This document shows positions 1 to 64,000 of a stretch of DNA of 64,000 nt, piece by piece. Origin of the DNA: an uncultured Gemmatimonadales bacterium (GTDB lineage: Bacteria > Gemmatimonadota > Gemmatimonadetes > Gemmatimonadales > GWC2-71-9); assembly GCA_963830455.1 (NCBI GenBank), contig CAWHMT010000002.1, forward strand, positions 879,569 through 943,568, in the 5' to 3' direction. The notes beneath the pieces are model-generated. The model was not told where the DNA came from and did not search any database. It saw nothing but the letters and a program-made list of their open reading frames with translations. Each line of letters opens with the position of its first letter. Positions within the stretch are counted from its first letter, which is position 1. A program made the position numbers and the translations under genes.

Positions 1-1
1 G

Positions 2-535
2 GAGCCGCGGGTGTTGATGCTCGACGAGCCGCTCTCGAATCTCGATCCGGCCCTGCGCGAGCGGACGCGTCGGGAACTGCGCCAGGTCATCAAGCGCGTC
101 GGGACCACGACGGTCTTCGTCACGCACGAACAGGAAGAAGCCTTCGATCTGGGCGACCGCATCGCGGTGATCAACGCGGGGCATCTCGAACAGACGGGTA
201 CGCCCGACGAGTTGTACGAGCAGCCGGCGAATCTCTTCGTAGCGACGTTCGTGGGCCGCGCCAATGTCTTCCGCGGCCGGTCAGCACAGGCGCTCGGTGC
301 GCCCAGCGGCGTGCTCGTGGTGCGGCCCGAGCGGCTGCGGTTCGCGGGCGCAGGTCTTCCCGGCGTCGTGCGCGAGCGCCGCTACACCGGGGCCGCGGCG
401 TTTTTCCTCGTCGAGGGCGACGAAGGCGAGCGCTTCGAGGTGCTCGCGGAGCCCGACGCCGCGCAGGTCGGGGAGCGGGTCTACGTGGAGGCGACGCGCG
501 GCATCACCCTGTCGGAAAACGGAAGCCGGCCGTGA
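2..535 (+). CDS. ABC transporter ATP-binding protein, Fe3+/polyamine type (5'-truncated by window edge)
   Basis: Walker B/D-loop 'LMLDEPLSNLD', H-loop 'VTHEQEEA', C-terminal TOBE-like region; frame open from position 2. Confidence 0.9.
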   Translation, partial: EPRVLMLDEPLSNLDPALRERTRRELRQVIKRVGTTTVFVTHEQEEAFDLGDRIAVINAGHLEQTGTPDELYEQPANLFVATFVGRANVFRGRSAQALGAPSGVLVVRPERLRFAGAGLPGVVRERRYTGAAAFFLVEGDEGERFEVLAEPDAAQVGERVYVEATRGITLSENGSRP

Positions 536-2163
536 CCCGGCAGCAGCGGACCGGCGAGCTTGTGGCCCTGGGACTCACGCTGCTCCTGGCGTGGCTCGTG
601 ATTTACCCGATCCTGGTGGTGGCCGGGGATGCGGCGGACACCACGGCGCTGCGCGCTTTCTTCACACGCCCGGGCGAGTGGGCGGCGCTGTGGGCGAGCA
701 TTTGGATTTCGCTCGCGAGTGTCGTGTTGGCCGGCGCGATCGGTATCCCGCTCGCATTCCTGTTCGAGTGGTTCGACTTCCCGGGCCGCAAGACACTGGG
801 GGCGTTGGTCGCCCTGCCCGTCGTGCTGCCACCGCTGGTCGGCGTGATCGCGTTTCTCTTCCTGTACGGCGAGTCCGGATTCATTGCGCGGGCGATTCAG
901 GCCACGCTCGGCCTCGAGCAGGCGCCCTGGAGACTGCAGGGGGCGAGCGCCATCCTGCTCGTCCACGCCTACTCGATGTACGTGTACTTCTACCTGTTCA
1001 CCCGCGCGGGTCTGGCCAGGCTCGACGTGTCGATGCTCGAAGCGGCGCAGGCACTCGGGGCCGACCGCCGGGGAACACTCTGGCGCGTGATCGTGCCGTT
1101 GCTGCGTCCGTCGCTCGTCGGGGCTGCCATGTTGACGTTCATGACGGCCCTCGGCTCATTCAGCGCGCCCTACATCTTCGGCGGCGGCTTTCGCGTGATG
1201 ACCACGCAGATCGTCGCCACAAAGTTGAACGGCGATCTGCCGCTCGCGATGGTCGAAACGGTGGCGCTCGCCGCCGTCGCGGTCGTCGGGCTGCTGCTGC
1301 TGCGACGCACCGAAGGCGAGGACATCCTGGTGGCGCTGGGGAAGGGGATCGCCCCGCGGCCCCGCCCGATCCGCCGGCGTGGCGTGCGGCTGCTCGCGAC
1401 CGCGGCGGGCTGGGGTCTCGCGGTCGTGCTGCTGCTCCCCCACCTGACATTGCTGCTGGTGTCGCTCGTGCCGTATGGCGCGTGGACGACCGAGATCCTC
1501 CCTCCGGTGCTCAACTTCCAGAACTACGGGCGCTTGTTCTCGGAAGCGGAGCGGCTGCGCCCGATGATCAACTCGCTGTGGATGGCCGCCGCGAGCACGG
1601 CGGTGGCGGTGGCGGTCGCGCTCGCGGGCGGATGGCTGGTCGTGCGCCGGCGCGTTGCGCTGCGGCGCGCGATCGAAGCGCTGCTGGCGCTGCCGTGGGC
1701 GCTGCCCGGAACCGTGTTCGCGATCGCACTCGCGATCACGTTCAGCGTCAACGCCCCGTTGCAGCTGCGCTTCGTGCTGGTGGGCACGGCCGTGATTCTT
1801 CCACTCGCCTATCTGGTACGGGCGCTGCCGCTCACGGGACGGGGGATTCTCGCGTCGTATCGCCAGCTCGATCCGTCGCTCGAGGAAGCCGCGGCCAGCC
1901 TGGGCGCGGGCCGCTGGCGCACGCTGGCGCGCGTGACGATCCCGCAGCTGCAGCCGGGCCTCGCGGCCGGCGCGAGCCTGGCGTTCGTCGCCGGCCTGGG
2001 TGACATCGTCGCGTCGATCGTGCTGTACACGTACGAGACCCGGCCCGTGTCGATCGAGATCCTGTCCAGCCTGCGCCTCTCCGAGACCGGGGTCGCGGCC
2101 GCCTTCGGCGTGGTCCTGATGCTGGTCAGCGCGCTGGTCCTGGGCATCGGAGCGAGACGATGA
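532..2163 (+). CDS. Iron/thiamine-type ABC transporter permease (FbpB-like, two TM repeats)
   Basis: Two EAA loops ('LEAAQALGA', 'LEEAAASLGA'), many TM helices, GTGA overlap with the ATPase gene. Confidence 0.9.
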   Translation: MTRQQRTGELVALGLTLLLAWLVIYPILVVAGDAADTTALRAFFTRPGEWAALWASIWISLASVVLAGAIGIPLAFLFEWFDFPGRKTLGALVALPVVLPPLVGVIAFLFLYGESGFIARAIQATLGLEQAPWRLQGASAILLVHAYSMYVYFYLFTRAGLARLDVSMLEAAQALGADRRGTLWRVIVPLLRPSLVGAAMLTFMTALGSFSAPYIFGGGFRVMTTQIVATKLNGDLPLAMVETVALAAVAVVGLLLLRRTEGEDILVALGKGIAPRPRPIRRRGVRLLATAAGWGLAVVLLLPHLTLLLVSLVPYGAWTTEILPPVLNFQNYGRLFSEAERLRPMINSLWMAAASTAVAVAVALAGGWLVVRRRVALRRAIEALLALPWALPGTVFAIALAITFSVNAPLQLRFVLVGTAVILPLAYLVRALPLTGRGILASYRQLDPSLEEAAASLGAGRWRTLARVTIPQLQPGLAAGASLAFVAGLGDIVASIVLYTYETRPVSIEILSSLRLSETGVAAAFGVVLMLVSALVLGIGARR

Positions 2164-3389
2164 AGCGCCTGTCGGTGCTGATGCTCGTGGCGTTCGTCGA
2201 CATGATGGGCCTCATGATCATCTGGCCCCTGCTCCCGCTGTACGCGCAGAACCTCGGGGCCTCGGCGACGACGGTTGGGCTGCTGGCCGCGTCGTTTCCC
2301 GTCGCGCAACTCGTGTCGTCCCCGGTGTGGGGCTACGTCTCCGACCGCTACGGCCGCCGGCCGGCGCTGCTCGTGGGGCTCGGCGCCTCGGCGATCGCCT
2401 ACATCGTCTTCGGGTTTGCGCACGCGGTCTGGCTGCTGTTTGCCTCGCGCTTTGTGCAGGGGTTGGGCGGCGGGACCACCGGCGTGGTGCAGGCGTACGT
2501 CGCCGACACGATGCTGCCGCGCGAGCGCGCGAAGGCGTTGGGATGGCTGTCGGCCGCGACGAGCGCCGGCGTGATCATCGGCCCGGCGATCGGCTCGTTC
2601 ATGCATCGCTTCGGCGAAGCAGCGCCGGGATTGTTCGCGAGCGCGCTCGTCCTGATCAACGTGGCCTTCGCGTGGAAGTGGCTGCCCGAGTCGCGCTGGG
2701 CGCAGGCCGGCGTCACGCGCACCAGCACGGAGGAGCGCGCGGCGCGCCGGTCGGTGACGATGCGCGAAGCCGTCCAGAACATCGTGCAGCCGGCCGTGCG
2801 CGTACTCAGCGACCCCACCCGGCCGGTGTCGCTGCTCATCTGGATCTATGCGCTGGCGATGCTCGCCTTCAACGCGCTGCCTCCGGTGTTCTCGCTGTAC
2901 CTGCACGACCGGTTCGGGATCACCGCGGATCAGATTGGATACTTCTTCATGGTGTTCGGCGCGGTCGGCGTTCTGATGCGCACGGCGCCGGTAGGCTGGT
3001 TCAACGCCAAGCTCGGGGAAGTACGCACGATGCAGCTGGGCACCGTCCTGTTGCTCGCGGGCTTCGTGCTCGTGCCGCTGGCGCCGTCGCTGCCGCTGTT
3101 CATCGCGGCCCAGATTCTCATGCCGCTCGGAACCGCGTTGCTGTTCCCCGCCAACTCGGCGCTCGTGAGTCATCGAGCCCATCACGATGAAATCGGGCTG
3201 ACAATGGGCGTGCAGCAGACCTATCGCGGCGTTGCGGCGATCGTGGGGCCTGTCTACGCCGGTGGCGCGTACGAGACGCTGGGTCAGCACGTGCCGTTTT
3301 ACATCTCGGCGGCGATCATCGGGTTCGTCCTGTATTTGACGCTGCGGATCCGCGTGGATAGCCCTACCCAGGTGGCGGTGGGGACATGA
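2160..3389 (+). CDS. MFS transporter (TetA/DHA1-like)
   Basis: Motif A 'GYVSDRYGRRP', about 12 TM helices, motif C-like 'GVIIGPAIG'. Confidence 0.9.
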   Translation: MKRLSVLMLVAFVDMMGLMIIWPLLPLYAQNLGASATTVGLLAASFPVAQLVSSPVWGYVSDRYGRRPALLVGLGASAIAYIVFGFAHAVWLLFASRFVQGLGGGTTGVVQAYVADTMLPRERAKALGWLSAATSAGVIIGPAIGSFMHRFGEAAPGLFASALVLINVAFAWKWLPESRWAQAGVTRTSTEERAARRSVTMREAVQNIVQPAVRVLSDPTRPVSLLIWIYALAMLAFNALPPVFSLYLHDRFGITADQIGYFFMVFGAVGVLMRTAPVGWFNAKLGEVRTMQLGTVLLLAGFVLVPLAPSLPLFIAAQILMPLGTALLFPANSALVSHRAHHDEIGLTMGVQQTYRGVAAIVGPVYAGGAYETLGQHVPFYISAAIIGFVLYLTLRIRVDSPTQVAVGT

Positions 3390-3408
3390 AGATCGCTACT
3401 TTCTGCTC

Positions 3409-4986
3409 ATGAATCTCGCCATCTACGCCGCACTGCTGGCGTCGCTGCTGACGATGTCGCCGCCACCACGCCCCAAGCTCGTCGTCGTCATCACGGTCGA
3501 TCAGCTGCGGCCGGACTATTTCACGCGTTGGAAGAGCCAGCTCACGGGTGGTCTGGGACAGCTTGCCAATGAAGGCGCGTTTTTTACGGAGGGCTATCAG
3601 GACCACGCCGTGACCGAGACCGCGCCGGGGCATTCCACGGTGCTCTCGGGAATGTGGCCGGCGCACACCGGCATCATTCGCAACTCGGAGGGTGTCCAGG
3701 ACTCGACCGCCCCGCTGTTGGGGACGAGTGGGCCGGGAGCGTCGCCGCGACGTTTTCGGACCACGACACTGGTCGATTGGCTCAAGGCGGCCGATCCCAC
3801 CGCCCGTGCGCTCTCGGTGAGCCGCAAAGACCGCGGCGCGATTCTGCCGATCGGGAAGGCCAAAGAGCAAGTCTACTGGTACCAGTCGGGCCTCTTCACG
3901 ACGAGCCGCTACTACTCCGATTCGTTGCCGGCCTGGGTGCAGGCGTTCAACGCGCGGCGGCTGCCGTTCAAGGCGGCGAATACGGTGTGGACCCTGCTGC
4001 TCCCCGACAGCGCCTACAAGGAAGCGGACGACGAGACGTGGGAAAACCTCGGGCGCGACATCGTCTTCCCGCACCGCCTTCCCGCGGACAGCGTTCGCGC
4101 CGCGGGCGCGGTGGCGGGCACGCCGGCGATGGATTCGCTCACGCTGCTGTTTGCGCTCGAGGGGTTCGAGGCGCTGCGGCTGGGCCGGCGCGGGACCGAT
4201 ATCCTCGCGGTCAGTCTTTCCAGCATGGATGCCGTCGGTCATGCATTCGGCCCCGACTCGCGCGAGGTCCATGACCAGATGCTGAGGTTGGACCATTATC
4301 TCGGGTGGTTTCTCAAGCGGCTCACCGATCGCGTGGGTCGTGACAACGTCGTCGTCGTCCTCACCGCCGATCACGGCGTCACGCCGCTGCCCGAGCGGAC
4401 GCGCGCGAAGACCGGCGGCGCGGCCTACCGCGTGCTGCTCGACACGCTCGTGGCCGGCGTCAATCGCGACCTGGATCGCCTGGCGGGAACCGCCGACGCG
4501 CCGCGGCAATGGCTGGAGTTCGACAGCGGCATGCTCTTGCTGCTCGACAACGGCCGGTTCGCCGCGACCGGCATCAAGACCGACAGCATTCTCGACGCCA
4601 CGATCGCGCGCATCCTGCGCGTGCAGGGCGTGGCCCGCGTGATCAAGCCCGCCGATCTCGCGAGCGCCGACACCGCCAACGATCCGGTCGCGCGTCGCTG
4701 GCTGCATCTGCTCACGCCCGACGCCGGTGTCGTGCTCACCGTCACGCCGCAGCCCGGCTCGGTTTGGGACATCCCCAACCTGCCGATCGCGATGCACGGC
4801 GTTGCGTCCGACGATGATGCGCACGTGCCGATCATCCTGTGGGGTCGGGGCGTGCGGCGGGGCGCGTACGCGGGCCGCATGAATACCGTGGACATCGCGC
4901 CGACGCTCAGCGTCCTGCTCGGCATCACGCCGCTGGCGCTCGTGGACGGGCACGCGCGCACGGAAGCGCTGCTGCCGAGGAACTAG
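3409..4986 (+). CDS. Secreted alkaline phosphatase family protein (PafA/PhoK-like)
   Basis: Signal peptide, 'VITVDQLR', catalytic Thr motif 'TETAPGH', 'DAVGHAFG', 'TADHG'. Confidence 0.88.
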   Translation: MNLAIYAALLASLLTMSPPPRPKLVVVITVDQLRPDYFTRWKSQLTGGLGQLANEGAFFTEGYQDHAVTETAPGHSTVLSGMWPAHTGIIRNSEGVQDSTAPLLGTSGPGASPRRFRTTTLVDWLKAADPTARALSVSRKDRGAILPIGKAKEQVYWYQSGLFTTSRYYSDSLPAWVQAFNARRLPFKAANTVWTLLLPDSAYKEADDETWENLGRDIVFPHRLPADSVRAAGAVAGTPAMDSLTLLFALEGFEALRLGRRGTDILAVSLSSMDAVGHAFGPDSREVHDQMLRLDHYLGWFLKRLTDRVGRDNVVVVLTADHGVTPLPERTRAKTGGAAYRVLLDTLVAGVNRDLDRLAGTADAPRQWLEFDSGMLLLLDNGRFAATGIKTDSILDATIARILRVQGVARVIKPADLASADTANDPVARRWLHLLTPDAGVVLTVTPQPGSVWDIPNLPIAMHGVASDDDAHVPIILWGRGVRRGAYAGRMNTVDIAPTLSVLLGITPLALVDGHARTEALLPRN

Positions 4987-4990
4987 CCGC

Positions 4991-5377
4991 GTGGTCCAGA
5001 AACAATCCGCGAACCAGATCCGCCGCATCGAGGAATTGCAGCAGTACGTGCGGACGGTGGATAAGGTCCGGAAGCTGGTTGCCGAGCTCGACTCGAACCG
5101 CGCCGCCAACCCCAAGATCATCAACGGCATCTGCGCGAATATCTCGCGCGAGCTGTCGCACATGCGGCAGCGGGCGCTCACGGCGAGTCTCGGAACGTTG
5201 CCGGACGTCGCGGGCTCCCTGGCCATCGTGGCGGCCCGGGCGGGAACGGGAATCAACGTGAAGGTGCGCGCCCTGGGAGAGGGCGTGAACAGCATGTCGA
5301 TGCAGCTCGAGCAGTCGCTGAAGGCGGCGCACGAGGCGCGTCCCGAAAAAGAACCAGACGAGAAGAAGCAATCGTAG
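4991..5377 (+). CDS. Hypothetical helical protein (128 aa)
   Basis: Fills the gap inside an operon, host-like codon usage, amphipathic helical pattern. Confidence 0.75.
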   Translation: MVQKQSANQIRRIEELQQYVRTVDKVRKLVAELDSNRAANPKIINGICANISRELSHMRQRALTASLGTLPDVAGSLAIVAARAGTGINVKVRALGEGVNSMSMQLEQSLKAAHEARPEKEPDEKKQS

Positions 5378-6334
5378 CGATCAGTTGTCGCGCGCTCACC
5401 AAGCGCTTTGGGGACGTCGTCGCGGTCGCGGGGCTCGATCTGACCGTGCCCGCCGGCGAATGCTTCGGCCTGCTCGGCCCCAACGGCGCGGGCAAGACGA
5501 CCACCATCGAGATCCTCGAAGGACTGACTCCGCCCGACAGCGGCGCGGTCGAGATTCTCGGCACGCCGTGGCGCGACGGGGCGGCGGGACGCGCGTTGCG
5601 CGAGCGCCTCGGCATTCAGCTGCAGGAAACGCAGCTCGCCGACAAGCTCACGGTGACTGAGACGCTCGCCCTGTTCCGTTCGTTCTACCGGCAGTCCCAC
5701 ACCGTCGCTGAAGTCCTGGCCCTCGTCGAGCTGGAAGAAAAGCGCCGCGCGCGCGTGGTCACGCTGTCCGGGGGTCAGAAACAGCGGCTCGCCGTCGCGT
5801 GCGCGCTGGTGAGCAAGCCGGAGCTGCTGTTTCTCGACGAGCCCACCACCGGTCTCGATCCGCAGTCGCGGCGCCAGTTGTGGGAGATCATCCGGCGGTT
5901 TCGCGCCGCGGGCGGCACGGTGTTGTTGACCACGCACTACATGGAGGAAGCCGAGCGGTTGTGTGATCGCGTCGCGATCATGGATCACGGCAAGGTCATC
6001 GCCCTCGGCACCCCGCGCGAGTTGATCGCGACGCTGGGCGCGGAGCATGTGATCGAGTTCGCGCTCAACGGCGGCGTTCCCGCGGATCTGGTGGACGCAC
6101 TGCGGACCCTGGGCGGCGTGACCGCCGTGCGGCCGGGCGCCGACGGGGGCGGGGCGGGCGGCGGGCGGGGGGGGCGGTCTCTCGCTGACCGTCACGGAGC
6201 TGCACCGCACGCTGCCGGCGCTGCTGACGCTGCTGCAACAGCGCGCGCTCGAGCTGTCGCTGCTCACGACGCATCACGCCACGCTCGACGACGTGTTCGT
6301 CGCGCTGACGGGACGGCAGCTTCGTGATACGTGA
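5374..6334 (+). CDS. ABC-2 exporter ATP-binding protein; frameshift in G-rich tract ~6145-6177; start codon uncertain
   Basis: Walker A 'GPNGAGKTT', signature 'LSGGQKQR', 'LDEPTTGLD'; homology begins ~5374 upstream of first GTG (5446); typical C-terminus 'ATLDDVFVALTGRQLRDT*' lies in another frame ending at 6334. Confidence 0.85.
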
Positions 6335-7358
6335 GCACCCGATGTTTCAGCTGGCGCTCGCGCGCATGCGCGAGTTCTATCGCGAGCCCGAGGCGGTGTT
6401 CTGGGTGTTCGGCTTCCCGATCGTGCTCGCATTCGCGCTGGGCCTCGCGTTCCGCAACACGGGACCAGGCGAGCTGCAGGTGGGCGTGGCGGCCGGCGCG
6501 GGCGACAGCGCGCTCGCCGCGACCCTCGACTCGTCGCCGCGCCTCGTCGCGGCGGTGCTCGATTCCGGGACCGCGCGCGTGCGGCTCCGCACCGGGCGCA
6601 TCGCCCTCCTCGTCGTGCCCGGCGATCCACTGGTCTATCGCTACGACTCGACGCGAACCGAAAGCGGTCTGGCGCGCCTCGAAGTGGATGACGTGCTGCA
6701 GCGGGCGCAGGGACGGTCGGACCGCGTGGCCGTGCGGGACGACCGCGTCGTCGCTCCCGGCTCGCGCTATATCGACTTTCTGATTCCAGGCCTGCTCGGC
6801 ATGAACCTGCTGGGCAGCGGGATCTGGGGCGTCGGCTTCTCGGTGGTCCAGGCGCGGCAGCGCAAGCTGCTCAAGCGCTACATGGCCACCCCGATGCGTC
6901 GCAGTCACTACCTCGTGAGCTTCATCTTGTCCCGGCTCGTGTTTCTGCTGCTCGAGGTGGTGGCGCTCGTGGGGTTCGGGTGGCTGCTGTTCGGCGTCGC
7001 CGTCCGCGGGTCCTTCGCCACGCTGGCCGCCCTCACGATTCTGGGCGCGTTCGCGTTCGCGGGGCTCGGCTTGCTGGTGGCGAGCCGCGCGCGAACGATC
7101 GAAGGTGTGTCCGGATTGATGAATCTCGTGATGCTGCCGATGTGGATTCTGTCGGGGACGTTTTTCTCCTACTCTCGTTTCCCCGATGCGATGATTCCGT
7201 TCGTCAAGGCGCTGCCGCTCACCGCGCTCAACGACTCGCTCCGGGCGGTGATGATCGACGGGGCCGGCTTGCTGTCGCTCGGCGCGCCGGTCGCCATCGT
7301 CATGGCCTGGGGGGCTGTCAGCTTCGCGATCGCGTTGAAGATCTTTCGCTGGCGCTAA
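6324..7358 (+). CDS. ABC-2 type exporter permease
   Basis: 'REPEAVFW' N-terminal motif, 'YIDFLIPGLLGM', 'LSGTFF', six TM helices. Confidence 0.9.
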   Translation: MIREHPMFQLALARMREFYREPEAVFWVFGFPIVLAFALGLAFRNTGPGELQVGVAAGAGDSALAATLDSSPRLVAAVLDSGTARVRLRTGRIALLVVPGDPLVYRYDSTRTESGLARLEVDDVLQRAQGRSDRVAVRDDRVVAPGSRYIDFLIPGLLGMNLLGSGIWGVGFSVVQARQRKLLKRYMATPMRRSHYLVSFILSRLVFLLLEVVALVGFGWLLFGVAVRGSFATLAALTILGAFAFAGLGLLVASRARTIEGVSGLMNLVMLPMWILSGTFFSYSRFPDAMIPFVKALPLTALNDSLRAVMIDGAGLLSLGAPVAIVMAWGAVSFAIALKIFRWR

Positions 7359-9124
7359 TCGAGCTCGGGTCGGAACAAGGCCGCCAGCCGGCGCCAGAAT
7401 CCACCCAACGCGCCCCGAACGGCCGCGCGGAAGGCATCGGCCGAATGGAATCGCTCGGCGGGATCGCTGCGCAGCGCGCGCCGCAGCGCCTCCTCGAGCT
7501 CGCGCGGCACGTCACGCCGCTCCGTGCCCAGCGCGGGGACGTCATCCACCGTCTGGCGCGCCAGGATTTGCTCGGGTGTCTTGCCGGTGAACGGCGGCCG
7601 GCCCAGCAGGCTGTAGTAGGCGACGGCACTGAGCGAGTACAGGTCCGCCCGCTGATCGACCTTCTCGCCCAGCAGCTGCTCGGGAGCGGCAAACTGGGGC
7701 GTGCCGCTCCGCGACGTGGCGCCGCCGAACCGGGCGCCGCCGCGCAGCGCCAGCGCGAGTCCGAAGTCGGTGATGCGCAGCCGTCCGTCGGGTTCGATCA
7801 GCATGTTCTCGGGTTTCAGGTCGCGGTGGATCAAGCCCACGCTGTGTGCGTGTTCGAGCGCCGAGAGCGCCTCGAGCAGCAGCCGTTCGGTCTGTTGCAG
7901 GGAGAAGTTCCCGTGGCGCTGAATGACCTGCGCGAGATTTGAGCCCGGCACGTACTCCATCGAATACCAGGTCAGCCCGGCGCGACCCATAATGTCGTAG
8001 ATGCTCACGATGTTGGGATGCCGCAGCCGCGCGGCGAGCTGCGCCTCACGCCGGAACCGCTCGGTCACGCCCGGGTCCGCCGTGAGCGCGGGGTGCAGCA
8101 CCTTGATCGCGACGTCGCGCTCGAGCGCCAGATCGCGCGCGCGGTACACGCGGCCGAATCCGCCCGTCCCGACTTCTTCGAGCAGCTCGTAATCGTCCCC
8201 CAACGCGCGCCGCAGCCGCCGTTCGAATCCGGACTCGGTGATCGTCGGTGCCGCAGCGGGGACCTGGAATGTGCCCGCATCGCTCACGAAGTCCTCGAGC
8301 ATCTCCGTCGCCGTGTAGTAGCGGCCCTTAGGCACGCGGGACAGCGCGCGCACGATGACGCGCTCCACGGCGGCGGGAATCGCCTGGCGCTGCTGCCGCG
8401 GCGGGACGAGCCGGTCCGGATCGACGTCGGGCGGGTTTCCCGTGAGCGCGGCGTAGATATTGGCCGCCACGCTGTACACGTCACTCGCCGGGTCGCCGGT
8501 TTCGCCCGCGCGCACTTCGGGCGCCATGAACGCCACGCTGGGATCGTCCGCCGCCAGCGGCTCGAGGTAGGGCAGGCACCAGTTGGAATAGCGCAGATCG
8601 GTGATCACCCCCGCGCCGCTGGTGTTGAGCATCAAGGTGGAGGGAACAACCCGGCGCATGATGATCCCGCGGGCGTGGGCATGCTCGAGTCCGGATAGGA
8701 GGTCCCGGATCATCGACATCGTTTGCGGGATCGGCCTGGCTCCGCGCCGCAGCGCATCCGCCAGGCTTTCACCTTCGATCCAGTTCGCCGTGCGGTAGGC
8801 AAAGCTTCCGATCTCGCCCGCCGCATACGCGTGCCGGATGGCTGGATGGTCGAGCGCCGCCAGCGTTTCGGTCTCGCGCATGAACCACGCGCGGCCAGGC
8901 GTGCCGGCGATCAGGTGGACGCGGATCGTCACGTGACGCTTGAGGACGCGATCCCAGGCCTGGTACAGCGCCCGTTCCGGCGACAGTGCCACGAGATTGT
9001 CGAGCCGGAACGCCGGCTCGAGCGCGCGCAGCGCCTCATCGAGCAAACCCGCCGGAGGCGTCGCGGCCGGTTTGGTGACAGTCGTCACGGTGGGAACGGG
9101 GGAGCGGGGGTCAGGGGTGCGCAC
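7355..9124 (-). CDS. Hanks-type Ser/Thr protein kinase with N-terminal pseudokinase domain
   Basis: C-domain has GTGGFG, VAIK, HRDLKPEN, DFG, APE; N-domain has kinase layout with degenerate catalytic motifs. Confidence 0.9.
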   Translation of the reverse strand: MRTPDPRSPVPTVTTVTKPAATPPAGLLDEALRALEPAFRLDNLVALSPERALYQAWDRVLKRHVTIRVHLIAGTPGRAWFMRETETLAALDHPAIRHAYAAGEIGSFAYRTANWIEGESLADALRRGARPIPQTMSMIRDLLSGLEHAHARGIIMRRVVPSTLMLNTSGAGVITDLRYSNWCLPYLEPLAADDPSVAFMAPEVRAGETGDPASDVYSVAANIYAALTGNPPDVDPDRLVPPRQQRQAIPAAVERVIVRALSRVPKGRYYTATEMLEDFVSDAGTFQVPAAAPTITESGFERRLRRALGDDYELLEEVGTGGFGRVYRARDLALERDVAIKVLHPALTADPGVTERFRREAQLAARLRHPNIVSIYDIMGRAGLTWYSMEYVPGSNLAQVIQRHGNFSLQQTERLLLEALSALEHAHSVGLIHRDLKPENMLIEPDGRLRITDFGLALALRGGARFGGATSRSGTPQFAAPEQLLGEKVDQRADLYSLSAVAYYSLLGRPPFTGKTPEQILARQTVDDVPALGTERRDVPRELEEALRRALRSDPAERFHSADAFRAAVRGALGGFWRRLAALFRPELD

Positions 9125-9139
9125 CGGCGCCTAATCTAA

Positions 9140-9427
9140 GTGAGGATTCGTCTGGCACGAATCTCCAGTCGGTCACAGATTGGTCCTGTGCAGGAGTACT
9201 CGCAGGTTCGTCACAAGGTCGAGCGGCGCGTTCGCCCCGACCGCCGTACGGGTCTCGATCGCCGCATTACCGAGCGACGCGTCCGGCAGGTCCCGGTTAT
9301 GGTGGAACGGCGCGGCTTGGGCGGCTCCGACCGGCGCAGCCGGGTCGAGCGACGCTCTCCCAGTCCGCGCCGCCGGCTGCAGGACCGCCGCGGCTCCGGC
9401 CTGACGCTCGATATCACTCCAGCCTGA
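9140..9427 (+). CDS. Small Arg-rich protein with repeated [DE]RR motifs (start may be GTG at 9188)
   Basis: Occupies an otherwise empty gap; about eight ERR/DRR units. Confidence 0.6.
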   Translation: MRIRLARISSRSQIGPVQEYSQVRHKVERRVRPDRRTGLDRRITERRVRQVPVMVERRGLGGSDRRSRVERRSPSPRRRLQDRRGSGLTLDITPA

Positions 9428-10439
9428 CGCGCACCACACCCCATCCGTCCCGGCGCGCACGCGCATAACGCGCGTCCCGCAGGTAAATCGCTTTACCGGT
9501 TGTATCCACCTCTGCAGCGAGAAAGCGCGCGAACTGAGCCATGGCGCGGCCGTCGGGCGTCTCGCTGAGCGCCCGCCGCACCGCCGGGAGCCGGAGGTTA
9601 CGGGGCAGTCGCCAGTCCTCGCCCGCAACGGTGTCGGTACTCGCGTACATCGCCTCCCACGTGAACGGTTTGCCGACCTCGGTGAGTGCTGCCCAGGTCG
9701 CTCCTTTCCCGAACCGTCGTTGCGCTTCGCTCCGGATTTCAGCCTTGCGCTGCCGGGCTGCGACGCCCTGGGCGACCGAGTAGGTCCCCAGGAGCAGGAG
9801 TGCGACGATTGCCGCCCGCTGTCGCGCCACGGGCCCGACCCAATAACGAACCCAGCCGATCAGCCCCACAACCAGCAAGATCGCAAAGGCGACGAGGACC
9901 CACGGGGCCGCGGTCTGGCGCGCGAGGACGACCACGAGGGTCATTAGCGATACGACCAACACTGTGAAGCTCAAGGGGAGCCAGTGCCGGTTTGCTCCCC
10001 AGGCGAGCGCGACGAGCGGCACGATCCAGAAGAACACATCGGCGATCGCGACCCAGTCGAGGTAGTACCAGGTGGAGTTCCACGGCAAGAACGGACGCCA
10101 GCCGTACGATCCCTGCCAATCCATGAAGGGATGACTGAGAACCGCGGCGCCGATGCAGGCCAGCAGCCAGCGCCAGGGCGGACGACTCGAGATTCGCCAG
10201 CTCGCCCCCACGAGCAGCGTGAGCGCGAAAATCTGTACGAGTGCGCCGAGCAGCGAGTGCGTGATGCCGCGATGCAGGACGAGGAATTTGTCCGGAGTAC
10301 TGGGGAGACCGATCAGGAGCTCGGTCCAGTCAGGGGCGTTGGCGGCGACGGCACCGATCACACTCGCGAGGGGCACGTGGCGGTCGGCGACGGCGCGCCC
10401 CAGGGCCGCGCCGACCAACGTGTGCGCAAGGTTGTCCAT
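9414..10439 (-). CDS. Membrane-bound metal-dependent hydrolase (YdjM/LexA-regulated family)
   Basis: 'MDNLAH', 'ANAPD', 'HRGITHS', 'SHPFMDW' motifs plus TM helices. Confidence 0.85.
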   Translation of the reverse strand: MDNLAHTLVGAALGRAVADRHVPLASVIGAVAANAPDWTELLIGLPSTPDKFLVLHRGITHSLLGALVQIFALTLLVGASWRISSRPPWRWLLACIGAAVLSHPFMDWQGSYGWRPFLPWNSTWYYLDWVAIADVFFWIVPLVALAWGANRHWLPLSFTVLVVSLMTLVVVLARQTAAPWVLVAFAILLVVGLIGWVRYWVGPVARQRAAIVALLLLGTYSVAQGVAARQRKAEIRSEAQRRFGKGATWAALTEVGKPFTWEAMYASTDTVAGEDWRLPRNLRLPAVRRALSETPDGRAMAQFARFLAAEVDTTGKAIYLRDARYARARRDGWGVVRVRLE

Positions 10440-10535
10440 CGCTACACTTTGACCTCCCACCTCGCGGCTGGCAATGAGGTAGCCGCAGCGGCGCGAGTCT
10501 CCCCACCTAAATGATCGGCGTTAGTTTTCCGGCCA

Positions 10536-11864
10536 ATGAATCTCCTGGGATGGATGCGCGCAGCGGAGGAATCGCTTGCGCAATGGGACGAGCTCGTCGC
10601 GCTGGCGGCGGCCGTCAAGGCAGATGGACTTGATCGCACGCTGGTGTGCGGCATGGGGGGGTCGAGTCTGGTCGCCGACGTCCTGGCCGAGACCTTTCGC
10701 GTGCCGCACCTCCACGTACTGGACAGTACGAACCCGGCGGCCGTTCGTGCGGCAGGAACGGACGCCGATCTTGCGCGCACCCTGTTCGTCATTTCCAGCA
10801 AGTCGGGCAACACGGTCGAAACGCTCGCCTTTTGTCATCATTTCATGGCGCGCGCGCGCCCCGAGCAATTCGTCGCGATCACCGAGATGGGCAGCCCGCT
10901 CGCGGCTTTGGCGCGCGAAAGGCGCTTCCGCGCGGTCATCCCACATCCCCCGGACGTGGGCGGACGATATTCGGCTCTGACCGCTGTCGGCATGCTGCCG
11001 GCGGCGCTGGCCGGCATCGACGGGCGTGAGCTCCTCACCCGTACGCCAGGCGTCGATGTGTCGGCCGCGAAGGTCCTGGGCCGGAGGATCGGGGAGACGG
11101 CGAAGGGCGGCCGCGACAAGCTGAGCGTGTCGCCGCCGCCGTCACTCGCCGGGCTCGCGTACTGGATCGAACAGCTGATCGCCGAGAGCTCGGGCAAGGA
11201 TGGCCGCGGCGTCGTTCCGATCGTGCAGGATCCAGTAGGCGCCGCGCTGCCCGATATGCAGGCGGTCGAGGCCCGTGACTTCTCCGCCGATCCACTCGAC
11301 CTCGGCAGCGAGTTTCTGCGTTGGGAATACGCGACCCAGGCGCTGTGTGAAACCCTGGGCGTGAATGCGTTCGATCAACCCGATGTCGAAGAAGCCAAAC
11401 GGCTGGCACGCGCGGAGCTGGAAGGGGCGAGTGCGAGAGTAGGGGCGCCGCATGCTGCGCCCCTACAAACGATGACGCCCGCGGAGCTGCGTCGCGGCGC
11501 CCGGCCTGGGGAGTACGTCGCGATTCTCGCCTACGTGCCGCCCACACCCGCGGTGTTCGCCCAGCTGCGGGAGCTGCGGGCCGCGTGGGGTCGCGCCCTG
11601 AAGTGCGCGACGACGCTGGGTATCGGCCCGCGCTACCTCCACTCGACCGGGCAGCTGCACAAAGGCGGGCCGCCGAGCGGATTGTTCCTCGTCATCACCA
11701 CCGACACGCCCGCCGATATCGAGATCCCGACGATGGACACGAGCTTCGGCGCATTGCATCGCGCACAAGCGCGCGGGGACGTTCGAGCGCTGCTGGCGAG
11801 ACGGCGCCGTGTGGCTCACGTCCATCTGTCCAGCATCGCGGAGCTCGCTCAGATCCGGCCGTGA
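10536..11864 (+). CDS. Glucose-6-phosphate isomerase-like SIS protein (Tal-Pgi type isomerase domain)
   Basis: 'GMGGSSL', 'SSKSGNTVET', 'VGGRYSAL', 'EQLIAESSGKDG', 'FDQPDVEEAK', 'GPRYLHSTGQLHKGG'. Confidence 0.85.
   Translation: MNLLGWMRAAEESLAQWDELVALAAAVKADGLDRTLVCGMGGSSLVADVLAETFRVPHLHVLDSTNPAAVRAAGTDADLARTLFVISSKSGNTVETLAFCHHFMARARPEQFVAITEMGSPLAALARERRFRAVIPHPPDVGGRYSALTAVGMLPAALAGIDGRELLTRTPGVDVSAAKVLGRRIGETAKGGRDKLSVSPPPSLAGLAYWIEQLIAESSGKDGRGVVPIVQDPVGAALPDMQAVEARDFSADPLDLGSEFLRWEYATQALCETLGVNAFDQPDVEEAKRLARAELEGASARVGAPHAAPLQTMTPAELRRGARPGEYVAILAYVPPTPAVFAQLRELRAAWGRALKCATTLGIGPRYLHSTGQLHKGGPPSGLFLVITTDTPADIEIPTMDTSFGALHRAQARGDVRALLARRRRVAHVHLSSIAELAQIRP
11439..11466. repeat. GTAG-type REP-like palindrome inside the isomerase CDS
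   Basis: gtaggggcgccgcatgctgcgcccctac: 28-nt near-perfect palindrome starting GTAG and ending CTAC. Confidence 0.7.
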
Positions 11865-14503
11865 CGGCATTCATCTTCCATCTGATCGCGCACACGCACT
11901 GGGACCGCGAGTGGTTCCTTCCGCGCGCGGCGTTTCACGCGCGGCTCATCGCGATGTTCGACGTTCTCCTCGAACGCATGGCCGCCGATCCGGGATTCCG
12001 GACCTTCCTGCTCGACGGTCAGACCGTCCTCGTCGAGGATTACCTGCGCGCTCGTCCCGAGCGCGAGGGCGAGCTGAAGACACTCGTCAAATCCGGCCGC
12101 TTGCAGGTAGGGCCGTGGTACGTGCTGGCGGACGAGCTGATCCCGTCGGGGGAGTCGTTGATCCGGAACCTACTGCTCGGCACGGCGGATGCCGAGCGCT
12201 TGGGTGGGCGATCGGATGTGCTGTACTCGCCCGATGCATTCGGACATCCGGCCGCGCTGCCGACGCTGGCGCGGGAGTTCGGGATGAAGTTCGGGGTTGT
12301 GTGGCGCGGCCTGGGCGGAGAGCCGGGTCAGGAGCAGGACTTTTTTCGCTGGCGTGGCCTGGACGGACGGGACATCCTGCTGTGGCATCTGCCGCAGCAG
12401 GGTTACGAAATCGGCGCGGCGTTGCCGGCTGCCGGCGCCCGACTGCCGGACATTTGGACTCAGGTGCGCGCGGCGCTGGTGCAACGCGCCGCCGGGAAGC
12501 ACGTGCCGCTGTTCATCGGCGCCGACCATCACGCGCCCCATCCCACACTGGCCCGCCTGCGCGACCTGCTGGCGGACCTCGAGCCGACGAGCGCGTTTCG
12601 CGTGTCGCGTCTCGACGAGTTCTTCCAGGCGGCCGACGGAACGCCGGCGCGGCCGGTCGCGGGCGAGCTGCGCTGGTCGTACGGCTACACGTGGACCCTG
12701 CAGGGAGTGCATGGGACGCGCGCGCCCCTCAAACGGCGCCACGGGCAAGTGGAGTTGTGGTTGGAGCGTATCGCGGAACCACTCGGGGCGCTCGCTCGGC
12801 TGGCAAATCCGGCTGCGGCAAGCCGCGATCGCCGTCCGGTGCTCGACAGCGCGTGGCGAACGCTCGTGCGCACGCAATTCCACGATACGATTGCGGGGTC
12901 CACCGCAGACAGCGTCGCCGCCGCGGCGGAGCATCGGCTCAACGAGGTCGCGGCGTACGCCGGAGAGCTGACGCGCGGTGCGCTGCACGAGCTGGCGGGT
13001 TACGATCCCGACGCGGCGCGCGAGCGCACCGATGGAGCGGAGCCCACGCTCGTGCTCTGGAATCCCGCGGCGCGGCCGCGTGGCGGCGTCACCATCGCCG
13101 ATGTCAGCATGTTTCGCCGCGACGTGCTGGTGGGGCCTCCGGCCGCCGGTCGCGCACCGCGACAGGGGCCGGGCTTCCGGCCTTTTGCGCTGTATGGCGC
13201 GGGCGTGGAGACGCGACCGCTCCCCGTCCAGGTACTCGCGCGGCGCGTCACTCAGGAGCGCGCTGACGCCGCCCGGCACTATCCCGATCAAGACGAAGTC
13301 GAGCAAATACGTATCGCGTTCCGGACGCCGCCCGTGCTGGGCCTGGGTGTGACGGCAGTGAAAGCCGGTCCCCCCGTCTCGCTGCCGCGCGCCGAGGACG
13401 TCCGCGTGCGCGGTCGCTCGCTCGAGAATCGATTCGTCCAGGTTGCCCTGGAGCCGAACGGCGCGCTGACGATTACCGATCGACGCAAGAACGAGCGCTA
13501 CGGCGACCTGTTGCGGCTCGAGGACGCCGGCGATGCCGGTGACGCGTACACGTTCGCTCCGCCGTCGCGCCGGCGTGTGAAACAGAGCCGGGGGCCGATT
13601 GCCGTACGACGGCTCGCGGCGGGGCCGCTGGTGGCCGCGCTCGAGGCGCGCTGGGAAGTGACCCGCGGCATCGATGCGCGCATGGTGGTGCAGCTGTACG
13701 CCGACAGCCCGATCGTCCGCACGACGCTCGACATCGACAACCGCAACTCCTACCACCGGCTGCGGGCGCGGCTCGCCACGGGCCTTGCGGGCGTGGCGGC
13801 AACGGCGGGGACCGCGTTTGGGGCGGTCGCACGACCACCGGTCACCGTTCCCGCAAAGGCGTATCCGCGCGAGACGCCTGTGCGCACGGCGCCGGCGCAG
13901 CGTTTTGTCGCCGTGGCTCGCGGCGGGCGCGGCCTCGCCGTGCTCGCTCCGGCGTTCTTCGAATACGAGTGCACCGCGAAAGGCGATCTCTACATCACGC
14001 TGCTGCGCGCCATCGGCGACTTGTCGCGCGGCGATCTCCCCACGCGGCCGGGGCATGCAGGTTGGCCCACGGCGATTCCGGCCGCCCAATGCATCGGACA
14101 GACGCGGATCGATCTCGCACTCGTTCCCGTGAGCGCCGCCGACGTGGAGCGCGGTGACGCGCTGCCCCAGCTCTGGGAGGATGCCTTCCTGCCGCTGCAC
14201 GGTCTGTGGCTGCGGGACGCGGCGGCGCTGACACTGTCGCCGATCACCATCGCCCTCGAAGGCACCGGACTCGTGTTCTCGGCGCTCAAGCCGGCGCAGA
14301 TCGGCTCGCCCATGGTGCTACGCTGCTACAACACCACGGGACGCAAGGTGTCGGGCGCCTGGCGCTTTGGGCACGGCGTCAAGACGGCGCATCGCGTGCG
14401 CGCGGATGAACGTGAAGCGGTCGCCCTGGTGCTCGAGCAGCGGGGCAACATCGTGCGCTTCGTCGCCGAACCACATGAAATCGTCTCGATACTGGTGACG
14501 TGA
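11861..14503 (+). CDS. Glycoside hydrolase family 38 (alpha-mannosidase/MngB-like)
   Basis: 'HTHWDREW', 'FLLDGQT', 'VGPWY', 'PDAFGH', 'QFHDTIAG'; GTGA overlap start. Confidence 0.9.
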   Translation: MTAFIFHLIAHTHWDREWFLPRAAFHARLIAMFDVLLERMAADPGFRTFLLDGQTVLVEDYLRARPEREGELKTLVKSGRLQVGPWYVLADELIPSGESLIRNLLLGTADAERLGGRSDVLYSPDAFGHPAALPTLAREFGMKFGVVWRGLGGEPGQEQDFFRWRGLDGRDILLWHLPQQGYEIGAALPAAGARLPDIWTQVRAALVQRAAGKHVPLFIGADHHAPHPTLARLRDLLADLEPTSAFRVSRLDEFFQAADGTPARPVAGELRWSYGYTWTLQGVHGTRAPLKRRHGQVELWLERIAEPLGALARLANPAAASRDRRPVLDSAWRTLVRTQFHDTIAGSTADSVAAAAEHRLNEVAAYAGELTRGALHELAGYDPDAARERTDGAEPTLVLWNPAARPRGGVTIADVSMFRRDVLVGPPAAGRAPRQGPGFRPFALYGAGVETRPLPVQVLARRVTQERADAARHYPDQDEVEQIRIAFRTPPVLGLGVTAVKAGPPVSLPRAEDVRVRGRSLENRFVQVALEPNGALTITDRRKNERYGDLLRLEDAGDAGDAYTFAPPSRRRVKQSRGPIAVRRLAAGPLVAALEARWEVTRGIDARMVVQLYADSPIVRTTLDIDNRNSYHRLRARLATGLAGVAATAGTAFGAVARPPVTVPAKAYPRETPVRTAPAQRFVAVARGGRGLAVLAPAFFEYECTAKGDLYITLLRAIGDLSRGDLPTRPGHAGWPTAIPAAQCIGQTRIDLALVPVSAADVERGDALPQLWEDAFLPLHGLWLRDAAALTLSPITIALEGTGLVFSALKPAQIGSPMVLRCYNTTGRKVSGAWRFGHGVKTAHRVRADEREAVALVLEQRGNIVRFVAEPHEIVSILVT

Positions 14504-15135
14504 TGGAGGAACATTTTCTCACGACGTCTCGCACCGCCCGCTACTTCACGCTTGGCTCGCCCCCGCCGGGGCGCGCCCGGGGGGCGGAGCTGTGGTTCGT
14601 GTGTCACGGCTACGGCCAACTGGCGGCCCGGTTTCTCGAGCGCTTCCGGCCGATCGAGGCGGAGCAGCGCTGCATCGTCGCGCCCGAAGGGCTATCACGG
14701 TTTTATCTGTCGGAGCATCCCGCGGAGCGGCGAGTCGGCGCGAGCTGGATGACCAAGGAGGATCGGCTCCACGAGATCGACGATTACGTCCGATATCTCG
14801 ATGCCGTGTACGCCAAAGTGTCGCCGGCCCAGCACGCCGTCACCGCGCTCGGCTTCTCACAGGGCACGGCGACCGTCTGTCGCTGGGCGGCACTCGGTGC
14901 GTCGCGCATCGACCGGCTGATTCTGTGGGGCGGGGAAGTGCCACCGGACCTCGATCTCAAGCTGCTGCGCGTTCCCCGGTTGGTGCTCGTCTACGGCACA
15001 CGGGACGAGTTCTTCACTCCCAAGGTCGTGGCGGCGAACGAGGCCCGGCTGCGCGAGCACGGCGTGCCCTACGAGCTGATGTCGTTCGAGGGTGGCCACG
15101 TCATCGAGGCTGACACGCTCGGTCGACTGATCTAG
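14500..15135 (+). CDS. Alpha/beta hydrolase (phospholipase/carboxylesterase family)
   Basis: 'HGYG', nucleophile elbow 'GFSQG', 'GTRDE', 'EGGH'. Confidence 0.85.
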   Translation: MMEEHFLTTSRTARYFTLGSPPPGRARGAELWFVCHGYGQLAARFLERFRPIEAEQRCIVAPEGLSRFYLSEHPAERRVGASWMTKEDRLHEIDDYVRYLDAVYAKVSPAQHAVTALGFSQGTATVCRWAALGASRIDRLILWGGEVPPDLDLKLLRVPRLVLVYGTRDEFFTPKVVAANEARLREHGVPYELMSFEGGHVIEADTLGRLI

Positions 15136-15974
15136 CGGTTGACGTTGGGATCGAGCACATCGCGCAGGGCATCTCCGAGCAGCGTGCATGCCACCACGAC
15201 CAGGACCAACGCGACACCGGGCGCGGTCGCTACCCACGGCGCGTTGACGAGTGTGTCACGTCCCGACGCGATCATGTTGCCCCACGATGGCGTCGGTGGT
15301 TGCACGCCCAGCCCGAGGTAGGACAATCCCGCCTCGAGCATGATCGCGTTCCCGACCCCCAGCGCCGCCGCCACGATCACCGGCGTGAGCGCATTGGGGA
15401 GGATGTGCCGCGCGAGCACGCGCAGCCGCCTCGATCCGACGGCCACTGCTCCTTCGACAAAGGGCCGCGCCGCGAGCCCCCGCACTTCGCCGTGCACCAG
15501 TCGCGCGATGCTCATCCAACCGGTGAGGCCGAGGACCACGATCACGAGTGCGGTGCTGGGGCGCCACAACGCCGCCAGGAGCAGGAGCAGCACTACGCGC
15601 GGCAACGCCAACGCGAAGTCGGTCAGGCCCAGCAGCGTGACCGAGACGAGACCGCGCCAGTAGCCCGCGACGGCGCCGACGATCACGCCGACCACGAGCG
15701 ACACCAGGACCGCCAGCACGCCGACGCCCATCGAGATCCGGGCGCCGTAGACGAGCCGGGTCCAGACATCGCGACCGAACCGATCCGTGCCGATCGGATG
15801 GAAGTCCCCGTGCACGTCGGTGGACAGCGGCGGCAGGAAGCGCGTCGCGACGATGTCTCGCTGTGCGGCGGGATCGCCGCTCGTCACGAGCGGTGCGCCG
15901 GCGGCGCACAGCAGGACCACCAACAGGGTCACTGCGCCGAACGCGCCGCGCCGGTCACGCAGCAATCGCGTCAC
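15132..15974 (-). CDS. Peptide/nickel ABC permease (DppC/OppC-like)
   Basis: 'GTDRFGRD', 'HILPN', 'EAGLSYLGLG', 'PSWGNMI'; true start GTG 15974, not the 874-aa ORF start. Confidence 0.9.
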   Translation of the reverse strand: MTRLLRDRRGAFGAVTLLVVLLCAAGAPLVTSGDPAAQRDIVATRFLPPLSTDVHGDFHPIGTDRFGRDVWTRLVYGARISMGVGVLAVLVSLVVGVIVGAVAGYWRGLVSVTLLGLTDFALALPRVVLLLLLAALWRPSTALVIVVLGLTGWMSIARLVHGEVRGLAARPFVEGAVAVGSRRLRVLARHILPNALTPVIVAAALGVGNAIMLEAGLSYLGLGVQPPTPSWGNMIASGRDTLVNAPWVATAPGVALVLVVVACTLLGDALRDVLDPNVNR

Positions 15975-16945
15975 GCCGTCAGACTCGCGCGCACTCTGGG
16001 GTCGAGCCAGCCGGCGAGCACATCGGCCAGCAGGTTGCCGGCGACCACGAGCGCAGCACTGATCGCCGTCGCCGCCATGACCACGGGGTAATCGCGTGCC
16101 TGCACCGCCTCGACGAGCACGCGCCCTACGCCCGGCCACGCAAATACCGCTTCCACAAACACGGCTCCTGAAAACAGCGCGGGGAGCGACATGCCGAGCA
16201 GCGTCACGACCGGCGTCAGCGCGTGACGCAGCGCGTGGCGGACAATGACCTGGCGCGAGGTCAGCCCTTTGGCGCGTGCGGTTGTAATGAAAGGCTGGCT
16301 CAGCGTTTCGATCATCGCGCCGCGCACGAACCGCGCGGCTCCGCCGATGCCGATCAGCGTCAGGGTCGCGAGCGGCAGCGCGAGGTGGCGCGCGCGGTCC
16401 ACGAGCCACCCACCGCCGCTCAGATAATCGGCGTCGAACCCTTGAGCCCCGAAGGCCGGGAGCCAGCGCGCCCAGTAAGTGAACACGAGCACCAGCATCA
16501 GCCCGAGCCAGTAGCCCGGTACCGCGAACAACGTCACCGACGCGACCGACAGCGCCGTATCGCTTCGCGAACCGCTGCGAGCCGCCTGGAGCGCGCCGAC
16601 CGCGATACCGATGAGATAGCTGAGCAGCAGTGAGAGGCCGACGAGCCGGACGGTGGCCGGCCAGGCGGTGGCGAGCAGCTGCCGAACGGGAAGGCCCTGG
16701 GCGATGCTGCTGCCCCAATCGCCTCGCGCGAACCGGTTGAGCCAGGTCGCGAATTGCGCGGCGAGGGGCCGGTCCAGCCCGAGCACCTCGCGCTGCATCG
16801 CGACCTGCTCGGGCGTTGCATTCGGACCGAGCAGCAGGTGCACGGGATCTCCCGGCGCGGCGTGCAGCAGCAGAAACGTGAGGATCACGACGCCGAGCAC
16901 GACGGCGAGACCGGCGAGCACACGGTGGCCCAGCCTGGCGAGCAT
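15971..16945 (-). CDS. Peptide/nickel ABC permease (DppB/OppB-like)
   Basis: 'APGDP', 'GLDRPL', 'TARAKGL', 'EAVFAWPGVG', 'RDYPVV'. Confidence 0.92.
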   Translation of the reverse strand: MLARLGHRVLAGLAVVLGVVILTFLLLHAAPGDPVHLLLGPNATPEQVAMQREVLGLDRPLAAQFATWLNRFARGDWGSSIAQGLPVRQLLATAWPATVRLVGLSLLLSYLIGIAVGALQAARSGSRSDTALSVASVTLFAVPGYWLGLMLVLVFTYWARWLPAFGAQGFDADYLSGGGWLVDRARHLALPLATLTLIGIGGAARFVRGAMIETLSQPFITTARAKGLTSRQVIVRHALRHALTPVVTLLGMSLPALFSGAVFVEAVFAWPGVGRVLVEAVQARDYPVVMAATAISAALVVAGNLLADVLAGWLDPRVRASLTA

Positions 16946-16991
16946 CGGCGGGAATCTCGCGCGGCGTATCGGCCCCCGCTAGAATGCGTGC

Positions 16992-18449
16992 GTGGCGCGT
17001 TCGCGCATGTTCTTCCTCGCCGCCGTCCTCCTGTTCAGCGCCTGCGGCGACGAGTCGCAGCGCCGCGGTAGGGCGGTGCTGTTTGCCTCCGGCGCCGATC
17101 TGCTCAGCATCAACCCGTTGCTCACCGACCATCCACTCGCGCGCCAGGTCCAGCGGTACGTCTTGCTCCTCACCCTGGCTCGTTACGACTCGACGCTCAC
17201 GCCGCACCCGTACCTGGCGCGCTCGTGGCAGTGGTCGGAGGATGGTCGCGCGCTCACGTTTCACCTGCGCACCGACATTCGCTGGCACGACGGCGTTCCG
17301 ACCACCGCACGCGATGTCGTGTGGACCCTGAACGCGGCACGCGACCCCGCGACCGGCTACCCACGCATGAGTCAGTTGCGCGGCTTGACAGCGGTGACGG
17401 CGGTGAACGATTCGACGGTCGCGCTCCGTTTCGCGAGCGCCCCCCCCGTCCAGGGATTTCCCGACGTGCTCACCGATCTCGCCATCGTCCCGGCGCATCT
17501 GCTCGACTCGGTGCCACACGCGCGCCTGCGAACGGCGGCATGGAACGCGCATCCCATCGGCAACGGCCCGTTCCGGTTCGTGCTCCATGAAGCGAACCGC
17601 CGCTGGGTGTTCGCGCGCAACCCGGATTTTCCGGCCGGGCTGGGGGGGCCGCCACTGATCGAAAAGCTGATCGTGGTCGTCGTCGACGAGCCGACGATCA
17701 AGCTGACCGCGCTGGTTGCCGGCGAGCTGGATTTCGCCGGGATCAATCCGCAGCACGCGGCGTTCGTGCGGCGGCGGGACGGCCTTGCCGTGCGAGACTA
17801 CCCGCTGATTTACCCGTTCGGGCTTGTTCTCAATACGAGGCGACCGCCCTTCAATGATCCGCGCGCGCGGCTCGCCGCCGCGCTGGCCATCGACCGGCAG
17901 GAAATCGTCGACGGGTATCTGTTTGGGTACGGCGTGCCGGCGACCGGGCCAGTGCCGCCCGATGTACCCCAGTACGTCGCGACGCCGCCCATTCGCCTCG
18001 ATCCTGATTCGGCACGCCGCCTTGTTGCCGCGCTCGGGGTCCGGCCTCAGTTCGAGCTCCTGACCGTCGGGAGCGGCGAGGCGCCGCTCGAGCAGATGCT
18101 GCAGGCGCGACTCAACGCGGTTGGATTCGACGTCCGAATCCGGCAGCTCGCGAACTCCGCGTTCCAGGATTATGTGAGCGGTTCACGGCATGACTTCACT
18201 GCGGCCGTGATGGGCATCCCGGGTGATCCGGGACTCGGCTTTCTGCAGCGGGTCGGAGAGCTCACCGGCGTCGTCGTTCCCGCAGACCCCACGGCCGCGC
18301 AGCAGGTGCTGGCGGAACAACTCCCGGTGATCTGGTTGTATCACGCGCGCGGCGTTCAGGGGATGAATCAGCGCGTACTGGGCGTTCAAATGGACGTCCG
18401 GGGTGAGCTCCCCACCGTCACGGCCTGGCACATTCGAGCAGCGCAATGA
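16992..18449 (+). CDS. Family 5 ABC substrate-binding lipoprotein
   Basis: Lipobox 'LFSAC', 'RWHDGVPTTARDV', 'PIGNGPF', 'AIDRQEIV'. Confidence 0.9.
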   Translation: MARSRMFFLAAVLLFSACGDESQRRGRAVLFASGADLLSINPLLTDHPLARQVQRYVLLLTLARYDSTLTPHPYLARSWQWSEDGRALTFHLRTDIRWHDGVPTTARDVVWTLNAARDPATGYPRMSQLRGLTAVTAVNDSTVALRFASAPPVQGFPDVLTDLAIVPAHLLDSVPHARLRTAAWNAHPIGNGPFRFVLHEANRRWVFARNPDFPAGLGGPPLIEKLIVVVVDEPTIKLTALVAGELDFAGINPQHAAFVRRRDGLAVRDYPLIYPFGLVLNTRRPPFNDPRARLAAALAIDRQEIVDGYLFGYGVPATGPVPPDVPQYVATPPIRLDPDSARRLVAALGVRPQFELLTVGSGEAPLEQMLQARLNAVGFDVRIRQLANSAFQDYVSGSRHDFTAAVMGIPGDPGLGFLQRVGELTGVVVPADPTAAQQVLAEQLPVIWLYHARGVQGMNQRVLGVQMDVRGELPTVTAWHIRAAQ

Positions 18450-19459
18450 GACGGCGCGACCTCCCGACCGAGTTCCATGGCACGGCGCCGATGCGGCTCG
18501 ATTTCGCCGGCGGCTGGACCGATGTGCCCCCATTCTCGGCGCGCGAAGGTGGCGTGGTCGTCAACGGGGCCATTGGACTGCGCGCCCATGTCGAGCTGAA
18601 GCTCGGCGGCACGCTGCTACGCCTCGTCGCCGAAGAGCTCGGCGAAACGCTCGAGTGCGCGAATGCCGGCGGGCTCGTGCGCGGGGGGAAGCTGCCCCTG
18701 CTCACGGCGGCGCTGCGCATGTTTCCGGTGCTGGGCGGCTTTACCCTTACCACGCGCAGCGACGCGCCTTCCGGCTCGGGGTTGGGCAGCTCGGGAGCCC
18801 TCGGCGTCGCGCTCGTCGGGGCGCTCACCCGCGCGCGCCAGGAGTCACTCGACGGCAGGGATTTCGCGGAGCAAGCTTGGCATGTGGAGACCATCGAGGC
18901 CGGACTGCCCGGCGGCAAGCAGGACCAGTACGGCGCTGCACTGGGCGGCTTTCATCGCTTCAGTTTTCGCGACCCCGATGTCGGCGTCGAGCCGGTGACC
19001 CTCGATCCCGCGTTCGCGGCGGCGCTGGAGCGCCAGATTCTGGTCTGCTACACGAACAAGAGCCGCGTGTCCGGCGACACGATCTCGCGCGTGATGGGCG
19101 CGTATGAGAGTGGCGATGCGAAGGTGACGGCGGCGCTGCGCGGCCTGAAAGATGTGGGCGACGCCATGGCCGAGGCGCTGCGCGCAGCCGACCTGGCGCG
19201 CGTGGGATCGCTCCTGAGCGAGAATTGGAAGCACCAGCAGGCGCTCGATCCCGGCATGCGCACGCCCGAGATGGCTCGCCTCGAGCAGGCGGCGGCGCAC
19301 GCTGGTATGCTCGGCGGCAAGGCCGCCGGTGCGGGCGCTGGGGGGTCCATGTTCTTCATAATGAAGGGCGCCGCACGCGACGCGGCGGCTGCGCTCACTG
19401 CCGCCGGGGCGACCGTCCTGCCGCTCACCTGGTCCCGAGAGGGAGTGCGCGCGTGGTAA
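18446..19459 (+). CDS. GHMP family sugar kinase (HddA/fucokinase-like)
   Basis: 'APMRLDFAGGWTD', 'PSGSGLGSSG', 'GGKQDQY', 'GAGAGG'. Confidence 0.88.
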   Translation: MRRRDLPTEFHGTAPMRLDFAGGWTDVPPFSAREGGVVVNGAIGLRAHVELKLGGTLLRLVAEELGETLECANAGGLVRGGKLPLLTAALRMFPVLGGFTLTTRSDAPSGSGLGSSGALGVALVGALTRARQESLDGRDFAEQAWHVETIEAGLPGGKQDQYGAALGGFHRFSFRDPDVGVEPVTLDPAFAAALERQILVCYTNKSRVSGDTISRVMGAYESGDAKVTAALRGLKDVGDAMAEALRAADLARVGSLLSENWKHQQALDPGMRTPEMARLEQAAAHAGMLGGKAAGAGAGGSMFFIMKGAARDAAAALTAAGATVLPLTWSREGVRAW

Positions 19460-22237
19460 CGGCCGAAGAGCTCGCGGCGCGCGTCGCGGTCGTCGGCGCA
19501 TCGCCTGATCTTCGCGCGCTCCTCGACCAGCTGCGCCGGCGGGCTCGACCTGTGCTCGACCGGATGCCGCCGGTGCCGGAGCACAAGGCGTTGCTGTCGA
19601 TGGATGGTGGCGTATGTCCCGAGGACGCCTCGCTGCTGGTGTTCGATCCCTGGAGTCCCGACGCGCACCGCTGCCCCCGCTGTGGGAAGACGTGGCGCGG
19701 CGAACGACACGACCGGAACTGGGCGCGGTTTCAGCATCTGTGGCTTGCCGAGCGGGCCGCCCACCTCGCGGTGCTGGCGGGGCTCGGTGAGGCGGGTGAT
19801 CGCGCCGCGGCGCAGCGCGCACGCGAGATCCTGACGGCGTACGCGGAGCGGTATTGGCGCTTTCCCAATCGCGACAACGTGCTGGGTCCGAGCCGGCTGT
19901 TTTTTTCCACCTACATCGAATCGATCTGGACCTGCAACTATCTCGCCGCGGCGCAGATGCTGCGTGCCGCTGGCTTGCTGGACCCGTCCGCCGAGCAAGC
20001 CGTGAATCAGGTGGTCGAAGAGGCGGCGACGATCATCGGGGATTACGACGAAGGATTTTCGAACCGGCAGACGTGGAACAACGCCGCGCTCGCGGCAGTC
20101 GCCGTCTGGTTCGAGGACGAAGATCTGGCACAGCGGGCGGTCGAAGGTGACACCGGGCTCATCGCGCATCTGCTGCGCGGCTTCGGCCGCGACGGCATGT
20201 GGTACGAGGGCGAGAACTATCACATGTTCGCGCTGCGTGGTCTCTTGATCGGCGCCGGGTGGGCCCGGCTCGCCGGGGTGGATTTCAGCGGTGACGAGCG
20301 CCTCGCCACCCGTCTCCGCGACGCACTGCGCGCGCCGACGCTCACCGCATTGCCCGATTTCACCTGTCCCGCGCGCAAGGATGCGCGGTTCGGTATCTCG
20401 CTGGCGCAGCCCGCGTACCTCGAGCTGTGGGAGGTCGGACTCGCACGGCTCTCACCCCCCGAGACCGCGGGATGGCTCCAGGCACTCTATCGGGATGCGC
20501 CGCCGCCCGTTCTGGAGTTGTTCGAGTTCTACCTGCACGATGCACCGCTCGCGGGTACCGCGACGCCCGTGTCGCGAGCGTCGCTCTCCTGGTGGTCGCT
20601 GCTGGAAATGGGGCCCGTGCTGGAGACCCCCGCGGAAGACCAACAGTGGCGGCCCGGGAGTGTCCTGCTGGAGAGCCAGGGTCTCGCCGTGCTTCGCCAT
20701 GACGGGCGCTACGCCAGCCTGGAAGCCGGGCCGACCGGCGGAGGTCATGGCCATCCGGATCACTTGCACCTCACGTTGTATGCGGGCGGTGTGCACTGGC
20801 TGCCCGACGCCGGCACGGGTCGCTACGTCACGCGCGACCTCTTCTGGTATCGCTCGACGCTGGCGCACAATGCACCGCGCGTGGATGGTGAGTCGCAGCC
20901 ACCGGGCCATGCGAGCTGCGAGTGCTTCGACGTGCAAGACAATTGGGCCTGGGTGCGCGGCCGCTTCGACACCCTGAATCGAATGGTGGCGGCAGGACCG
21001 GCCTACATCGTGGATGTCGTGGACCTGACGGCGCGCGAGGACCATCTGCTGGAGCTCCCGTGGCACATCGCCGGACGGGGGGGGGGGTCGGTGGAGACGC
21101 CCGGTCGCTGGGTGAGCGACGAGCTCGCCGAGGAATTCGTGACGCGCGTTCAACGGTTCGTCCCGGACGCGTCCGGACCAATCGTGCTGACGCACATTCA
21201 GAATCGCGCGCGGCTCACGGTGCACCTCGTATGCGACGGCGCGCTGTTGGAGATGGAAGGCCCCGGACTCCCCGGACACCACGACCGTCTGCCGTTCTAC
21301 GTCGTGCGCGCGCGCGGGCGCAACGTCCGCATCGTGACCGTGCTGGAGCCGCACAATGGCGACCCCGTCGTCCGGGGCGTGCAGACGCGCGGCGATACGG
21401 TTGAGGTGACGACGTCTGCTGGGGTGGAACGCCACCGGTTCAGCGGCAGCGACTGGACGATCGAGCAAGAGGGGCAGCCGCCGCTCGTGTTGCGAGGCGC
21501 GCGCGAGCCGCGACCGCCGTTCGTGCCGCTGCTGCAAATCGATCCGCCGGCACCCGCTGCGGCGCCGGCGTTTCGGGTCGGCGGCGCACCACCACTCGAC
21601 GGCTCGCTGGATGGATTCGAGTTGTCCGAGCCGCTGCAGCTCGGGCTGGAGGACCAGTACCGGCGCAGCGAGGACGCCTATCCCGGCCCCGACGATCTCT
21701 CGGCGACGGCATACGCGGCCTGGGACGAACGCGCGCTCTATCTCGCGGTCGCGATCACCAAGCCGGAGGTGTGCCTGCGCCCGAGCGGCGCGCCGGCTCT
21801 CAAGCTCGATAACGATCCTGACGACATTCACTCCGATGGGCTGCAGGTCTACGTCGCGCCGCTCGCGAATCCCTCGACACAAAACGGTGGCGGAGTGGGG
21901 GGGGCCACCGGTTATTTGATCGTGCCGGACCAGGCGGGCCACGGCGTGCGCGTGCAACCGACGAGCGATACGCGCAGCCGCGCAAACCAGGCAGTCGCCG
22001 GCGGATGGCGGCGCACCGCCGACCGGGTATTGCGTGACCGTGGCGATCCCGTGGCCCGAGGGCGTCTATCCGCACGCCGGCGCGCGCGTTTCGTTCGATC
22101 TCATCGTCAACGAGCTGTTGCCCGGACGGCTGCGCCGCGTCGGGCAGCTCGTGTGGAGTGGCGGCGGCGGCTGGGTGTGGCTGCGCGGTGATCGACAGGA
22201 CCCGTCGCGCTTCGGGGTTCTGGAGCTGGTCGGATGA
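19453..22237 (+). CDS. Heparinase II/III-like (alginate/oligosaccharide lyase-type) protein with C-terminal CBM9/DOMON-like domain; frameshift near 22021
   Basis: 'SNRQTWNN', 'DGMWYEGENYH', 'GHGHPD', 'STLAHN'; 'AAWDERALYLAV...DGLQVY'; last ~70 aa continue in ORF 22034-22237. Confidence 0.78.
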
Positions 22238-22992
22238 TTGTCGTCGTGCTGCACGAGCCGCAGGATCTCGTCAACATCGCGCACGTGGTGCGGGGCATGA
22301 AAAACTTCGGGCTGCGCGATCTCCGGCTCGTGAATCCACGCGAGTACGAAGCCCATCGCGTCGAGGGGATCGCGCATCAGACGCAGGATGTCCTCGCCCG
22401 CGTGCGGACGTTTGCGACGCTCGAGGAGGCCCTAGCGGACTGCATCCATGTTGTGGGACTGACGGCTCGCGGACGCACGGCCAAGCGCAATCTCCAGCGT
22501 CCGCGCGAGGCCGCCGCCGAAATTCTCGCGCTCGATGCCGGTCGGGGGGGCTCACAACCGGTGGCGCTGGTGTTCGGCCGTGAGGACAAAGGGCTGTCCA
22601 ACGAGGCGCTCGACCGCTGCAACCGCGTCGTGACGATCCCCAGCGATTCGTCCTATCCCTCGCTGAATCTGGCGCACGCCGTGATCATCATGCTGTACGA
22701 GCTGGCGCTCGCGCGCGGCGCGGAAGAGCGCGCGTTCAAGGCGCCCCGGCGGGCGTCGGAGCCGGTGACTGCCGAAGAGCTCGAGCGGCTGTTCGTGGAC
22801 GTCGCGCGCGCGCTCCAGGCGATTGATTTCTTCAAAACCCGCAATGCGGATGGCGTGATGCGCACGATGCGCGAGATCGCGCATCGGGCTCCGCTGGACG
22901 CCCGCGAGGCGAAGCTGCTTCGCGCAATGGCGATCGAGGTGACGAAATACGGTGAGCGACTGGCGCGTTCCGGGCTTCACGTCGACCGGTAG
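22234..22992 (+). CDS. trmJ: SPOUT RNA methyltransferase, TrmJ/LasT family
   Basis: 'VVLHEPQ..NIA.VVRGMKNFG', 'VFGREDKGLSNE', 'SLNLAHAV'. Confidence 0.85.
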   Translation: MIVVVLHEPQDLVNIAHVVRGMKNFGLRDLRLVNPREYEAHRVEGIAHQTQDVLARVRTFATLEEALADCIHVVGLTARGRTAKRNLQRPREAAAEILALDAGRGGSQPVALVFGREDKGLSNEALDRCNRVVTIPSDSSYPSLNLAHAVIIMLYELALARGAEERAFKAPRRASEPVTAEELERLFVDVARALQAIDFFKTRNADGVMRTMREIAHRAPLDAREAKLLRAMAIEVTKYGERLARSGLHVDR

Positions 22993-24121
22993 CAAGCGGC
23001 CGGAGGCCCTCTTCGGCCCCGGCGGGGAAGGGGGGGGGCCCGCGCGCATGACGCGGGCCTCAGGCTGCCGCGTGTGGGACGACGGCGGCCGCGAGTACGT
23101 CGACTACATCATGGCCTTGGGTGCCGTGGCGCTCGGCTACGGCCATCCCGCCGTGAATCGCGCCGCCGAAGCGGCGATTGCCGCCGGCGTGGTCGGGCCG
23201 CTGCCGCCCGTCGCCGAAGAGGAGCTCGCCGAAGCGCTGGCCGAGCGCATCCCGTGGCTCGAGCGCATCCGCTTCCTCAAGACCGGGGCGGAAGCGGTGG
23301 CCGCGGCGGTGCGCTTGGCGCGCGTCGCCACCGGCCGTGACGCCGTGCTCGGCTGCGGCTACCACGGCTGGCTCGACTGGTGTCAGGGGGCAACGGAAGG
23401 GGTCCCGGCCGCCACGCGCGGGCTGTTTGCCGAGCTGCCGTTCAACGACGTCGCAGGCGGGCGGGAGCTGATTCGCCAGCGCGGGACCACGCTCGCCGCG
23501 GTTGTGGTCGAACCGGTCATCGTGAACGAGCCCACCCGGGAATGGCTGCAGATGCTCCGGGTCGAGACGCAGCGCGTCGGCGCCGTCCTGATCTTCGATG
23601 AAATCAAGACTGCATTTCGACTGGCGATCGGCGGCGCGGTCGAGCGTTACGCAGTGGATCCCGCCCCGGACCTCGTCGTGATTGGGAAGGCGCTCGCGAA
23701 TGGGTTCCCGCTCGCGGCGGTGGGCGGGCGCGCCGACCTGATGTCGGGCACGAGCCGGACCTGGATTTCGTCGACGCTCGCCACGGAGGGTGTCGCGCTC
23801 GCGGCGGCGCGCGCGACCCTGGAGGTGTTCACGCGCGAGGACGTGTGCGGGCATCTGCATCGCGTGGGGACCAGGCTGCTGCACGGCCTGCACGAGTTGC
23901 AGCGCCGTCACGGCGCCGCGATCGCGGGCGTCGCCGGCATCGCGGAGATGTGCTTTCTCCATTGGGCCACCGACGATCTGGCGCATCGCCTGGTGCTGGC
24001 GGCCGCAGAGCGCGGGCTGCTGTTCAAACGCACCGCCTACAACTTCGTGTCCCTGGCGCACGACGAGGGTACGGTTGACCGTACCCTCGAGACCCTCGAT
24101 GCCGTGCTGCAGCAGGTCTAG
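22952..24121 (+). CDS. Class III PLP aminotransferase (GSA aminomutase-like)
   Basis: 'LGYGHP', 'KTGAEA', 'GYHGW', 'LIFDEIKTAFR', PLP Lys in 'GKALANGFP'. Confidence 0.88.
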   Translation: MSDWRVPGFTSTGSKRPEALFGPGGEGGGPARMTRASGCRVWDDGGREYVDYIMALGAVALGYGHPAVNRAAEAAIAAGVVGPLPPVAEEELAEALAERIPWLERIRFLKTGAEAVAAAVRLARVATGRDAVLGCGYHGWLDWCQGATEGVPAATRGLFAELPFNDVAGGRELIRQRGTTLAAVVVEPVIVNEPTREWLQMLRVETQRVGAVLIFDEIKTAFRLAIGGAVERYAVDPAPDLVVIGKALANGFPLAAVGGRADLMSGTSRTWISSTLATEGVALAAARATLEVFTREDVCGHLHRVGTRLLHGLHELQRRHGAAIAGVAGIAEMCFLHWATDDLAHRLVLAAAERGLLFKRTAYNFVSLAHDEGTVDRTLETLDAVLQQV

Positions 24122-24687
24122 AACGCCGTGACGATCGCTCCCGCGATCAGGAACACGACGATCCACGCGATGATCACGACGGCGGTGTAGCCCATCGCGC
24201 GGTCTTTCGGCACCTTCATCACGATCGGCAGCCCGATGTACAGCAGCACCAGGCTGTAGAGCGAGAACAGCAGGCTCACCAGGCCGAGCGCGGGCAGGAT
24301 CTGGAACACGCCGCCCACCCAGGCGGCCGTGCTGGCGTAGGCGGCGGCCTTGAGTGCCTGTACATCGTTGCGCTGGCCGCCGAAGCCTTCGGCGAGCAGG
24401 CTGATGATGCGAGACAGCACGAACACGCTGAGCAGAGCCAGCACGTACGCCGCCACACCGCTCGTAACCGCGGTCACAATCGGCACCTTGTTCGTGAGCG
24501 AGGTGAACGCCACGCGCCGGCCGAAGAGGATCATCCCGACCGTGGCCGCGATCGGGCCGATCGCGGCGAGCGGGATGATGTATTTGCCCCAGATCTCGCC
24601 GGGCTTGGTGAACTCGGTGTCGATCTCTTTCCACGTCACGCGCGGTGCGAGCAGGATGCCCTTCGCGCGATCGATCATCGTCTCCAT
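24118..24687 (-). CDS. Yip1 family membrane protein
   Basis: 'RAKGILLAP..TW.EI', five TM helices, 'LYIGLPIVMK'. Confidence 0.8.
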   Translation of the reverse strand: METMIDRAKGILLAPRVTWKEIDTEFTKPGEIWGKYIIPLAAIGPIAATVGMILFGRRVAFTSLTNKVPIVTAVTSGVAAYVLALLSVFVLSRIISLLAEGFGGQRNDVQALKAAAYASTAAWVGGVFQILPALGLVSLLFSLYSLVLLYIGLPIVMKVPKDRAMGYTAVVIIAWIVVFLIAGAIVTAF

Positions 24688-24766
24688 GAGATCCGTACCC
24701 CCCCTCAGGACGCCCCCAAGATAGGGGTGGGGCGGCGTCGCGCCAGCGTACCTGTAGATTGTTGAT

Positions 24767-25567
24767 ATGCTTGTCGATGTGCACGCGCACTTTCTGCACG
24801 CGCGCACCCCGCGCGCCGACTGGCGCGAGCGCAACGTGAGCCGTCTCACGGCAGGGGCGAAGATCGGCATCTCGGTCCACGTCGCGTCGATCCTCGGCAG
24901 CTGGGGACTGACCTCGCCGGTCTATTTCCCGTCCCCCCGCGACGTCACTGCCGGAAACGACGCCCTGCTCGCGTTGCAGCGCGAACAGCCCGATACGATT
25001 CGCGGATACGCGTGCGTCAATCCCAACTACACGGCGCACGCGCGCGCGGAAATCCTGCGCTGCCTCGATGCGGGCATGATCGGCATCAAGCTGGCCGCGA
25101 GCCGCCGGGCCGATGATCCCCTCCTCGATCCCATTGCCGAGCTCGCGCGGGAACGGCGCGTGCCCATTCTGCAGCACATCTGGCAGCACCGGCGCCGGGA
25201 TTGGCCGGGCCAGGAGGCGTCGGATGCGCTCGAGCTGTGCACGCTGGCGCACCGCCACCCCGACGTGGCGTTCATCCTCGCGCACATCGGCGGGGGCGGC
25301 GACTGGCTCCATTCGCTGCACGCCGTCACCCTGGTCCCCAACGTCTACGTCGATCTCTCGGGGAGCGGCGTGGACGGCGGCATGCTGGAAGCGTGCATCG
25401 AAAGCGTCGGCGTCGGACGGCTGCTGTGGGGAACTGATTTGACGATGGACACCGGCTGGGCCAAGCTGCGCTATCTCGAGACGCTGCTGTCCAAGGACGA
25501 GTTGGCGCAGGTCCGCTGGAAGAACGCCGCGCGCATCTTCCCGCCCGGCGCATTTCCCTCCGACTGA
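24767..25567 (+). CDS. Amidohydrolase family 2 (TIM barrel) protein
   Basis: 'DVHAH', 'GIKL', 'ILQH', 'AHIGGG', 'LWGTD'. Confidence 0.88.
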   Translation: MLVDVHAHFLHARTPRADWRERNVSRLTAGAKIGISVHVASILGSWGLTSPVYFPSPRDVTAGNDALLALQREQPDTIRGYACVNPNYTAHARAEILRCLDAGMIGIKLAASRRADDPLLDPIAELARERRVPILQHIWQHRRRDWPGQEASDALELCTLAHRHPDVAFILAHIGGGGDWLHSLHAVTLVPNVYVDLSGSGVDGGMLEACIESVGVGRLLWGTDLTMDTGWAKLRYLETLLSKDELAQVRWKNAARIFPPGAFPSD

Positions 25568-26337
25568 TGCGCATCGACTGCAACGCGTTCATCGGCGCCT
25601 ATCCTTGGCGGAAAGTCCCCTACACCTCGCCCGGCGAGATCCTCAAGGCGCTCGACCGCACCGAGATCGACGTCGCCTGGATTACGCATCTCCCCAGCGT
25701 GTTCTGGCGTGACCCGACGGAGGGCAATGCGTGGCTGTACGAGACCACGCGCAAGGAAAAGCGTTTCAGGCCGGTCCCGAGCGTGCATCCCGGCCTGGCG
25801 CATTGGGAGGACGTGCTCGCCGCCGCCGCCAACGCCGGCGCTCCGGCCGTCCGGTGCGATCCGCTGTACCTCGGGCTCGATCCGGCCGGTGGCGACATGC
25901 GCGTGCTTGCCGCCGCTTGTGGCGCCGCGCGCCTTCCCCTGATGCTGGCCGTGCGCCTCGAAGACAGTCGACAGCGCCATCCCAACGATCGCGCTGGAGA
26001 GCTGCCGGCCGCGGCGGTGCGCGCGTTGATCCGCAGCGATGCGGACGTGCGGCTGATCGTGACGCACGCCGACCGCGGATTCATCGAGGAAGTGCATTTC
26101 GGCTCGACCCCCGACGAGGCGCGCCGCATCTGGTGGGATATCTGCTGGATCTGGGGGCCGCCCGAGGACCACTTCGCGACGTTGCTCGACACCGTCGGGC
26201 TCGAGCGCTTCGTGTTCGGCACCGGGCAGCCGCTGCGGCTGCCGGAAAACAGCATCGCCAAGCTCGATCTGCTCGACCTCGCGCGCGAGCAACGCGATGC
26301 GATCGAGTCCAAGAACATCCAAGGATTGATGGCCTGA
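25567..26337 (+). CDS. Amidohydrolase-fold protein with degenerate metal site
   Basis: Same fold pattern but 'DCNAF' replaces HxH and 'FGTGQP' lacks the Asp. Confidence 0.75.
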   Translation: MRIDCNAFIGAYPWRKVPYTSPGEILKALDRTEIDVAWITHLPSVFWRDPTEGNAWLYETTRKEKRFRPVPSVHPGLAHWEDVLAAAANAGAPAVRCDPLYLGLDPAGGDMRVLAAACGAARLPLMLAVRLEDSRQRHPNDRAGELPAAAVRALIRSDADVRLIVTHADRGFIEEVHFGSTPDEARRIWWDICWIWGPPEDHFATLLDTVGLERFVFGTGQPLRLPENSIAKLDLLDLAREQRDAIESKNIQGLMA

Positions 26338-27200
26338 CGACTCCATACGGTTCGGGTCTTTATCCCGCGGTGCCCGTCCCGTTCCGTGGATCGACGATCG
26401 ACGCGGCCGCGCAACGCGCCTATGCCGCGTGGATGGCGCGTCAGGCGATCGCAGGCGTGGCCGTGTGGGCCCACACGGGTCGGGGACCGCACCTTACGAC
26501 CGATCAACGCGCGGTGGTGTTGGAGGCATGGCGCGCGGCATTGCCGGACAAGCGGATCATCGCGGGCGCAAACAGTCAGGAGATGGCGCGCGGGGCGCGG
26601 GAGGGCCGGGCGGACATGCTGCTCGCGTTCCCGACGCGAAAAGATCCTGTGGCATATCACGCTGCGCTCGGTGAGCATCTGCCCGTCATCGCGTTCTATC
26701 TCTACGAAGCGGCCGGCGGCGTCGACTATGACGACGAGACGCTGCGCGCCATTCTCTCGCTCCCGTGCGTCATCGGAATCAAGGTCGCCACCCTCGACTC
26801 CGTGATGACGTTCCAGCGCATCGCCGCGGTCGCGCGCGAATTCCCGGACAAGGCGTTGATCACCGGCGAGGACCGGTTCCTCGGCTACTCGATCATGATG
26901 GGAGCGACCGCGGCGCTGATCGGGATGGGTGCTGCGCTGACGGACATGCAAGCGGCGTTGCTGCGCGCGTGGGCCAATGGGGACACCCACGCCTTTCTAC
27001 GCCTCTCCACGCAGCTCGACGCCTTTGGCGCCGTGACCTTCACCGCTCCGATGGAAGGCTACATTCGACGCATGCTGTGGGCCCTCGCGGCCGATGGTGT
27101 CATTCCCGACGAAGCCTGTGACGATCCGTGGGGGCCCCCGCTTCCCGCGAGTGAGCGGGACGCGGTGCGGCGGTTTGTGCGTGAGGTGCGCGTACGGTAA
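26334..27200 (+). CDS. Dihydrodipicolinate synthase/N-acetylneuraminate lyase family protein (probable CTG start)
   Basis: 'GLYPAVPVPF', 'HTGRG', 'FYLYE', Schiff-base Lys 'IGIKVAT', 'ITGED'. Confidence 0.82.
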   Translation: MTTPYGSGLYPAVPVPFRGSTIDAAAQRAYAAWMARQAIAGVAVWAHTGRGPHLTTDQRAVVLEAWRAALPDKRIIAGANSQEMARGAREGRADMLLAFPTRKDPVAYHAALGEHLPVIAFYLYEAAGGVDYDDETLRAILSLPCVIGIKVATLDSVMTFQRIAAVAREFPDKALITGEDRFLGYSIMMGATAALIGMGAALTDMQAALLRAWANGDTHAFLRLSTQLDAFGAVTFTAPMEGYIRRMLWALAADGVIPDEACDDPWGPPLPASERDAVRRFVREVRVR

Positions 27201-28399
27201 CGCGCCGCTCGTTCCTCAAGACCAGTGCGGCAGTCGCGATCGGAGGAGGGGGAGGCCTGGTGTCGAGAGCTTCGCAACCGCACATCGTGGTCGTGGGCGC
27301 CGGCGCATTTGGCGGCTGGACCGCGCTGTACCTGCGGCGCCAGGGCGCGCGCGTCACCCTGCTCGACGCGTGGGGGCCCGGCAACAGCCGCTCGAGCTCC
27401 GGCGGTGAAACGCGCGTCATTCGCGCGACCTATGGCGACCGGCGAGTCTACACGCGCATGGCGGCGCGCGCGCTCACGCTCTGGAAGGAACACGAAACCC
27501 GCTGGCACCGGCAGCTGTACCATGGCATCGGCGTGCTCTGGCTCGTGGAAAGCGACGAGCAGTACGAGAAAGCGGCGCTGCCCATTCTGCGGAGCGAAAA
27601 CGTTCGCGTGGAAGAGCTGTCCGGCCCCGAGGTGTCACGGCGCTACCCGCAGATCAACTGCGATCGCGTGGGTTGGGCCATTTTCGAGCCGGACGGCGGC
27701 TATCTGACCGCGCGCCGTGCGTGCGCCGCGGTGCTCGAAGGCTTCCTCGCCGAGGGGGGCGAGTACCGGCAGCTGGCGGTCCAGCCGCCGGCTCCGAGCG
27801 GCGGCCAGCTGTCGAGCGTGACGCTCTCTGACGGCAGTCGGCTGACGGCTGACCGCTTTGTGTTCGCCTGCGGTCCGTGGCTCGGATCGCTGTTCCCGGA
27901 CGTGATCGGCGATCGTGTCCGCGCGACGCGCCAGGAAGTTTTCTTCTTTGGCACGCCGCCCGGTGATCAGCGCTTCACCGAAACCGCGCTCCCGGTGTGG
28001 GCCGATCACGGGACGACGTTCATGTACGGCATTCCCGGCAACGAATGGCGCGGCTTCAAAGTCGCCGACGATACGCGTGGACCGGTGGTCGATCCCACGA
28101 CGATGGAACGGGCGCCGACGCCGGCCGCGCTCCAGAGCGCCCGCGAGTACATCGCCTACCGCTTTCCGGGCTTGAAGGGCGCGCCCCTCCTCGAGGCGCG
28201 CGTGTGCCAATACGAGCAGTCGCCGGACGAGCACCTCATCATCGACCGTCATCCGGCAGCGGAGAATGCCTGGATCGTGGGGGGCGGATCGGGACACGGG
28301 TTCAAGCACGGCCCCGCGGTCGGGGAGCTGGTGGCGCGGCTGATTCTCACCGGCGCGGCGGCGGATGCGCAATTCAGACTTTCGCGCTTCGCTCGCTAA
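27197..28399 (+). CDS. FAD-dependent oxidoreductase, sarcosine oxidase/SolA/fructosyl-amine oxidase family (Tat motif upstream of GTG 27260)
   Basis: 'VVGAGAFGG', 'SSGGETRVIR', 'CQYEQSPD', 'GGSGHGFK'; in-frame 'TRRSFLK' at 27200-27220. Confidence 0.85.
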   Translation, partial: VTRRSFLKTSAAVAIGGGGGLVSRASQPHIVVVGAGAFGGWTALYLRRQGARVTLLDAWGPGNSRSSSGGETRVIRATYGDRRVYTRMAARALTLWKEHETRWHRQLYHGIGVLWLVESDEQYEKAALPILRSENVRVEELSGPEVSRRYPQINCDRVGWAIFEPDGGYLTARRACAAVLEGFLAEGGEYRQLAVQPPAPSGGQLSSVTLSDGSRLTADRFVFACGPWLGSLFPDVIGDRVRATRQEVFFFGTPPGDQRFTETALPVWADHGTTFMYGIPGNEWRGFKVADDTRGPVVDPTTMERAPTPAALQSAREYIAYRFPGLKGAPLLEARVCQYEQSPDEHLIIDRHPAAENAWIVGGGSGHGFKHGPAVGELVARLILTGAAADAQFRLSRFAR

Positions 28400-29498
28400 A
28401 GACTTTGAGCGGTTCAAGCGGGAGCTGCCGCGCGACTTCCCGGCGCACGTGCGCGACACCTATCGGATCAATCTGGCAGCGCGCTACCTCGGCGAGCCGC
28501 TGCCGCATCCCATCGGAAAGGGCTCCGGCCAGCTCTCGCTCAACGTCGGCCAGCTCGAGACCGACGCCGAAGCCGGTCTCGCGTTCGCCGTGCTGAAAAC
28601 GGTGATCGCGCAGGACCCGGCCGGAACGCAGTCGATGGCCGCGTGGGCGATTCACGAGAGCAAGATGAAGGTCGAGCGCCGCGGGGACGGGTGGACGGTA
28701 ACGTGGAAGGGCAGGGGCTGGGACCGCTCGTTCGAGGACTATCTCGCGCTGGTGCGCGCAGGTCGGGACCTCACGGCGAGCGGCGCGCTCCTTGCCGTGC
28801 CGTCGGTGAAATACCATCTCCCACGCCTCGATGAGCCCTTTCGCGACGAGGAATACGCGTTCACGACGCGGGCCCTCGCGAACGCCTGGGGCCGGTCGCC
28901 GCTGCTGCTCGAGAAGGATTTCTCGCCCACGCTCGCGGGCGACTCGCTGGCCGATGAGAGGGAGCAGATCCTGCGCTGGCTGCGCGAGGTGCCGCAACAC
29001 ATCCGCGCGCACGCCGAGGTGCGCCTGGCGATGAAACTGATGAACGCGCGCTTCGATGATGACTTTCAGCGCGAGATGATGGCGGCGGCGAGCGGCGCGG
29101 ACGCGCTGGTGGTGTTCAACAGGCTCTTCGACCCCAAGGCTGGAGTAGCGTACGGAGGGAGTGAGTTGAGCGACCGCAACCTTCGGGTGTTGGACAGGCC
29201 GTCCGACCGTCCGACCGTCCGACCGTCCCTCAGCGGCACCGGCAACGTCCATTCGGGTCGCATGATCGTCGAGTACGCTCGACGCGGCTGCTCGTCTGTG
29301 CAACTGCACACGTTCTTCCAGCTCCCGCTCGAGGAGTATCCGGCGACACACGGCTCACGTACCCAGCGCGCGCTCCACGCGCTGATCTTTGATCCGCGCG
29401 ATGGACTGATCGCCGTCATGCTCGAGCGCGAGGTGAATGGCGCCCTCGAGCGCCGGACCGGCGAGCTCCATTTTCTCGATCTATGCGCCGCCAACTGA
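28365..29498 (+). CDS. Putative FMN TIM-barrel protein, distant dihydroorotate/dihydropyrimidine dehydrogenase-like
   Basis: 'PIGKGSG', 'AVLKTV', 'LVVFN', 'SGTGNV.SG...EY...G.SSVQL.T'. Confidence 0.55.
   Translation: MRNSDFRASLAKDFERFKRELPRDFPAHVRDTYRINLAARYLGEPLPHPIGKGSGQLSLNVGQLETDAEAGLAFAVLKTVIAQDPAGTQSMAAWAIHESKMKVERRGDGWTVTWKGRGWDRSFEDYLALVRAGRDLTASGALLAVPSVKYHLPRLDEPFRDEEYAFTTRALANAWGRSPLLLEKDFSPTLAGDSLADEREQILRWLREVPQHIRAHAEVRLAMKLMNARFDDDFQREMMAAASGADALVVFNRLFDPKAGVAYGGSELSDRNLRVLDRPSDRPTVRPSLSGTGNVHSGRMIVEYARRGCSSVQLHTFFQLPLEEYPATHGSRTQRALHALIFDPRDGLIAVMLEREVNGALERRTGELHFLDLCAAN
29199..29228. repeat. Tandem octamer (CCGTCCGA)x3.75 inside CDS
   Basis: Read directly; encodes RPSDRPTVRPS. 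Confidence 0.9.
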
Positions 29499-29833
29499 GT
29501 GGGGTGCTGTTCCTGGCGCTCGCCGCGGTGTTGGCGTGGGGTGGGACGGTCGGCCCGGGGAAGACGACCGTGCGCTGGTTCGTGGCCCTGGCGCTGGCGG
29601 GCTGGGGCGTGTGGACGCTGCGCCAGGAGCGGACCCGGATCGAGCAGGTGTACTGGCAGATCTTCGCGCTGGGACTCGCGATCGTCTCGGTAGGCTGGCT
29701 CATCCCAGCGAGCGGCAGCCGCGGGCTGATGGTCATCGGTGGGATCGTGGTGCTCGTGTCGGCCGGGCTGTTGCTGTGGTCCTGGATCCAACGTCGCAAC
29801 GCATCAGACCATGACGCGGATCGCGCGGGCTGA
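29483..29833 (+). CDS. Small four-TM membrane protein
   Basis: Four hydrophobic segments; overlaps both neighbouring genes. Confidence 0.7.
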   Translation: MRRQLSGVLFLALAAVLAWGGTVGPGKTTVRWFVALALAGWGVWTLRQERTRIEQVYWQIFALGLAIVSVGWLIPASGSRGLMVIGGIVVLVSAGLLLWSWIQRRNASDHDADRAG

Positions 29834-30956
29834 GCTCTACGAGCTGACGCTGCCGCTCGTCGAGCCGTTCGTCATCTCGGGCGGTGCGGTGACGGAGCGT
29901 CGCTCGCTCATCGTGGTGTTGCACGACGACGCGGGGCACGTGGGCTACGGCGAGTGCCCCCCGTTTCATCTTCCTTTCTATTCAGAGGAAACGCTCGCGG
30001 GCGCGCGCGACCTGATCGAACGCGTGTTGTTGCCGCGCGTCAGCGCGCGGGAATTCGACGACCCCGTTCCCGAAGCGATCGCAGCGGCGCTGCGCGAGGG
30101 CGTGCGCGGCAACTGGTTTGCGCGCGCCGGTGTCGAGACCGCCGCGTGGGACCTCGAAGCGCACGCGCGCGGCACCGGCCTCGCCGCGCTGCTGGGCGAG
30201 CGACTCGGCGTGGCGCCGGCGGCCGCGGTCGACTGTGGCGTGGCGCTCGGGATTCCCCCGGACCGCAACGCCGACGTCCTGACGCGGTGGGTCGCGGACG
30301 CGGTCGAGCGCGGCTATCGGCGCGTGAAGATCAAGGTGGCGCCTGGCTGGGACAGCGTCCCGGTCCGGGCGGCGCGCGCAGGGATGTCGGGGGGGGGGAC
30401 GGAGCTGCCGCTCACCGTGGACGCGAACGGCGCCTACGAATGGCCGCAGGACGAGCGGGCGCTGCGCGCGCTCGACGATGCCGGGCTGCTCTACATCGAG
30501 CAGCCGCTCCATCCCGACGAGCTGGTCGGGCACGCGCGGCTGGCCGAAGCGTTGCGCACGCCGGTGTGTCTCGATGAGACGTTGCGCGATGCCCGCGCCG
30601 CCCGGCAGGTCATCGCGCTGAACGGTCCCACCGTCTGGAATATCAAGGTTCACCGCGTGGGTGGTCTCACGGAGGTGTGTGCGATCTACCGGCTGGCCGC
30701 CGACTACGGGGCGAAGCTGTGGGCGGGCACGATGCCCGAATCGGGGATCGGCTCGCAGGCGGCACTCGCCGCGGCTGCCCTGCCGCTCTTCGTCTATCCG
30801 TCCGACCTGGAGCCGTCGAGCCGCTGGTTCGGGCGCAACGGCGACGTGATCAAGCTCGCGATGAGCAAGGACGGCCGCATGGCAGTGCCGCAACAGTCCT
30901 GCGGCCGCCTGCTCGACCCCGGACGGTTTCGGCTCTTGACCGCGCCTGTACTTTAG
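29811..30956 (+). CDS. o-succinylbenzoate synthase / N-acylamino acid racemase (enolase superfamily)
   Basis: 'GYGEC', 'YSEET', 'KIKV', 'VDANGAY', 'IEQP', 'CLDE', 'NIK..RVGG', 'YPSDL'. Confidence 0.85.
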   Translation: MTRIARAELYELTLPLVEPFVISGGAVTERRSLIVVLHDDAGHVGYGECPPFHLPFYSEETLAGARDLIERVLLPRVSAREFDDPVPEAIAAALREGVRGNWFARAGVETAAWDLEAHARGTGLAALLGERLGVAPAAAVDCGVALGIPPDRNADVLTRWVADAVERGYRRVKIKVAPGWDSVPVRAARAGMSGGGTELPLTVDANGAYEWPQDERALRALDDAGLLYIEQPLHPDELVGHARLAEALRTPVCLDETLRDARAARQVIALNGPTVWNIKVHRVGGLTEVCAIYRLAADYGAKLWAGTMPESGIGSQAALAAAALPLFVYPSDLEPSSRWFGRNGDVIKLAMSKDGRMAVPQQSCGRLLDPGRFRLLTAPVL

Positions 30957-30963
30957 GGGCGCG

Positions 30964-31425
30964 ATGAACAAGCCAAACATTGAGTACTGGGCCGGGCATC
31001 TCTACCTGAGTCCGCGCCAGCGCCCAAAGCCCGACCAGCCCGTTCGTGATTTGCCCCCGCGCGCGGCCCAGCGATTCAGGAAGGCGCGCGAACAGCTGCG
31101 CAGTCTGCGCCACGTGACCGAGCAGGTGGTCTACCTTGGCACCACCTGGAAATGGGTGTGGATGTACGAAGTCGGGGGCCGGAAGCTCGGGTACCTCCAT
31201 CCGATGCAGTCAGGCGTCAGCGGGACGTTCGTGTTGTCGGGACTCGAGGAGCAGGAGATCGGCGCGACCAACGGGTTGCCGCGCGTGATCAAGCAGGCCG
31301 TGCGCGATGGAACGTTGTTTGACGGCGTGCGCCATTGCTGGATGGAATTCGAGGATCTGGACGGCGTGCAGGCGTTTGTCGACGTCGTCCGATTGAAATA
31401 CCAACTACTGGCGCGTCCAGAGTAG
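30964..31425 (+). CDS. Hypothetical protein (DUF3788-like)
   Basis: ATG with RBS; 'YLGTTWKWVWMY..GGRKLGYLHP' pattern. Confidence 0.6.
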   Translation: MNKPNIEYWAGHLYLSPRQRPKPDQPVRDLPPRAAQRFRKAREQLRSLRHVTEQVVYLGTTWKWVWMYEVGGRKLGYLHPMQSGVSGTFVLSGLEEQEIGATNGLPRVIKQAVRDGTLFDGVRHCWMEFEDLDGVQAFVDVVRLKYQLLARPE

Positions 31426-31519
31426 CCGTTGTTACATTCGTGAGCCTTCGGATGTAATCGCAGGCCACACCGAACCGAACCACTTAGGCATCAGAGGCCA
31501 TCTGCGTTCAGCTGCGGTC

Positions 31520-32089
31520 GTGGTGTTGATCCTCGCCCTCCCGCCTGTGGGCCTTCGCGGCCAGCAGGCCCAACCCGCTTCCTCTGCGGCACCGCGGTAC
31601 CAGGCTCCCGTCATCAGCGACACCGGCGATCTCAAGGGTCCGCGCCAACCGATCTTTTTCCGTCACGACATTCACGCGAATCAGGACCAGATCCCGTGCA
31701 TGTACTGCCACTACTCGGCATCGATTGCGAGCGAGCCGGGGATCCCGTCGCTGCAGACGTGCATCGGGTGTCACCAGCTGGTCGGGGGCTCGACGCCGTC
31801 GCACCAGGCCGAGATCAGGAAGGTCCGCGATGCGTGGCGCGAGCGAAAGCCGCCAGAGTGGATCCGCATTCACGCGCTGCCCGGCTTCGTGCGCTTCCCG
31901 CACATGCGCCACATCAAGGGCCTTGGCACCACGCTGGGCGTCGAGGCGAACGCCACCTGTGCGACGTGTCACGGCGACGTGAAAACCATGCCGCAGGTTT
32001 CCCTGGTCGCGACGCTGAAGATGGGGTGGTGCGTGCGCTGCCACGTCCAGAACAAGGTGAGCCGCGACTGCAGCGTGTGCCACTACTGA
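31520..32089 (+). CDS. actA: Alternative complex III pentaheme cytochrome c subunit
   Basis: Five CxxCH motifs (CMYCH, CIGCH, CATCH, CVRCH, CSVCH), 'QPIFF.HD.H', 'LKMGWC'; start may lie a few codons upstream. Confidence 0.88.
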   Translation: MVLILALPPVGLRGQQAQPASSAAPRYQAPVISDTGDLKGPRQPIFFRHDIHANQDQIPCMYCHYSASIASEPGIPSLQTCIGCHQLVGGSTPSHQAEIRKVRDAWRERKPPEWIRIHALPGFVRFPHMRHIKGLGTTLGVEANATCATCHGDVKTMPQVSLVATLKMGWCVRCHVQNKVSRDCSVCHY

Positions 32090-32090
32090 T

Positions 32091-35069
32091 ATGACAGAAC
32101 CGATCAATCGCCGCCGCTTTCTGAAGGTCCTGGGTGTCACGGGCGCCGGCGCGGCGGCCGTATCGGCCTGCGGCATCGGACCCGAGCCCACCGAGCGCCT
32201 CATCCCGTATCTGATCCAGCCCGAGGATCAGATTCCCGGCCTGGCCACCTACTATGCGACCACCTGTCGCGAGTGCGCGGCGGGCTGCGGCCTGCGGGTC
32301 CGGGTGCGGGAAGGACGCGCGGTCAAGCTCGAAGGGAATCCCGATTCGCCGATCAACCGCGGCCGGTTGTGCGCGCGCGGGCAGGCGGGGATCCAGGGTC
32401 TCTACAATCCCGATCGCGTCGCGCATCCGATGGTACGCAACGCCGGCGGCGCGTTCGAAGCGATCGATTGGGACGGCGCGCTTCAGCGCCTGAGCGCCAA
32501 AGTCGCCGAAGCCCGCGGCAAAGGCATCGTGTTCCTGACCGGCGCCGAAGTCTCCAGCTTCGGCGATCTCGTGGACGAGTGGATGCGGCAGGTGGGCGGT
32601 CGGCGCCTGAGCTATGAGGCGTTCGGCTTCGACGCGCTCCGCGCCGGCAACCGGCTGGCGTTCGGCACCTCGTCGCTGCCGGCCTACGACTTCGCCAACG
32701 CCAAGTACGTCCTCTCCTTCGGGGCCGACTTCCTCGACACCTGGCTGTCGCCGGTCGAGTTCCAGAACGGTTTCTCCCGCGCGCACGCGTTCGACGGCGG
32801 ACGTCCCGCCTCAATGGCAAAGTTCGTCTACGTCGGGCCGCGCATGTCGTTGACCGGCATGAATGCCGACGAGTGGGTCGGCGTGCGCCCCGGGACCGAA
32901 GGCGCGCTCGCACTCGCGATGGCGCAGGTGATCGTCAGCCGGCGGCTCGCCGCGGTTCCCGCGGACGCCGGCCGGCTCTCGGCCCTGCTCTCGGCCCACA
33001 CGCCCAGCGCGGTTGCCGGGGCGATCGGCATCGAGCAAGGCGTGATCGTGCGCCTTGCGACCGAGTTCGCCAATGCGCGCGGCGGTCTGGCCGTCGCGGG
33101 CGGCATGGCCGCGCAGTACGCGAACGGCGCGGAAATCGCGGCCGCCGTGAACATCTTGAATTACGTGGCGGGCTCGGTGGGCTCGCTCGTCAAATTCGGC
33201 GCCGATCTCGCGGTCGGCTCGACGAGCAGCTTCGGCGACATCGCGGCGCTCACGGCCGACATGGAAGCGGGCAAAGTCGGATTGCTCTTCGTCCACGGCG
33301 CCAATCCCGCCTATTCGCTCCCCGGCAAGTTCCAGCAGGCGCTCAGCAAGGTCGCATACAAGGTCAGCTTCTCGTCGTACATGGACGAGACGGCGGCCGG
33401 GTGTGACATGATCCTGCCCGACCATCACCCGCTCGAGCAGTGGGCCGACAGCCGGCCACGCGCGGGCGTAACGGCGTTCCAGCAACCCGTGGTGCAGCCG
33501 GTATTCGACACCAGGCAAACCGGCGACGTCGTGCTGCGGCTCGCCGGGCGCAGCGGCACGTTCCAGGACTATCTCCAGGCGAAATACCGCACCGGTCGCG
33601 GCGCGGGATTCGATCAGTTCTGGCTGGATACGTTGGCCACGGGCGGCGTCTACGGCGACGCGCCGACGCGGGCCGTGCGCCTCGGAGACGTCTCGAATCT
33701 CGTCGTTGCTGCTCCGGTTGCCACGAACGGCGAGCAACAAGACGTCGTGGTCTTCCCGCATCCCGTGCTGCACGATGGGCGTGGGGCCAACAAGTCGTGG
33801 CTCCAGGAGCTGCCCGATCCGGTTTCGAAGATCGCCTGGCACAGCTGGGTGGAGGTGCACCCCGACACCGCCAAGGCCTGGGGCATCGCCACCGGCGACT
33901 TCCTGCTTCTGAAATCCGATTTTGGCGGTCAGAAATTCCCCGTCTGGATCACCGCGTCGGTGCGGCCGGATGTACTCGCGGTGCCGACCGGACAAGGCCA
34001 CACCGCGTACGGTCGCTACGCGCAGGATCGCTCCGCCAACGCGTTCGAGTTGCTCGGCGTCCAGCCGAACAGCTACGGCGGCCGCACCTTCATGGTGAGC
34101 GCCTCGGCGACGAAAACCGGCGAGCACCGCAAGATCGTCACGACCGAAGGCAGCCCGCGCGAGCGCGGCCGCGGCACCGTCGAGGTGCTTGGCGTCGCGC
34201 GCGCCAGGGCGCTGCACGCGGGCGATCATCCGTTCCACCACGCAGAGACGCCCGAGTACGCCGCGGAAGCAGTCGAATGGTGGGCGGAGCGGCAGCACGA
34301 GAAAGCCGAGCTCGGCGACTATCGCGGCGAGCAGCCTCGCTGGGGGCTCGCGATCGACCTGTCGAAGTGTACCGGCTGCTCCGCGTGTGTGACCGCCTGT
34401 TACGCCGAGAACAACATCGCGACGGTCGGCGAGGATCTGATGCAGCGAGGCCGCGAGATGTCGTGGCTGCGGCTCGAGCGCTACTGGCTCACCGACGAGC
34501 ACGGCGAGCCGCAGGGCGCCGTGAACTCGCCGATGTTGTGCCAGCAGTGCGGCAACGCCCCGTGCGAGCCGGTGTGCCCCGTGTACGCCGCCTACCACAC
34601 GCCCGACGGCCTCAACGGGCAGGTGTACAACCGCTGCGTCGGCACGCGCTACTGCTCCAACAACTGCCCGTACAAGGTCCGCTACTTCAACTGGTACAAC
34701 TACGCGGAGCGCGAGGGCGCGTATGAAGCGTGGCCCGAGCCGCTGTCGATGCTGCTCAATCCCGACGTCACGGTGCGCGAGAAGGGCGTCATGGAAAAGT
34801 GCACGTTCTGCGTGCAGCGCATTCGGGGCGCGCAGAATCAGGCGCGGCTCGAGGATCGCAACGTGCGCGACGGTGACATCGTCACCGCCTGCCAGCAGAG
34901 CTGCCCGTCGGACGCGATCGTGTTCGGCGATCTCAACGATCGCCGGTCCCGCGTCTATCAGCTCGCCGGCAATCCGCGCGGCTATCACGTGCTCGCCGGG
35001 TTGAACACGAAGCCCGCGATCACGTATCTCGCGCGCGTCGTCGCGCAGGACACGCCGAGCCATGGCTGA
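32091..35069 (+). CDS. actB: Alternative complex III subunit B (molybdopterin-oxidoreductase-like domain fused to Fe-S domain)
   Basis: Tat motif 'NRRRFLK', lipobox-like 'VSAC', 'WLQELPDPVSK..W', Fe-S motifs CTGCSAC, CQQC..APC..VCP, CVGTRYCSNNCPY, KCTFC. Confidence 0.93.
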   Translation: MTEPINRRRFLKVLGVTGAGAAAVSACGIGPEPTERLIPYLIQPEDQIPGLATYYATTCRECAAGCGLRVRVREGRAVKLEGNPDSPINRGRLCARGQAGIQGLYNPDRVAHPMVRNAGGAFEAIDWDGALQRLSAKVAEARGKGIVFLTGAEVSSFGDLVDEWMRQVGGRRLSYEAFGFDALRAGNRLAFGTSSLPAYDFANAKYVLSFGADFLDTWLSPVEFQNGFSRAHAFDGGRPASMAKFVYVGPRMSLTGMNADEWVGVRPGTEGALALAMAQVIVSRRLAAVPADAGRLSALLSAHTPSAVAGAIGIEQGVIVRLATEFANARGGLAVAGGMAAQYANGAEIAAAVNILNYVAGSVGSLVKFGADLAVGSTSSFGDIAALTADMEAGKVGLLFVHGANPAYSLPGKFQQALSKVAYKVSFSSYMDETAAGCDMILPDHHPLEQWADSRPRAGVTAFQQPVVQPVFDTRQTGDVVLRLAGRSGTFQDYLQAKYRTGRGAGFDQFWLDTLATGGVYGDAPTRAVRLGDVSNLVVAAPVATNGEQQDVVVFPHPVLHDGRGANKSWLQELPDPVSKIAWHSWVEVHPDTAKAWGIATGDFLLLKSDFGGQKFPVWITASVRPDVLAVPTGQGHTAYGRYAQDRSANAFELLGVQPNSYGGRTFMVSASATKTGEHRKIVTTEGSPRERGRGTVEVLGVARARALHAGDHPFHHAETPEYAAEAVEWWAERQHEKAELGDYRGEQPRWGLAIDLSKCTGCSACVTACYAENNIATVGEDLMQRGREMSWLRLERYWLTDEHGEPQGAVNSPMLCQQCGNAPCEPVCPVYAAYHTPDGLNGQVYNRCVGTRYCSNNCPYKVRYFNWYNYAEREGAYEAWPEPLSMLLNPDVTVREKGVMEKCTFCVQRIRGAQNQARLEDRNVRDGDIVTACQQSCPSDAIVFGDLNDRRSRVYQLAGNPRGYHVLAGLNTKPAITYLARVVAQDTPSHG

Positions 35070-36414
35070 GCACGCGCCGCCGTCGCGCGTGACGTACGAC
35101 TATGTCACGCGGACCATCGCGCGCACGCTGGGCTCGCCCACGCGCGGCTATTTCCTGCTGCTGGGCGCCGCGGTGGCCCTGCTGCTGGTCGGCATCGTCA
35201 CGCTGCTGTACCTGCTGCGCTACGGTCTGGGGCTCGCGGGCTACTCGCACCCCGTGTACTGGGCGGTATTCATCACCTGCTTCGTGTTCTGGGTGGGTAT
35301 CGCGCACTCGGGCACGCTGATCTCGGCGATTCTGTTCCTGTTCCGCTCGGGCTGGCGCACGGCGGTCTACCGCACCGCCGAGGCGATGACGGTGTTTGCC
35401 GTGATGACGGCGGGATTGTTCCCGCTCATTCACATCGGCCGGCAGTGGTACTTCTACTGGCTGATCCCGTATCCCAACGAGCGGGGCCTCTGGCCCAACT
35501 TCAAATCCCCGCTGATCTGGGACGAGTTCGCCATCGGGACGTACTTCACCGTCTCGACCGTCTTCCTCATCATGGGTCTGATTCCCGACATCGCGGCCGT
35601 CCGCGATCTCGCGACGGGCTGGCGCAAGAAGCTGTACGCCCTGACGTCGCTGGGCTGGACGGGCGCCAACGAGCAGTGGCGGCACTACACGCGCGGATAC
35701 CTGTATCTCGCGGCCCTCGCCACGCCGCTGGTGCTCTCGGTGCACAGCGTCGTGTCGTGGGACTTCGCGATGTCGATCGTGCCCGGCTGGCACGCCACGC
35801 TATTCGCGCCGTACTTCGTCGCCGGCGCGATCTATTCCGGCGTCGCCATGGTGATCACGCTGCTGGTGCCGATCCGGAAGCTGTTCCACCTCGAAGAGAT
35901 CATCACGCTGCACCATTTCGAGAACCTCGCCAAGCTCTGCCTCCTCACCGGGTCGATCGTGAGTTTCTCGTACATGACCGAGAACTTCGTCGCCTGGTTC
36001 AGCGGCAATCCGCACGAGCGCGCGGCGTTCTGGTATCGGGCGTTCGGCGAGTACTGGTGGGCGAGCTGGACGATGAACATCTGTAACGGGCTGCTGCCGT
36101 GGCTGCTGTGGTCCAAGACGGTGCGCACCAACATCACGGCGCTGTTTGTGATCTCGATCTTCGTGAACATCGGGATGTGGTTCGAGCGCTACGTCATCAT
36201 CGTGGTGTCGCTGGCGGGCGAGCCGTACCAGCCGTGGGCGAACGCGGTCTACAACCCCACCTGGGCCGACTGGGGCATCATGGCCGGCAGCTTCGGGTGG
36301 TTCTTCATGTGGTTCCTCTTGTTCGTGAAGAACTTCCCCGCGGTGTCGATCAGCGAGGTGAAGGAAGTCCTGCCGCCGCCCAAACGGCCGGCGGCCCGAG
36401 CGGGAGCGCACTGA
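35062..36414 (+). CDS. actC: Alternative complex III NrfD/PsrC-type quinol-binding subunit
   Basis: 'FVFWVGIAHSGTLISAIL', 'AEAMT', 'HIGR.W', 'SPLIWD', 'LSVHSVVSWDF', 'GMWFERY'. Confidence 0.93.
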   Translation: MAEHAPPSRVTYDYVTRTIARTLGSPTRGYFLLLGAAVALLLVGIVTLLYLLRYGLGLAGYSHPVYWAVFITCFVFWVGIAHSGTLISAILFLFRSGWRTAVYRTAEAMTVFAVMTAGLFPLIHIGRQWYFYWLIPYPNERGLWPNFKSPLIWDEFAIGTYFTVSTVFLIMGLIPDIAAVRDLATGWRKKLYALTSLGWTGANEQWRHYTRGYLYLAALATPLVLSVHSVVSWDFAMSIVPGWHATLFAPYFVAGAIYSGVAMVITLLVPIRKLFHLEEIITLHHFENLAKLCLLTGSIVSFSYMTENFVAWFSGNPHERAAFWYRAFGEYWWASWTMNICNGLLPWLLWSKTVRTNITALFVISIFVNIGMWFERYVIIVVSLAGEPYQPWANAVYNPTWADWGIMAGSFGWFFMWFLLFVKNFPAVSISEVKEVLPPPKRPAARAGAH

Positions 36415-36416
36415 TC

Positions 36417-36980
36417 ATGGCCACCCATCTGCGCCTGCCGCTTCCCAAGCCGCTCCAGGACATCATTCATCCTCCGCCGACGCCGGGTGTGCTCGGCGTC
36501 TTTTCGTATCTGGATTCGATGCTCGACGCGATCAAGAAGCTGCGCGCGGCCGGGCACACCGACTTCACCGTCTATTCCCCGATCCCACGTCACGAGATCG
36601 AGGAGGCGCTGGGGCAGTCCGTGAGTCCGGTCCGCGCGTTCACGCTGATCGGTGGCATCGCGGGCTGCGCCGTGGGCGCCTGGCTCACGCTGTGGATGTC
36701 CTACGACTGGCCGGTGGTGGTCGGCGGCAAGCCGGTCGGTTCGATCCCGCCCTACGTCATCATCATGTTCGAGATGACGATTCTGTTCGGCGCGCTGTCC
36801 ACCATTCTCGGCATCGTGTTCAACGCCGTGTTCGCGGCCCGGCGCGCGGGCACGATCCAATACGACGAGCGCTTCACGAACGACCGCTTCGGCATCTTCG
36901 TCCCCGCCGATTCGGGCAAAGCCTCGGGCGTCGAATCGCTCCTGAAGCAGAGCGGGGCGGAGGAAGTGCGCCGTGGCTAA
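36417..36980 (+). CDS. actD: Alternative complex III subunit D (DUF3341)
   Basis: 'YSPIP.HEI', 'DWPVVVGGKP', 'FEMTILF', 'RFTNDRF', 'GAEEV'. Confidence 0.88.
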   Translation: MATHLRLPLPKPLQDIIHPPPTPGVLGVFSYLDSMLDAIKKLRAAGHTDFTVYSPIPRHEIEEALGQSVSPVRAFTLIGGIAGCAVGAWLTLWMSYDWPVVVGGKPVGSIPPYVIIMFEMTILFGALSTILGIVFNAVFAARRAGTIQYDERFTNDRFGIFVPADSGKASGVESLLKQSGAEEVRRG

Positions 36981-37506
36981 GCGCGTCTGGCTCGTCGGTG
37001 CCCTTGCGCTGCTCGCGGCGTGCAATCCCGACGATGTCGTGCACAAAGTCGGCTGGTTCGCGACGATGCGGCATCAGCGCAACATCAAGCCGTACGCGCG
37101 GCCGATCCCCCCCGTCGCCGGCACCGTGCCCGTGGGGGCCACCGAGCCACCAGTGACGCTCGAGAACGCCGACCGGCTCGCGAATCCTCGCACGCGCACG
37201 GCCGAGTCGTTGAATCGCGGCCAGTGGGTCTACCAGACTTATTGCCTGGTGTGCCACGGCGAGCGTGGTCGTGGCGACGGCCCCGTGTCGATCGGCGGTG
37301 GCGGGCCGTTCCCCGGAGTCCGGTCGCTCGTCGATCCCGCGCGCCCGCGCCTGACCGACGGCGCGCTGTATGGCATGATCGTCGACGCGCAACGAATGGG
37401 GCGCGGGCTCATGCCGCGCTATGGCGACAGGATTCACGGCAACGATCGCTGGGATGTCGTGAACTATGTCCGCAGCCTCCAGGTGCTCGAGCGAGGCAAC
37501 CGGTGA
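36973..37506 (+). CDS. actE: Alternative complex III monoheme cytochrome c lipoprotein
   Basis: Lipobox 'LAAC', 'PVAGTVP', CLVCH, 'G.GLMPRY', 'DRW.VVNYVR.LQ'. Confidence 0.88.
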   Translation: MAKRVWLVGALALLAACNPDDVVHKVGWFATMRHQRNIKPYARPIPPVAGTVPVGATEPPVTLENADRLANPRTRTAESLNRGQWVYQTYCLVCHGERGRGDGPVSIGGGGPFPGVRSLVDPARPRLTDGALYGMIVDAQRMGRGLMPRYGDRIHGNDRWDVVNYVRSLQVLERGNR

Positions 37507-38711
37507 CCGTGGCGAACGTCAGCCGGGCGGATCTCTCACAGAAGGCGCGCCAGGCGCCCGTCGCGCGCGTCATGCTGGTGGGCGCGATCGCGGCGATCCT
37601 CGGCGGCATCGTGCTCGCGCTGGGTCTGCGGGGCGGTCATCCCGAGCGGACATGGTGGGCCTACCACGCGAACTTCATGTTCTGGATCGGGCTGGCGCAG
37701 GGCCTGGTCGTGTTTGCCGCGACCCAGAAACTCGCCAAGGGGCACTGGTCCGGCGTCATCATTCGCTTTGCGGAAGCCGGCGTCGCGTTCACCACGGTTG
37801 CCGTCGTGCTGTTCATCGGCCTCTTCATCGGCCGCCAATACATCTTCACGTGGATCCACGAGCCACGACCGGAGGTCGGTTGGTGGCTCACGACCAACTG
37901 GTTCTTCCTCCGCAACGGGGCGATCCTCGCCGTCCTGTCGTGGCTATCGTGGCGCTTCGTGCGGCGCGACACCGCGCCCGACGTACGTGAGCTCGCCGCC
38001 GGCGCAGCCGTCGATCGCAAGGAAGACTCGGGCCCGATCTCCCGCGACGCGGCGATCCTCGTGCTCGCGTTCGCAGCCGGCTACAGCCTCCTGGCGTTCG
38101 ACTTGATGATGTCGCTCGCCCACAAGTGGGTGAGCAATCTGTTCGGCTTCTTCTACGTCATGGGGAGTTTTCTATCGGCACTCATGCTGCTCGCGATCCT
38201 CGGCATCACGTTGCGGCGCGCCATGGGTCTGGACGGGATCTACAGCAAGCGCCAGCAACACGACCTCGGCAAGCTGTGCTTCGGCTTCAGCGTGTTCTGG
38301 GCGTACCTGATGTTTTCGCAGTACCTCGTCATCTGGTACGGCAATCTCCCCGAGGAGACCTATTTCATTTTCTATCGACTCGCGGGTGCCTGGCGGCCGG
38401 TCGGCATCGCCGTGTTCTTGCTCATCTTCCTGATACCGTTCATCGGCTTGCTGGGCGAGAAGCCGAAGAAGTTCGCTCCCACGATGCTGGCGTTCGCGAT
38501 CGTCAGCCTCACCGGCATCTGGTTGGAGCGCTACCTCGAAATCGTACCCTCCATCAACCACGGCGCTGGTCCCGCGCTCGGCATTCCGGAAGTGGGGATG
38601 GCGCTGTTCTTTGGCGGGCTGTTCGTCCTCTCCTGGGGCTGGTTCGCCGCTCGCTATCCCATCATCTCACCGCGGCTCGCGGCCGACGCGTTGGAGCGCG
38701 AGCACCACTGA
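37503..38711 (+). CDS. actF: Alternative complex III subunit F
   Basis: 'FDLMMSL..KW.S..FG', 'HDLGKL.FGF..FWAYL.FSQYLVIWYGNLPEE'; GTGA overlap start. Confidence 0.9.
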   Translation: MTVANVSRADLSQKARQAPVARVMLVGAIAAILGGIVLALGLRGGHPERTWWAYHANFMFWIGLAQGLVVFAATQKLAKGHWSGVIIRFAEAGVAFTTVAVVLFIGLFIGRQYIFTWIHEPRPEVGWWLTTNWFFLRNGAILAVLSWLSWRFVRRDTAPDVRELAAGAAVDRKEDSGPISRDAAILVLAFAAGYSLLAFDLMMSLAHKWVSNLFGFFYVMGSFLSALMLLAILGITLRRAMGLDGIYSKRQQHDLGKLCFGFSVFWAYLMFSQYLVIWYGNLPEETYFIFYRLAGAWRPVGIAVFLLIFLIPFIGLLGEKPKKFAPTMLAFAIVSLTGIWLERYLEIVPSINHGAGPALGIPEVGMALFFGGLFVLSWGWFAARYPIISPRLAADALEREHH

Positions 38712-38804
38712 CGCCGTCGCAGTCTAAGACACGAGATCCCGAACTGTCGCAGGAACCCGGTGTAGGAGTAGCGGGTTTGTCATCTACCCACACCGGAGGT
38801 AGCA

Positions 38805-39149
38805 ATGCGATTCGCGCACTTGGCCGTCGCCGTCGCGCTTGGGCTGGCAGTCGTTTCAGCGTGCAGCGATTCCACGAGTAGCAGCACCGGCGGGCACAGC
38901 ACGACGATCACCGTCAGCAACAACTCGTTCAATCCCACACCCGATACGGTTCCCCCAGGGCAGGTCACATTCAACTGGGTCAACGCCTCGAACTCGCACA
39001 ACGTGACGTGGATCACAGGGCCGGGGACGTTGCCGGCAAACTCTGGCACCATGACGACGGGGACGTTTCAGCCGACGCTCGTCGCGGGCACCTACACCTA
39101 TCACTGCACGATCCACTCGAGCATGCAAGGCACCATCGTCGTTCAGTAA
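38805..39149 (+). CDS. Cupredoxin (plastocyanin/amicyanin-like) lipoprotein
   Basis: Lipobox 'VSAC', 'HNV' and 'YHCTIHSSM' type-1 Cu ligands, GGAGG RBS. Confidence 0.85.
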   Translation: MRFAHLAVAVALGLAVVSACSDSTSSSTGGHSTTITVSNNSFNPTPDTVPPGQVTFNWVNASNSHNVTWITGPGTLPANSGTMTTGTFQPTLVAGTYTYHCTIHSSMQGTIVVQ

Positions 39150-39230
39150 CCGAGGGGAACACCCGGGCGGCGGCCTCGCATCCTGCGCCATAGCTTCTCA
39201 GCGAGATCCTTCCCGAGCCCTGGAGGCAGT

Positions 39231-39623
39231 ATGCCGATGTTTCGTTGCGTAGCGATTGCGGCGATCGCGATCAGTGCGGCGTGCGGCAACAGCACCGGGT
39301 ACGGCAGCAGTCCCCCGCCGGCGCCCCCACCCCCGCCGCCACCCCCGCCGAGCGGTCACTCGACCACGATTACGGTTTCAAATAATCAGTTCTCGCCGAC
39401 TCCCGACACCATTCCGGCCGGGAACATCACGTTCCACTGGGCCGCCGGCGCCGTGACGCACAACGTGACTTTCCAGACGGGACCCCTTCCGCTTCCAGCG
39501 ACGTCCGGCAATCGAGCCGGTGGCGACGCCGACTATGTCCCGCTGTTGGGCGCCGGCGACTACACCTATCACTGCACGATTCACGCGTCTAGTATGACAG
39601 GGGCAATCCACGTGACGCCCTAG
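39231..39623 (+). CDS. Cupredoxin lipoprotein paralog with polyproline linker
   Basis: Lipobox 'SAAC', Pro run, 'HNV', 'YHCTIHASSM'; shares 'GHSTTITVSNN.F.PTPDT.P.G' with the upstream gene. Confidence 0.85.
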   Translation: MPMFRCVAIAAIAISAACGNSTGYGSSPPPAPPPPPPPPPSGHSTTITVSNNQFSPTPDTIPAGNITFHWAAGAVTHNVTFQTGPLPLPATSGNRAGGDADYVPLLGAGDYTYHCTIHASSMTGAIHVTP

Positions 39624-39691
39624 CGGTGCGCGCCGTCGCTTGCATTAGGCTCCCGGGGCAAATCGTGTTCCGGGAGCTTAGTTTTTCAGGC

Positions 39692-40639
39692 ATGAATGTC
39701 TGGCGTGCTGCGGCTGATCTGATCCGTGGGGGTGCCTCTGGCGCTCTCGCGACGGTCGCGCGTGTGCGCGGGTCCACGCCCGTGCCGGCGGGCACGAAGA
39801 TGCTCGTCGGCGCCGAAGGCCGGCTGATCGGGTCTGTGGGCGGCGGCTGTGTCGAAGCCGAGGTCATCGGCGCGGCGCTCGCGGCGCAGCGTCGCCGCGC
39901 ACCCACCCTGCTCACGCATCATCTCAACGCCGATCTGGCTGGAGACCTGGGGCTGTCGTGCGGCGGCACGGTGGACATTTTCGTCGAGCCCCTCGTTGCG
40001 GAAGCGGGCTACGTTAGCGTGCTCGAATCTGCGGCCAGCGCCGAGTCGGGGTTGGTGCGCACGGCGACCGAATGGACCAGCGGGCCCGTAAAGACGTTCG
40101 AGCCACTGCGGGCGGGCGCGTCGGGGTCCGCCGCGACCCTGACTCGCGACGGGCGGTTCATGGAGGAGCGGCTCATCCAGGCGCCACGAGTCTTCGTGTT
40201 CGGAGCGGGGCATGTCGGTGCCGCGATCGCGCGGGCGGCCGCCGCGGCCGGGTTCCGGGTCGTCGTGATCGACGATCGGGTTGAGTACGCCGATCCCGCG
40301 CGCTTTCCCGCCGGAGTCGATGTGCACGCCGCGGATGTCGATGGTGCCCTGACGCGCTACGAGCTCCTTGCCGCCGACGCGGTCGTGATCGCGACGCGTG
40401 GGCATCGCAATGACGCGCTGATCCTCGAGCGAGTCGCAACATCGCCGGCGGGCTACGTTGGGTTGCTGGGGAGCCGTCGCAAGAAGGTCGTTGTCACGAA
40501 GGGACTCAAAGCGGCTGGGGTGCCCGGGAAGAGCCTTCAGCGCGTACGGGTGCCAGTCGGCTTGGCGATCGGGGCAGTCACACCGGAGGAGATCGCGGTC
40601 AGCGTTGTGGCGGAGCTGATCACGTGGCGCCGAGGCTAG
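39692..40639 (+). CDS. xdhC: XdhC/CoxI family molybdoenzyme maturation factor
   Basis: 'GSTP..AGTKM', 'GSVGGGCVE', 'CGG.VDIFVEP', 'FGAGHV', 'GLLGSRRK', 'PVGL.IGA.TPEEIAVS'. Confidence 0.9.
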   Translation: MNVWRAAADLIRGGASGALATVARVRGSTPVPAGTKMLVGAEGRLIGSVGGGCVEAEVIGAALAAQRRRAPTLLTHHLNADLAGDLGLSCGGTVDIFVEPLVAEAGYVSVLESAASAESGLVRTATEWTSGPVKTFEPLRAGASGSAATLTRDGRFMEERLIQAPRVFVFGAGHVGAAIARAAAAAGFRVVVIDDRVEYADPARFPAGVDVHAADVDGALTRYELLAADAVVIATRGHRNDALILERVATSPAGYVGLLGSRRKKVVVTKGLKAAGVPGKSLQRVRVPVGLAIGAVTPEEIAVSVVAELITWRRG

Positions 40640-41130
40640 TCAGGAATCGCCGCGAGTTTGTCGAGCAGATCCTTCGGCACCGGCCCGCCGATCGGGCCCA
40701 TCCACCTGACACTCACCTCGCCAACTTGGCGGTATCCCTCGCGTGCGTCCTGATACTGCCACAACCGAGGATTCAACTGCGCGAAGCCCATCGCGTCCCC
40801 TGTTGTCTCCGCGACTCGGTGGAAGTTGCTCCAGCGGGGAGGCTCATCCCGATCTTCCCGGAATCGAATCACCGCACCGGTGGCCGAGTCCAGCAGCTGC
40901 TCCAGGAGGACCGCCTGTCCCAATAGTCGGAAGAAGCGCGTCGGATATCCCGGAATTGCGGCCGGATTGGCTTTGAGGATTGCTCGGGCTTCCGCGAGCG
41001 TGATTTCTCCGTGCCTTAGGGTTTGGCTAGGGAGTCTGCCGACATCTTGACCCGGACCTTGACTAAATGCGCTTGTTAGCGGCACAGCGAGGAAGGTCAT
41101 GAGCAGCGCGGCGTGCCGGGAGTAGTGCAT
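40636..41130 (-). CDS. Secreted hypothetical protein, paralogous to the C-terminal domain of the adjacent anti-sigma factor
   Basis: Signal peptide, GGAGG RBS, visible alignment to the C-terminus of 41174-42286. Confidence 0.65.
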   Translation of the reverse strand: MHYSRHAALLMTFLAVPLTSAFSQGPGQDVGRLPSQTLRHGEITLAEARAILKANPAAIPGYPTRFFRLLGQAVLLEQLLDSATGAVIRFREDRDEPPRWSNFHRVAETTGDAMGFAQLNPRLWQYQDAREGYRQVGEVSVRWMGPIGGPVPKDLLDKLAAIPD

Positions 41131-41173
41131 AGAGCCTCCATGGGGCAGCGATCGCTAGGCCCCATGTGACAGT

Positions 41174-42286
41174 TTATGGGAGTGGCTCCAATTGCTCAAG
41201 TAGCCGATTGAGCGAGTCCGTCGAGACCGGTCCCGAAATCTCCACCCGCAGTTTTCCTACAAATCGCGCCAAGCGATCAGCCGGAGCTGGCGCCGCGGCG
41301 GGCGCCGCCTCGCGCGCTCGAGAGCCGTCGATATAGTACGCTGCCGAGTCATTAAAGAGGCGCGCGGTCGCCGGTCGTTGGAAGATCTGGATTATGGTAG
41401 ACGAGTCGAGCGCCTGCTCGACGACGACGGTGCTGTCCGCGCCAGGGCTGCGACGGATTCTTCGCGTTGCAAGTCCGGGGACACCGACAGGCTTGTCACC
41501 GAGCAGTGAGGCTGCGGCGCCGCGACTGATGATCGGCCACGTCGTGGACACCAGGTTGCGCACCGAACGGCTGTCGTTGCGATTCACGACCCCCGCCGAT
41601 GCGGCAGCGGCCGGGAGTTCGGCACGAGGCGGCGGTGCCGCGGCGACGATGGCTCCGTCGAGTGTCAGCGGCAAATCCCTGCGAGCCACAGCCGTGTCGG
41701 GACGCGGAGCGGCGCCCCGAATGGTTACAGGCGGTTGCACCCCGCCGAAGCCGAGCAAGGAGTCGGGGCGGCGCAGGGAGTCGACGGCCGCGAGTCTTGG
41801 TGCTTGCGTGACATCACTCGCGGGCGATGCGGACAAGCGCGCCTTGGTCGTTGGACGCGCAGACGCGAATTCGTCTTTCTCGAATGCCCGTACTTGCGGT
41901 TGCTCCCTCCGTACCGATTCGGCCTCAGAGGCTGCCACCGCGCGATGCTCTGAAAGGGCGGGTGGGGCGAGGTCGGCCTCCGAACCACGGAGGTAGTAGC
42001 CGAGGCCGACCGCAAGCACGAGCGAGGCCGCCCACGCGAACGTCCGGCGCGCGTACCAGGGGCGTCGCTGCGCGCGCCGAACCTCTTGGAAGGGGGGCGC
42101 GGGCCGCTCGGCGGGACGCGCGGAGCCGAGCAGGGCGCTGGCGCGTTCGAGCAGCGCCCGTTCCTCGGTCAGCATAGCCTTGCACGTAATGCATTGCTCG
42201 AGGTGTGCCTCGAGACCGGCCCGCTCGTTCGGAGACAGCTCGCCGTCGAGATACGCGTGCAGCGTTCCCTCATCCACGTGCGACAT
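41174..42286 (-). CDS. Zinc-binding (zf-HC2/ZAS) transmembrane anti-sigma factor
   Basis: 'H....LHAYLDGEL...E...LEAHLEQCITC', TM 'WAASLVLAVGLGYY', strong RBS, overlaps sigma gene. Confidence 0.88.
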   Translation of the reverse strand: MSHVDEGTLHAYLDGELSPNERAGLEAHLEQCITCKAMLTEERALLERASALLGSARPAERPAPPFQEVRRAQRRPWYARRTFAWAASLVLAVGLGYYLRGSEADLAPPALSEHRAVAASEAESVRREQPQVRAFEKDEFASARPTTKARLSASPASDVTQAPRLAAVDSLRRPDSLLGFGGVQPPVTIRGAAPRPDTAVARRDLPLTLDGAIVAAAPPPRAELPAAAASAGVVNRNDSRSVRNLVSTTWPIISRGAAASLLGDKPVGVPGLATRRIRRSPGADSTVVVEQALDSSTIIQIFQRPATARLFNDSAAYYIDGSRAREAAPAAAPAPADRLARFVGKLRVEISGPVSTDSLNRLLEQLEPLP

Positions 42287-42776
42287 GCTGTCCTCCTTCC
42301 TGTCCCGCGTCATAGGCTTCCACCAGTCTCCGGCGCGCACGCGCCAACGTGGTCCCGATCGCGCCGCGCGCCAACCCCGTCTGCGTCGCGATTTCGTCGT
42401 ACGAGAGTCCCGAGTCCCACAAGAGCAGGGCCTCGCGGTCGCGGGGCGTCAATTGCTCGAGTGCGGCCCGCACGCGCTGCGTTCGCGTATCGGCGTCGAT
42501 CTCGTCTTCCGGCGCGATCTCAGTCGCGTCCGGCTCGCTTTTCAGCAGCGTGAGATGCCGTTTCTCGCGCAGCGCTTTCCGCGCCTCATCGCGCGCCATG
42601 TTCGCCGCTACGACGAAGAGCCAGCCGCGCGTGTTTTCGGGGCGATGCACGAGCGCTCGCGCAAACGCTTCCTGCGCGAGATCCTCCGCGCGCTCGGCGT
42701 CCCATACCTTGCGGTACAGGAAGCGCACGAGCGCGGGATAGGTGTTGCGGTACACCTCGGCGATGTCGTCTGGCAT
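42270..42776 (-). CDS. ECF RNA polymerase sigma factor
   Basis: 'AEDLAQEAF', 'GWLF.VAAN..RD', region 4 'L.PRDREALLL...GLSYDEIA...G...G.IGT.LARARRRL'. Confidence 0.92.
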   Translation of the reverse strand: MPDDIAEVYRNTYPALVRFLYRKVWDAERAEDLAQEAFARALVHRPENTRGWLFVVAANMARDEARKALREKRHLTLLKSEPDATEIAPEDEIDADTRTQRVRAALEQLTPRDREALLLWDSGLSYDEIATQTGLARGAIGTTLARARRRLVEAYDAGQEGGQHVARG

Positions 42777-42781
42777 AGCTC

Positions 42782-42858
42782 AACGGGGAACGCGGAAGTC
42801 GGAACGCGGAACATGCGGGCAGGCTGCGTTCCGCGTTCCGCGTTCCACGTTCCCCGTT
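42782..42858. repeat. Long inverted repeat built from GGAACGC heptamers
   Basis: Arms 42782-42812 and 42828-42858 (31 nt, about four mismatches) with a 15-nt loop. Confidence 0.85.
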
Positions 42859-42862
42859 CTGT

Positions 42863-45055
42863 TCATCCCCGAAACTCTCTCACCAGGCGCTCCAGTTCAC
42901 CAGGATTCCATCGAGTCTTACCACCCTCTCCAATCTTGATGCTCGCGCGCCGGCCGGCCACCAGCACGTGCTCGAGCGCGGCGGCCTCCCGCAGATCCGG
43001 GAGCGCCTTCAGCAGGGCGAAGTAGGCCTCGCTGTAGGGAGCGATGCTCACCACGTGCAGCGAGTCGCCGTGACTGAGATCGGTCCATGTGCTGTCGCGC
43101 ATGATGAAGAGACGGCCGCCGACCCGTTGCGTCGGGTTGATGCCCGAGCGCGCCCGGGCGCCGTCAATCGTGATCACCCCCGCGCTGGCGTCGGATTGCA
43201 CGATAATCGCGTCGAGTCGGACCGCGTCGCGCATCGAGCGCTCCTCTGAGGCGCGGCCCACGGCTTTGGAACCCGCTTGGTCCGCCGGAGCCGCCGCTGG
43301 AGCCTGCAGCACCCGATTTTCTGCGGCGCCACGCAGGGCCACCGTCGGCTCCTGTACAAGGTACGACGTGTACTCGGTCAGAATCCCGTAGCGCAACGCG
43401 AGCTGCTTCAGGGCGTCCATCGTCTCGCGCGTCTGACCGCGCAGCCGGATCTCTCGCGACAGCGCGCCGGCTTTGCGCGCGGCCCACAACTGCTCGATGT
43501 AGCGCGCCCCGTCGTTGTCACGATCCGCGAAGCTCGTCGTGAACTCTTCCTGACGTCCAGTGCGTCGACCGCGCACTGTCACCGACGGCTCCCGGCTCCC
43601 GGCTCCGCGATAGCGTCCAAAGACGACCATCTCGTCGCCCGCGAACAGATCGGGGAGGTTGCCGGGCTGCAGGTCGTACAACTCCACGCCCGCGCCCGCG
43701 ATCGTGACATCGGTGAGGACCGGACTCGCCACCTTCGCGGCGAGCGCCGAAACGGCCCGCTCGATGTTCTCGCCCGGGCGCACGTACTCGGTGGTGCCGC
43801 GCGCGCGCTCGGTGAGGCGATCGAGCAGATGGGTGTTCACGTCGTCCCCAATGCCGAACGAGAAGACGCGGAACCGGCCACGACCCTGCTCGGCGCGTTC
43901 CGCGATGCGCTCCGGGTCCGTTTCCCCGGTGCTTGGCTGGCCGTCGGTCAGAAACACGACGACGCCGAGGGCCTCCTCCGCCGGCGCAACGGCGAAGGCT
44001 TCCGTGAGTGCCCCGGCGATGTTGGTGCCGCCTTCGGCCTCGAGGCTGCGGATCCACGCGGTCGCGTCATTGCGTCCGGCGGTCGACACGCGCGTCCATC
44101 CCTCGGCGTAGCGCCGCACGCCGCCGGAGAACGCCACCAGCCGGAATCGGTCGCCCTCGCGCAGCGTGCCGAGCAGCTGAATGAGTGCGTTGCGAGCCTG
44201 CTGGATTTTTTCACCCGACATCGAGCCGGAGACGTCGATCACGGCGACGAGGTCGCGACGGAGCGCGGCCGCGTCCGCGGCGGCGCCGGGAGCGAGCAGC
44301 AGCATGAAGTAACCGTCCTCCCCGGCCGGATGGTGCGGCACCAGCGAGAGCCCGATCAGCCCGCGGGAGAGCGGCAGCAGCAGCTCGAAGTCACCGCCGG
44401 CGGAGTTGTCCCCCAGCGTGATCTCGAAGCGGTTGTCGCGCCGGGAGACCTGCACCTGATGCGTTGGTGAGTACGGATCGCCGAAACGACCGGCGCTGTC
44501 GACTTCCATGCGGAAGCTGCGCGGCGCGCTCTGCCGGTTGCGGTCGCCGAGATAGCGGAAGCGCCAGGCGTCGCCGGCGCGGTCGAGCAGCTGCGTGTAC
44601 TTGAGTGTGATCTTGCGCGTCTCGCCCGGACCAATCGGGAACACCCGCGCGCGGATCAATCCTTGACCCGCGAGCTCGATCAGTGCGGGATCGCGCTTTT
44701 GGCGGACGATCGCTTCATAGATCGAGCGCGCCTGCGTCGCGTCCATCGCTTCGCCCCGCAGCTCTTGATCACCTTGCCAGAGCGAATAGCTCGAGAACAC
44801 GGCTTCGCCGGGCAGCGGGAAGTGGTACATCCCTTCGTCCATGACGGCACCGTTGTTCCGGAACCATTCCTCCACCGTGACGCGGGCGACGCGTCCGCTC
44901 ACGCTGACTTGCACGGTGCTGCGAAGACGCTCGATACGCCCCGTGATATTCGTGGGAGGCACCGGCCGAACGGGATCGACCCATCCCTGGGCGCTGAGGG
45001 TCGTGGACAATGTGCTGAAGAGGGCGGCGGCTCCCAGCACGCGCAGCATGGACAT
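42863..45055 (-). CDS. Secreted VIT + von Willebrand A domain protein (inter-alpha-trypsin inhibitor-like)
   Basis: Signal peptide, VIT 'A...YE.IV...RDPALIE', MIDAS 'DVSGSM', 'GGTNI', 'FLTDG', 'YGILTEYTSYLV'. Confidence 0.9.
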   Translation of the reverse strand: MSMLRVLGAAALFSTLSTTLSAQGWVDPVRPVPPTNITGRIERLRSTVQVSVSGRVARVTVEEWFRNNGAVMDEGMYHFPLPGEAVFSSYSLWQGDQELRGEAMDATQARSIYEAIVRQKRDPALIELAGQGLIRARVFPIGPGETRKITLKYTQLLDRAGDAWRFRYLGDRNRQSAPRSFRMEVDSAGRFGDPYSPTHQVQVSRRDNRFEITLGDNSAGGDFELLLPLSRGLIGLSLVPHHPAGEDGYFMLLLAPGAAADAAALRRDLVAVIDVSGSMSGEKIQQARNALIQLLGTLREGDRFRLVAFSGGVRRYAEGWTRVSTAGRNDATAWIRSLEAEGGTNIAGALTEAFAVAPAEEALGVVVFLTDGQPSTGETDPERIAERAEQGRGRFRVFSFGIGDDVNTHLLDRLTERARGTTEYVRPGENIERAVSALAAKVASPVLTDVTIAGAGVELYDLQPGNLPDLFAGDEMVVFGRYRGAGSREPSVTVRGRRTGRQEEFTTSFADRDNDGARYIEQLWAARKAGALSREIRLRGQTRETMDALKQLALRYGILTEYTSYLVQEPTVALRGAAENRVLQAPAAAPADQAGSKAVGRASEERSMRDAVRLDAIIVQSDASAGVITIDGARARSGINPTQRVGGRLFIMRDSTWTDLSHGDSLHVVSIAPYSEAYFALLKALPDLREAAALEHVLVAGRRASIKIGEGGKTRWNPGELERLVREFRG
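43586..43606. repeat. Tandem heptamer (CGGCTCC)x3 inside CDS
   Basis: Perfect 21-nt array; frame preserved (GAGSREP). Confidence 0.8.
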
Positions 45056-45123
45056 GCGAGACTCCGGTTTGGGGACGCTTGAGAGACGCGGCCCTGCCCC
45101 GGAGTTGCACAGTGTGGTCTACA

Positions 45124-46275
45124 TCACGCTACGGCGCACTGATTTGGCCCGGACTCCAGCACCTCGGCATCAGCGTCCGAGAGCTCGGCCAGGCCGAGAT
45201 TTGCTTCCTTAATAGTGCGGTAGGCATCGGGAAAACTCGCCTGATGATCGGCAATCCACTTGAGGAATTGGTACTCGTCCTGAATCGACGCGACCGGATT
45301 GGTAGCGGCGATCACATCGAACCGCGCTGCCACGGCGCGGTCGGCGCGCCGCTCGGACTCGCTCGCATAGTGCGCGGGCAGGATCAGCAGCTCACCAGGC
45401 CAGGACTGCCGAACCCGCTCCAGGCTCTGCCAGAGCAGCCTGGCCCACACATCGGACTTGCCGCCGAGGTCAGGCCGCCCGATCGATTGCACGAATAGGA
45501 AGTCGCCCGTGAGCGCGAGACCTTCGTCCGCCACCAGCGCGATGCTGCCCAGCGTGTGACCAGGGACGTGCACCGCGCGTAGCGTGGCGTGGCCGAACGC
45601 AATCGTGTCGCCGTCGCGCAGCGGTTGATAGGCGAGCTTGCCGGGCCTGTTGTCGTATGGCGAAACGGCGTCATCGGGATGCAGGAAATAGGGGATTCTC
45701 CAGCGATCGGCGGCCGCGCCGGCCCCGCTCACGTAGTCGGCGTGCACATGCGTGTCCACGACCGCGGCCGGCGTGGCGCCGAGCTCGGCGAGCAGGTCAT
45801 CATAGCGCGCCAGGTGACGGCCGGGATCCACAATCACGGCATCGCCATCACTCACCAGGATGTAGCTGAGCGAACCCTTCCCAACGCGGTCGAGCTGCAC
45901 CACGTACGACAGCGATGGGGTAGGGGACAGCGGCCGAGCGACGTAGACGGTCTCCCACGCCGCCATCCCGCCGATCACCGAATACGCGTCGTAGCCACGC
46001 TCGCGCAGGAACGCCGTCGCTTTCTTGCTGGAATTCCCGTGATTGCACACCACGGCGATCGGCCGCGACGCATCGAGCTGCAGCGCCTTGACGTCCGGCA
46101 TCGCGAAGAGCCGGGAATTCGGCTGGGCGTGGAAGTCGAGCTCGGGCCCAAGCGCGATGTGGCCGCGTTCGACTTTCTCCGGGGCACGCACGTCGAGCAC
46201 CTGGAGCGCTTCCCCGCGGTCGAGACGTTCGGCGAGCTCCTGCGGAGGGATCTGCGGCAGCGTGCTGTCGGACAT
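45124..46275 (-). CDS. Rhodanese-MBL fold fusion (persulfide dioxygenase-like)
   Basis: N-terminal rhodanese 'LDVR...VVCNHGNSS...GGMAAW', MBL 'DTHVHADYVSG', 'PGHT', 'TGDFLF..SIGRPDL', C-terminal 'GPNQCA'. Confidence 0.88.
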   Translation of the reverse strand: MSDSTLPQIPPQELAERLDRGEALQVLDVRAPEKVERGHIALGPELDFHAQPNSRLFAMPDVKALQLDASRPIAVVCNHGNSSKKATAFLRERGYDAYSVIGGMAAWETVYVARPLSPTPSLSYVVQLDRVGKGSLSYILVSDGDAVIVDPGRHLARYDDLLAELGATPAAVVDTHVHADYVSGAGAAADRWRIPYFLHPDDAVSPYDNRPGKLAYQPLRDGDTIAFGHATLRAVHVPGHTLGSIALVADEGLALTGDFLFVQSIGRPDLGGKSDVWARLLWQSLERVRQSWPGELLILPAHYASESERRADRAVAARFDVIAATNPVASIQDEYQFLKWIADHQASFPDAYRTIKEANLGLAELSDADAEVLESGPNQCAVA

Positions 46276-46302
46276 AGGCAGTTAGTGTCGTCGCGACCCG
46301 GC

Positions 46303-46334
46303 AAAAACGCAACGGCCCCCGTTGCCGGGGGCCG
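46303..46334 (-). terminator. Probable intrinsic terminator after the OMP gene
   Basis: GC stem cggcccccg/cgggggccg followed on the minus strand by ttgcgttttt. Confidence 0.7.
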
Positions 46335-46356
46335 CGCGCAATCAACCAGGATGGTG

Positions 46357-47463
46357 CTACTTCAGCGCCATCGTCACGCCGAACATCAGACCAAACGTGT
46401 TGGTCGGGGCGAGGCCAAGGTCGGTGTTCTCGCCGAACATGGTGTAGTTCGCCTCGACCCGGCCGCCCAACGCCGCGACCAGGGGGAAGCGATAGCCCCA
46501 GCCCACGTTGACGCCTGTGCGAGTCGCGGCGTCGGCGCCCGTCGCCTTGATGTAGTGGAGATTGCCGCCGAGCGCGCCGTACCAGCCACCGTGCACGGCG
46601 TAGTCGAGACGGACCGACAGGTTACCGCTGAAATCGGTCTGGCCGCTCTCCTGGAAGCGATGAATATCGAGCGCCGGCTCGATCGCGATCTTCTTGCCGA
46701 TCGGCAGGATCGCGAAGACGGTGGGCGGCAGCGTCACTTCGCTGGTCAGCACGGCACCGAGGGCACTCCCGTAACCCGGAACCGACAGGGCCGTGAGCGA
46801 GCCGACGCCGATGACGTTCACGCTGGCATAACCACCCGCAATGCCCAGTCTCGGAGTCCAGGCACGCTGTGGCGCTCTCGCCGAGGTGCCGCGTGCCGGG
46901 CGCCCGCGGCTCGTCACGGTCGACACACCAACCAGGAACGAGTACGCGTCAACCGCGCCGGCACTCTCCGCCTTGCCGTAGAAGGTCGTCCGGGCCTCGA
47001 CGCGGCCGTTGAGCGTCCCCGAGAGTTTGTACCGATAGCCGAGCGCGGCCTGAACGCCGAGCTGCGTCTCGTTGGCGATGCCGTTGTTGTACGCCAACGT
47101 GCCGCCGGCCGCGCCATAGAGGTGCCGTGTCAACGCGTAATCGCCGCGGACGCCGAGCGTCACGAACGTGGCGGTCAGGCCGGACGAGAACTGCGAAGCC
47201 GCGAAATCGGTTTCGACGGCCAGCTTCTGCGTCCAGGGAATCGTCACATAGAGACCGGCTGCAGCGGGAACCAGGCTACCCAGATTGAAACCCGGAATAC
47301 TGATCGCGTCAGTCGGATCAGCGCCGGCGCCGGCCTGCACGAGCCGGGTAAAGCCGCCCTGGATTCCAAACTCTGTTTGCCAGGCTTTCTGCGCCTGCGC
47401 GTTGGTCGCACACCATGACAGCAATGCGATCATAACAAGACTGCGTCGCACGGGATCCTCCAA
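46357..47463 (-). CDS. Outer-membrane beta-barrel protein with two tandem OmpA-like barrel repeats
   Basis: Signal peptide 'AQA', alternating beta-strand pattern, internal duplication separated by an Arg/Ala linker. Confidence 0.75.
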   Translation of the reverse strand: MEDPVRRSLVMIALLSWCATNAQAQKAWQTEFGIQGGFTRLVQAGAGADPTDAISIPGFNLGSLVPAAAGLYVTIPWTQKLAVETDFAASQFSSGLTATFVTLGVRGDYALTRHLYGAAGGTLAYNNGIANETQLGVQAALGYRYKLSGTLNGRVEARTTFYGKAESAGAVDAYSFLVGVSTVTSRGRPARGTSARAPQRAWTPRLGIAGGYASVNVIGVGSLTALSVPGYGSALGAVLTSEVTLPPTVFAILPIGKKIAIEPALDIHRFQESGQTDFSGNLSVRLDYAVHGGWYGALGGNLHYIKATGADAATRTGVNVGWGYRFPLVAALGGRVEANYTMFGENTDLGLAPTNTFGLMFGVTMALK

Positions 47464-47647
47464 GAGAGTGAGAGGCCTGAAAAAGGCGCCCCAATATTGG
47501 AGTTAGGGCTCAAAATGCAATGTCTTTGGAGTACTCCCGTTTTGCGGACCCGCGTCTATATTCCCCTGCATTGTGAAACAGTTCACAAGCGACACCAGGA
47601 ACGACACTATTCCCACCCCCCAGTACTCAGTCCGGAGGATTACAGCA

Positions 47648-48109
47648 ATGCGCTTCGCTTTGCTCACGACCGTCGTCGCCATTGGCGCGCTCGCCTGTGG
47701 CAAGGGCGACCAGAATCAGACCCAACAGAGCGCGCCCCCGGCGGCGCCTGCGGCGAGCGATGCAGCGTCCGGTCCCGTCGTCGAAGTGAAGATGACCGGC
47801 AACGGCAGCACGCGCGCGGCCTTCGAGCCGAGCTCGCTCACGATCGCTCCGGGCACCACGGTGCGGTTCATCAACGTGTCGGGCGGTCCGCACAACATCG
47901 CGTTCTGGCAGGATTCGGTTCCGGCGGGCGCCGCGGCGGTGCTCAATGCCAACATGCAGAACACCGTGGACAATCTCTCCGGGCCCTTCCTGACCACTCC
48001 CAACGAGACCTACGACGTGTCGTTTGCCAACACGCCGAAAGGCACGTATAAGGGCTTCTGCACGCCGCATCTGACGCTGGGCATGAAGCTCGCCATCACC
48101 GTCCAGTAA
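47648..48109 (+). CDS. Plastocyanin/halocyanin-like blue copper lipoprotein
   Basis: GGAGGA RBS, lipobox 'ALAC', 'GPHNI', 'FCTPHLTLGM'. Confidence 0.9.
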   Translation: MRFALLTTVVAIGALACGKGDQNQTQQSAPPAAPAASDAASGPVVEVKMTGNGSTRAAFEPSSLTIAPGTTVRFINVSGGPHNIAFWQDSVPAGAAAVLNANMQNTVDNLSGPFLTTPNETYDVSFANTPKGTYKGFCTPHLTLGMKLAITVQ

Positions 48110-48132
48110 CGGTGAGCCAGCGTGAAGACACG

Positions 48133-48170
48133 AGCGGCCCCGGTCGACCCCGGGGCCGCTGTTCCTTTGT
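48133..48170 (+). terminator. Probable intrinsic terminator
   Basis: Stem agcggccccgg/ccggggccgct followed by gttcctttgt. Confidence 0.65.
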
Positions 48171-48197
48171 GAGATTCTGCAGCAGATTCGGCAGCGT

Positions 48198-49652
48198 ATG
48201 ACGACTTCGCGGGAAACGCGCGCGCGAGCGGTGGTCGTGCTGATCGACGGCGCACGGGCGGATGTGCTCCGCCATCTGCTCGAGCGCGGCCTGTTGCCGA
48301 ACCTCGCGCGGTGGGTGGTCGAACCGGGCGGCCTGACGGTCGGCACGACGGTTTTCCCGTCAACCACGGGCGTCGCGTACATCCCGTTGCTCTTCGGCCG
48401 CTATCCCGGCAGCGTCAACATCCCCGGGATTCGCTGGCTTGATCGCGTCGAGGCCCGCGGGGGGGCGGGGTGGCGCGCCCAATGGCGTGCCGCGCGCAGC
48501 TACTGTGGCGTGCAGGGCGGCTGGCTCAACCGAGACATTGCCCCCGCGCCCTCGCTCTTTGACCTGGTGCCGGAAAGCATCGCCATCTGCACGCCGCTGA
48601 CCCGAGGGTTGCGCCTCAGGGCCAACCGGGTCAAGGGTCTACGGGTGGCCCTGGGATCGGCGGCCCACTATTTCGGGACCTATCCGGCGCTCGACCGGGC
48701 GGTGGCACGAGCCTGGGTCGCGGCGGCGGAGGAGGAATGGCGTTTCCTTTTTGTCGTATTTCCCGGTATTGACGGTATCGCACATCTTGAGGCGCCTACG
48801 CATCCGGCAGTGCTCGAGAGCTACCGCCTGGTGGATCGGGCTCTCGGGGCCTTCATGGGGCGGGTTCAGAGGCGGGGTGACGTGCCGGCCGTGTTCGTGG
48901 TCTCGGATCACGGGATGACGATCATGCGCGACCACAGCGATATCGCAGTCGGGTTGGAGCGGGCGGGAGTACCAACGCTGCGGCATCCTGTGCATGTTTG
49001 GCGACGGCACGCCCGGGTCGCGACGATGGTCTCAGGCAATGCCAGTGCGCAGCTGTATTTCGAGCCCCGGTCCGGCCGGGGCCGCCCGCTCACCGAATCC
49101 GAGATTCCGGCGGCGCTCGTCGAGCAACTGTTGGCGATGCCCGCGGTGCGGTTGGCGGCGTGCCGGTCCGACGATGGCGGAGTCATCGTGCGAACCAGAG
49201 AGGCCCGGGCGCGTGTCGTGGACGAGGCGGGATTCGTTCGTTACACGCCAGACGATGGAGATCCGCTCGGCCTGGGCGGGTGTGTGGAACTCGACGATCG
49301 TGATATGTTGACCCGTAGCCGGGAGACCGATTTGCCTGACGCTCCACGCCAATTGCTACAGCTCTTTCAGTCGGCGCGGGCCGGCGATCTCGTCCTCGCG
49401 GCGGCGCCCGGCGCCGATTTCCGCGGCCCCTGGGAGATTCCGGAGCATCGCTCCGGCCACGGCAGTCTCATTGCGGAGCACATGGAAGTGCCCATTGCCG
49501 CCAACGTGGCTCTTCCCGACACGCCGATACGTACAGTAGATCTGATGCCGACAGTATTGGAACGCCTCGGCGTCGCCATTCCATCAGGCGTCGCTTTCGA
49601 TGGGGTTCCGTTTTCTAAACTCGTTGCAACAACTGAACCGCTGATTCGTTGA
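48198..49652 (+). CDS. Alkaline phosphatase superfamily nucleotide pyrophosphatase/phosphodiesterase (no signal peptide seen)
   Basis: 'VLIDGAR', 'TVFPSTT', 'DGIAH', 'VSDHG', 'SGHGS', 'RTVDLMPT'. Confidence 0.85.
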   Translation: MTTSRETRARAVVVLIDGARADVLRHLLERGLLPNLARWVVEPGGLTVGTTVFPSTTGVAYIPLLFGRYPGSVNIPGIRWLDRVEARGGAGWRAQWRAARSYCGVQGGWLNRDIAPAPSLFDLVPESIAICTPLTRGLRLRANRVKGLRVALGSAAHYFGTYPALDRAVARAWVAAAEEEWRFLFVVFPGIDGIAHLEAPTHPAVLESYRLVDRALGAFMGRVQRRGDVPAVFVVSDHGMTIMRDHSDIAVGLERAGVPTLRHPVHVWRRHARVATMVSGNASAQLYFEPRSGRGRPLTESEIPAALVEQLLAMPAVRLAACRSDDGGVIVRTREARARVVDEAGFVRYTPDDGDPLGLGGCVELDDRDMLTRSRETDLPDAPRQLLQLFQSARAGDLVLAAAPGADFRGPWEIPEHRSGHGSLIAEHMEVPIAANVALPDTPIRTVDLMPTVLERLGVAIPSGVAFDGVPFSKLVATTEPLIR

Positions 49653-49663
49653 GGGGACATTCG

Positions 49664-50734
49664 ATGCCTCCAAGTTGGCTCGTAGTCTTGGCCGCACTCC
49701 GCCTGGCCGTTGCCGGCTACGCGAGTGCTGTACCCGTAGACCGGCCGCCCGCGACTCACGACCTGGACTGGGATAGTTTGGCGCGGACGACGATTACCCC
49801 CGGCGCGAAGCGGGGTGAGCTGATCATGGAGTTGCCGGCTGTGGATCTCCCGGCCGGCGGTATGGTGAGGCAACCGGCCTCTGTAGCGGAATTCCCCTTG
49901 AATGGATCGATCTACGCGGTGCGGGCCGAGATCGTCGACGAGGCCGGCCGGCAGCTTCCGGTCGAATTGCTGCATCACATGAACGTGATGGATCCGAACG
50001 AGCGCGAGTTGTTCCTGCCGATTGCCCGTCGGATCCTCGCATCGGGAGGGGAAACGGGCGAAATCCGGATGCCGTGGCTCTTCGTGGGATCGCCGTTCCG
50101 GGCGGGGGAACACGTCCTCGCGTACGCGATGGTCCACAATCCAACGCCCGTGGGATATCAGGGCGTGCGGGTCCGGCTGGTGCTGAGCTATGTGCCCACG
50201 GGCCGGCCCTGGCCCTTCCTTTCCGTTGTGCCGTGGCAGCTCGACGTCGCTTTCCCGGTTGGTGACAAGTCATTCGACCTTCCCCCCGGGACCAGCGAGC
50301 GCTCCTATGAAGGAAGCCCGGCGGTTGCCGGCAAGCTCCTGGTGATCGGCGCGCACATGCACGCCTATGGGCGTACGATCGAGCTGTGGGATGCGACGAC
50401 CAACAAGTTGCTCTGGCATGGAGAACCCGAGCCGGCACCGGCGGGCGAACCGAGTCCAGTACCGATGGGCAAGTTCTATGGGCTCACCAGAATCGGCCTG
50501 CGGCTCACGCCGGAGCACCGGTATCGCGTGCGCGTGGTCTACGACAATCCGACCGGTACCACGATCCCCGACGGCGGAATGGGCGTTGTGGGTGGGTTGT
50601 TCATTCCGGATCGGGATGCGGCATGGCCACAGCCAAATACCGGCGAGGCGCTATATCAACAGGACCTGCAACACTTCATGGGCACGAGCCGGCCGGCCGG
50701 CGCGATGCCCCACCACTCACACGTCGGACACTAG
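49664..50734 (+). CDS. Secreted PHM/dopamine-beta-monooxygenase-like copper protein
   Basis: Signal peptide; HH, H, HxH, M in PHM order (LLHHM, MVHN, AHMHAYG, GGMG). Confidence 0.6.
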   Translation: MPPSWLVVLAALRLAVAGYASAVPVDRPPATHDLDWDSLARTTITPGAKRGELIMELPAVDLPAGGMVRQPASVAEFPLNGSIYAVRAEIVDEAGRQLPVELLHHMNVMDPNERELFLPIARRILASGGETGEIRMPWLFVGSPFRAGEHVLAYAMVHNPTPVGYQGVRVRLVLSYVPTGRPWPFLSVVPWQLDVAFPVGDKSFDLPPGTSERSYEGSPAVAGKLLVIGAHMHAYGRTIELWDATTNKLLWHGEPEPAPAGEPSPVPMGKFYGLTRIGLRLTPEHRYRVRVVYDNPTGTTIPDGGMGVVGGLFIPDRDAAWPQPNTGEALYQQDLQHFMGTSRPAGAMPHHSHVGH

Positions 50735-51613
50735 ACGCTGGGCGACGGGCTGTGGCGCCGTCGCCTCGGCGGTCTGCATGATGCCGAGCATCAACCCGGC
50801 CAGCATCAATCCCGCCAACGCGTCGACGGCGTAGTGGAACTGCCCGTACACCACCGCCAGAATCAGTCCGGTCGTGAAGGGTAACAGCACGAGTCCCACC
50901 GCGCGCCAATAGCGCAGTGCCATCCCGGTTGCCACGACGGATGCCGCCACGTGCGACGACGGGAAGGCGGCGCCCCACGAATCGCCGCGATCGAGCAGCC
51001 AGGCGGCGAATCGTGCCGGCCCCACGTTCGTAGCGACGTTGTGCGCGCCATCGAAGGCGTAGCGCGGTCCCGCCACCGGGAAGAACAAGAAGACGATGTA
51101 GCAGAGATAGAACGTGGCCATCACGGCGAAGATCGTGTGGCGCGAGGCGTCGCGGCGTCCCGCGATCCACAACGCAAACGGGGACGCGAACAGAATGGGA
51201 TAGTACGCGAGATAGCAGGCGTGCAGCACCCACGACGTCAGCATGTCGGGAGATTCCCGGATCCAGCGATAGGAGATCTGGGAACCGAACACCCACGTTT
51301 CGAGGCGCTGGATCTGCAAGTCGTTCTGAAAGCCCGCACTCAGCGTGAGCACGCCGATCTCGCCGTACAGCGCCGGCAGCAGCAGCATCGGATACCAGTC
51401 GGCGATAAAGCGGCCGAATCGGCCGGCGGTGCGGGCGCTCGGCGCGAGCGCGGCGAGCGTGAGGATCAGCGCGTGCGCCGTGAGCAGCCACGGCCACCCC
51501 GGGACCCCTTCGCCACGAAAAGCAACGAGGACCGCGCCGGTGGCAATCGTGATGTACGCCGCCGTCGCGATATCGACCGCGACGTATCCACGCCACAGCG
51601 GCTTTAGAGCCAT
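50717..51613 (-). CDS. PAP2-superfamily membrane enzyme, AUR1/inositol-phosphorylceramide-synthase-like
   Basis: 'DWYP', 'YLAYY', 'FPVAGPRY', 'AAFPSSHVA', 'VYGQFHYAVD', multiple TM helices. Confidence 0.8.
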   Translation of the reverse strand: MALKPLWRGYVAVDIATAAYITIATGAVLVAFRGEGVPGWPWLLTAHALILTLAALAPSARTAGRFGRFIADWYPMLLLPALYGEIGVLTLSAGFQNDLQIQRLETWVFGSQISYRWIRESPDMLTSWVLHACYLAYYPILFASPFALWIAGRRDASRHTIFAVMATFYLCYIVFLFFPVAGPRYAFDGAHNVATNVGPARFAAWLLDRGDSWGAAFPSSHVAASVVATGMALRYWRAVGLVLLPFTTGLILAVVYGQFHYAVDALAGLMLAGLMLGIMQTAEATAPQPVAQRLVSDV

Positions 51614-52575
51614 CCCACCTCCCGATACCAATTCGCAGCGCGACGGAGCCCGGTTTCGAGATCGATTTCCGCGCGCCAGCCGGTGTCTCGGGTTAGGGCA
51701 TCACCCCGACACGTCCACGCCGGCGCCAGGTACTCATTGCCCTTGTCGACCGACAGTACGGTGGCTCGCCCCGCAATATGTGCAATGGTGTCGGTTGCCC
51801 AAAGCAGTCCCCGCGCCACGAGAGGCGGCATGCCGATTATCCGCGGGCGCTTCCCGACCGCTCGCCCGACCTCCATCGCGAGCCCCCGGCTCGTCGTGGT
51901 GGTCGGGTGGGTGGCGAAATACACATGACCGGCCGCTGCCGGGGCGGTTGCTGCCGCGACGATCGCTTCCGCCAGGTCCTCGGCATGAATGACCGACAAT
52001 TCCTGTGATCCGTCACCGAATACGGGGAGAACTCCGCGCTTGGCCAGTTGAAAGATCTTGAGGGTGCCGCGGTCCCATTCGCCGTACACCAACGGAGGCC
52101 GGACGATCGTCCAGGGCAGGGGCATGGCCTGCACCAGCACCTCCCCCGCGAGCTTCGAGCGCCCGTAGTCCGTCACCGGAGCGGGCGGTCTCGTCTCATC
52201 GATGGGGTGGCCCGGTTGCGTTGGGCCGGCCACCGCGAGCGATGACACATAGAGGAGGCGACGCGCGCCGCCGTCCCGTGCTGCCTCGAGCACATTGGCC
52301 GTACCGTCGCGGTTCGTGGCCATGAACTCCGCCATGTCACGCGCGGCGATTTTGCCGGCGACGTGATACACCACGTCCATGCCGGCGCACCCTGCGCGGA
52401 GGACGGCCGCATCATCGAGGTCGCCCTTCAGCTGGCGAACGTCGTTACCCCAGCCCTGCATCTCCGCGAGGGCAGGGCTCCGCACCAGCGCGGTCACTGA
52501 GTCGCCGCGGGCCCGCAATGCCTTGACCAGGTGCGCGCCGAGGAAGCCGGTCGCGCCGGTCACAAAGACGTTCAC
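51604..52575 (-). CDS. NAD(P)-dependent extended SDR; candidate ceramide/3-oxo reductase (CerR-like)
   Basis: 'VTGATGFLG', 'YVSSLA', 'YGRSK', 'RPPLVYG'; functional call comes from operon context. Confidence 0.8.
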   Translation of the reverse strand: MNVFVTGATGFLGAHLVKALRARGDSVTALVRSPALAEMQGWGNDVRQLKGDLDDAAVLRAGCAGMDVVYHVAGKIAARDMAEFMATNRDGTANVLEAARDGGARRLLYVSSLAVAGPTQPGHPIDETRPPAPVTDYGRSKLAGEVLVQAMPLPWTIVRPPLVYGEWDRGTLKIFQLAKRGVLPVFGDGSQELSVIHAEDLAEAIVAAATAPAAAGHVYFATHPTTTTSRGLAMEVGRAVGKRPRIIGMPPLVARGLLWATDTIAHIAGRATVLSVDKGNEYLAPAWTCRGDALTRDTGWRAEIDLETGLRRAANWYREVGWL

Positions 52576-53684
52576 AGCGGCTTGTCGTAGATACGGAAGG
52601 TCTTGGTATGGCGGAAGCCGAGCGCGAGTGCCGCCTTGATTATCAATTCGTTGTCTTCGAGGAACCACCCCGCTTCGCCTCGCGGCATCCCGTGCTTCAC
52701 CGAGTTCTCCCACACGCGGTGATACAGGATCGCATCGATGCCGCGGCCCCGAAGATCCGGGATGACGCCCAGCAACAAGACGCGCGCGCGGTGAATCTTC
52801 CGCGCATGCCACAGCACCTTGAGAATGCCGGGAAACATCCGACCCGAGCGATTATGGAGCAGCGCGAGATTGAAATCCGGCAGGCCGACGGCGAAGCCCA
52901 CCACCGCGTCGCCCTGCTCCGCGAAGATCACGAGATCCGGTACGACGATCGGTTTGAGCTGCTTGGCGAGATGATCGATCTCGGCATCCGTCAACGGCAC
53001 GAATCCCCAATTCTTCTCCCACGCGCTGTTGTACAGCTTCTTGATCAGCTCGACCTCGTCCCCGAAGCGCTTCTTGTCTAGCGTGCGCAGTGTGATGCCG
53101 GAGCGCTTGAGGGCGCGCTCGCCCAGCCGGCGAAAGCGCTCGGGGGCCGACTCCGCACCGCCGCCATCGTACGCGAGCAGGTCCTTGGCCTTCGTGAAAC
53201 CGTAGCGCTCGTGCAGCGGCTGGTAGTAGGGAAAGTTGTACGGCATCATCAGCGACGGCGGCGTGCCGTCGTTGATAATCAGCAGCCCGCACTCGTCGTT
53301 TATCGAGGGGCTCATCGGCCCGCGCATCGTGTCGAACCCTTGCGCGCGCAGCCACGCTGCCGCGGTGTCGAACAACGCGTTGGCGACGGATTGATCGTCG
53401 ATCGACTCGAAGAAGCCGTAGAAACCGACGCGGTCCTGATACTCCTTGTTATGCAGGTCGTTCTTGATCGCCCCGATGCGACCGACCGTCCGACCGTCCG
53501 ACCGTCTGGCCGTCCAGTACTGCGCCTCGGCATGCTCGAAAAACGGATTCTTGCCGGGCGTCAGCAGCGTGCGCACGTCGCGGCGCAGCTGCGGCACCCA
53601 CAGCGGATCATTCCGGTAATGGTCGTAGGGAAAAGCGATGAAGCGATCGAGACCGCGCCCGTCGGAGACGGGCACGATCTCCAC
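52572..53684 (-). CDS. GNAT-fold protein, bacterial ceramide synthase (bCerS/YghO)-like
   Basis: 'FIAFPY..Y..DP.WVP.L', 'GFYGFFE', 'MRGP.SPSINDE.GLL', 'MPYN.PYY', 'AWEKNWGFVP', 'RGRGID'. Confidence 0.78.
   Translation of the reverse strand: MEIVPVSDGRGLDRFIAFPYDHYRNDPLWVPQLRRDVRTLLTPGKNPFFEHAEAQYWTARRSDGRTVGRIGAIKNDLHNKEYQDRVGFYGFFESIDDQSVANALFDTAAAWLRAQGFDTMRGPMSPSINDECGLLIINDGTPPSLMMPYNFPYYQPLHERYGFTKAKDLLAYDGGGAESAPERFRRLGERALKRSGITLRTLDKKRFGDEVELIKKLYNSAWEKNWGFVPLTDAEIDHLAKQLKPIVVPDLVIFAEQGDAVVGFAVGLPDFNLALLHNRSGRMFPGILKVLWHARKIHRARVLLLGVIPDLRGRGIDAILYHRVWENSVKHGMPRGEAGWFLEDNELIIKAALALGFRHTKTFRIYDKPL
53482..53516. repeat. Second CCGTCCGA octamer array inside CDS
   Basis: ccga-ccgtccga-ccgtccga-ccgtctgg-ccgtcca; encodes TARRSDGRTVGR on the minus strand. 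Confidence 0.85.
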
Positions 53685-53689
53685 TGCGG

Positions 53690-54895
53690 TCAGATGACCC
53701 CCAGCTCTTTCCCGAGGCGGCCGAAGACTTCGAGCGCGAGGTCGATCTGGTCGGCCGTATGGGTCGCCATCAGACTGGTGCGGAGGCGGCACTGGGACGG
53801 CGGCACCGCGGGCGGAACCACCGGATTGGTGAAGACGCCGGCGTCGAACAGCTGACGCCAGAAGAGGAACGTCTTCTCGAGCGGCCCGATCAACACCGGG
53901 ATGATCGGCGTCTCAGTCGGGCCGATGTCGAAGCCGAGGGACCGCATGCCCTCCTGCAGGCGCCGCGTGTTGCGCCACAGCTGCTCGCGCCGCTCCGGCT
54001 CGCGCTGCATGACGTGCAGCGCTGCGAGCACGCCGGCCGTGTTGGAGGGCGGCAACGCCGCGGTAAAGATCAAGGGGCGCGAGTGGTGGCGGAGGTAGTG
54101 AATCACGTTCTCCGTCCCCGCCGCGAATCCGCCAATCGACGCGAGCGACTTCGAGAACGTGCCGACGATCAGATCGACTTCGTCGATGAGATCGTAGTGG
54201 GCCGCCGTGCCGTCGCCGTTGGGGCCGAGCACGCCGATCGAATGGGCGTCGTCGAGAGCCAGGGCGGCGCCGTACTTCTGCGCGACCTTGAGCAGCCCGG
54301 GCACATCGGCGATGTCGCCTTCCATCGAATAGACACCATCGACGATGATCATCGTGCCCGTGCTCTCGGGCACCTTCTGGAGCTTGCGCTCGAGTCCCGC
54401 CAGGTCGCCGTGATTGAAGCGCTGCGTCTCGCCGTGCGACATCTTGGCGCCGTCGACGATCGAGGCGTGGTCCAGCTTGTCGAGGAACACGACGTCCGAG
54501 CGCCCGACCAGCCCGGAAATAAGGCCGAGATTCGCCTGATAGCCGGTCGAGAAGACGAGGCAGGATTCCTTGCCCAGGAACTCGGCGAGCTCGGTTTCGA
54601 GCTGCTCGTGGAGGTCGAGGGTGCCGTTGAGGAAGCGGCTGCCGGTGCAGCCGGAACCGTAGCGCTCCAGCGCCCCGCGGGCCGCCGCCAGGACTTCGGG
54701 ATGATGTGTGAGGCCGAGGTAGTTGTTCGACCCCATCATGATCCGCTCTTGGCCTTCGATGACCACGACCGTGTCTTCGGAGCGGGAGATCGGTTTGAAA
54801 TACGGATACAGCCCCGCAGCCTGGACCTCGCGCGCCCGGGTGAAGTTCTTACACTTATCGAACAGCGCGATGTGCTGCAGGGTCTCTGTGCGCAA
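53690..54895 (-). CDS. spt: Serine palmitoyltransferase-like alpha-oxoamine synthase
   Basis: 'GLYPYF', 'GSNNYLGL', 'GSRFLNGT', 'DHASI', 'DDAH', PLP Lys 'GTFSKSLAS'; probable TTG start with GAGG RBS. Confidence 0.8.
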   Translation of the reverse strand: MRTETLQHIALFDKCKNFTRAREVQAAGLYPYFKPISRSEDTVVVIEGQERIMMGSNNYLGLTHHPEVLAAARGALERYGSGCTGSRFLNGTLDLHEQLETELAEFLGKESCLVFSTGYQANLGLISGLVGRSDVVFLDKLDHASIVDGAKMSHGETQRFNHGDLAGLERKLQKVPESTGTMIIVDGVYSMEGDIADVPGLLKVAQKYGAALALDDAHSIGVLGPNGDGTAAHYDLIDEVDLIVGTFSKSLASIGGFAAGTENVIHYLRHHSRPLIFTAALPPSNTAGVLAALHVMQREPERREQLWRNTRRLQEGMRSLGFDIGPTETPIIPVLIGPLEKTFLFWRQLFDAGVFTNPVVPPAVPPSQCRLRTSLMATHTADQIDLALEVFGRLGKELGVI

Positions 54896-55059
54896 CGAAG
54901 CCTCGTGTTTTTGCAGGGGTAAGCGACGGTACAGCTTACCCTTGCTATCTCGAAATGGCAAGGCTCTTTGTGAGACTCGCCACAGCCTTTCGGGCCGGCT
55001 TCCTCGTAGCCTAGATTGCAACATTCGCCGCGGCTTGGCCGTTTTCCCGGAGGTTCATA

Positions 55060-57661
55060 GTGGTTCATACTTCGTCCGATTTCTGGGCGTTTCCGCCCTG
55101 TTGTGCTCTTGGTCCCCTTCGTCGCGTCTGGCGCAAACCAGCCCGCATCCTCGCTGGGAAATTCCCGGGTTCGATTTTCGAGAAGACGGCGTGTGGCGCG
55201 CGAAGTGCGCGGGCCGTGAGCGAGCGCACCCGGCTGCTAGCGCGGGCGCAGTTCGCACATTCAATGCGCGGGCGCCGATGGGTCCCGATGTCGACGACGG
55301 CGGTCACGGGGACTTGACGTGCCGGCGGTCTTTTTCGCTTATACGGACTCGCCGGCGCTGACGTTTACCACGGCCCAGTACGATGCACGTACTCTTCTCC
55401 TCGACTCCGGCAGGGGCGCGGCGGACCCCGTACACATATGCGGACGTTTTATCGAGCAGCTGTCGAATGACACCTTGACCATGACAGGGCAGGATCTTCG
55501 GCTGGGTGCGCCTCGATAGCACCGAAATAACGTAGCACGCGGAGCCCCGGGTACGTGTAGCGGCAACCCGTTCGGGACAACGAACTGCAATGGGTTGTTC
55601 AGCTCGAACGCGATTTCGCGGATGCAGGCGGGATTTCGTCAGGCGCTGTCACGAGTCGACCGATCAGGTCAACTTCGCGCAGTTCGACAATGACGGTCCA
55701 GACGGGGTTCCGAATTCCGGCGACGATGACGGATATGTGACATGATCATGTTTGCGCATCCGACCAAGGATGGCGCCTGCGGCGGCTTTCCCCAGAGTAG
55801 CAATCACTCGACCAATAATCACATCTGGTCGCACCGGTTTTTCTCCGGGCCGATTATGCCTCCAGTGACCCCGCGAATCCCGGGAACTCATCCGGGCGCG
55901 ACGTTCACGTGTCAGCGACTACATTCTGCAGAGCGGCCTCGGCGGCCTGAGTCCTGTGCACACCGACGCAGATCATGCCGATCGGCACCGTGGCGCACGA
56001 GATCGGGCACGGGTTCGGATTGCCCGATCTGTACGACACCGACGGCACGAGCGAAGGCGTGGGGCAGTGGGACCTGATGAGCTCCGGCAGCTTCATCAGC
56101 CGGGTTCAGCCCGTCGCGGATGGAAGCGCCTGGTCACTGAACGAGCTGGGCTGGATCACGCTCGCGCCGGCTGACGACGACCGGCACCTACACGTTCGCT
56201 GCGGCCCCACTCTCGGACACGGCGTTCGTCCGTCCGCGTGCAGGGATCGAATCCTCGTGGCGAGTATTTCTGCTCGAAAACCGGCAGGACGGCACAGGCC
56301 GACACCGCGCTGATCCGGTTACACTGTGCGCGAGCAGGCAGTCCGGCAGTGTCCGGGCGGCTTGCTGATCTGGCACGTCGATTCGGCGAAGTTCGCGCAA
56401 TCATTCAGCAACAACGTCAACACCGGATCGATCCACGCCCTGGCGGTCGTCCAGGCCTCTGGTTCGAGGAAGCCGCGCCCGTGAGCGGAAACTCTGTCCC
56501 GAACCGCCGTCGATATTCTTCGGCTGCTCCAATCGCGGCGACGCCGGCGATCTCTTCCCAGGCACCACGAACAACACGAGCGGCCTCGTGTTTCGGAGCA
56601 ACCCGGCGGCGGTGAAAAACGCCGACGGCTCCTTCGCGGGCTTCGCGGAATCGATTCCATTCAGCAGGTCGTGCCGAACAGCACGATATCGTTTCGCTTA
56701 CGGTTTGGCTCGCTCTCGATCGTCCGTGCCAGCGATACCTACGGCGACGATGACGTTCGCCGGCGTCGAGTTACACGGTTTACCGCGATTTGCTCGATGA
56801 AGGCCAGAACTACACGGTGAGTATCACCGATTCGCAGCTCTCGGCCAACGGGCGCACGCGCTTCCGCTTCGGCTCATGGTCCGATGGGGGCCTCCAGATC
56901 ACATTCGTACACCGGCCATCTCGCCGGTGACACACTGACCGCGATTCTCACGCGCGACTTCAAGCTGACCGCGATCTCCGGCAGCGGCGGCACGATCCAG
57001 GCGGACACGAGCGGCATTGACATACCCGCCGTGGCCGCGGCGCGTTCATACGCGAAGGACGGTCGGTCACCCTGACGGCGACGCCGACTCCGCTGAAACG
57101 TTCGGCGGCTGGTCCGATGACAACGGTACCACCAATGCTGTTCTCGCGCTGCCGATGGGCCGGTCGTACACGGTGAACGCCAGTTTCGGAGCGCTTACGA
57201 TCTCGACGGCGACCGCGCGTCCCACCGGCGTGATGGGAGCGACGTACAACGATACCCTGCGGGTAGCGGGTGGCACGGGGACGAACAGGTGGTCGCTGAC
57301 GGGTGGCTGCGTTGCCGACAGGGGTGACGCTCAACGGGTCGAGTGGGATCGTCACAGGGTTCCCGCAACAGACGGGGAACTTCGCTACACGGTACGGTGA
57401 CATTCGGGGCGCAGAGCCAGGGCAAAGCGTTCACGCTTCTCGGTGACGGCGCCGACGCTCGCGACTGCGGACGTGACCGCGCAGCTGCTCGGCCCGACGG
57501 CGCCGCTCAACGCCGACCAGATCCGCTATCTCGATTTCCTCGGCAACAACAACGGCAGTTTCGACGTCGGTGACTTTCTGGCGTGGGTCAAGCTGACCGG
57601 CGCGCCGCCGAGTCCGCCCGCGTCGCAGAGCATGCCGCGGCGGAAGGGAGACCCCCGATGA
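55060..57661 (+). pseudogene. M6 (immune inhibitor A-like) metalloprotease with Ig-like domains, broken by many frameshifts (pseudogene or sequence error)
   Basis: Fragments in different frames: 'FDNDGPDGVPNSGDDDG', 'HIWSH', 'GTVAHEIGHGFGLPDLYD', 'WDLMSSG', 'GEYFLLENR', 'LLIWHVD', 'YLDFLGNNNGSFDVGDF'. Confidence 0.8.
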
Positions 57662-58059
57662 AACGTCTCTTCGTGGTGGCGACCGTGGCGTGCGCGACGG
57701 TGCTGGGAGTGAATTGCGGCGACGACGGACCGACTCAGTCTGGTCCAGGGACGCTGGTGGTGCGGCTGACGGCTCCTGCTGCGAACGCCGACTCCGCGAT
57801 CGAATTCTCGATCACGGGTCCCGCTCCGCTGACCAGCGTCACGCCTGGGACCGGCCTGCGCCTCTTCCAGCAAGCGCTCGGCGGAACGACGACGAGCTTC
57901 GCGTTGACCGGCAACTTGACCAACGGCGCGACCATCCTCACGATCGGCGTGGCGGACGTCGGCGCCTTCAGCCAGTACAGCGGATCGATCCAGGGAGTGG
58001 CGCGCGCCAATTATCAGCTCCGCCCGCTGAACGGCTACGCGCTCGCGCTGACGCGCTAG
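57658..58059 (+). CDS. Hypothetical beta-rich lipoprotein
   Basis: ATGA overlap with the protease stop, lipoprotein-like signal ending 'GVNC'. Confidence 0.7.
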   Translation: MKRLFVVATVACATVLGVNCGDDGPTQSGPGTLVVRLTAPAANADSAIEFSITGPAPLTSVTPGTGLRLFQQALGGTTTSFALTGNLTNGATILTIGVADVGAFSQYSGSIQGVARANYQLRPLNGYALALTR

Positions 58060-58415
58060 TCGCCGGCTTGGGCCGGTTCCGGCGCCGCCCAGGCGCGCGT
58101 CAGCGATTCTTCCAGGCGCCGCCGCAGGCCCTGATACAGCCTGAGCAACCGGCGGCATTCCTCGGTGAGCGTGGTCGCGCCGCCACCCGGTCCACCCGCG
58201 CGCGATACCACGACGGGTCGGCCGAGGGCCTGCTCCATCTGCTGGATCGCGCTCCACGCCGTGCGGTAGCTGATGCCCGCCTCTGCGGCGGCGTCCTTGA
58301 TCGATCGAACGCGATCCACCGCGTCGAGGAGCCGTGCTTCCCGTTCTCCGATCACTGACGAACCATTCTTTGTGAGCGTCACTTGCGCTCGCGGAGATAA
58401 ATCAGGGAACTGCAT
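58056..58415 (-). CDS. modE: ModE-family winged-helix regulator (DNA-binding domain only)
   Basis: 'IG....RLL.AVD...SI..AA...GISYRTAW..I..ME..LG..VV....GG..GG.T.LT'. Confidence 0.82.
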   Translation of the reverse strand: MQFPDLSPRAQVTLTKNGSSVIGEREARLLDAVDRVRSIKDAAAEAGISYRTAWSAIQQMEQALGRPVVVSRAGGPGGGATTLTEECRRLLRLYQGLRRRLEESLTRAWAAPEPAQAGD

Positions 58416-58571
58416 ACAACCGCCTTGATCGTGTGAGTTCTTCCCTTGCGGTATGCCCCAGCGGTGGATTCGTTCCAATCCATCTTTTCCTGTGGCGGCG
58501 CGGCCTTAGTTCTACACGCACCGACGCGAACCTACCCCTACGAGGTTCGTGACTCTATTTTCGTCCGGCGG

Positions 58572-58644
58572 GGGGCGGTAGCTCAGTTGGGAGAGCACCT
58601 GGTTTGCAACCAGGGGGTCGTGGGTTCGAATCCCATCCGCTCCA
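58572..58644 (+). tRNA. tRNA-Ala(UGC), CCA not encoded
   Basis: Acceptor GGGGCGG/CCGCTCC with G3:U70, D-arm TAGCTCAGTTGGGAGAGC, anticodon arm CCTGG-TTTGCAA-CCAGG, T-loop GGTTCGAATCC. Confidence 0.96.
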
Positions 58645-58663
58645 TACCTGCTTCGGAGAACCC

Positions 58664-59275
58664 ATGGTGATCGGACTTTTGCTGCCCGCCGTCATGCTGG
58701 CCCAGAATCCACCGCCGGCCGCCCCTCCTCCGCCGCCGTTGCGCATCGCGGCCAGCAGCTTTGCCACGGTCGAGGTCCATCTCAACTCGCGACGCATCGG
58801 GGACGCGTGGTACGAAGAGGATGCCAGCCTCACGGGGCCGTCGCGCATTGCCATCAGTTATGGCCAGCCGCACGCGCGCGGCCGCAAAGTCGAGGGCGGG
58901 CTCATTCCGCTCGATACGGTGTGGCGGTTCGGGGCGAACGCCGCGACCACGCTGCACACCGACCTCGACATGAGCCTCGGCGACGTCAAACTCCCGCGCG
59001 GGGACTACTCGCTCTTCATTCTGTACACGCGGTCGGGGTACGCATTGATCGTGAATCGCGGCACGGGGCAGTGGGGGACCGATCGCGATCCGGCGAAAGA
59101 CATCGGGCGCGTGGCGCTCACCAGCCGCACCATGGCGGAGCCCGAGCCGTCGTTGTCGATTTATCTCGTCCCGGAAGCGCCGCAGCCAGGGACCGGCTAT
59201 GCCGAGCTGCGCGGCACGTTACGCATCACGTGGGGCACGACCGAATTGACGACCGGCTGGCGCGTGGATCAGTGA
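58664..59275 (+). CDS. DUF2911 family secreted protein
   Basis: 'ISYGQP.ARGR', 'VWRFGAN.AT', 'G.YSLF', 'GQWG', 'ITWG'. Confidence 0.82.
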   Translation: MVIGLLLPAVMLAQNPPPAAPPPPPLRIAASSFATVEVHLNSRRIGDAWYEEDASLTGPSRIAISYGQPHARGRKVEGGLIPLDTVWRFGANAATTLHTDLDMSLGDVKLPRGDYSLFILYTRSGYALIVNRGTGQWGTDRDPAKDIGRVALTSRTMAEPEPSLSIYLVPEAPQPGTGYAELRGTLRITWGTTELTTGWRVDQ

Positions 59276-59799
59276 TGGCGACCGACGAGCGATATCCGAT
59301 CGGGAAGTTCACCCCGGTACAGACGCTCACGCCGGCCGAGCGCAGTGCCCGGATCGAGGAAGTTGCGGCGGCACCGGCGAACTTCCGCCGCGCGGTCGCG
59401 GGGCTGAACGACGGGCAGCTCGACACGCCCTACCGCCCCGGTGGTTGGACGGTGCGGCAGGTCGCCCATCACCTCCCCGACAGCCACATGAACGCGTACA
59501 TGCGCTTCAAGTGGGGGCTCACCGAGGACACGCCCGCGATCAAGACATACGAAGAAAAAGACTGGGCCCAAACGCCCGAGACGCGCGCGCCGATCGCATT
59601 CTCGCTCGATCTGCTGACCTCGCTGCACGCGCGCTGGGTCACGCTGCTGCGTGGCATGGGTCCAGGAGATTACGCGAGGACGATCCAGCATCCCGAGTGG
59701 GGACTGCCGTCGCTCGATACGCTGCTCGCCCTCTACGCGTGGCACGGCCGTCATCATACGGCGCATGTCACGTCGCTGCGCGAGCGGATGGGCTGGTGA
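59275..59799 (+). CDS. YfiT/BstA family DinB-like thiol transferase
   Basis: 'RYPIG.F', 'LDTPYRPGGWTVRQV.HHLPDSH.NAY.RFK..LTE', 'YAWHG.HH.AH'. Confidence 0.9.
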   Translation: MATDERYPIGKFTPVQTLTPAERSARIEEVAAAPANFRRAVAGLNDGQLDTPYRPGGWTVRQVAHHLPDSHMNAYMRFKWGLTEDTPAIKTYEEKDWAQTPETRAPIAFSLDLLTSLHARWVTLLRGMGPGDYARTIQHPEWGLPSLDTLLALYAWHGRHHTAHVTSLRERMGW

Positions 59800-59802
59800 C
59801 GG

Positions 59803-60048
59803 ATGGTCGATTTCGGGTTCGATGATCTCGATGAGGAATTCCCGCTCGGCGACGGGACGGCGGATACCGAGGGCATCGTCGTGTGTCCCTATTGCGGCGA
59901 GCCGAACGAAGTCGGCATCGACGCGGGCGGGGGATCGTCTCAGGACTACGTGGAAGACTGTCAGGTGTGCTGCCGGCCCTGGCGCGTAACCGTCGTCTAC
60001 GACGACGAAGGCAATGCCCGAATCTCAGCCTCACCGCTCGACGAATGA
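59803..60048 (+). CDS. CPXCG-motif cysteine-rich protein
   Basis: 'CPYCGE', 'QDYVEDCQVCCRP'. Confidence 0.88.
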   Translation: MVDFGFDDLDEEFPLGDGTADTEGIVVCPYCGEPNEVGIDAGGGSSQDYVEDCQVCCRPWRVTVVYDDEGNARISASPLDE

Positions 60049-60131
60049 CTCATTCCTAAGAGTTAGGTCCATCGGTGCTGACCCTTCCGACGCGGCGTAG
60101 TTACTGTCACGACGTCCCAACAACGACGTTC

Positions 60132-60494
60132 ATGCGCTCCATACTACTCATCGACGACGACGCGGACGTGCGCAGAACGCTGCGCGCATTTCTCACGAGG
60201 GAAGGGTTTCTCGTCCACGCCGCTCGTGATGGCCAGCACGCGCTCAACATCCTCGAGCGCATCCTGCAGCCGGATCTCATTCTGCTCGACTACAAAATGC
60301 CGGTCATGGACGGGAAACAGTTCCTGTCTCTGATGCGGCGGATCCCCAGGCACCAGAACATTCCCGTCGTGCTGCTGTCCGCCGCGACGCGGGAATGGTC
60401 CGGTGCGTATCTCGAGGTCGAGGAGGTACTGAGTAAACCCGTCGACCTCGACTTCCTGCTCGATCGGGTCAGCCGGATCCTGACCGAGTCATAA
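60132..60494 (+). CDS. Stand-alone response regulator receiver
   Basis: 'LIDDD', '[14 protein letters not shown]', 'LSA', 'SKP'. Confidence 0.88.
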
Positions 60495-61148
60495 CGCGGC
60501 TTCGTAGCGCCGCGCCACCTCCGGCCAGTTCACGACGTTCCACCAGGCCGTCACGTAGTCCGCGCGCCGGTTCTGGTACTTGAGGTAGTAGGCGTGCTCC
60601 CACACGTCCACGCCGAGGATCGGCGTCTTGCCGTCCATCAGCGGGCTGTCCTGGTTGGGCCGACCCGCGATTTCGAGTTTGCCGTTCGCAACCGTCAACC
60701 AGCCCCAGCCGCTGCCGAATTGTGAGACGGCCGCGGTCTGGAGTTGCTCTTTGAGCTTCGGGAAGTCGCCAAACACCCGTTTGATCGCGTCGGCGAGCGC
60801 ACCGGCCGGCTCGCCCCCGCCGCCGCTTCCCGCCGGCGCCATGATCGTCCAGAACAGCGAGTGGTTGTAATGGCCGCCGCCGTTGTTGCGGATGGTGGTG
60901 CGAATGTCTTCCGGAATGGTGTGAATGTCGCGAAGCAGGTCTTCCACGCTCTTGTCGCCAAGCTCGGGATGTTTGGCGAGCGCCGTATTGAGATTGGTGA
61001 TGTAGGTCTGATGGTGCTTGCCGTGATGGATTTGCATCGTCTGGGCGTCGATGTGGGGCTCGAGCGCCGCGAAATCGTAGGGCAGCCGCGGCAATGAGTG
61101 CTTGGTGTCGCCCGTCGTGTGGCTTGCCTGTTCTCGTACCTGTGTCAT
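60489..61148 (-). CDS. sodA: Superoxide dismutase, Mn-type signature
   Basis: 'LPY...ALEPHID', 'HHGKHH', '[13 protein letters not shown]', 'FGSGWGWL', 'NQD', 'DVWEHAYY'. Confidence 0.95.
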
Positions 61149-61260
61149 GGGGTCTGCTTCCGTCTGAAGGTGCATCTCAAACCCCGGATTGCGCGGGCTG
61201 GTTCCTCCCCTATTTTGCTCCGCGAAACGTGCTATCCTCTCCCAACCTCCGGAGGCGCCC

Positions 61261-61953
61261 GTGGCGGAGTTCCTGCTTCGGTGGCTGCACTTCCTGGCCG
61301 GCATTACGTGGATCGGTCTCCTGTATTACTTCAATTTCGTGCAGGGTCCATTCATGGCCGAAGCGGACCCCGCGACCAAGAGTGCCGCGACGCAGAAGCT
61401 GGTCCCGCGCGCGCTCGCCTGGTTCCGGTGGTCGGCGCTCGTCACGTTCCTGACCGGCGCGGCAATCATCGGCGACCGTATCGGCCGGACCCCGGAGGGC
61501 ACATCAGCGTGGTCGTCGCCTTGGGCGATCACCATTCTGACTGGCGCGCTGTTCGGCACGGTGATGCTGATCAACGTGTGGGGCGTGATCTGGCGGAATC
61601 AGAAAGTGGTGATCGCGTCGGCCAAGGCGGCCGCCTCAGGCGGCCAGGCCAACGCGGCCGTGCCGGCCCTCGCGCGCCGAGCCTTCCTCGCCTCGCGCAC
61701 GAACGTGGTATTCTCGATCCCGATGCTGTTCTACATGGGCGCGGCGTCCCACAACACGCTGCCCGCGGGCGGCAACCAGGCCGCCTATTGGGGCAGTGTC
61801 ATCGTGCTCGTCGCGCTCGTCGAGATCAACGCGCTCACCGCGACCACCGGGGTCACCACCAAGCCGATCGAGAAAATCTCCGGGGTGATCGTTACGGGAT
61901 TCGTCGTGTGGGCGATCGCGTACGCGCTGGCGCGGGCCTTCCTATCGGCCTGA
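61261..61953 (+). CDS. PuuD/urate hydroxylase-like membrane protein (no cytochrome c domain)
   Basis: '[19 protein letters not shown]', 'WFRWSA', 'NVWGVIW.NQK', 'SRTN...SIPML.YM'. Confidence 0.78.
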
Positions 61954-61965
61954 CGGCATAACCGG

Positions 61966-63036
61966 ATGGCGTCGGTCACGGTCCGCCGGCTGAGCAAGGT
62001 TTTCGACGGCGGCATTCAGGCGTTGCAGCAGCTGGACCTCGACGTGCCGGACGGCGAGCTGCTCGTGTTGCTGGGGCCGTCGGGGTCCGGAAAGACCACG
62101 GTGCTGCGCTGCATCGCCGGCCTCGAGGAGCCGACCAGCGGCGACATCGTCATCGGCGAGCGCGTCGTCACGTCCGTCGCGCCGGCCGAGCGCGACGTGG
62201 CGATGGTGTTTCAAACGCCTGCGTTGTACCCCCACCTCACAGTCCGCGAGAACATCGCATTCCCGCTCGAGATCCGCGGCGTGGCCAGGGCGCAAGTGGC
62301 GCGGCGGGTCGTCGAGGCGGCGACGCGACTGGGGTTGGCGACCGCGCTCGACCGCGTCCCTGAGCAGCTCTCGGAGGGTGAGCGCCAGCGCGCGGCCCTG
62401 GCGCGCGCGATTGTGCGCGGGCCGCAGGCCTTTCTGCTCGACGAGCCGCTGTCGCGCCTCGATGCCAAGCTGCGCCTCGAGCTGCGCGCCGAGCTGCTGG
62501 CGCTCCACCGGGCCCTGGGCGCCACGATGATTTACGTGACGCACGATCAGACCGAAGCCATGACGATGGGTCAACGCATCGCCGTGCTCTACGAGGGACG
62601 GCTGCGGCAGGTGGGAACTCCCGAGGAGGTCTATCAACGGCCGGCCGACGTGCATGTCGCGCGCTTCGTCGGCACTCCCGGCATGAACATCCTGCAGGGA
62701 CGGGGACGAGGGACGGAGAACGAAGGGGGACGGGTGATCGAGGTCGGAAGCCTCCTGGTCCCGATCGAGCTGTCGACCTACGAAGGGGAGCTGCAGCTGG
62801 GCGTCCGACCCGAGTACGTCGGACTGTGCGCCGTGGACAAAGGCGTCGGGAATGCCGACGTCCTGGTCGTCGAACCGCTCGGCAGTGAGACCCTCGTTCA
62901 CCTGAACGCCGGCGGACAGCCACTGGTCGCGCGTCTCGCGGGTTTCGCGGACGTACGGGTGGGCACACGCGTGGGCGTAAAAATCGATCGGCGCAAGCTG
63001 TACCTGTTCGACGCGGCGGGAGCACCCGTCACGTGA
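61966..63036 (+). CDS. Sugar ABC transporter ATP-binding protein (MalK/UgpC-like)
   Basis: 'GPSGSGKTT', 'MVFQ..ALYPHLTV', 'LSEGERQR', 'LLDEPLS.LD', 'YVTHDQ.EAM', TOBE domain. Confidence 0.92.
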   Translation: MASVTVRRLSKVFDGGIQALQQLDLDVPDGELLVLLGPSGSGKTTVLRCIAGLEEPTSGDIVIGERVVTSVAPAERDVAMVFQTPALYPHLTVRENIAFPLEIRGVARAQVARRVVEAATRLGLATALDRVPEQLSEGERQRAALARAIVRGPQAFLLDEPLSRLDAKLRLELRAELLALHRALGATMIYVTHDQTEAMTMGQRIAVLYEGRLRQVGTPEEVYQRPADVHVARFVGTPGMNILQGRGRGTENEGGRVIEVGSLLVPIELSTYEGELQLGVRPEYVGLCAVDKGVGNADVLVVEPLGSETLVHLNAGGQPLVARLAGFADVRVGTRVGVKIDRRKLYLFDAAGAPVT

Positions 63037-64000
63037 GCAGTCGGCGCTGGGCGGTCGGTGCCACAGCGGCGGCCGCTGTTGCGGTGGCGCTGGCACTCGT
63101 GGTGGTGCATGTGGCGCAGCGGCACTACGAGCGTGCGTTCGCTGTACGCATGGCGGGTACGACTGCCGTCTTCATCGCCGCGGTAACGCCGCCGCCGCCA
63201 CCCCCGCCGCCACCGCCACCACCGCCGCGAGCACCCCGGCCTTCGCGCGGGGGGAGAACGCCCGCCCGCCGGCGGCCAACTCCTCCGCCCCCGCCCCCCC
63301 CGCCTCCGCCTCAGCCACCCCCGCCACCGGTGACGGCCGCTGCTCGCAGCTACCACCTGCCCTCGCTGCTGACACAGGCCAAAGCACTGCGCACGATGCC
63401 GGGATGGTCGTCGGATGTGGAGGTCTACTTCGGCACGGCTCCATTGGTGGACGCCACGGCGGCGCCCCTTTCTCCGGACGACCTGAATCGTCTGGAGAGC
63501 ACGGGCACGCAGTGGCGCGATCGAGTGGCGCTCGTTCCCCTCAGGGGCCGGGACTCCGGCGAGGTCGTGGGCGCCGTCGCGGTGCGGCCTCGACCAATGC
63601 CCCACGGCCCGCTCCCGGGCGGACTAGGCTTTGCGTTCCCCGCCGCAATTATTGCCGTTGGCGCAGCCGCGGCGAGTGCGTTCCGCGAGCGCTCGTTCAG
63701 CCGTGGCCGCTACGTCGGCGCCGCGCTGCTGTTCGCGCTTGCCTGTTACATCGATGTGCGCACCGCTGCGAGACAAAGCACGGACCGCTGGCTGGTCGAC
63801 ACCCGCCGCTTGCTCCAGGATGCGGCGACGCGTTTGCCGGCACCGCGCACGCGCGTTGCGGTGAGCGATTTGGCCGCGCTGGTGCGGGATGCGGATGGGG
63901 AGGTCGTTGTCGGCGAGCCGGCGGAATCCGCCCCGCGGCGCGAGCACATCGACGGCTCCCGGCGGGCGGTTGTCGGCGTGCTGATCGGTTCGGGCCGTTG
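63033..64000 (+). CDS. Membrane protein with long polyproline tracts, 3'-truncated by window edge (absent from ORF track)
   Basis: GTGA overlap with the ATPase stop; hand translation gives MSSRRWAVGA, a TM helix, P13, P10QP5, further TM helices, and no stop. Confidence 0.75.
   Translation, partial: MSSRRWAVGATAAAAVAVALALVVVHVAQRHYERAFAVRMAGTTAVFIAAVTPPPPPPPPPPPPPRAPRPSRGGRTPARRRPTPPPPPPPPPPQPPPPPVTAAARSYHLPSLLTQAKALRTMPGWSSDVEVYFGTAPLVDATAAPLSPDDLNRLESTGTQWRDRVALVPLRGRDSGEVVGAVAVRPRPMPHGPLPGGLGFAFPAAIIAVGAAAASAFRERSFSRGRYVGAALLFALACYIDVRTAARQSTDRWLVDTRRLLQDAATRLPAPRTRVAVSDLAALVRDADGEVVVGEPAESAPRREHIDGSRRAVVGVLIGSGR

Follow-up and report, generated by a model that had tools for sequence, protein, structure and literature searches.

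Gene organization at the locus

The window, a stretch of 64,000 nucleotides, belongs to a soil-type bacterium of the Gemmatimonadales lineage, in agreement with the sequence-only reading, which had called the organism Gemmatimonadota-like. From the minus-strand reading and the list of open reading frames, four co-directional genes on the minus strand span exactly positions 50717 to 54895. The first, spt (53690..54895), encodes a serine palmitoyltransferase (SPT)-type alpha-oxoamine synthase of 401 aa and starts with TTG at 54895, with GAGG 5 nt upstream (54901-54904). The second encodes a GNAT N-acyltransferase of the bCerS family (YghO/CC_1154-like; 52572..53684, 370 aa), whose GTG start at 53684 lies 5 nt past the spt stop. 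The third encodes a CerR-like extended SDR reductase (51604..52575, 323 aa), which overlaps the GNAT gene by 4 nt, its GTG start codon sitting within the GTGA shared with the GNAT stop. The fourth encodes an Aur1/IPC-synthase-like PAP2_3 membrane protein (50717..51613, 298 aa), which overlaps the SDR gene by 10 nt and starts with ATG at 51613, preceded by GGGAGG. The tight or overlapping arrangement claimed earlier was therefore seen at all three junctions, and the quoted motifs were found in the translations (GSRFLNGT and GTFSKS in gene 1, FPSSH and HYAVD in gene 4). Contigs from RNA-labelled libraries contain parts of all four genes and span the spt/GNAT junction in three runs and the SDR/PAP2 junction in one run; as candidate transcripts rather than proof of transcription, they are a weak indication of operon expression.

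Family placement of the predicted ceramide genes

Gene 1 matched Aminotran_1_2 in Pfam (PF00155, 183.8 bits), and SPT models and structures outscored those of BioF, Kbl and ALAS. The best NCBIfam model was NF047600 (SPT-CFB, 534.5 bits), against 395.5 bits for bioF and 386.4 for Kbl, and the best PDB match was Sphingobacterium SPT (435 bits; E. coli KBL reached 288). The scores on all three NCBIfam SPT models were below the curated cut-offs (534.5 for 640, 425.2 for 500 and 356.7 for 670). Between the Sphingobacterium (CFB) and alphaproteobacterial types, the protein is nearer to the former, in NCBIfam (534.5 versus 356.7 bits) as in the PDB (435 versus 313). The PLP lysine within GTFSKS and one histidine align with Sphingomonas SPT. 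A 40-row tree placed gene 1 in an Spt clade (support 100/99) and outside the Kbl and BioF groups; this clade comprised the window protein, 29 oxoamine synthases adjoining GNAT genes, and the Spt proteins of Sphingomonas, E. coli and Roseomonas. Besides gene 1, a single further oxoamine synthase was found in the genome; it groups with Kbl (98/82), adjoins tdh and scores 513.6 bits on its own model, over the cut-off of 460. Model scores, PDB matches and tree placement agree with the earlier assignment of gene 1 as Spt rather than BioF or Kbl.

Gene 2 gave a weak match to Acetyltransf_1 in Pfam (24.9 bits) and matched no NCBIfam family. Over its full length it shares 34% identity both with E. coli YghO (E 2e-68) and with an N-acetyltransferase of Sphingomonas parapaucimobilis (E 4e-65), and the genes of both lie in sphingolipid loci with spt, acp, SDR and lptF/G paralogues. 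In PMC9386255, the legend to Figure 9 names both yghO/ECD_02850 and one Sphingomonas gene as CC_1154 homologues, CC_1154 being the Caulobacter bCerS. The bCerS-like GNAT of the sequence-only reading is thus a member of the YghO/CC_1154 family, a family name that comes from this legend, and the bCerS and CerR links to Caulobacter and B. fragilis pass via the E. coli and Sphingomonas homologues. A natural Spt-GNAT fusion (protein P0271) was found, as was a fusion of GNAT with an acyl-AMP ligase.

Gene 3 matched Epimerase in Pfam (PF01370, 135.6 bits), carries the motifs GATGFLG and YGRSK, and shares 29% identity with the epimerase/dehydratase of the E. coli sphingolipid locus (E 2e-32). It is the genome's top match to that reductase, narrowly ahead of a second SDR (3.5e-25 versus 4.4e-22), and its best NCBIfam match, HpnA (129.7 bits), is far below the cut-off of 367.65. 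In many phyla an SDR gene is linked with the spt and GNAT genes. Identity to the CerR-type protein and linkage together support the claimed assignment of gene 3 as a linked CerR-type reductase, for which sequence alone is not decisive.

Conservation of the gene cluster

Of 30 Gemmatimonadota-labelled loci, 23 have the complete quartet in one place; of the 17 with at least 3 kb on either side of the GNAT gene, 14 do. The spt gene adjoins the GNAT gene in 26/30 and 32/50 loci, and an SDR is linked to it in 27/30 and 26/50. Among the 33 non-Gemmatimonadota GNAT loci with enough flank, spt was not adjacent in ten; these include Cloacimonadota- and Chlorobi-labelled ones. A phylum sample of 151 Gemmatimonadota genomes held 96 GNAT-positive and 81 PAP2-positive members. 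All 81 PAP2-positive genomes were also GNAT-positive, and no PAP2 gene was found in those of the sample without a GNAT match, while 15 of the 96 GNAT-positive genomes gave no PAP2 match. The two genes lie within 3.5 kb of each other in 73 of these 96. Clusters of these four families also occur in Nonomuraea and at Eisenbacteria loci, and both Bacteroides finegoldii and Prevotella have an SDR-PAP2 pair that overlaps. Because the arrangement recurs in other genomes, the quartet is no chance feature of a GC-rich window. The four genes are confirmed as a real operon, a member of an already known pathway.

The PAP2 protein resembles IPC synthases

Gene 4 matched PAP2_3 in Pfam (PF14378, 65.6 bits) and no NCBIfam family, and a sequence-profile search of the PDB found no relative. 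PF14378 was found in 11 of 14 control genomes; therefore, the Pfam family itself is non-specific. The AlphaFold model of the protein is confident (pLDDT 91.7). Its top two Foldseek matches, the only ones at E <= 0.001, were IPC synthases (E 9.3e-5 and 5.6e-4). In VIA-align both gave Z 17.3, and the next fold was LpxE (14.3), followed by B. subtilis PgpB (13.3), G6PC1 (13.1) and E. coli PgpB (12.8). The IPC synthases align over the whole protein including two N-terminal helices (267 and 251 residues), whereas the phosphatases align to residues ~95-290 only (162-169 residues) and leave these helices uncovered. Identity to the IPC synthase structures is only 15-19%. Across 41 sequences H221, H260 and D264 are invariant, and at no position is Lys or Arg invariant or almost so. 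The triad spacing (39/4) equals that of Aur1 His255/His294/Asp298, positions taken from PMC12122681. The fold match of the model and the triad are in line with the AUR1-like protein named earlier and support gene 4 as a candidate ceramide phospho-head-group transferase.

Alternative explanations

It is scarcely conceivable that the oxoamine synthase is BioF or Kbl and its neighbours unrelated. Gene 1 does reach 395.5 and 386.4 bits on the bioF and Kbl models, and with only two oxoamine synthases found in the genome no separate BioF is evident; however, the true Kbl lies elsewhere, beside tdh, the tree parts gene 1 from both families, and overlapping frames, cross-phylum synteny and the Spt-GNAT fusion bind gene 1 to its neighbours. 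A non-sphingolipid or atypical lipid as the product is also quite improbable. Here cysteate would lead to a sulfonolipid or capnine, alanine or glycine to 1-deoxy bases, or the GNAT to an N-acyl amine lipid. Gene 1 does match a cysteate-C-fatty acyltransferase structure (245.8 bits) and falls under the NCBIfam SPT cut-offs, GNAT homologues occur without adjacent spt, and Black Sea bacteria produce 1-deoxy and sulfono-ceramides, as stated in PMC11334938. Yet both SPT structures outscore the cysteate enzyme, gene 1 shares the Spt clade with three named proteins from sphingolipid loci, and an Aur1-type partner would need a C1 hydroxyl, which only a serine-derived base would provide.

The alternative with the most weight, though still unlikely, is that genes 1-3 make ceramide and that gene 4 encodes a lipid phosphate phosphatase instead of transferring a head group. 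Its possible substrates would then be ceramide-1-phosphate, a phosphorylated sphingoid base, phosphatidylglycerol phosphate or, as for LpxE, lipid A. The PAP2 fold and its His/His/Asp core are common to phosphatases, most of the control genomes with PF14378 are not sphingolipid makers, and the source annotation of relatives reads 'phosphatase PAP2 family protein'. Motifs C1 and C3 of PAP2 phosphatases retain basic residues that Aur1/SMS-type transferases are not known to have. The lack of a conserved Lys or Arg thus argues against a phosphatase, as do the Aur1-like triad spacing, the Foldseek result and the whole-length alignment to IPC synthases, three Z units above the phosphatases.

Proposed pathway and head group

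From the structure of the genes, their families and synteny, the fold and the conserved residues we infer every catalytic step and the product: the four genes probably form one operon for a phosphosphingolipid, with ceramide built from serine and then given a phospho head group. Spt would join serine to an acyl thioester by condensation, forming 3-ketosphinganine. Since the four-gene unit has no gene for a dedicated ACP or an acyl-ACP synthetase, acyl-CoA is the probable thioester. The GNAT would attach the amide-linked acyl chain, and the SDR would then reduce the 3-keto group to give dihydroceramide, an order of acylation before reduction borrowed from work on Caulobacter and B. fragilis. 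Finally, the Aur1-like enzyme may use its His-His-Asp triad to move the head group of a glycerophospholipid to the C1 hydroxyl of ceramide, with release of diacylglycerol. The sequence-only reading had proposed serine to ceramide to phosphosphingolipid in one unit; all four family assignments held, and activity and product stay predicted. If this reading is true, the recently worked-out bacterial ceramide pathway extends to Gemmatimonadales. The lineage is less novel than had been implied, because PMC11334938 already reports sphingolipid genomic potential for about 40 phyla.

The genome encodes a PIP synthase-MIPS pair 35 kb from the operon and a Psd gene adjoining a CDP-alcohol transferase gene, so candidate donor lipids can be made. 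The earlier statement that the head group cannot be predicted was slightly too strong, since the PIP synthase-MIPS pair makes phosphoinositol feasible. MIPS occurs in 142 of the 151 phylum genomes, operon present or not, and therefore does not discriminate. As a rough estimate, phosphoinositol is a tentative first choice, phosphoethanolamine a close second, and phosphoglycerol or another group the least expected.

Comparison with known systems

The ceramide genes of Caulobacter crescentus are given as Spt CC_1162, bCerS CC_1154/CCNA_01212 and CerR CC_1164/CCNA_01222 in PMC11087976, PMC9386255 and bioRxiv 10.64898/2026.04.12.717747. Compared by family rather than by sequence, the Gemmatimonadales unit likewise has a genome-linked oxoamine synthase, ~370-aa GNAT and extended SDR, and the condense, acylate, reduce logic is likely shared. 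However, its genes are contiguous or overlapping, whereas those of Caulobacter are spread through a 15-gene locus; it is without a dedicated ACP, acyl-ACP synthetase or LptF/G paralogue; and a PAP2_3 gene takes the place of the kinase-based head-group route. Gene 2, gene 3 and the Spt clade tie the unit to the yghO locus of E. coli B/UTI89 type, and gene 2 and the clade to the Sphingomonas locus, but these loci have acp, a gene for a fatty acyl-AMP ligase and paralogues of lptF/G, and in the 17 kb examined they show no PAP2_3 gene.

In Bacteroides thetaiotaomicron, the AUR1 homologue BT_1522 is a PI-dihydroceramide synthase whose deletion abolishes PI-DHC (PMC9246714), in agreement with the earlier statement on Bacteroides. 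Gene 4 would resemble BT_1522, known here by description rather than sequence, as a predicted Aur1-like enzyme that places a phospho head group on dihydroceramide, and the genome's PIP synthase-MIPS pair parallels BT_1523/BT_1526. BT_1522 sits in an inositol-lipid cluster away from the ceramide genes, whereas in the Gemmatimonadales genome the PAP2 and reductase genes overlap and those for inositol lie apart. No PIPS or MIPS was found within 7 kb of the SDR-paired Bacteroidales relatives in B. finegoldii and Prevotella.

The two best structural matches are the yeast Aur1-Kei1 IPC synthase (PDB 9ivc) and an IPC synthase-ceramide complex (9vj4). The model suggests that gene 4 shares the core and N-terminal helices of yeast Aur1 over its whole length, although Aur1 is longer (401 aa). 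Human SMSr, a ceramide phosphoethanolamine synthase (PDB 8ijq), uses the triad chemistry predicted for gene 4 and moves a glycerophospholipid head group to ceramide (PMC12122681). It is a weaker structural match (Z 12.3, 196 residues aligned), with six helices and no counterpart of the N-terminal pair.

Organization of the operon

Four minus-strand genes, which the sequence-only reading had described as tightly spaced or overlapping between 50717 and 54895 of the window, were recovered with these ORF boundaries. Gene 1 (54895-53690, minus strand) encodes the Spt oxoamine synthase of 401 aa and has a TTG start with GAGG 5 nt upstream. It is followed on the same strand by gene 2 (53684-52572), which encodes a GNAT protein of 370 aa from a GTG start 5 nt past the spt stop, and by gene 3 (52575-51604), which encodes an SDR of 323 aa from a GTG start within a GTGA overlap. 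The last gene of the minus-strand unit, gene 4 (51613-50717), encodes a PAP2 protein of 298 aa, with an ATG start after GGGAGG and a 10-nt overlap with gene 3. The motifs GSRFLNGT, GTFSKS, FPSSH and HYAVD from the same reading were all found in the translations. Pfam matches were Aminotran_1_2 for gene 1 (183.8 bits), a weak Acetyltransf_1 for gene 2 (24.9 bits), Epimerase (PF01370) for gene 3 (135.6 bits) and PAP2_3 (PF14378) for gene 4 (65.6 bits), and no NCBIfam model matched the proteins of gene 2 or gene 4. The closest named relatives of genes 2 and 4 were from Gemmatimonadales MAGs, and the source genome itself (3.47 Mb in 8 contigs), in which the window spans C2:879569-943568, is rated 100% complete. 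The promoter scan returned no sigma-70-like site against 0.8 expected, and the terminator scan returned 5 terminator-like sites (2.9 expected), none of them downstream of gene 4 on the minus strand.

Assignment of gene 1 to Spt

The best NCBIfam model for gene 1 was NF047600 (SPT, CFB type) with 534.5 bits, compared with 395.5 bits for bioF and 386.4 bits for Kbl; the score is below the curated cut-off of 640 bits, which places the protein outside that lineage-specific equivalog. Among solved structures the highest scores were obtained with the SPT of Sphingobacterium (435 bits) and of Sphingomonas (313 bits), followed by Thermus BioF/KBL (298 bits), E. coli KBL (288 bits) and cysteate-C-fatty acyltransferase (246 bits). 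In the alignment with the 2jg2 chain (Sphingomonas SPT), K249, which lies in GTFSKS, H143 and R372 corresponded to K265, H159 and R390, respectively. We take K249 to be the PLP-binding lysine and H143 to be the active-site histidine.

A careful IQ-TREE analysis of 40 oxoamine synthases included 33 Spt-type rows (the window protein, 29 GNAT-adjacent oxoamine synthases from other phyla, and Spt from annotated sphingolipid loci of Sphingomonas, E. coli and Roseomonas). The remaining rows were one HemA, three BioF, two annotated Kbl and the Kbl of the source genome; the references were annotated plasmid-collection records and not biochemically characterised proteins themselves. All 33 Spt-type rows formed one clade with support of 100/99, and the Kbl rows, including the genome's own, were separate with support of 98/82. 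A grouping with BioF or Kbl had been set beforehand as the refuting result, and the tree placed gene 1 in the Spt clade instead. The identification of gene 1 as BioF or Kbl is very unlikely given the tree separation and the higher SPT scores, and the earlier view that its motifs match SPT better than BioF or KBL held. By sequence, gene 1 is assigned to Spt, and its product is predicted to condense serine.

The sole other oxoamine synthase in the genome scored as Kbl (513.6 bits, cut-off 460) and its gene overlaps tdh; neither of the two oxoamine synthases found was a separate BioF. The tdh-kbl pair is canonical (L003:332-2589, on contig C6 of the source genome), with a 4-nt overlap and both proteins above an NCBIfam cut-off.

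Genes 2 and 3 as bCerS-family and CerR-type candidates

Gene 2 matched E. coli YghO over its full length with 34% identity (E 2e-68) and a Sphingomonas parapaucimobilis N-acetyltransferase with 34% identity (E 4e-65) in pairwise BLASTP. Both matches came from a tblastn search of the plasmid collection, in which Roseomonas proteins showed 43-44% identity. Gene 2 belongs to a large family, with 7768 clusters at E <= 0.001, of which 1414 remain at E <= 1e-30, and an ESM Atlas search returned generic GNAT clusters only. The neighbours of E. coli yghO encode a fatty acyl-AMP ligase, an epimerase/dehydratase, an ACP, an oxoamine synthase and lptF/G paralogues, while those of the Sphingomonas GNAT gene encode lptF/G paralogues, an oxoamine synthase, an ACP and an NAD(P)H-binding protein; these genomic settings are sphingolipid loci. 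The legend of Figure 9 in PMC9386255 gives 'aca: CC_1154, yghO ECD_02850, Swit_3908...' and 'epi: CC_1164, ECD_02852...' as genes needed for dihydroceramide synthesis. The sphingolipid locus of Caulobacter is described as ccna_01212-01226, with LptG2 and LptF2 as 01213 and 01214, in a 2026 preprint (10.64898/2026.04.12.717747). In B. fragilis, according to a preprint, knocking out cerS leads to a build-up of 3-ketosphinganine, and knocking out cerR to a build-up of keto-dihydroceramide.

Natural fusions of an oxoamine synthase with a GNAT (P0271, 780 aa) and of a GNAT with an AMP-binding acyl-activating enzyme (P0376, 940 aa) support a bCerS role for the gene 2 family; a further protein, P0241, is a tandem double GNAT of 784 aa. 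We assign gene 2 to the bCerS (YghO/CC_1154) family, with N-acylation as its predicted activity; the membership is indirect, because the link runs via the E. coli and Sphingomonas homologues and not via the Caulobacter sequence itself.

On Roseomonas megaplasmids (L086, L100) the GNAT homologue, 43-44% identical to gene 2, is annotated as 'dATP pyrophosphohydrolase'. Genes for LptF/G-family permeases, a sterol desaturase family protein, a CDP-alcohol phosphatidyltransferase and an acylglycerol/diacylglycerol kinase family protein lie near it, and in the R. mucosa record an acp-spt pair is found about 10 kb away. This region looks like a plasmid-borne sphingolipid locus.

The gene 3 product is an extended SDR: GATGFLG, the glycine motif for NAD(P) binding, occupies residues 6-12, and the catalytic YxxxK is present as YGRSK. 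It shared 29% identity with the epimerase/dehydratase of the E. coli locus (E 2e-32). When the E. coli reductase was searched against the source genome, gene 3 was the best match at 3.5e-25, with a second SDR close behind at 4.4e-22. Since gene 3 leads only narrowly, its assignment as the probable CerR-type reductase of the operon is made mainly by linkage.

Aur1-like architecture of the gene 4 product

Across 41 aligned sequences that share 23-87% identity with the query, the residues D98, Y134, P179, G182, F217, P218, S219, H221, H260, Y261, D264 and G268 of gene 4 were invariant, and no lysine or arginine was invariant or nearly so. The catalytic triads of Aur1 (His255/His294/Asp298) and SMSr (His301/His344/Asp348) are given in PMC12122681. 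The spacing of H221, H260 and D264 in gene 4 (39 and 4 residues) is identical to that of the Aur1 triad.

An AlphaFold model built from the 41-sequence alignment reached a pLDDT of 91.7 and a pTM of 0.90; an earlier model, built from 23 closely related sequences, had a low pLDDT (63.4) and was discarded. Foldseek with the better model gave only two matches at E <= 0.001, the IPC synthase-ceramide complex 9vj4_A (9.3e-5) and Aur1 of the Aur1-Kei1 complex 9ivc_A (5.6e-4), and the third match had an E of 5.9e-2. VIA-align gave Z 17.3 for both structures, the alignments spanning model residues 1-294 with 251 aligned positions for 9vj4_A and 267 for 9ivc_A. LpxE came next, with Z 14.3, 162 residues aligned and only residues 95-282 covered, followed by B. 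subtilis PgpB (13.3) and SMSr (12.3). The IPC synthase structures share just 15-19% identity with the protein, and no PDB chain was found at E <= 0.1 with a profile built from 23 close relatives of gene 4 (best E 0.34). Because PF14378 also had matches in 11 of the 14 control genomes, the case for Aur1 is made by the fold and the triad and not by the Pfam name. The match to IPC synthases over the whole length means that the modelled protein shares the architecture of Aur1, down to its two N-terminal helices. The likeness of FPSSH and HYAVD to AUR1/IPC synthases, proposed from the motifs, was thereby strengthened by triad spacing and fold. On the model, gene 4 is Aur1-like and a candidate ceramide phosphotransferase.

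Conservation of the four genes across genomes

A scan of species-representative genomes found at least 596 GNAT relatives among at least 600 matched stretches, from which the best 80 loci were kept and their neighbours counted by local tblastn. Thirty of these best 80 loci (of at least 596) carried a Gemmatimonadota label; spt lay within 1.5 kb of the GNAT gene in 26, an SDR gene within 3 kb in 27 and a PAP2 gene within 3 kb in 25. All four genes were together in 23 of the 30, which bears out the synteny across Gemmatimonadota that the sequence-only reading had put forward for checking; when only the loci of this subset with at least 3 kb on both sides were considered, the figure was 14 of 17. 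The 50 loci with other labels, likewise from the best 80 of at least 596, included Ignavibacteria, Eisenbacteria, Cytophagia, Saprospiraceae, Planctomycetota, Zixibacteria, Acidobacteriota, Binatia and Elusimicrobia. Within the same distances they had spt in 32, an SDR gene in 26 and a PAP2 gene in 8, and all four genes in 4 (two Eisenbacteria and two unclassified).

No adjacent spt was present in 10 of the 33 other-label loci with enough flank (best 80 of at least 596), for example in those labelled Cloacimonadota and Chlorobi. Three loci labelled Latescibacterota or Cloacimonadota (L053, L054, L063) have a GNAT-PAP2 pair without spt; in L054 and L063 the flanks of the GNAT gene exceed 3 kb in both directions, and the contig of L053 begins 1.7 kb upstream. 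PMC11334938 remarks that Spt-like genes of Cloacimonadota have no bCerS or CerR within ten ORFs, and the three spt-less loci fit this remark.

Within the phylum, a GNAT match was found in 96 of 151 genomes sampled and a PAP2 match in 81 (94 and 80 of 149 without the two unpublished genomes G056 and G096). The PAP2 match lay within 3.5 kb of the GNAT match in 73 of the 96 GNAT-positive genomes (72 of 94 without the unpublished two), was present without adjacency in 8 of the 151 genomes, two of these at contig ends, and was absent from 15 of the 96; no sampled genome had PAP2 without GNAT. The window's own family, with the window genome excluded, was nearly uniform (GNAT in 70 of 71 genomes, PAP2 in 66 of 71), and the next family (f2) had GNAT in 5 of 31 and PAP2 in 3 of 31. 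These phylum counts are descriptive and not statistics, because related genomes are not independent.

In three genomes (G126:C1:3128415-3129117, G064:C121:45310-46116 and G062:C41:1556-2404) the PAP2 homologue appeared as two matches or with an in-frame stop (TGA/TAG), and these may be pseudogenes or assembly errors. At G027:C83:38305-40409, in a genome that belongs to a different family within the same class, the PAP2 match begins 200 nt past the GNAT match, leaving no space for an SDR gene between them.

Candidate head-group donors and relatives of gene 4

The source genome encodes a PIP synthase (NF045883, 163.8 bits, cut-off 170; the BT_1523-type model matched too), whose gene overlaps by 4 nt that for myo-inositol-1-phosphate synthase (MIPS; PF07994, 316 bits). 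Together with a membrane pyrophosphatase gene they occupy L093:6100-10629 (contig C2 of the source genome, 968099-972628), 35 kb from the operon. The PIP synthase-MIPS pair makes phosphatidylinositol a plausible donor for the predicted head-group transfer, and in B. thetaiotaomicron an AUR1 homologue makes PI-dihydroceramide (PMC9246714). Co-occurrence with MIPS was uninformative as a head-group test, as 142 of the 151 sampled phylum genomes were positive (141 of 149 without the unpublished G056 and G096), whether the operon was present or absent; such a distribution suggests inositol lipids or solutes as a trait of the whole phylum. A Psd gene adjoins a CDP-alcohol transferase gene in the source genome, indicating that the organism also makes PE.

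The nearest plasmid-collection relatives of gene 4 speak against a link to an inositol cluster. A PAP2 protein of Bacteroides finegoldii shared 28% identity with gene 4 (E 3e-17). It is encoded in overlap with an SDR that shows 26% identity to gene 3 (E 3e-36; pair at L101:5700-7663). Prevotella sp. oral taxon 299 has the same SDR-PAP2 pair with about 40 nt between the genes (L103:5654-7591), and neither PIPS nor MIPS was found within 7 kb of either pair. In the actinomycete Nonomuraea gerenzanensis (Actinomycetota; L102:8001-12363), homologues of PAP2, SDR, GNAT and spt occupy a stretch of about 4.5 kb. Its spt match is in two pieces (query residues 12-218 and 233-401), which may reflect a frameshift or a mere alignment gap.

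The PAP2_3 clade of gene 4 is coupled to a CerR-type reductase gene in Gemmatimonadota and Eisenbacteria, clustered with the other genes in Nonomuraea and present in an SDR-PAP2 pair in Bacteroides, where the genes overlap, and in Prevotella. It is possible, though somewhat doubtful, that this clade is an uncharacterised bacterial Aur1/SMS ceramide phosphotransferase branch distinct from BT_1522, the AUR1 homologue of the B. thetaiotaomicron inositol-lipid cluster, that its Bacteroidales members are candidate dihydroceramide phosphoethanolamine synthases, and that Gemmatimonadota would then be abundant soil producers of phosphosphingolipids. Gemmatimonadota are common in soils. The portions of the literature on the Bacteroidales lipids that we drew on do not name a dihydroceramide phosphoethanolamine synthase, and, if the operon has the proposed function, the coupled SDR-PAP2 pair would be a testable candidate for an unassigned head-group step in gut Bacteroidales.

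Relation to published work and implications

The Spt/bCerS/CerR trio, its frequent clustering and its genomic potential in about 40 phyla are already described in PMC11334938. The string 'Gemmatimonad' does not occur in the main text of that paper, and its Supplementary Data 2 may list the phylum. Among the hits listed by a full-text literature search of main texts, none was relevant to sphingolipids in Gemmatimonadota. A small literature sample contained no mention of bCerS together with PAP2, AUR1 or IPC synthase. New here are the lineage, the overlap of an Aur1-like gene with the reductase gene in a compact operon, and the recurrence of this coupling in several phyla.

Should the operon function as proposed, an entire lineage at family level would have a compact, portable four-gene route from serine to phosphosphingolipid that is convenient for heterologous expression. 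Such a route would help in assigning environmental sphingolipids to their producers and in testing which head groups bacterial Aur1-like enzymes use.

Metatranscriptome contigs and flanking genes

Contigs from four metatranscriptome-labelled runs of two studies matched parts of all four genes with 90-100% identity. The spt/GNAT junction is spanned by contigs of three runs (X8, X14 and X17), one of which (X17) also has contig sequence across the SDR/PAP2 junction. Large parts of the GNAT and SDR genes were left uncovered by contigs in the RNA-labelled runs, which is no sign of silence. These contigs give a weak hint of operon expression, since DNA may be present in libraries of this kind and a contig does not amount to a transcript.

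Convergent with the operon, at 48198-50734 on the plus strand of the window, lie a gene for a type I phosphodiesterase/nucleotide pyrophosphatase (PF01663, 484 aa) and, in 4-nt overlap with it, a gene for a 361-aa protein with a signal-peptide-like N-terminus and no Pfam match; the pair overlaps the 3' end of the PAP2 gene by 18 nt. A role of this pair in sphingolipid turnover is only a guess. Just beyond the PAP2 gene in some Gemmatimonadota loci, the phosphodiesterase was found in L004, L009 and L019, and the 361-aa protein in L004, L010, L019, L020 and L028.
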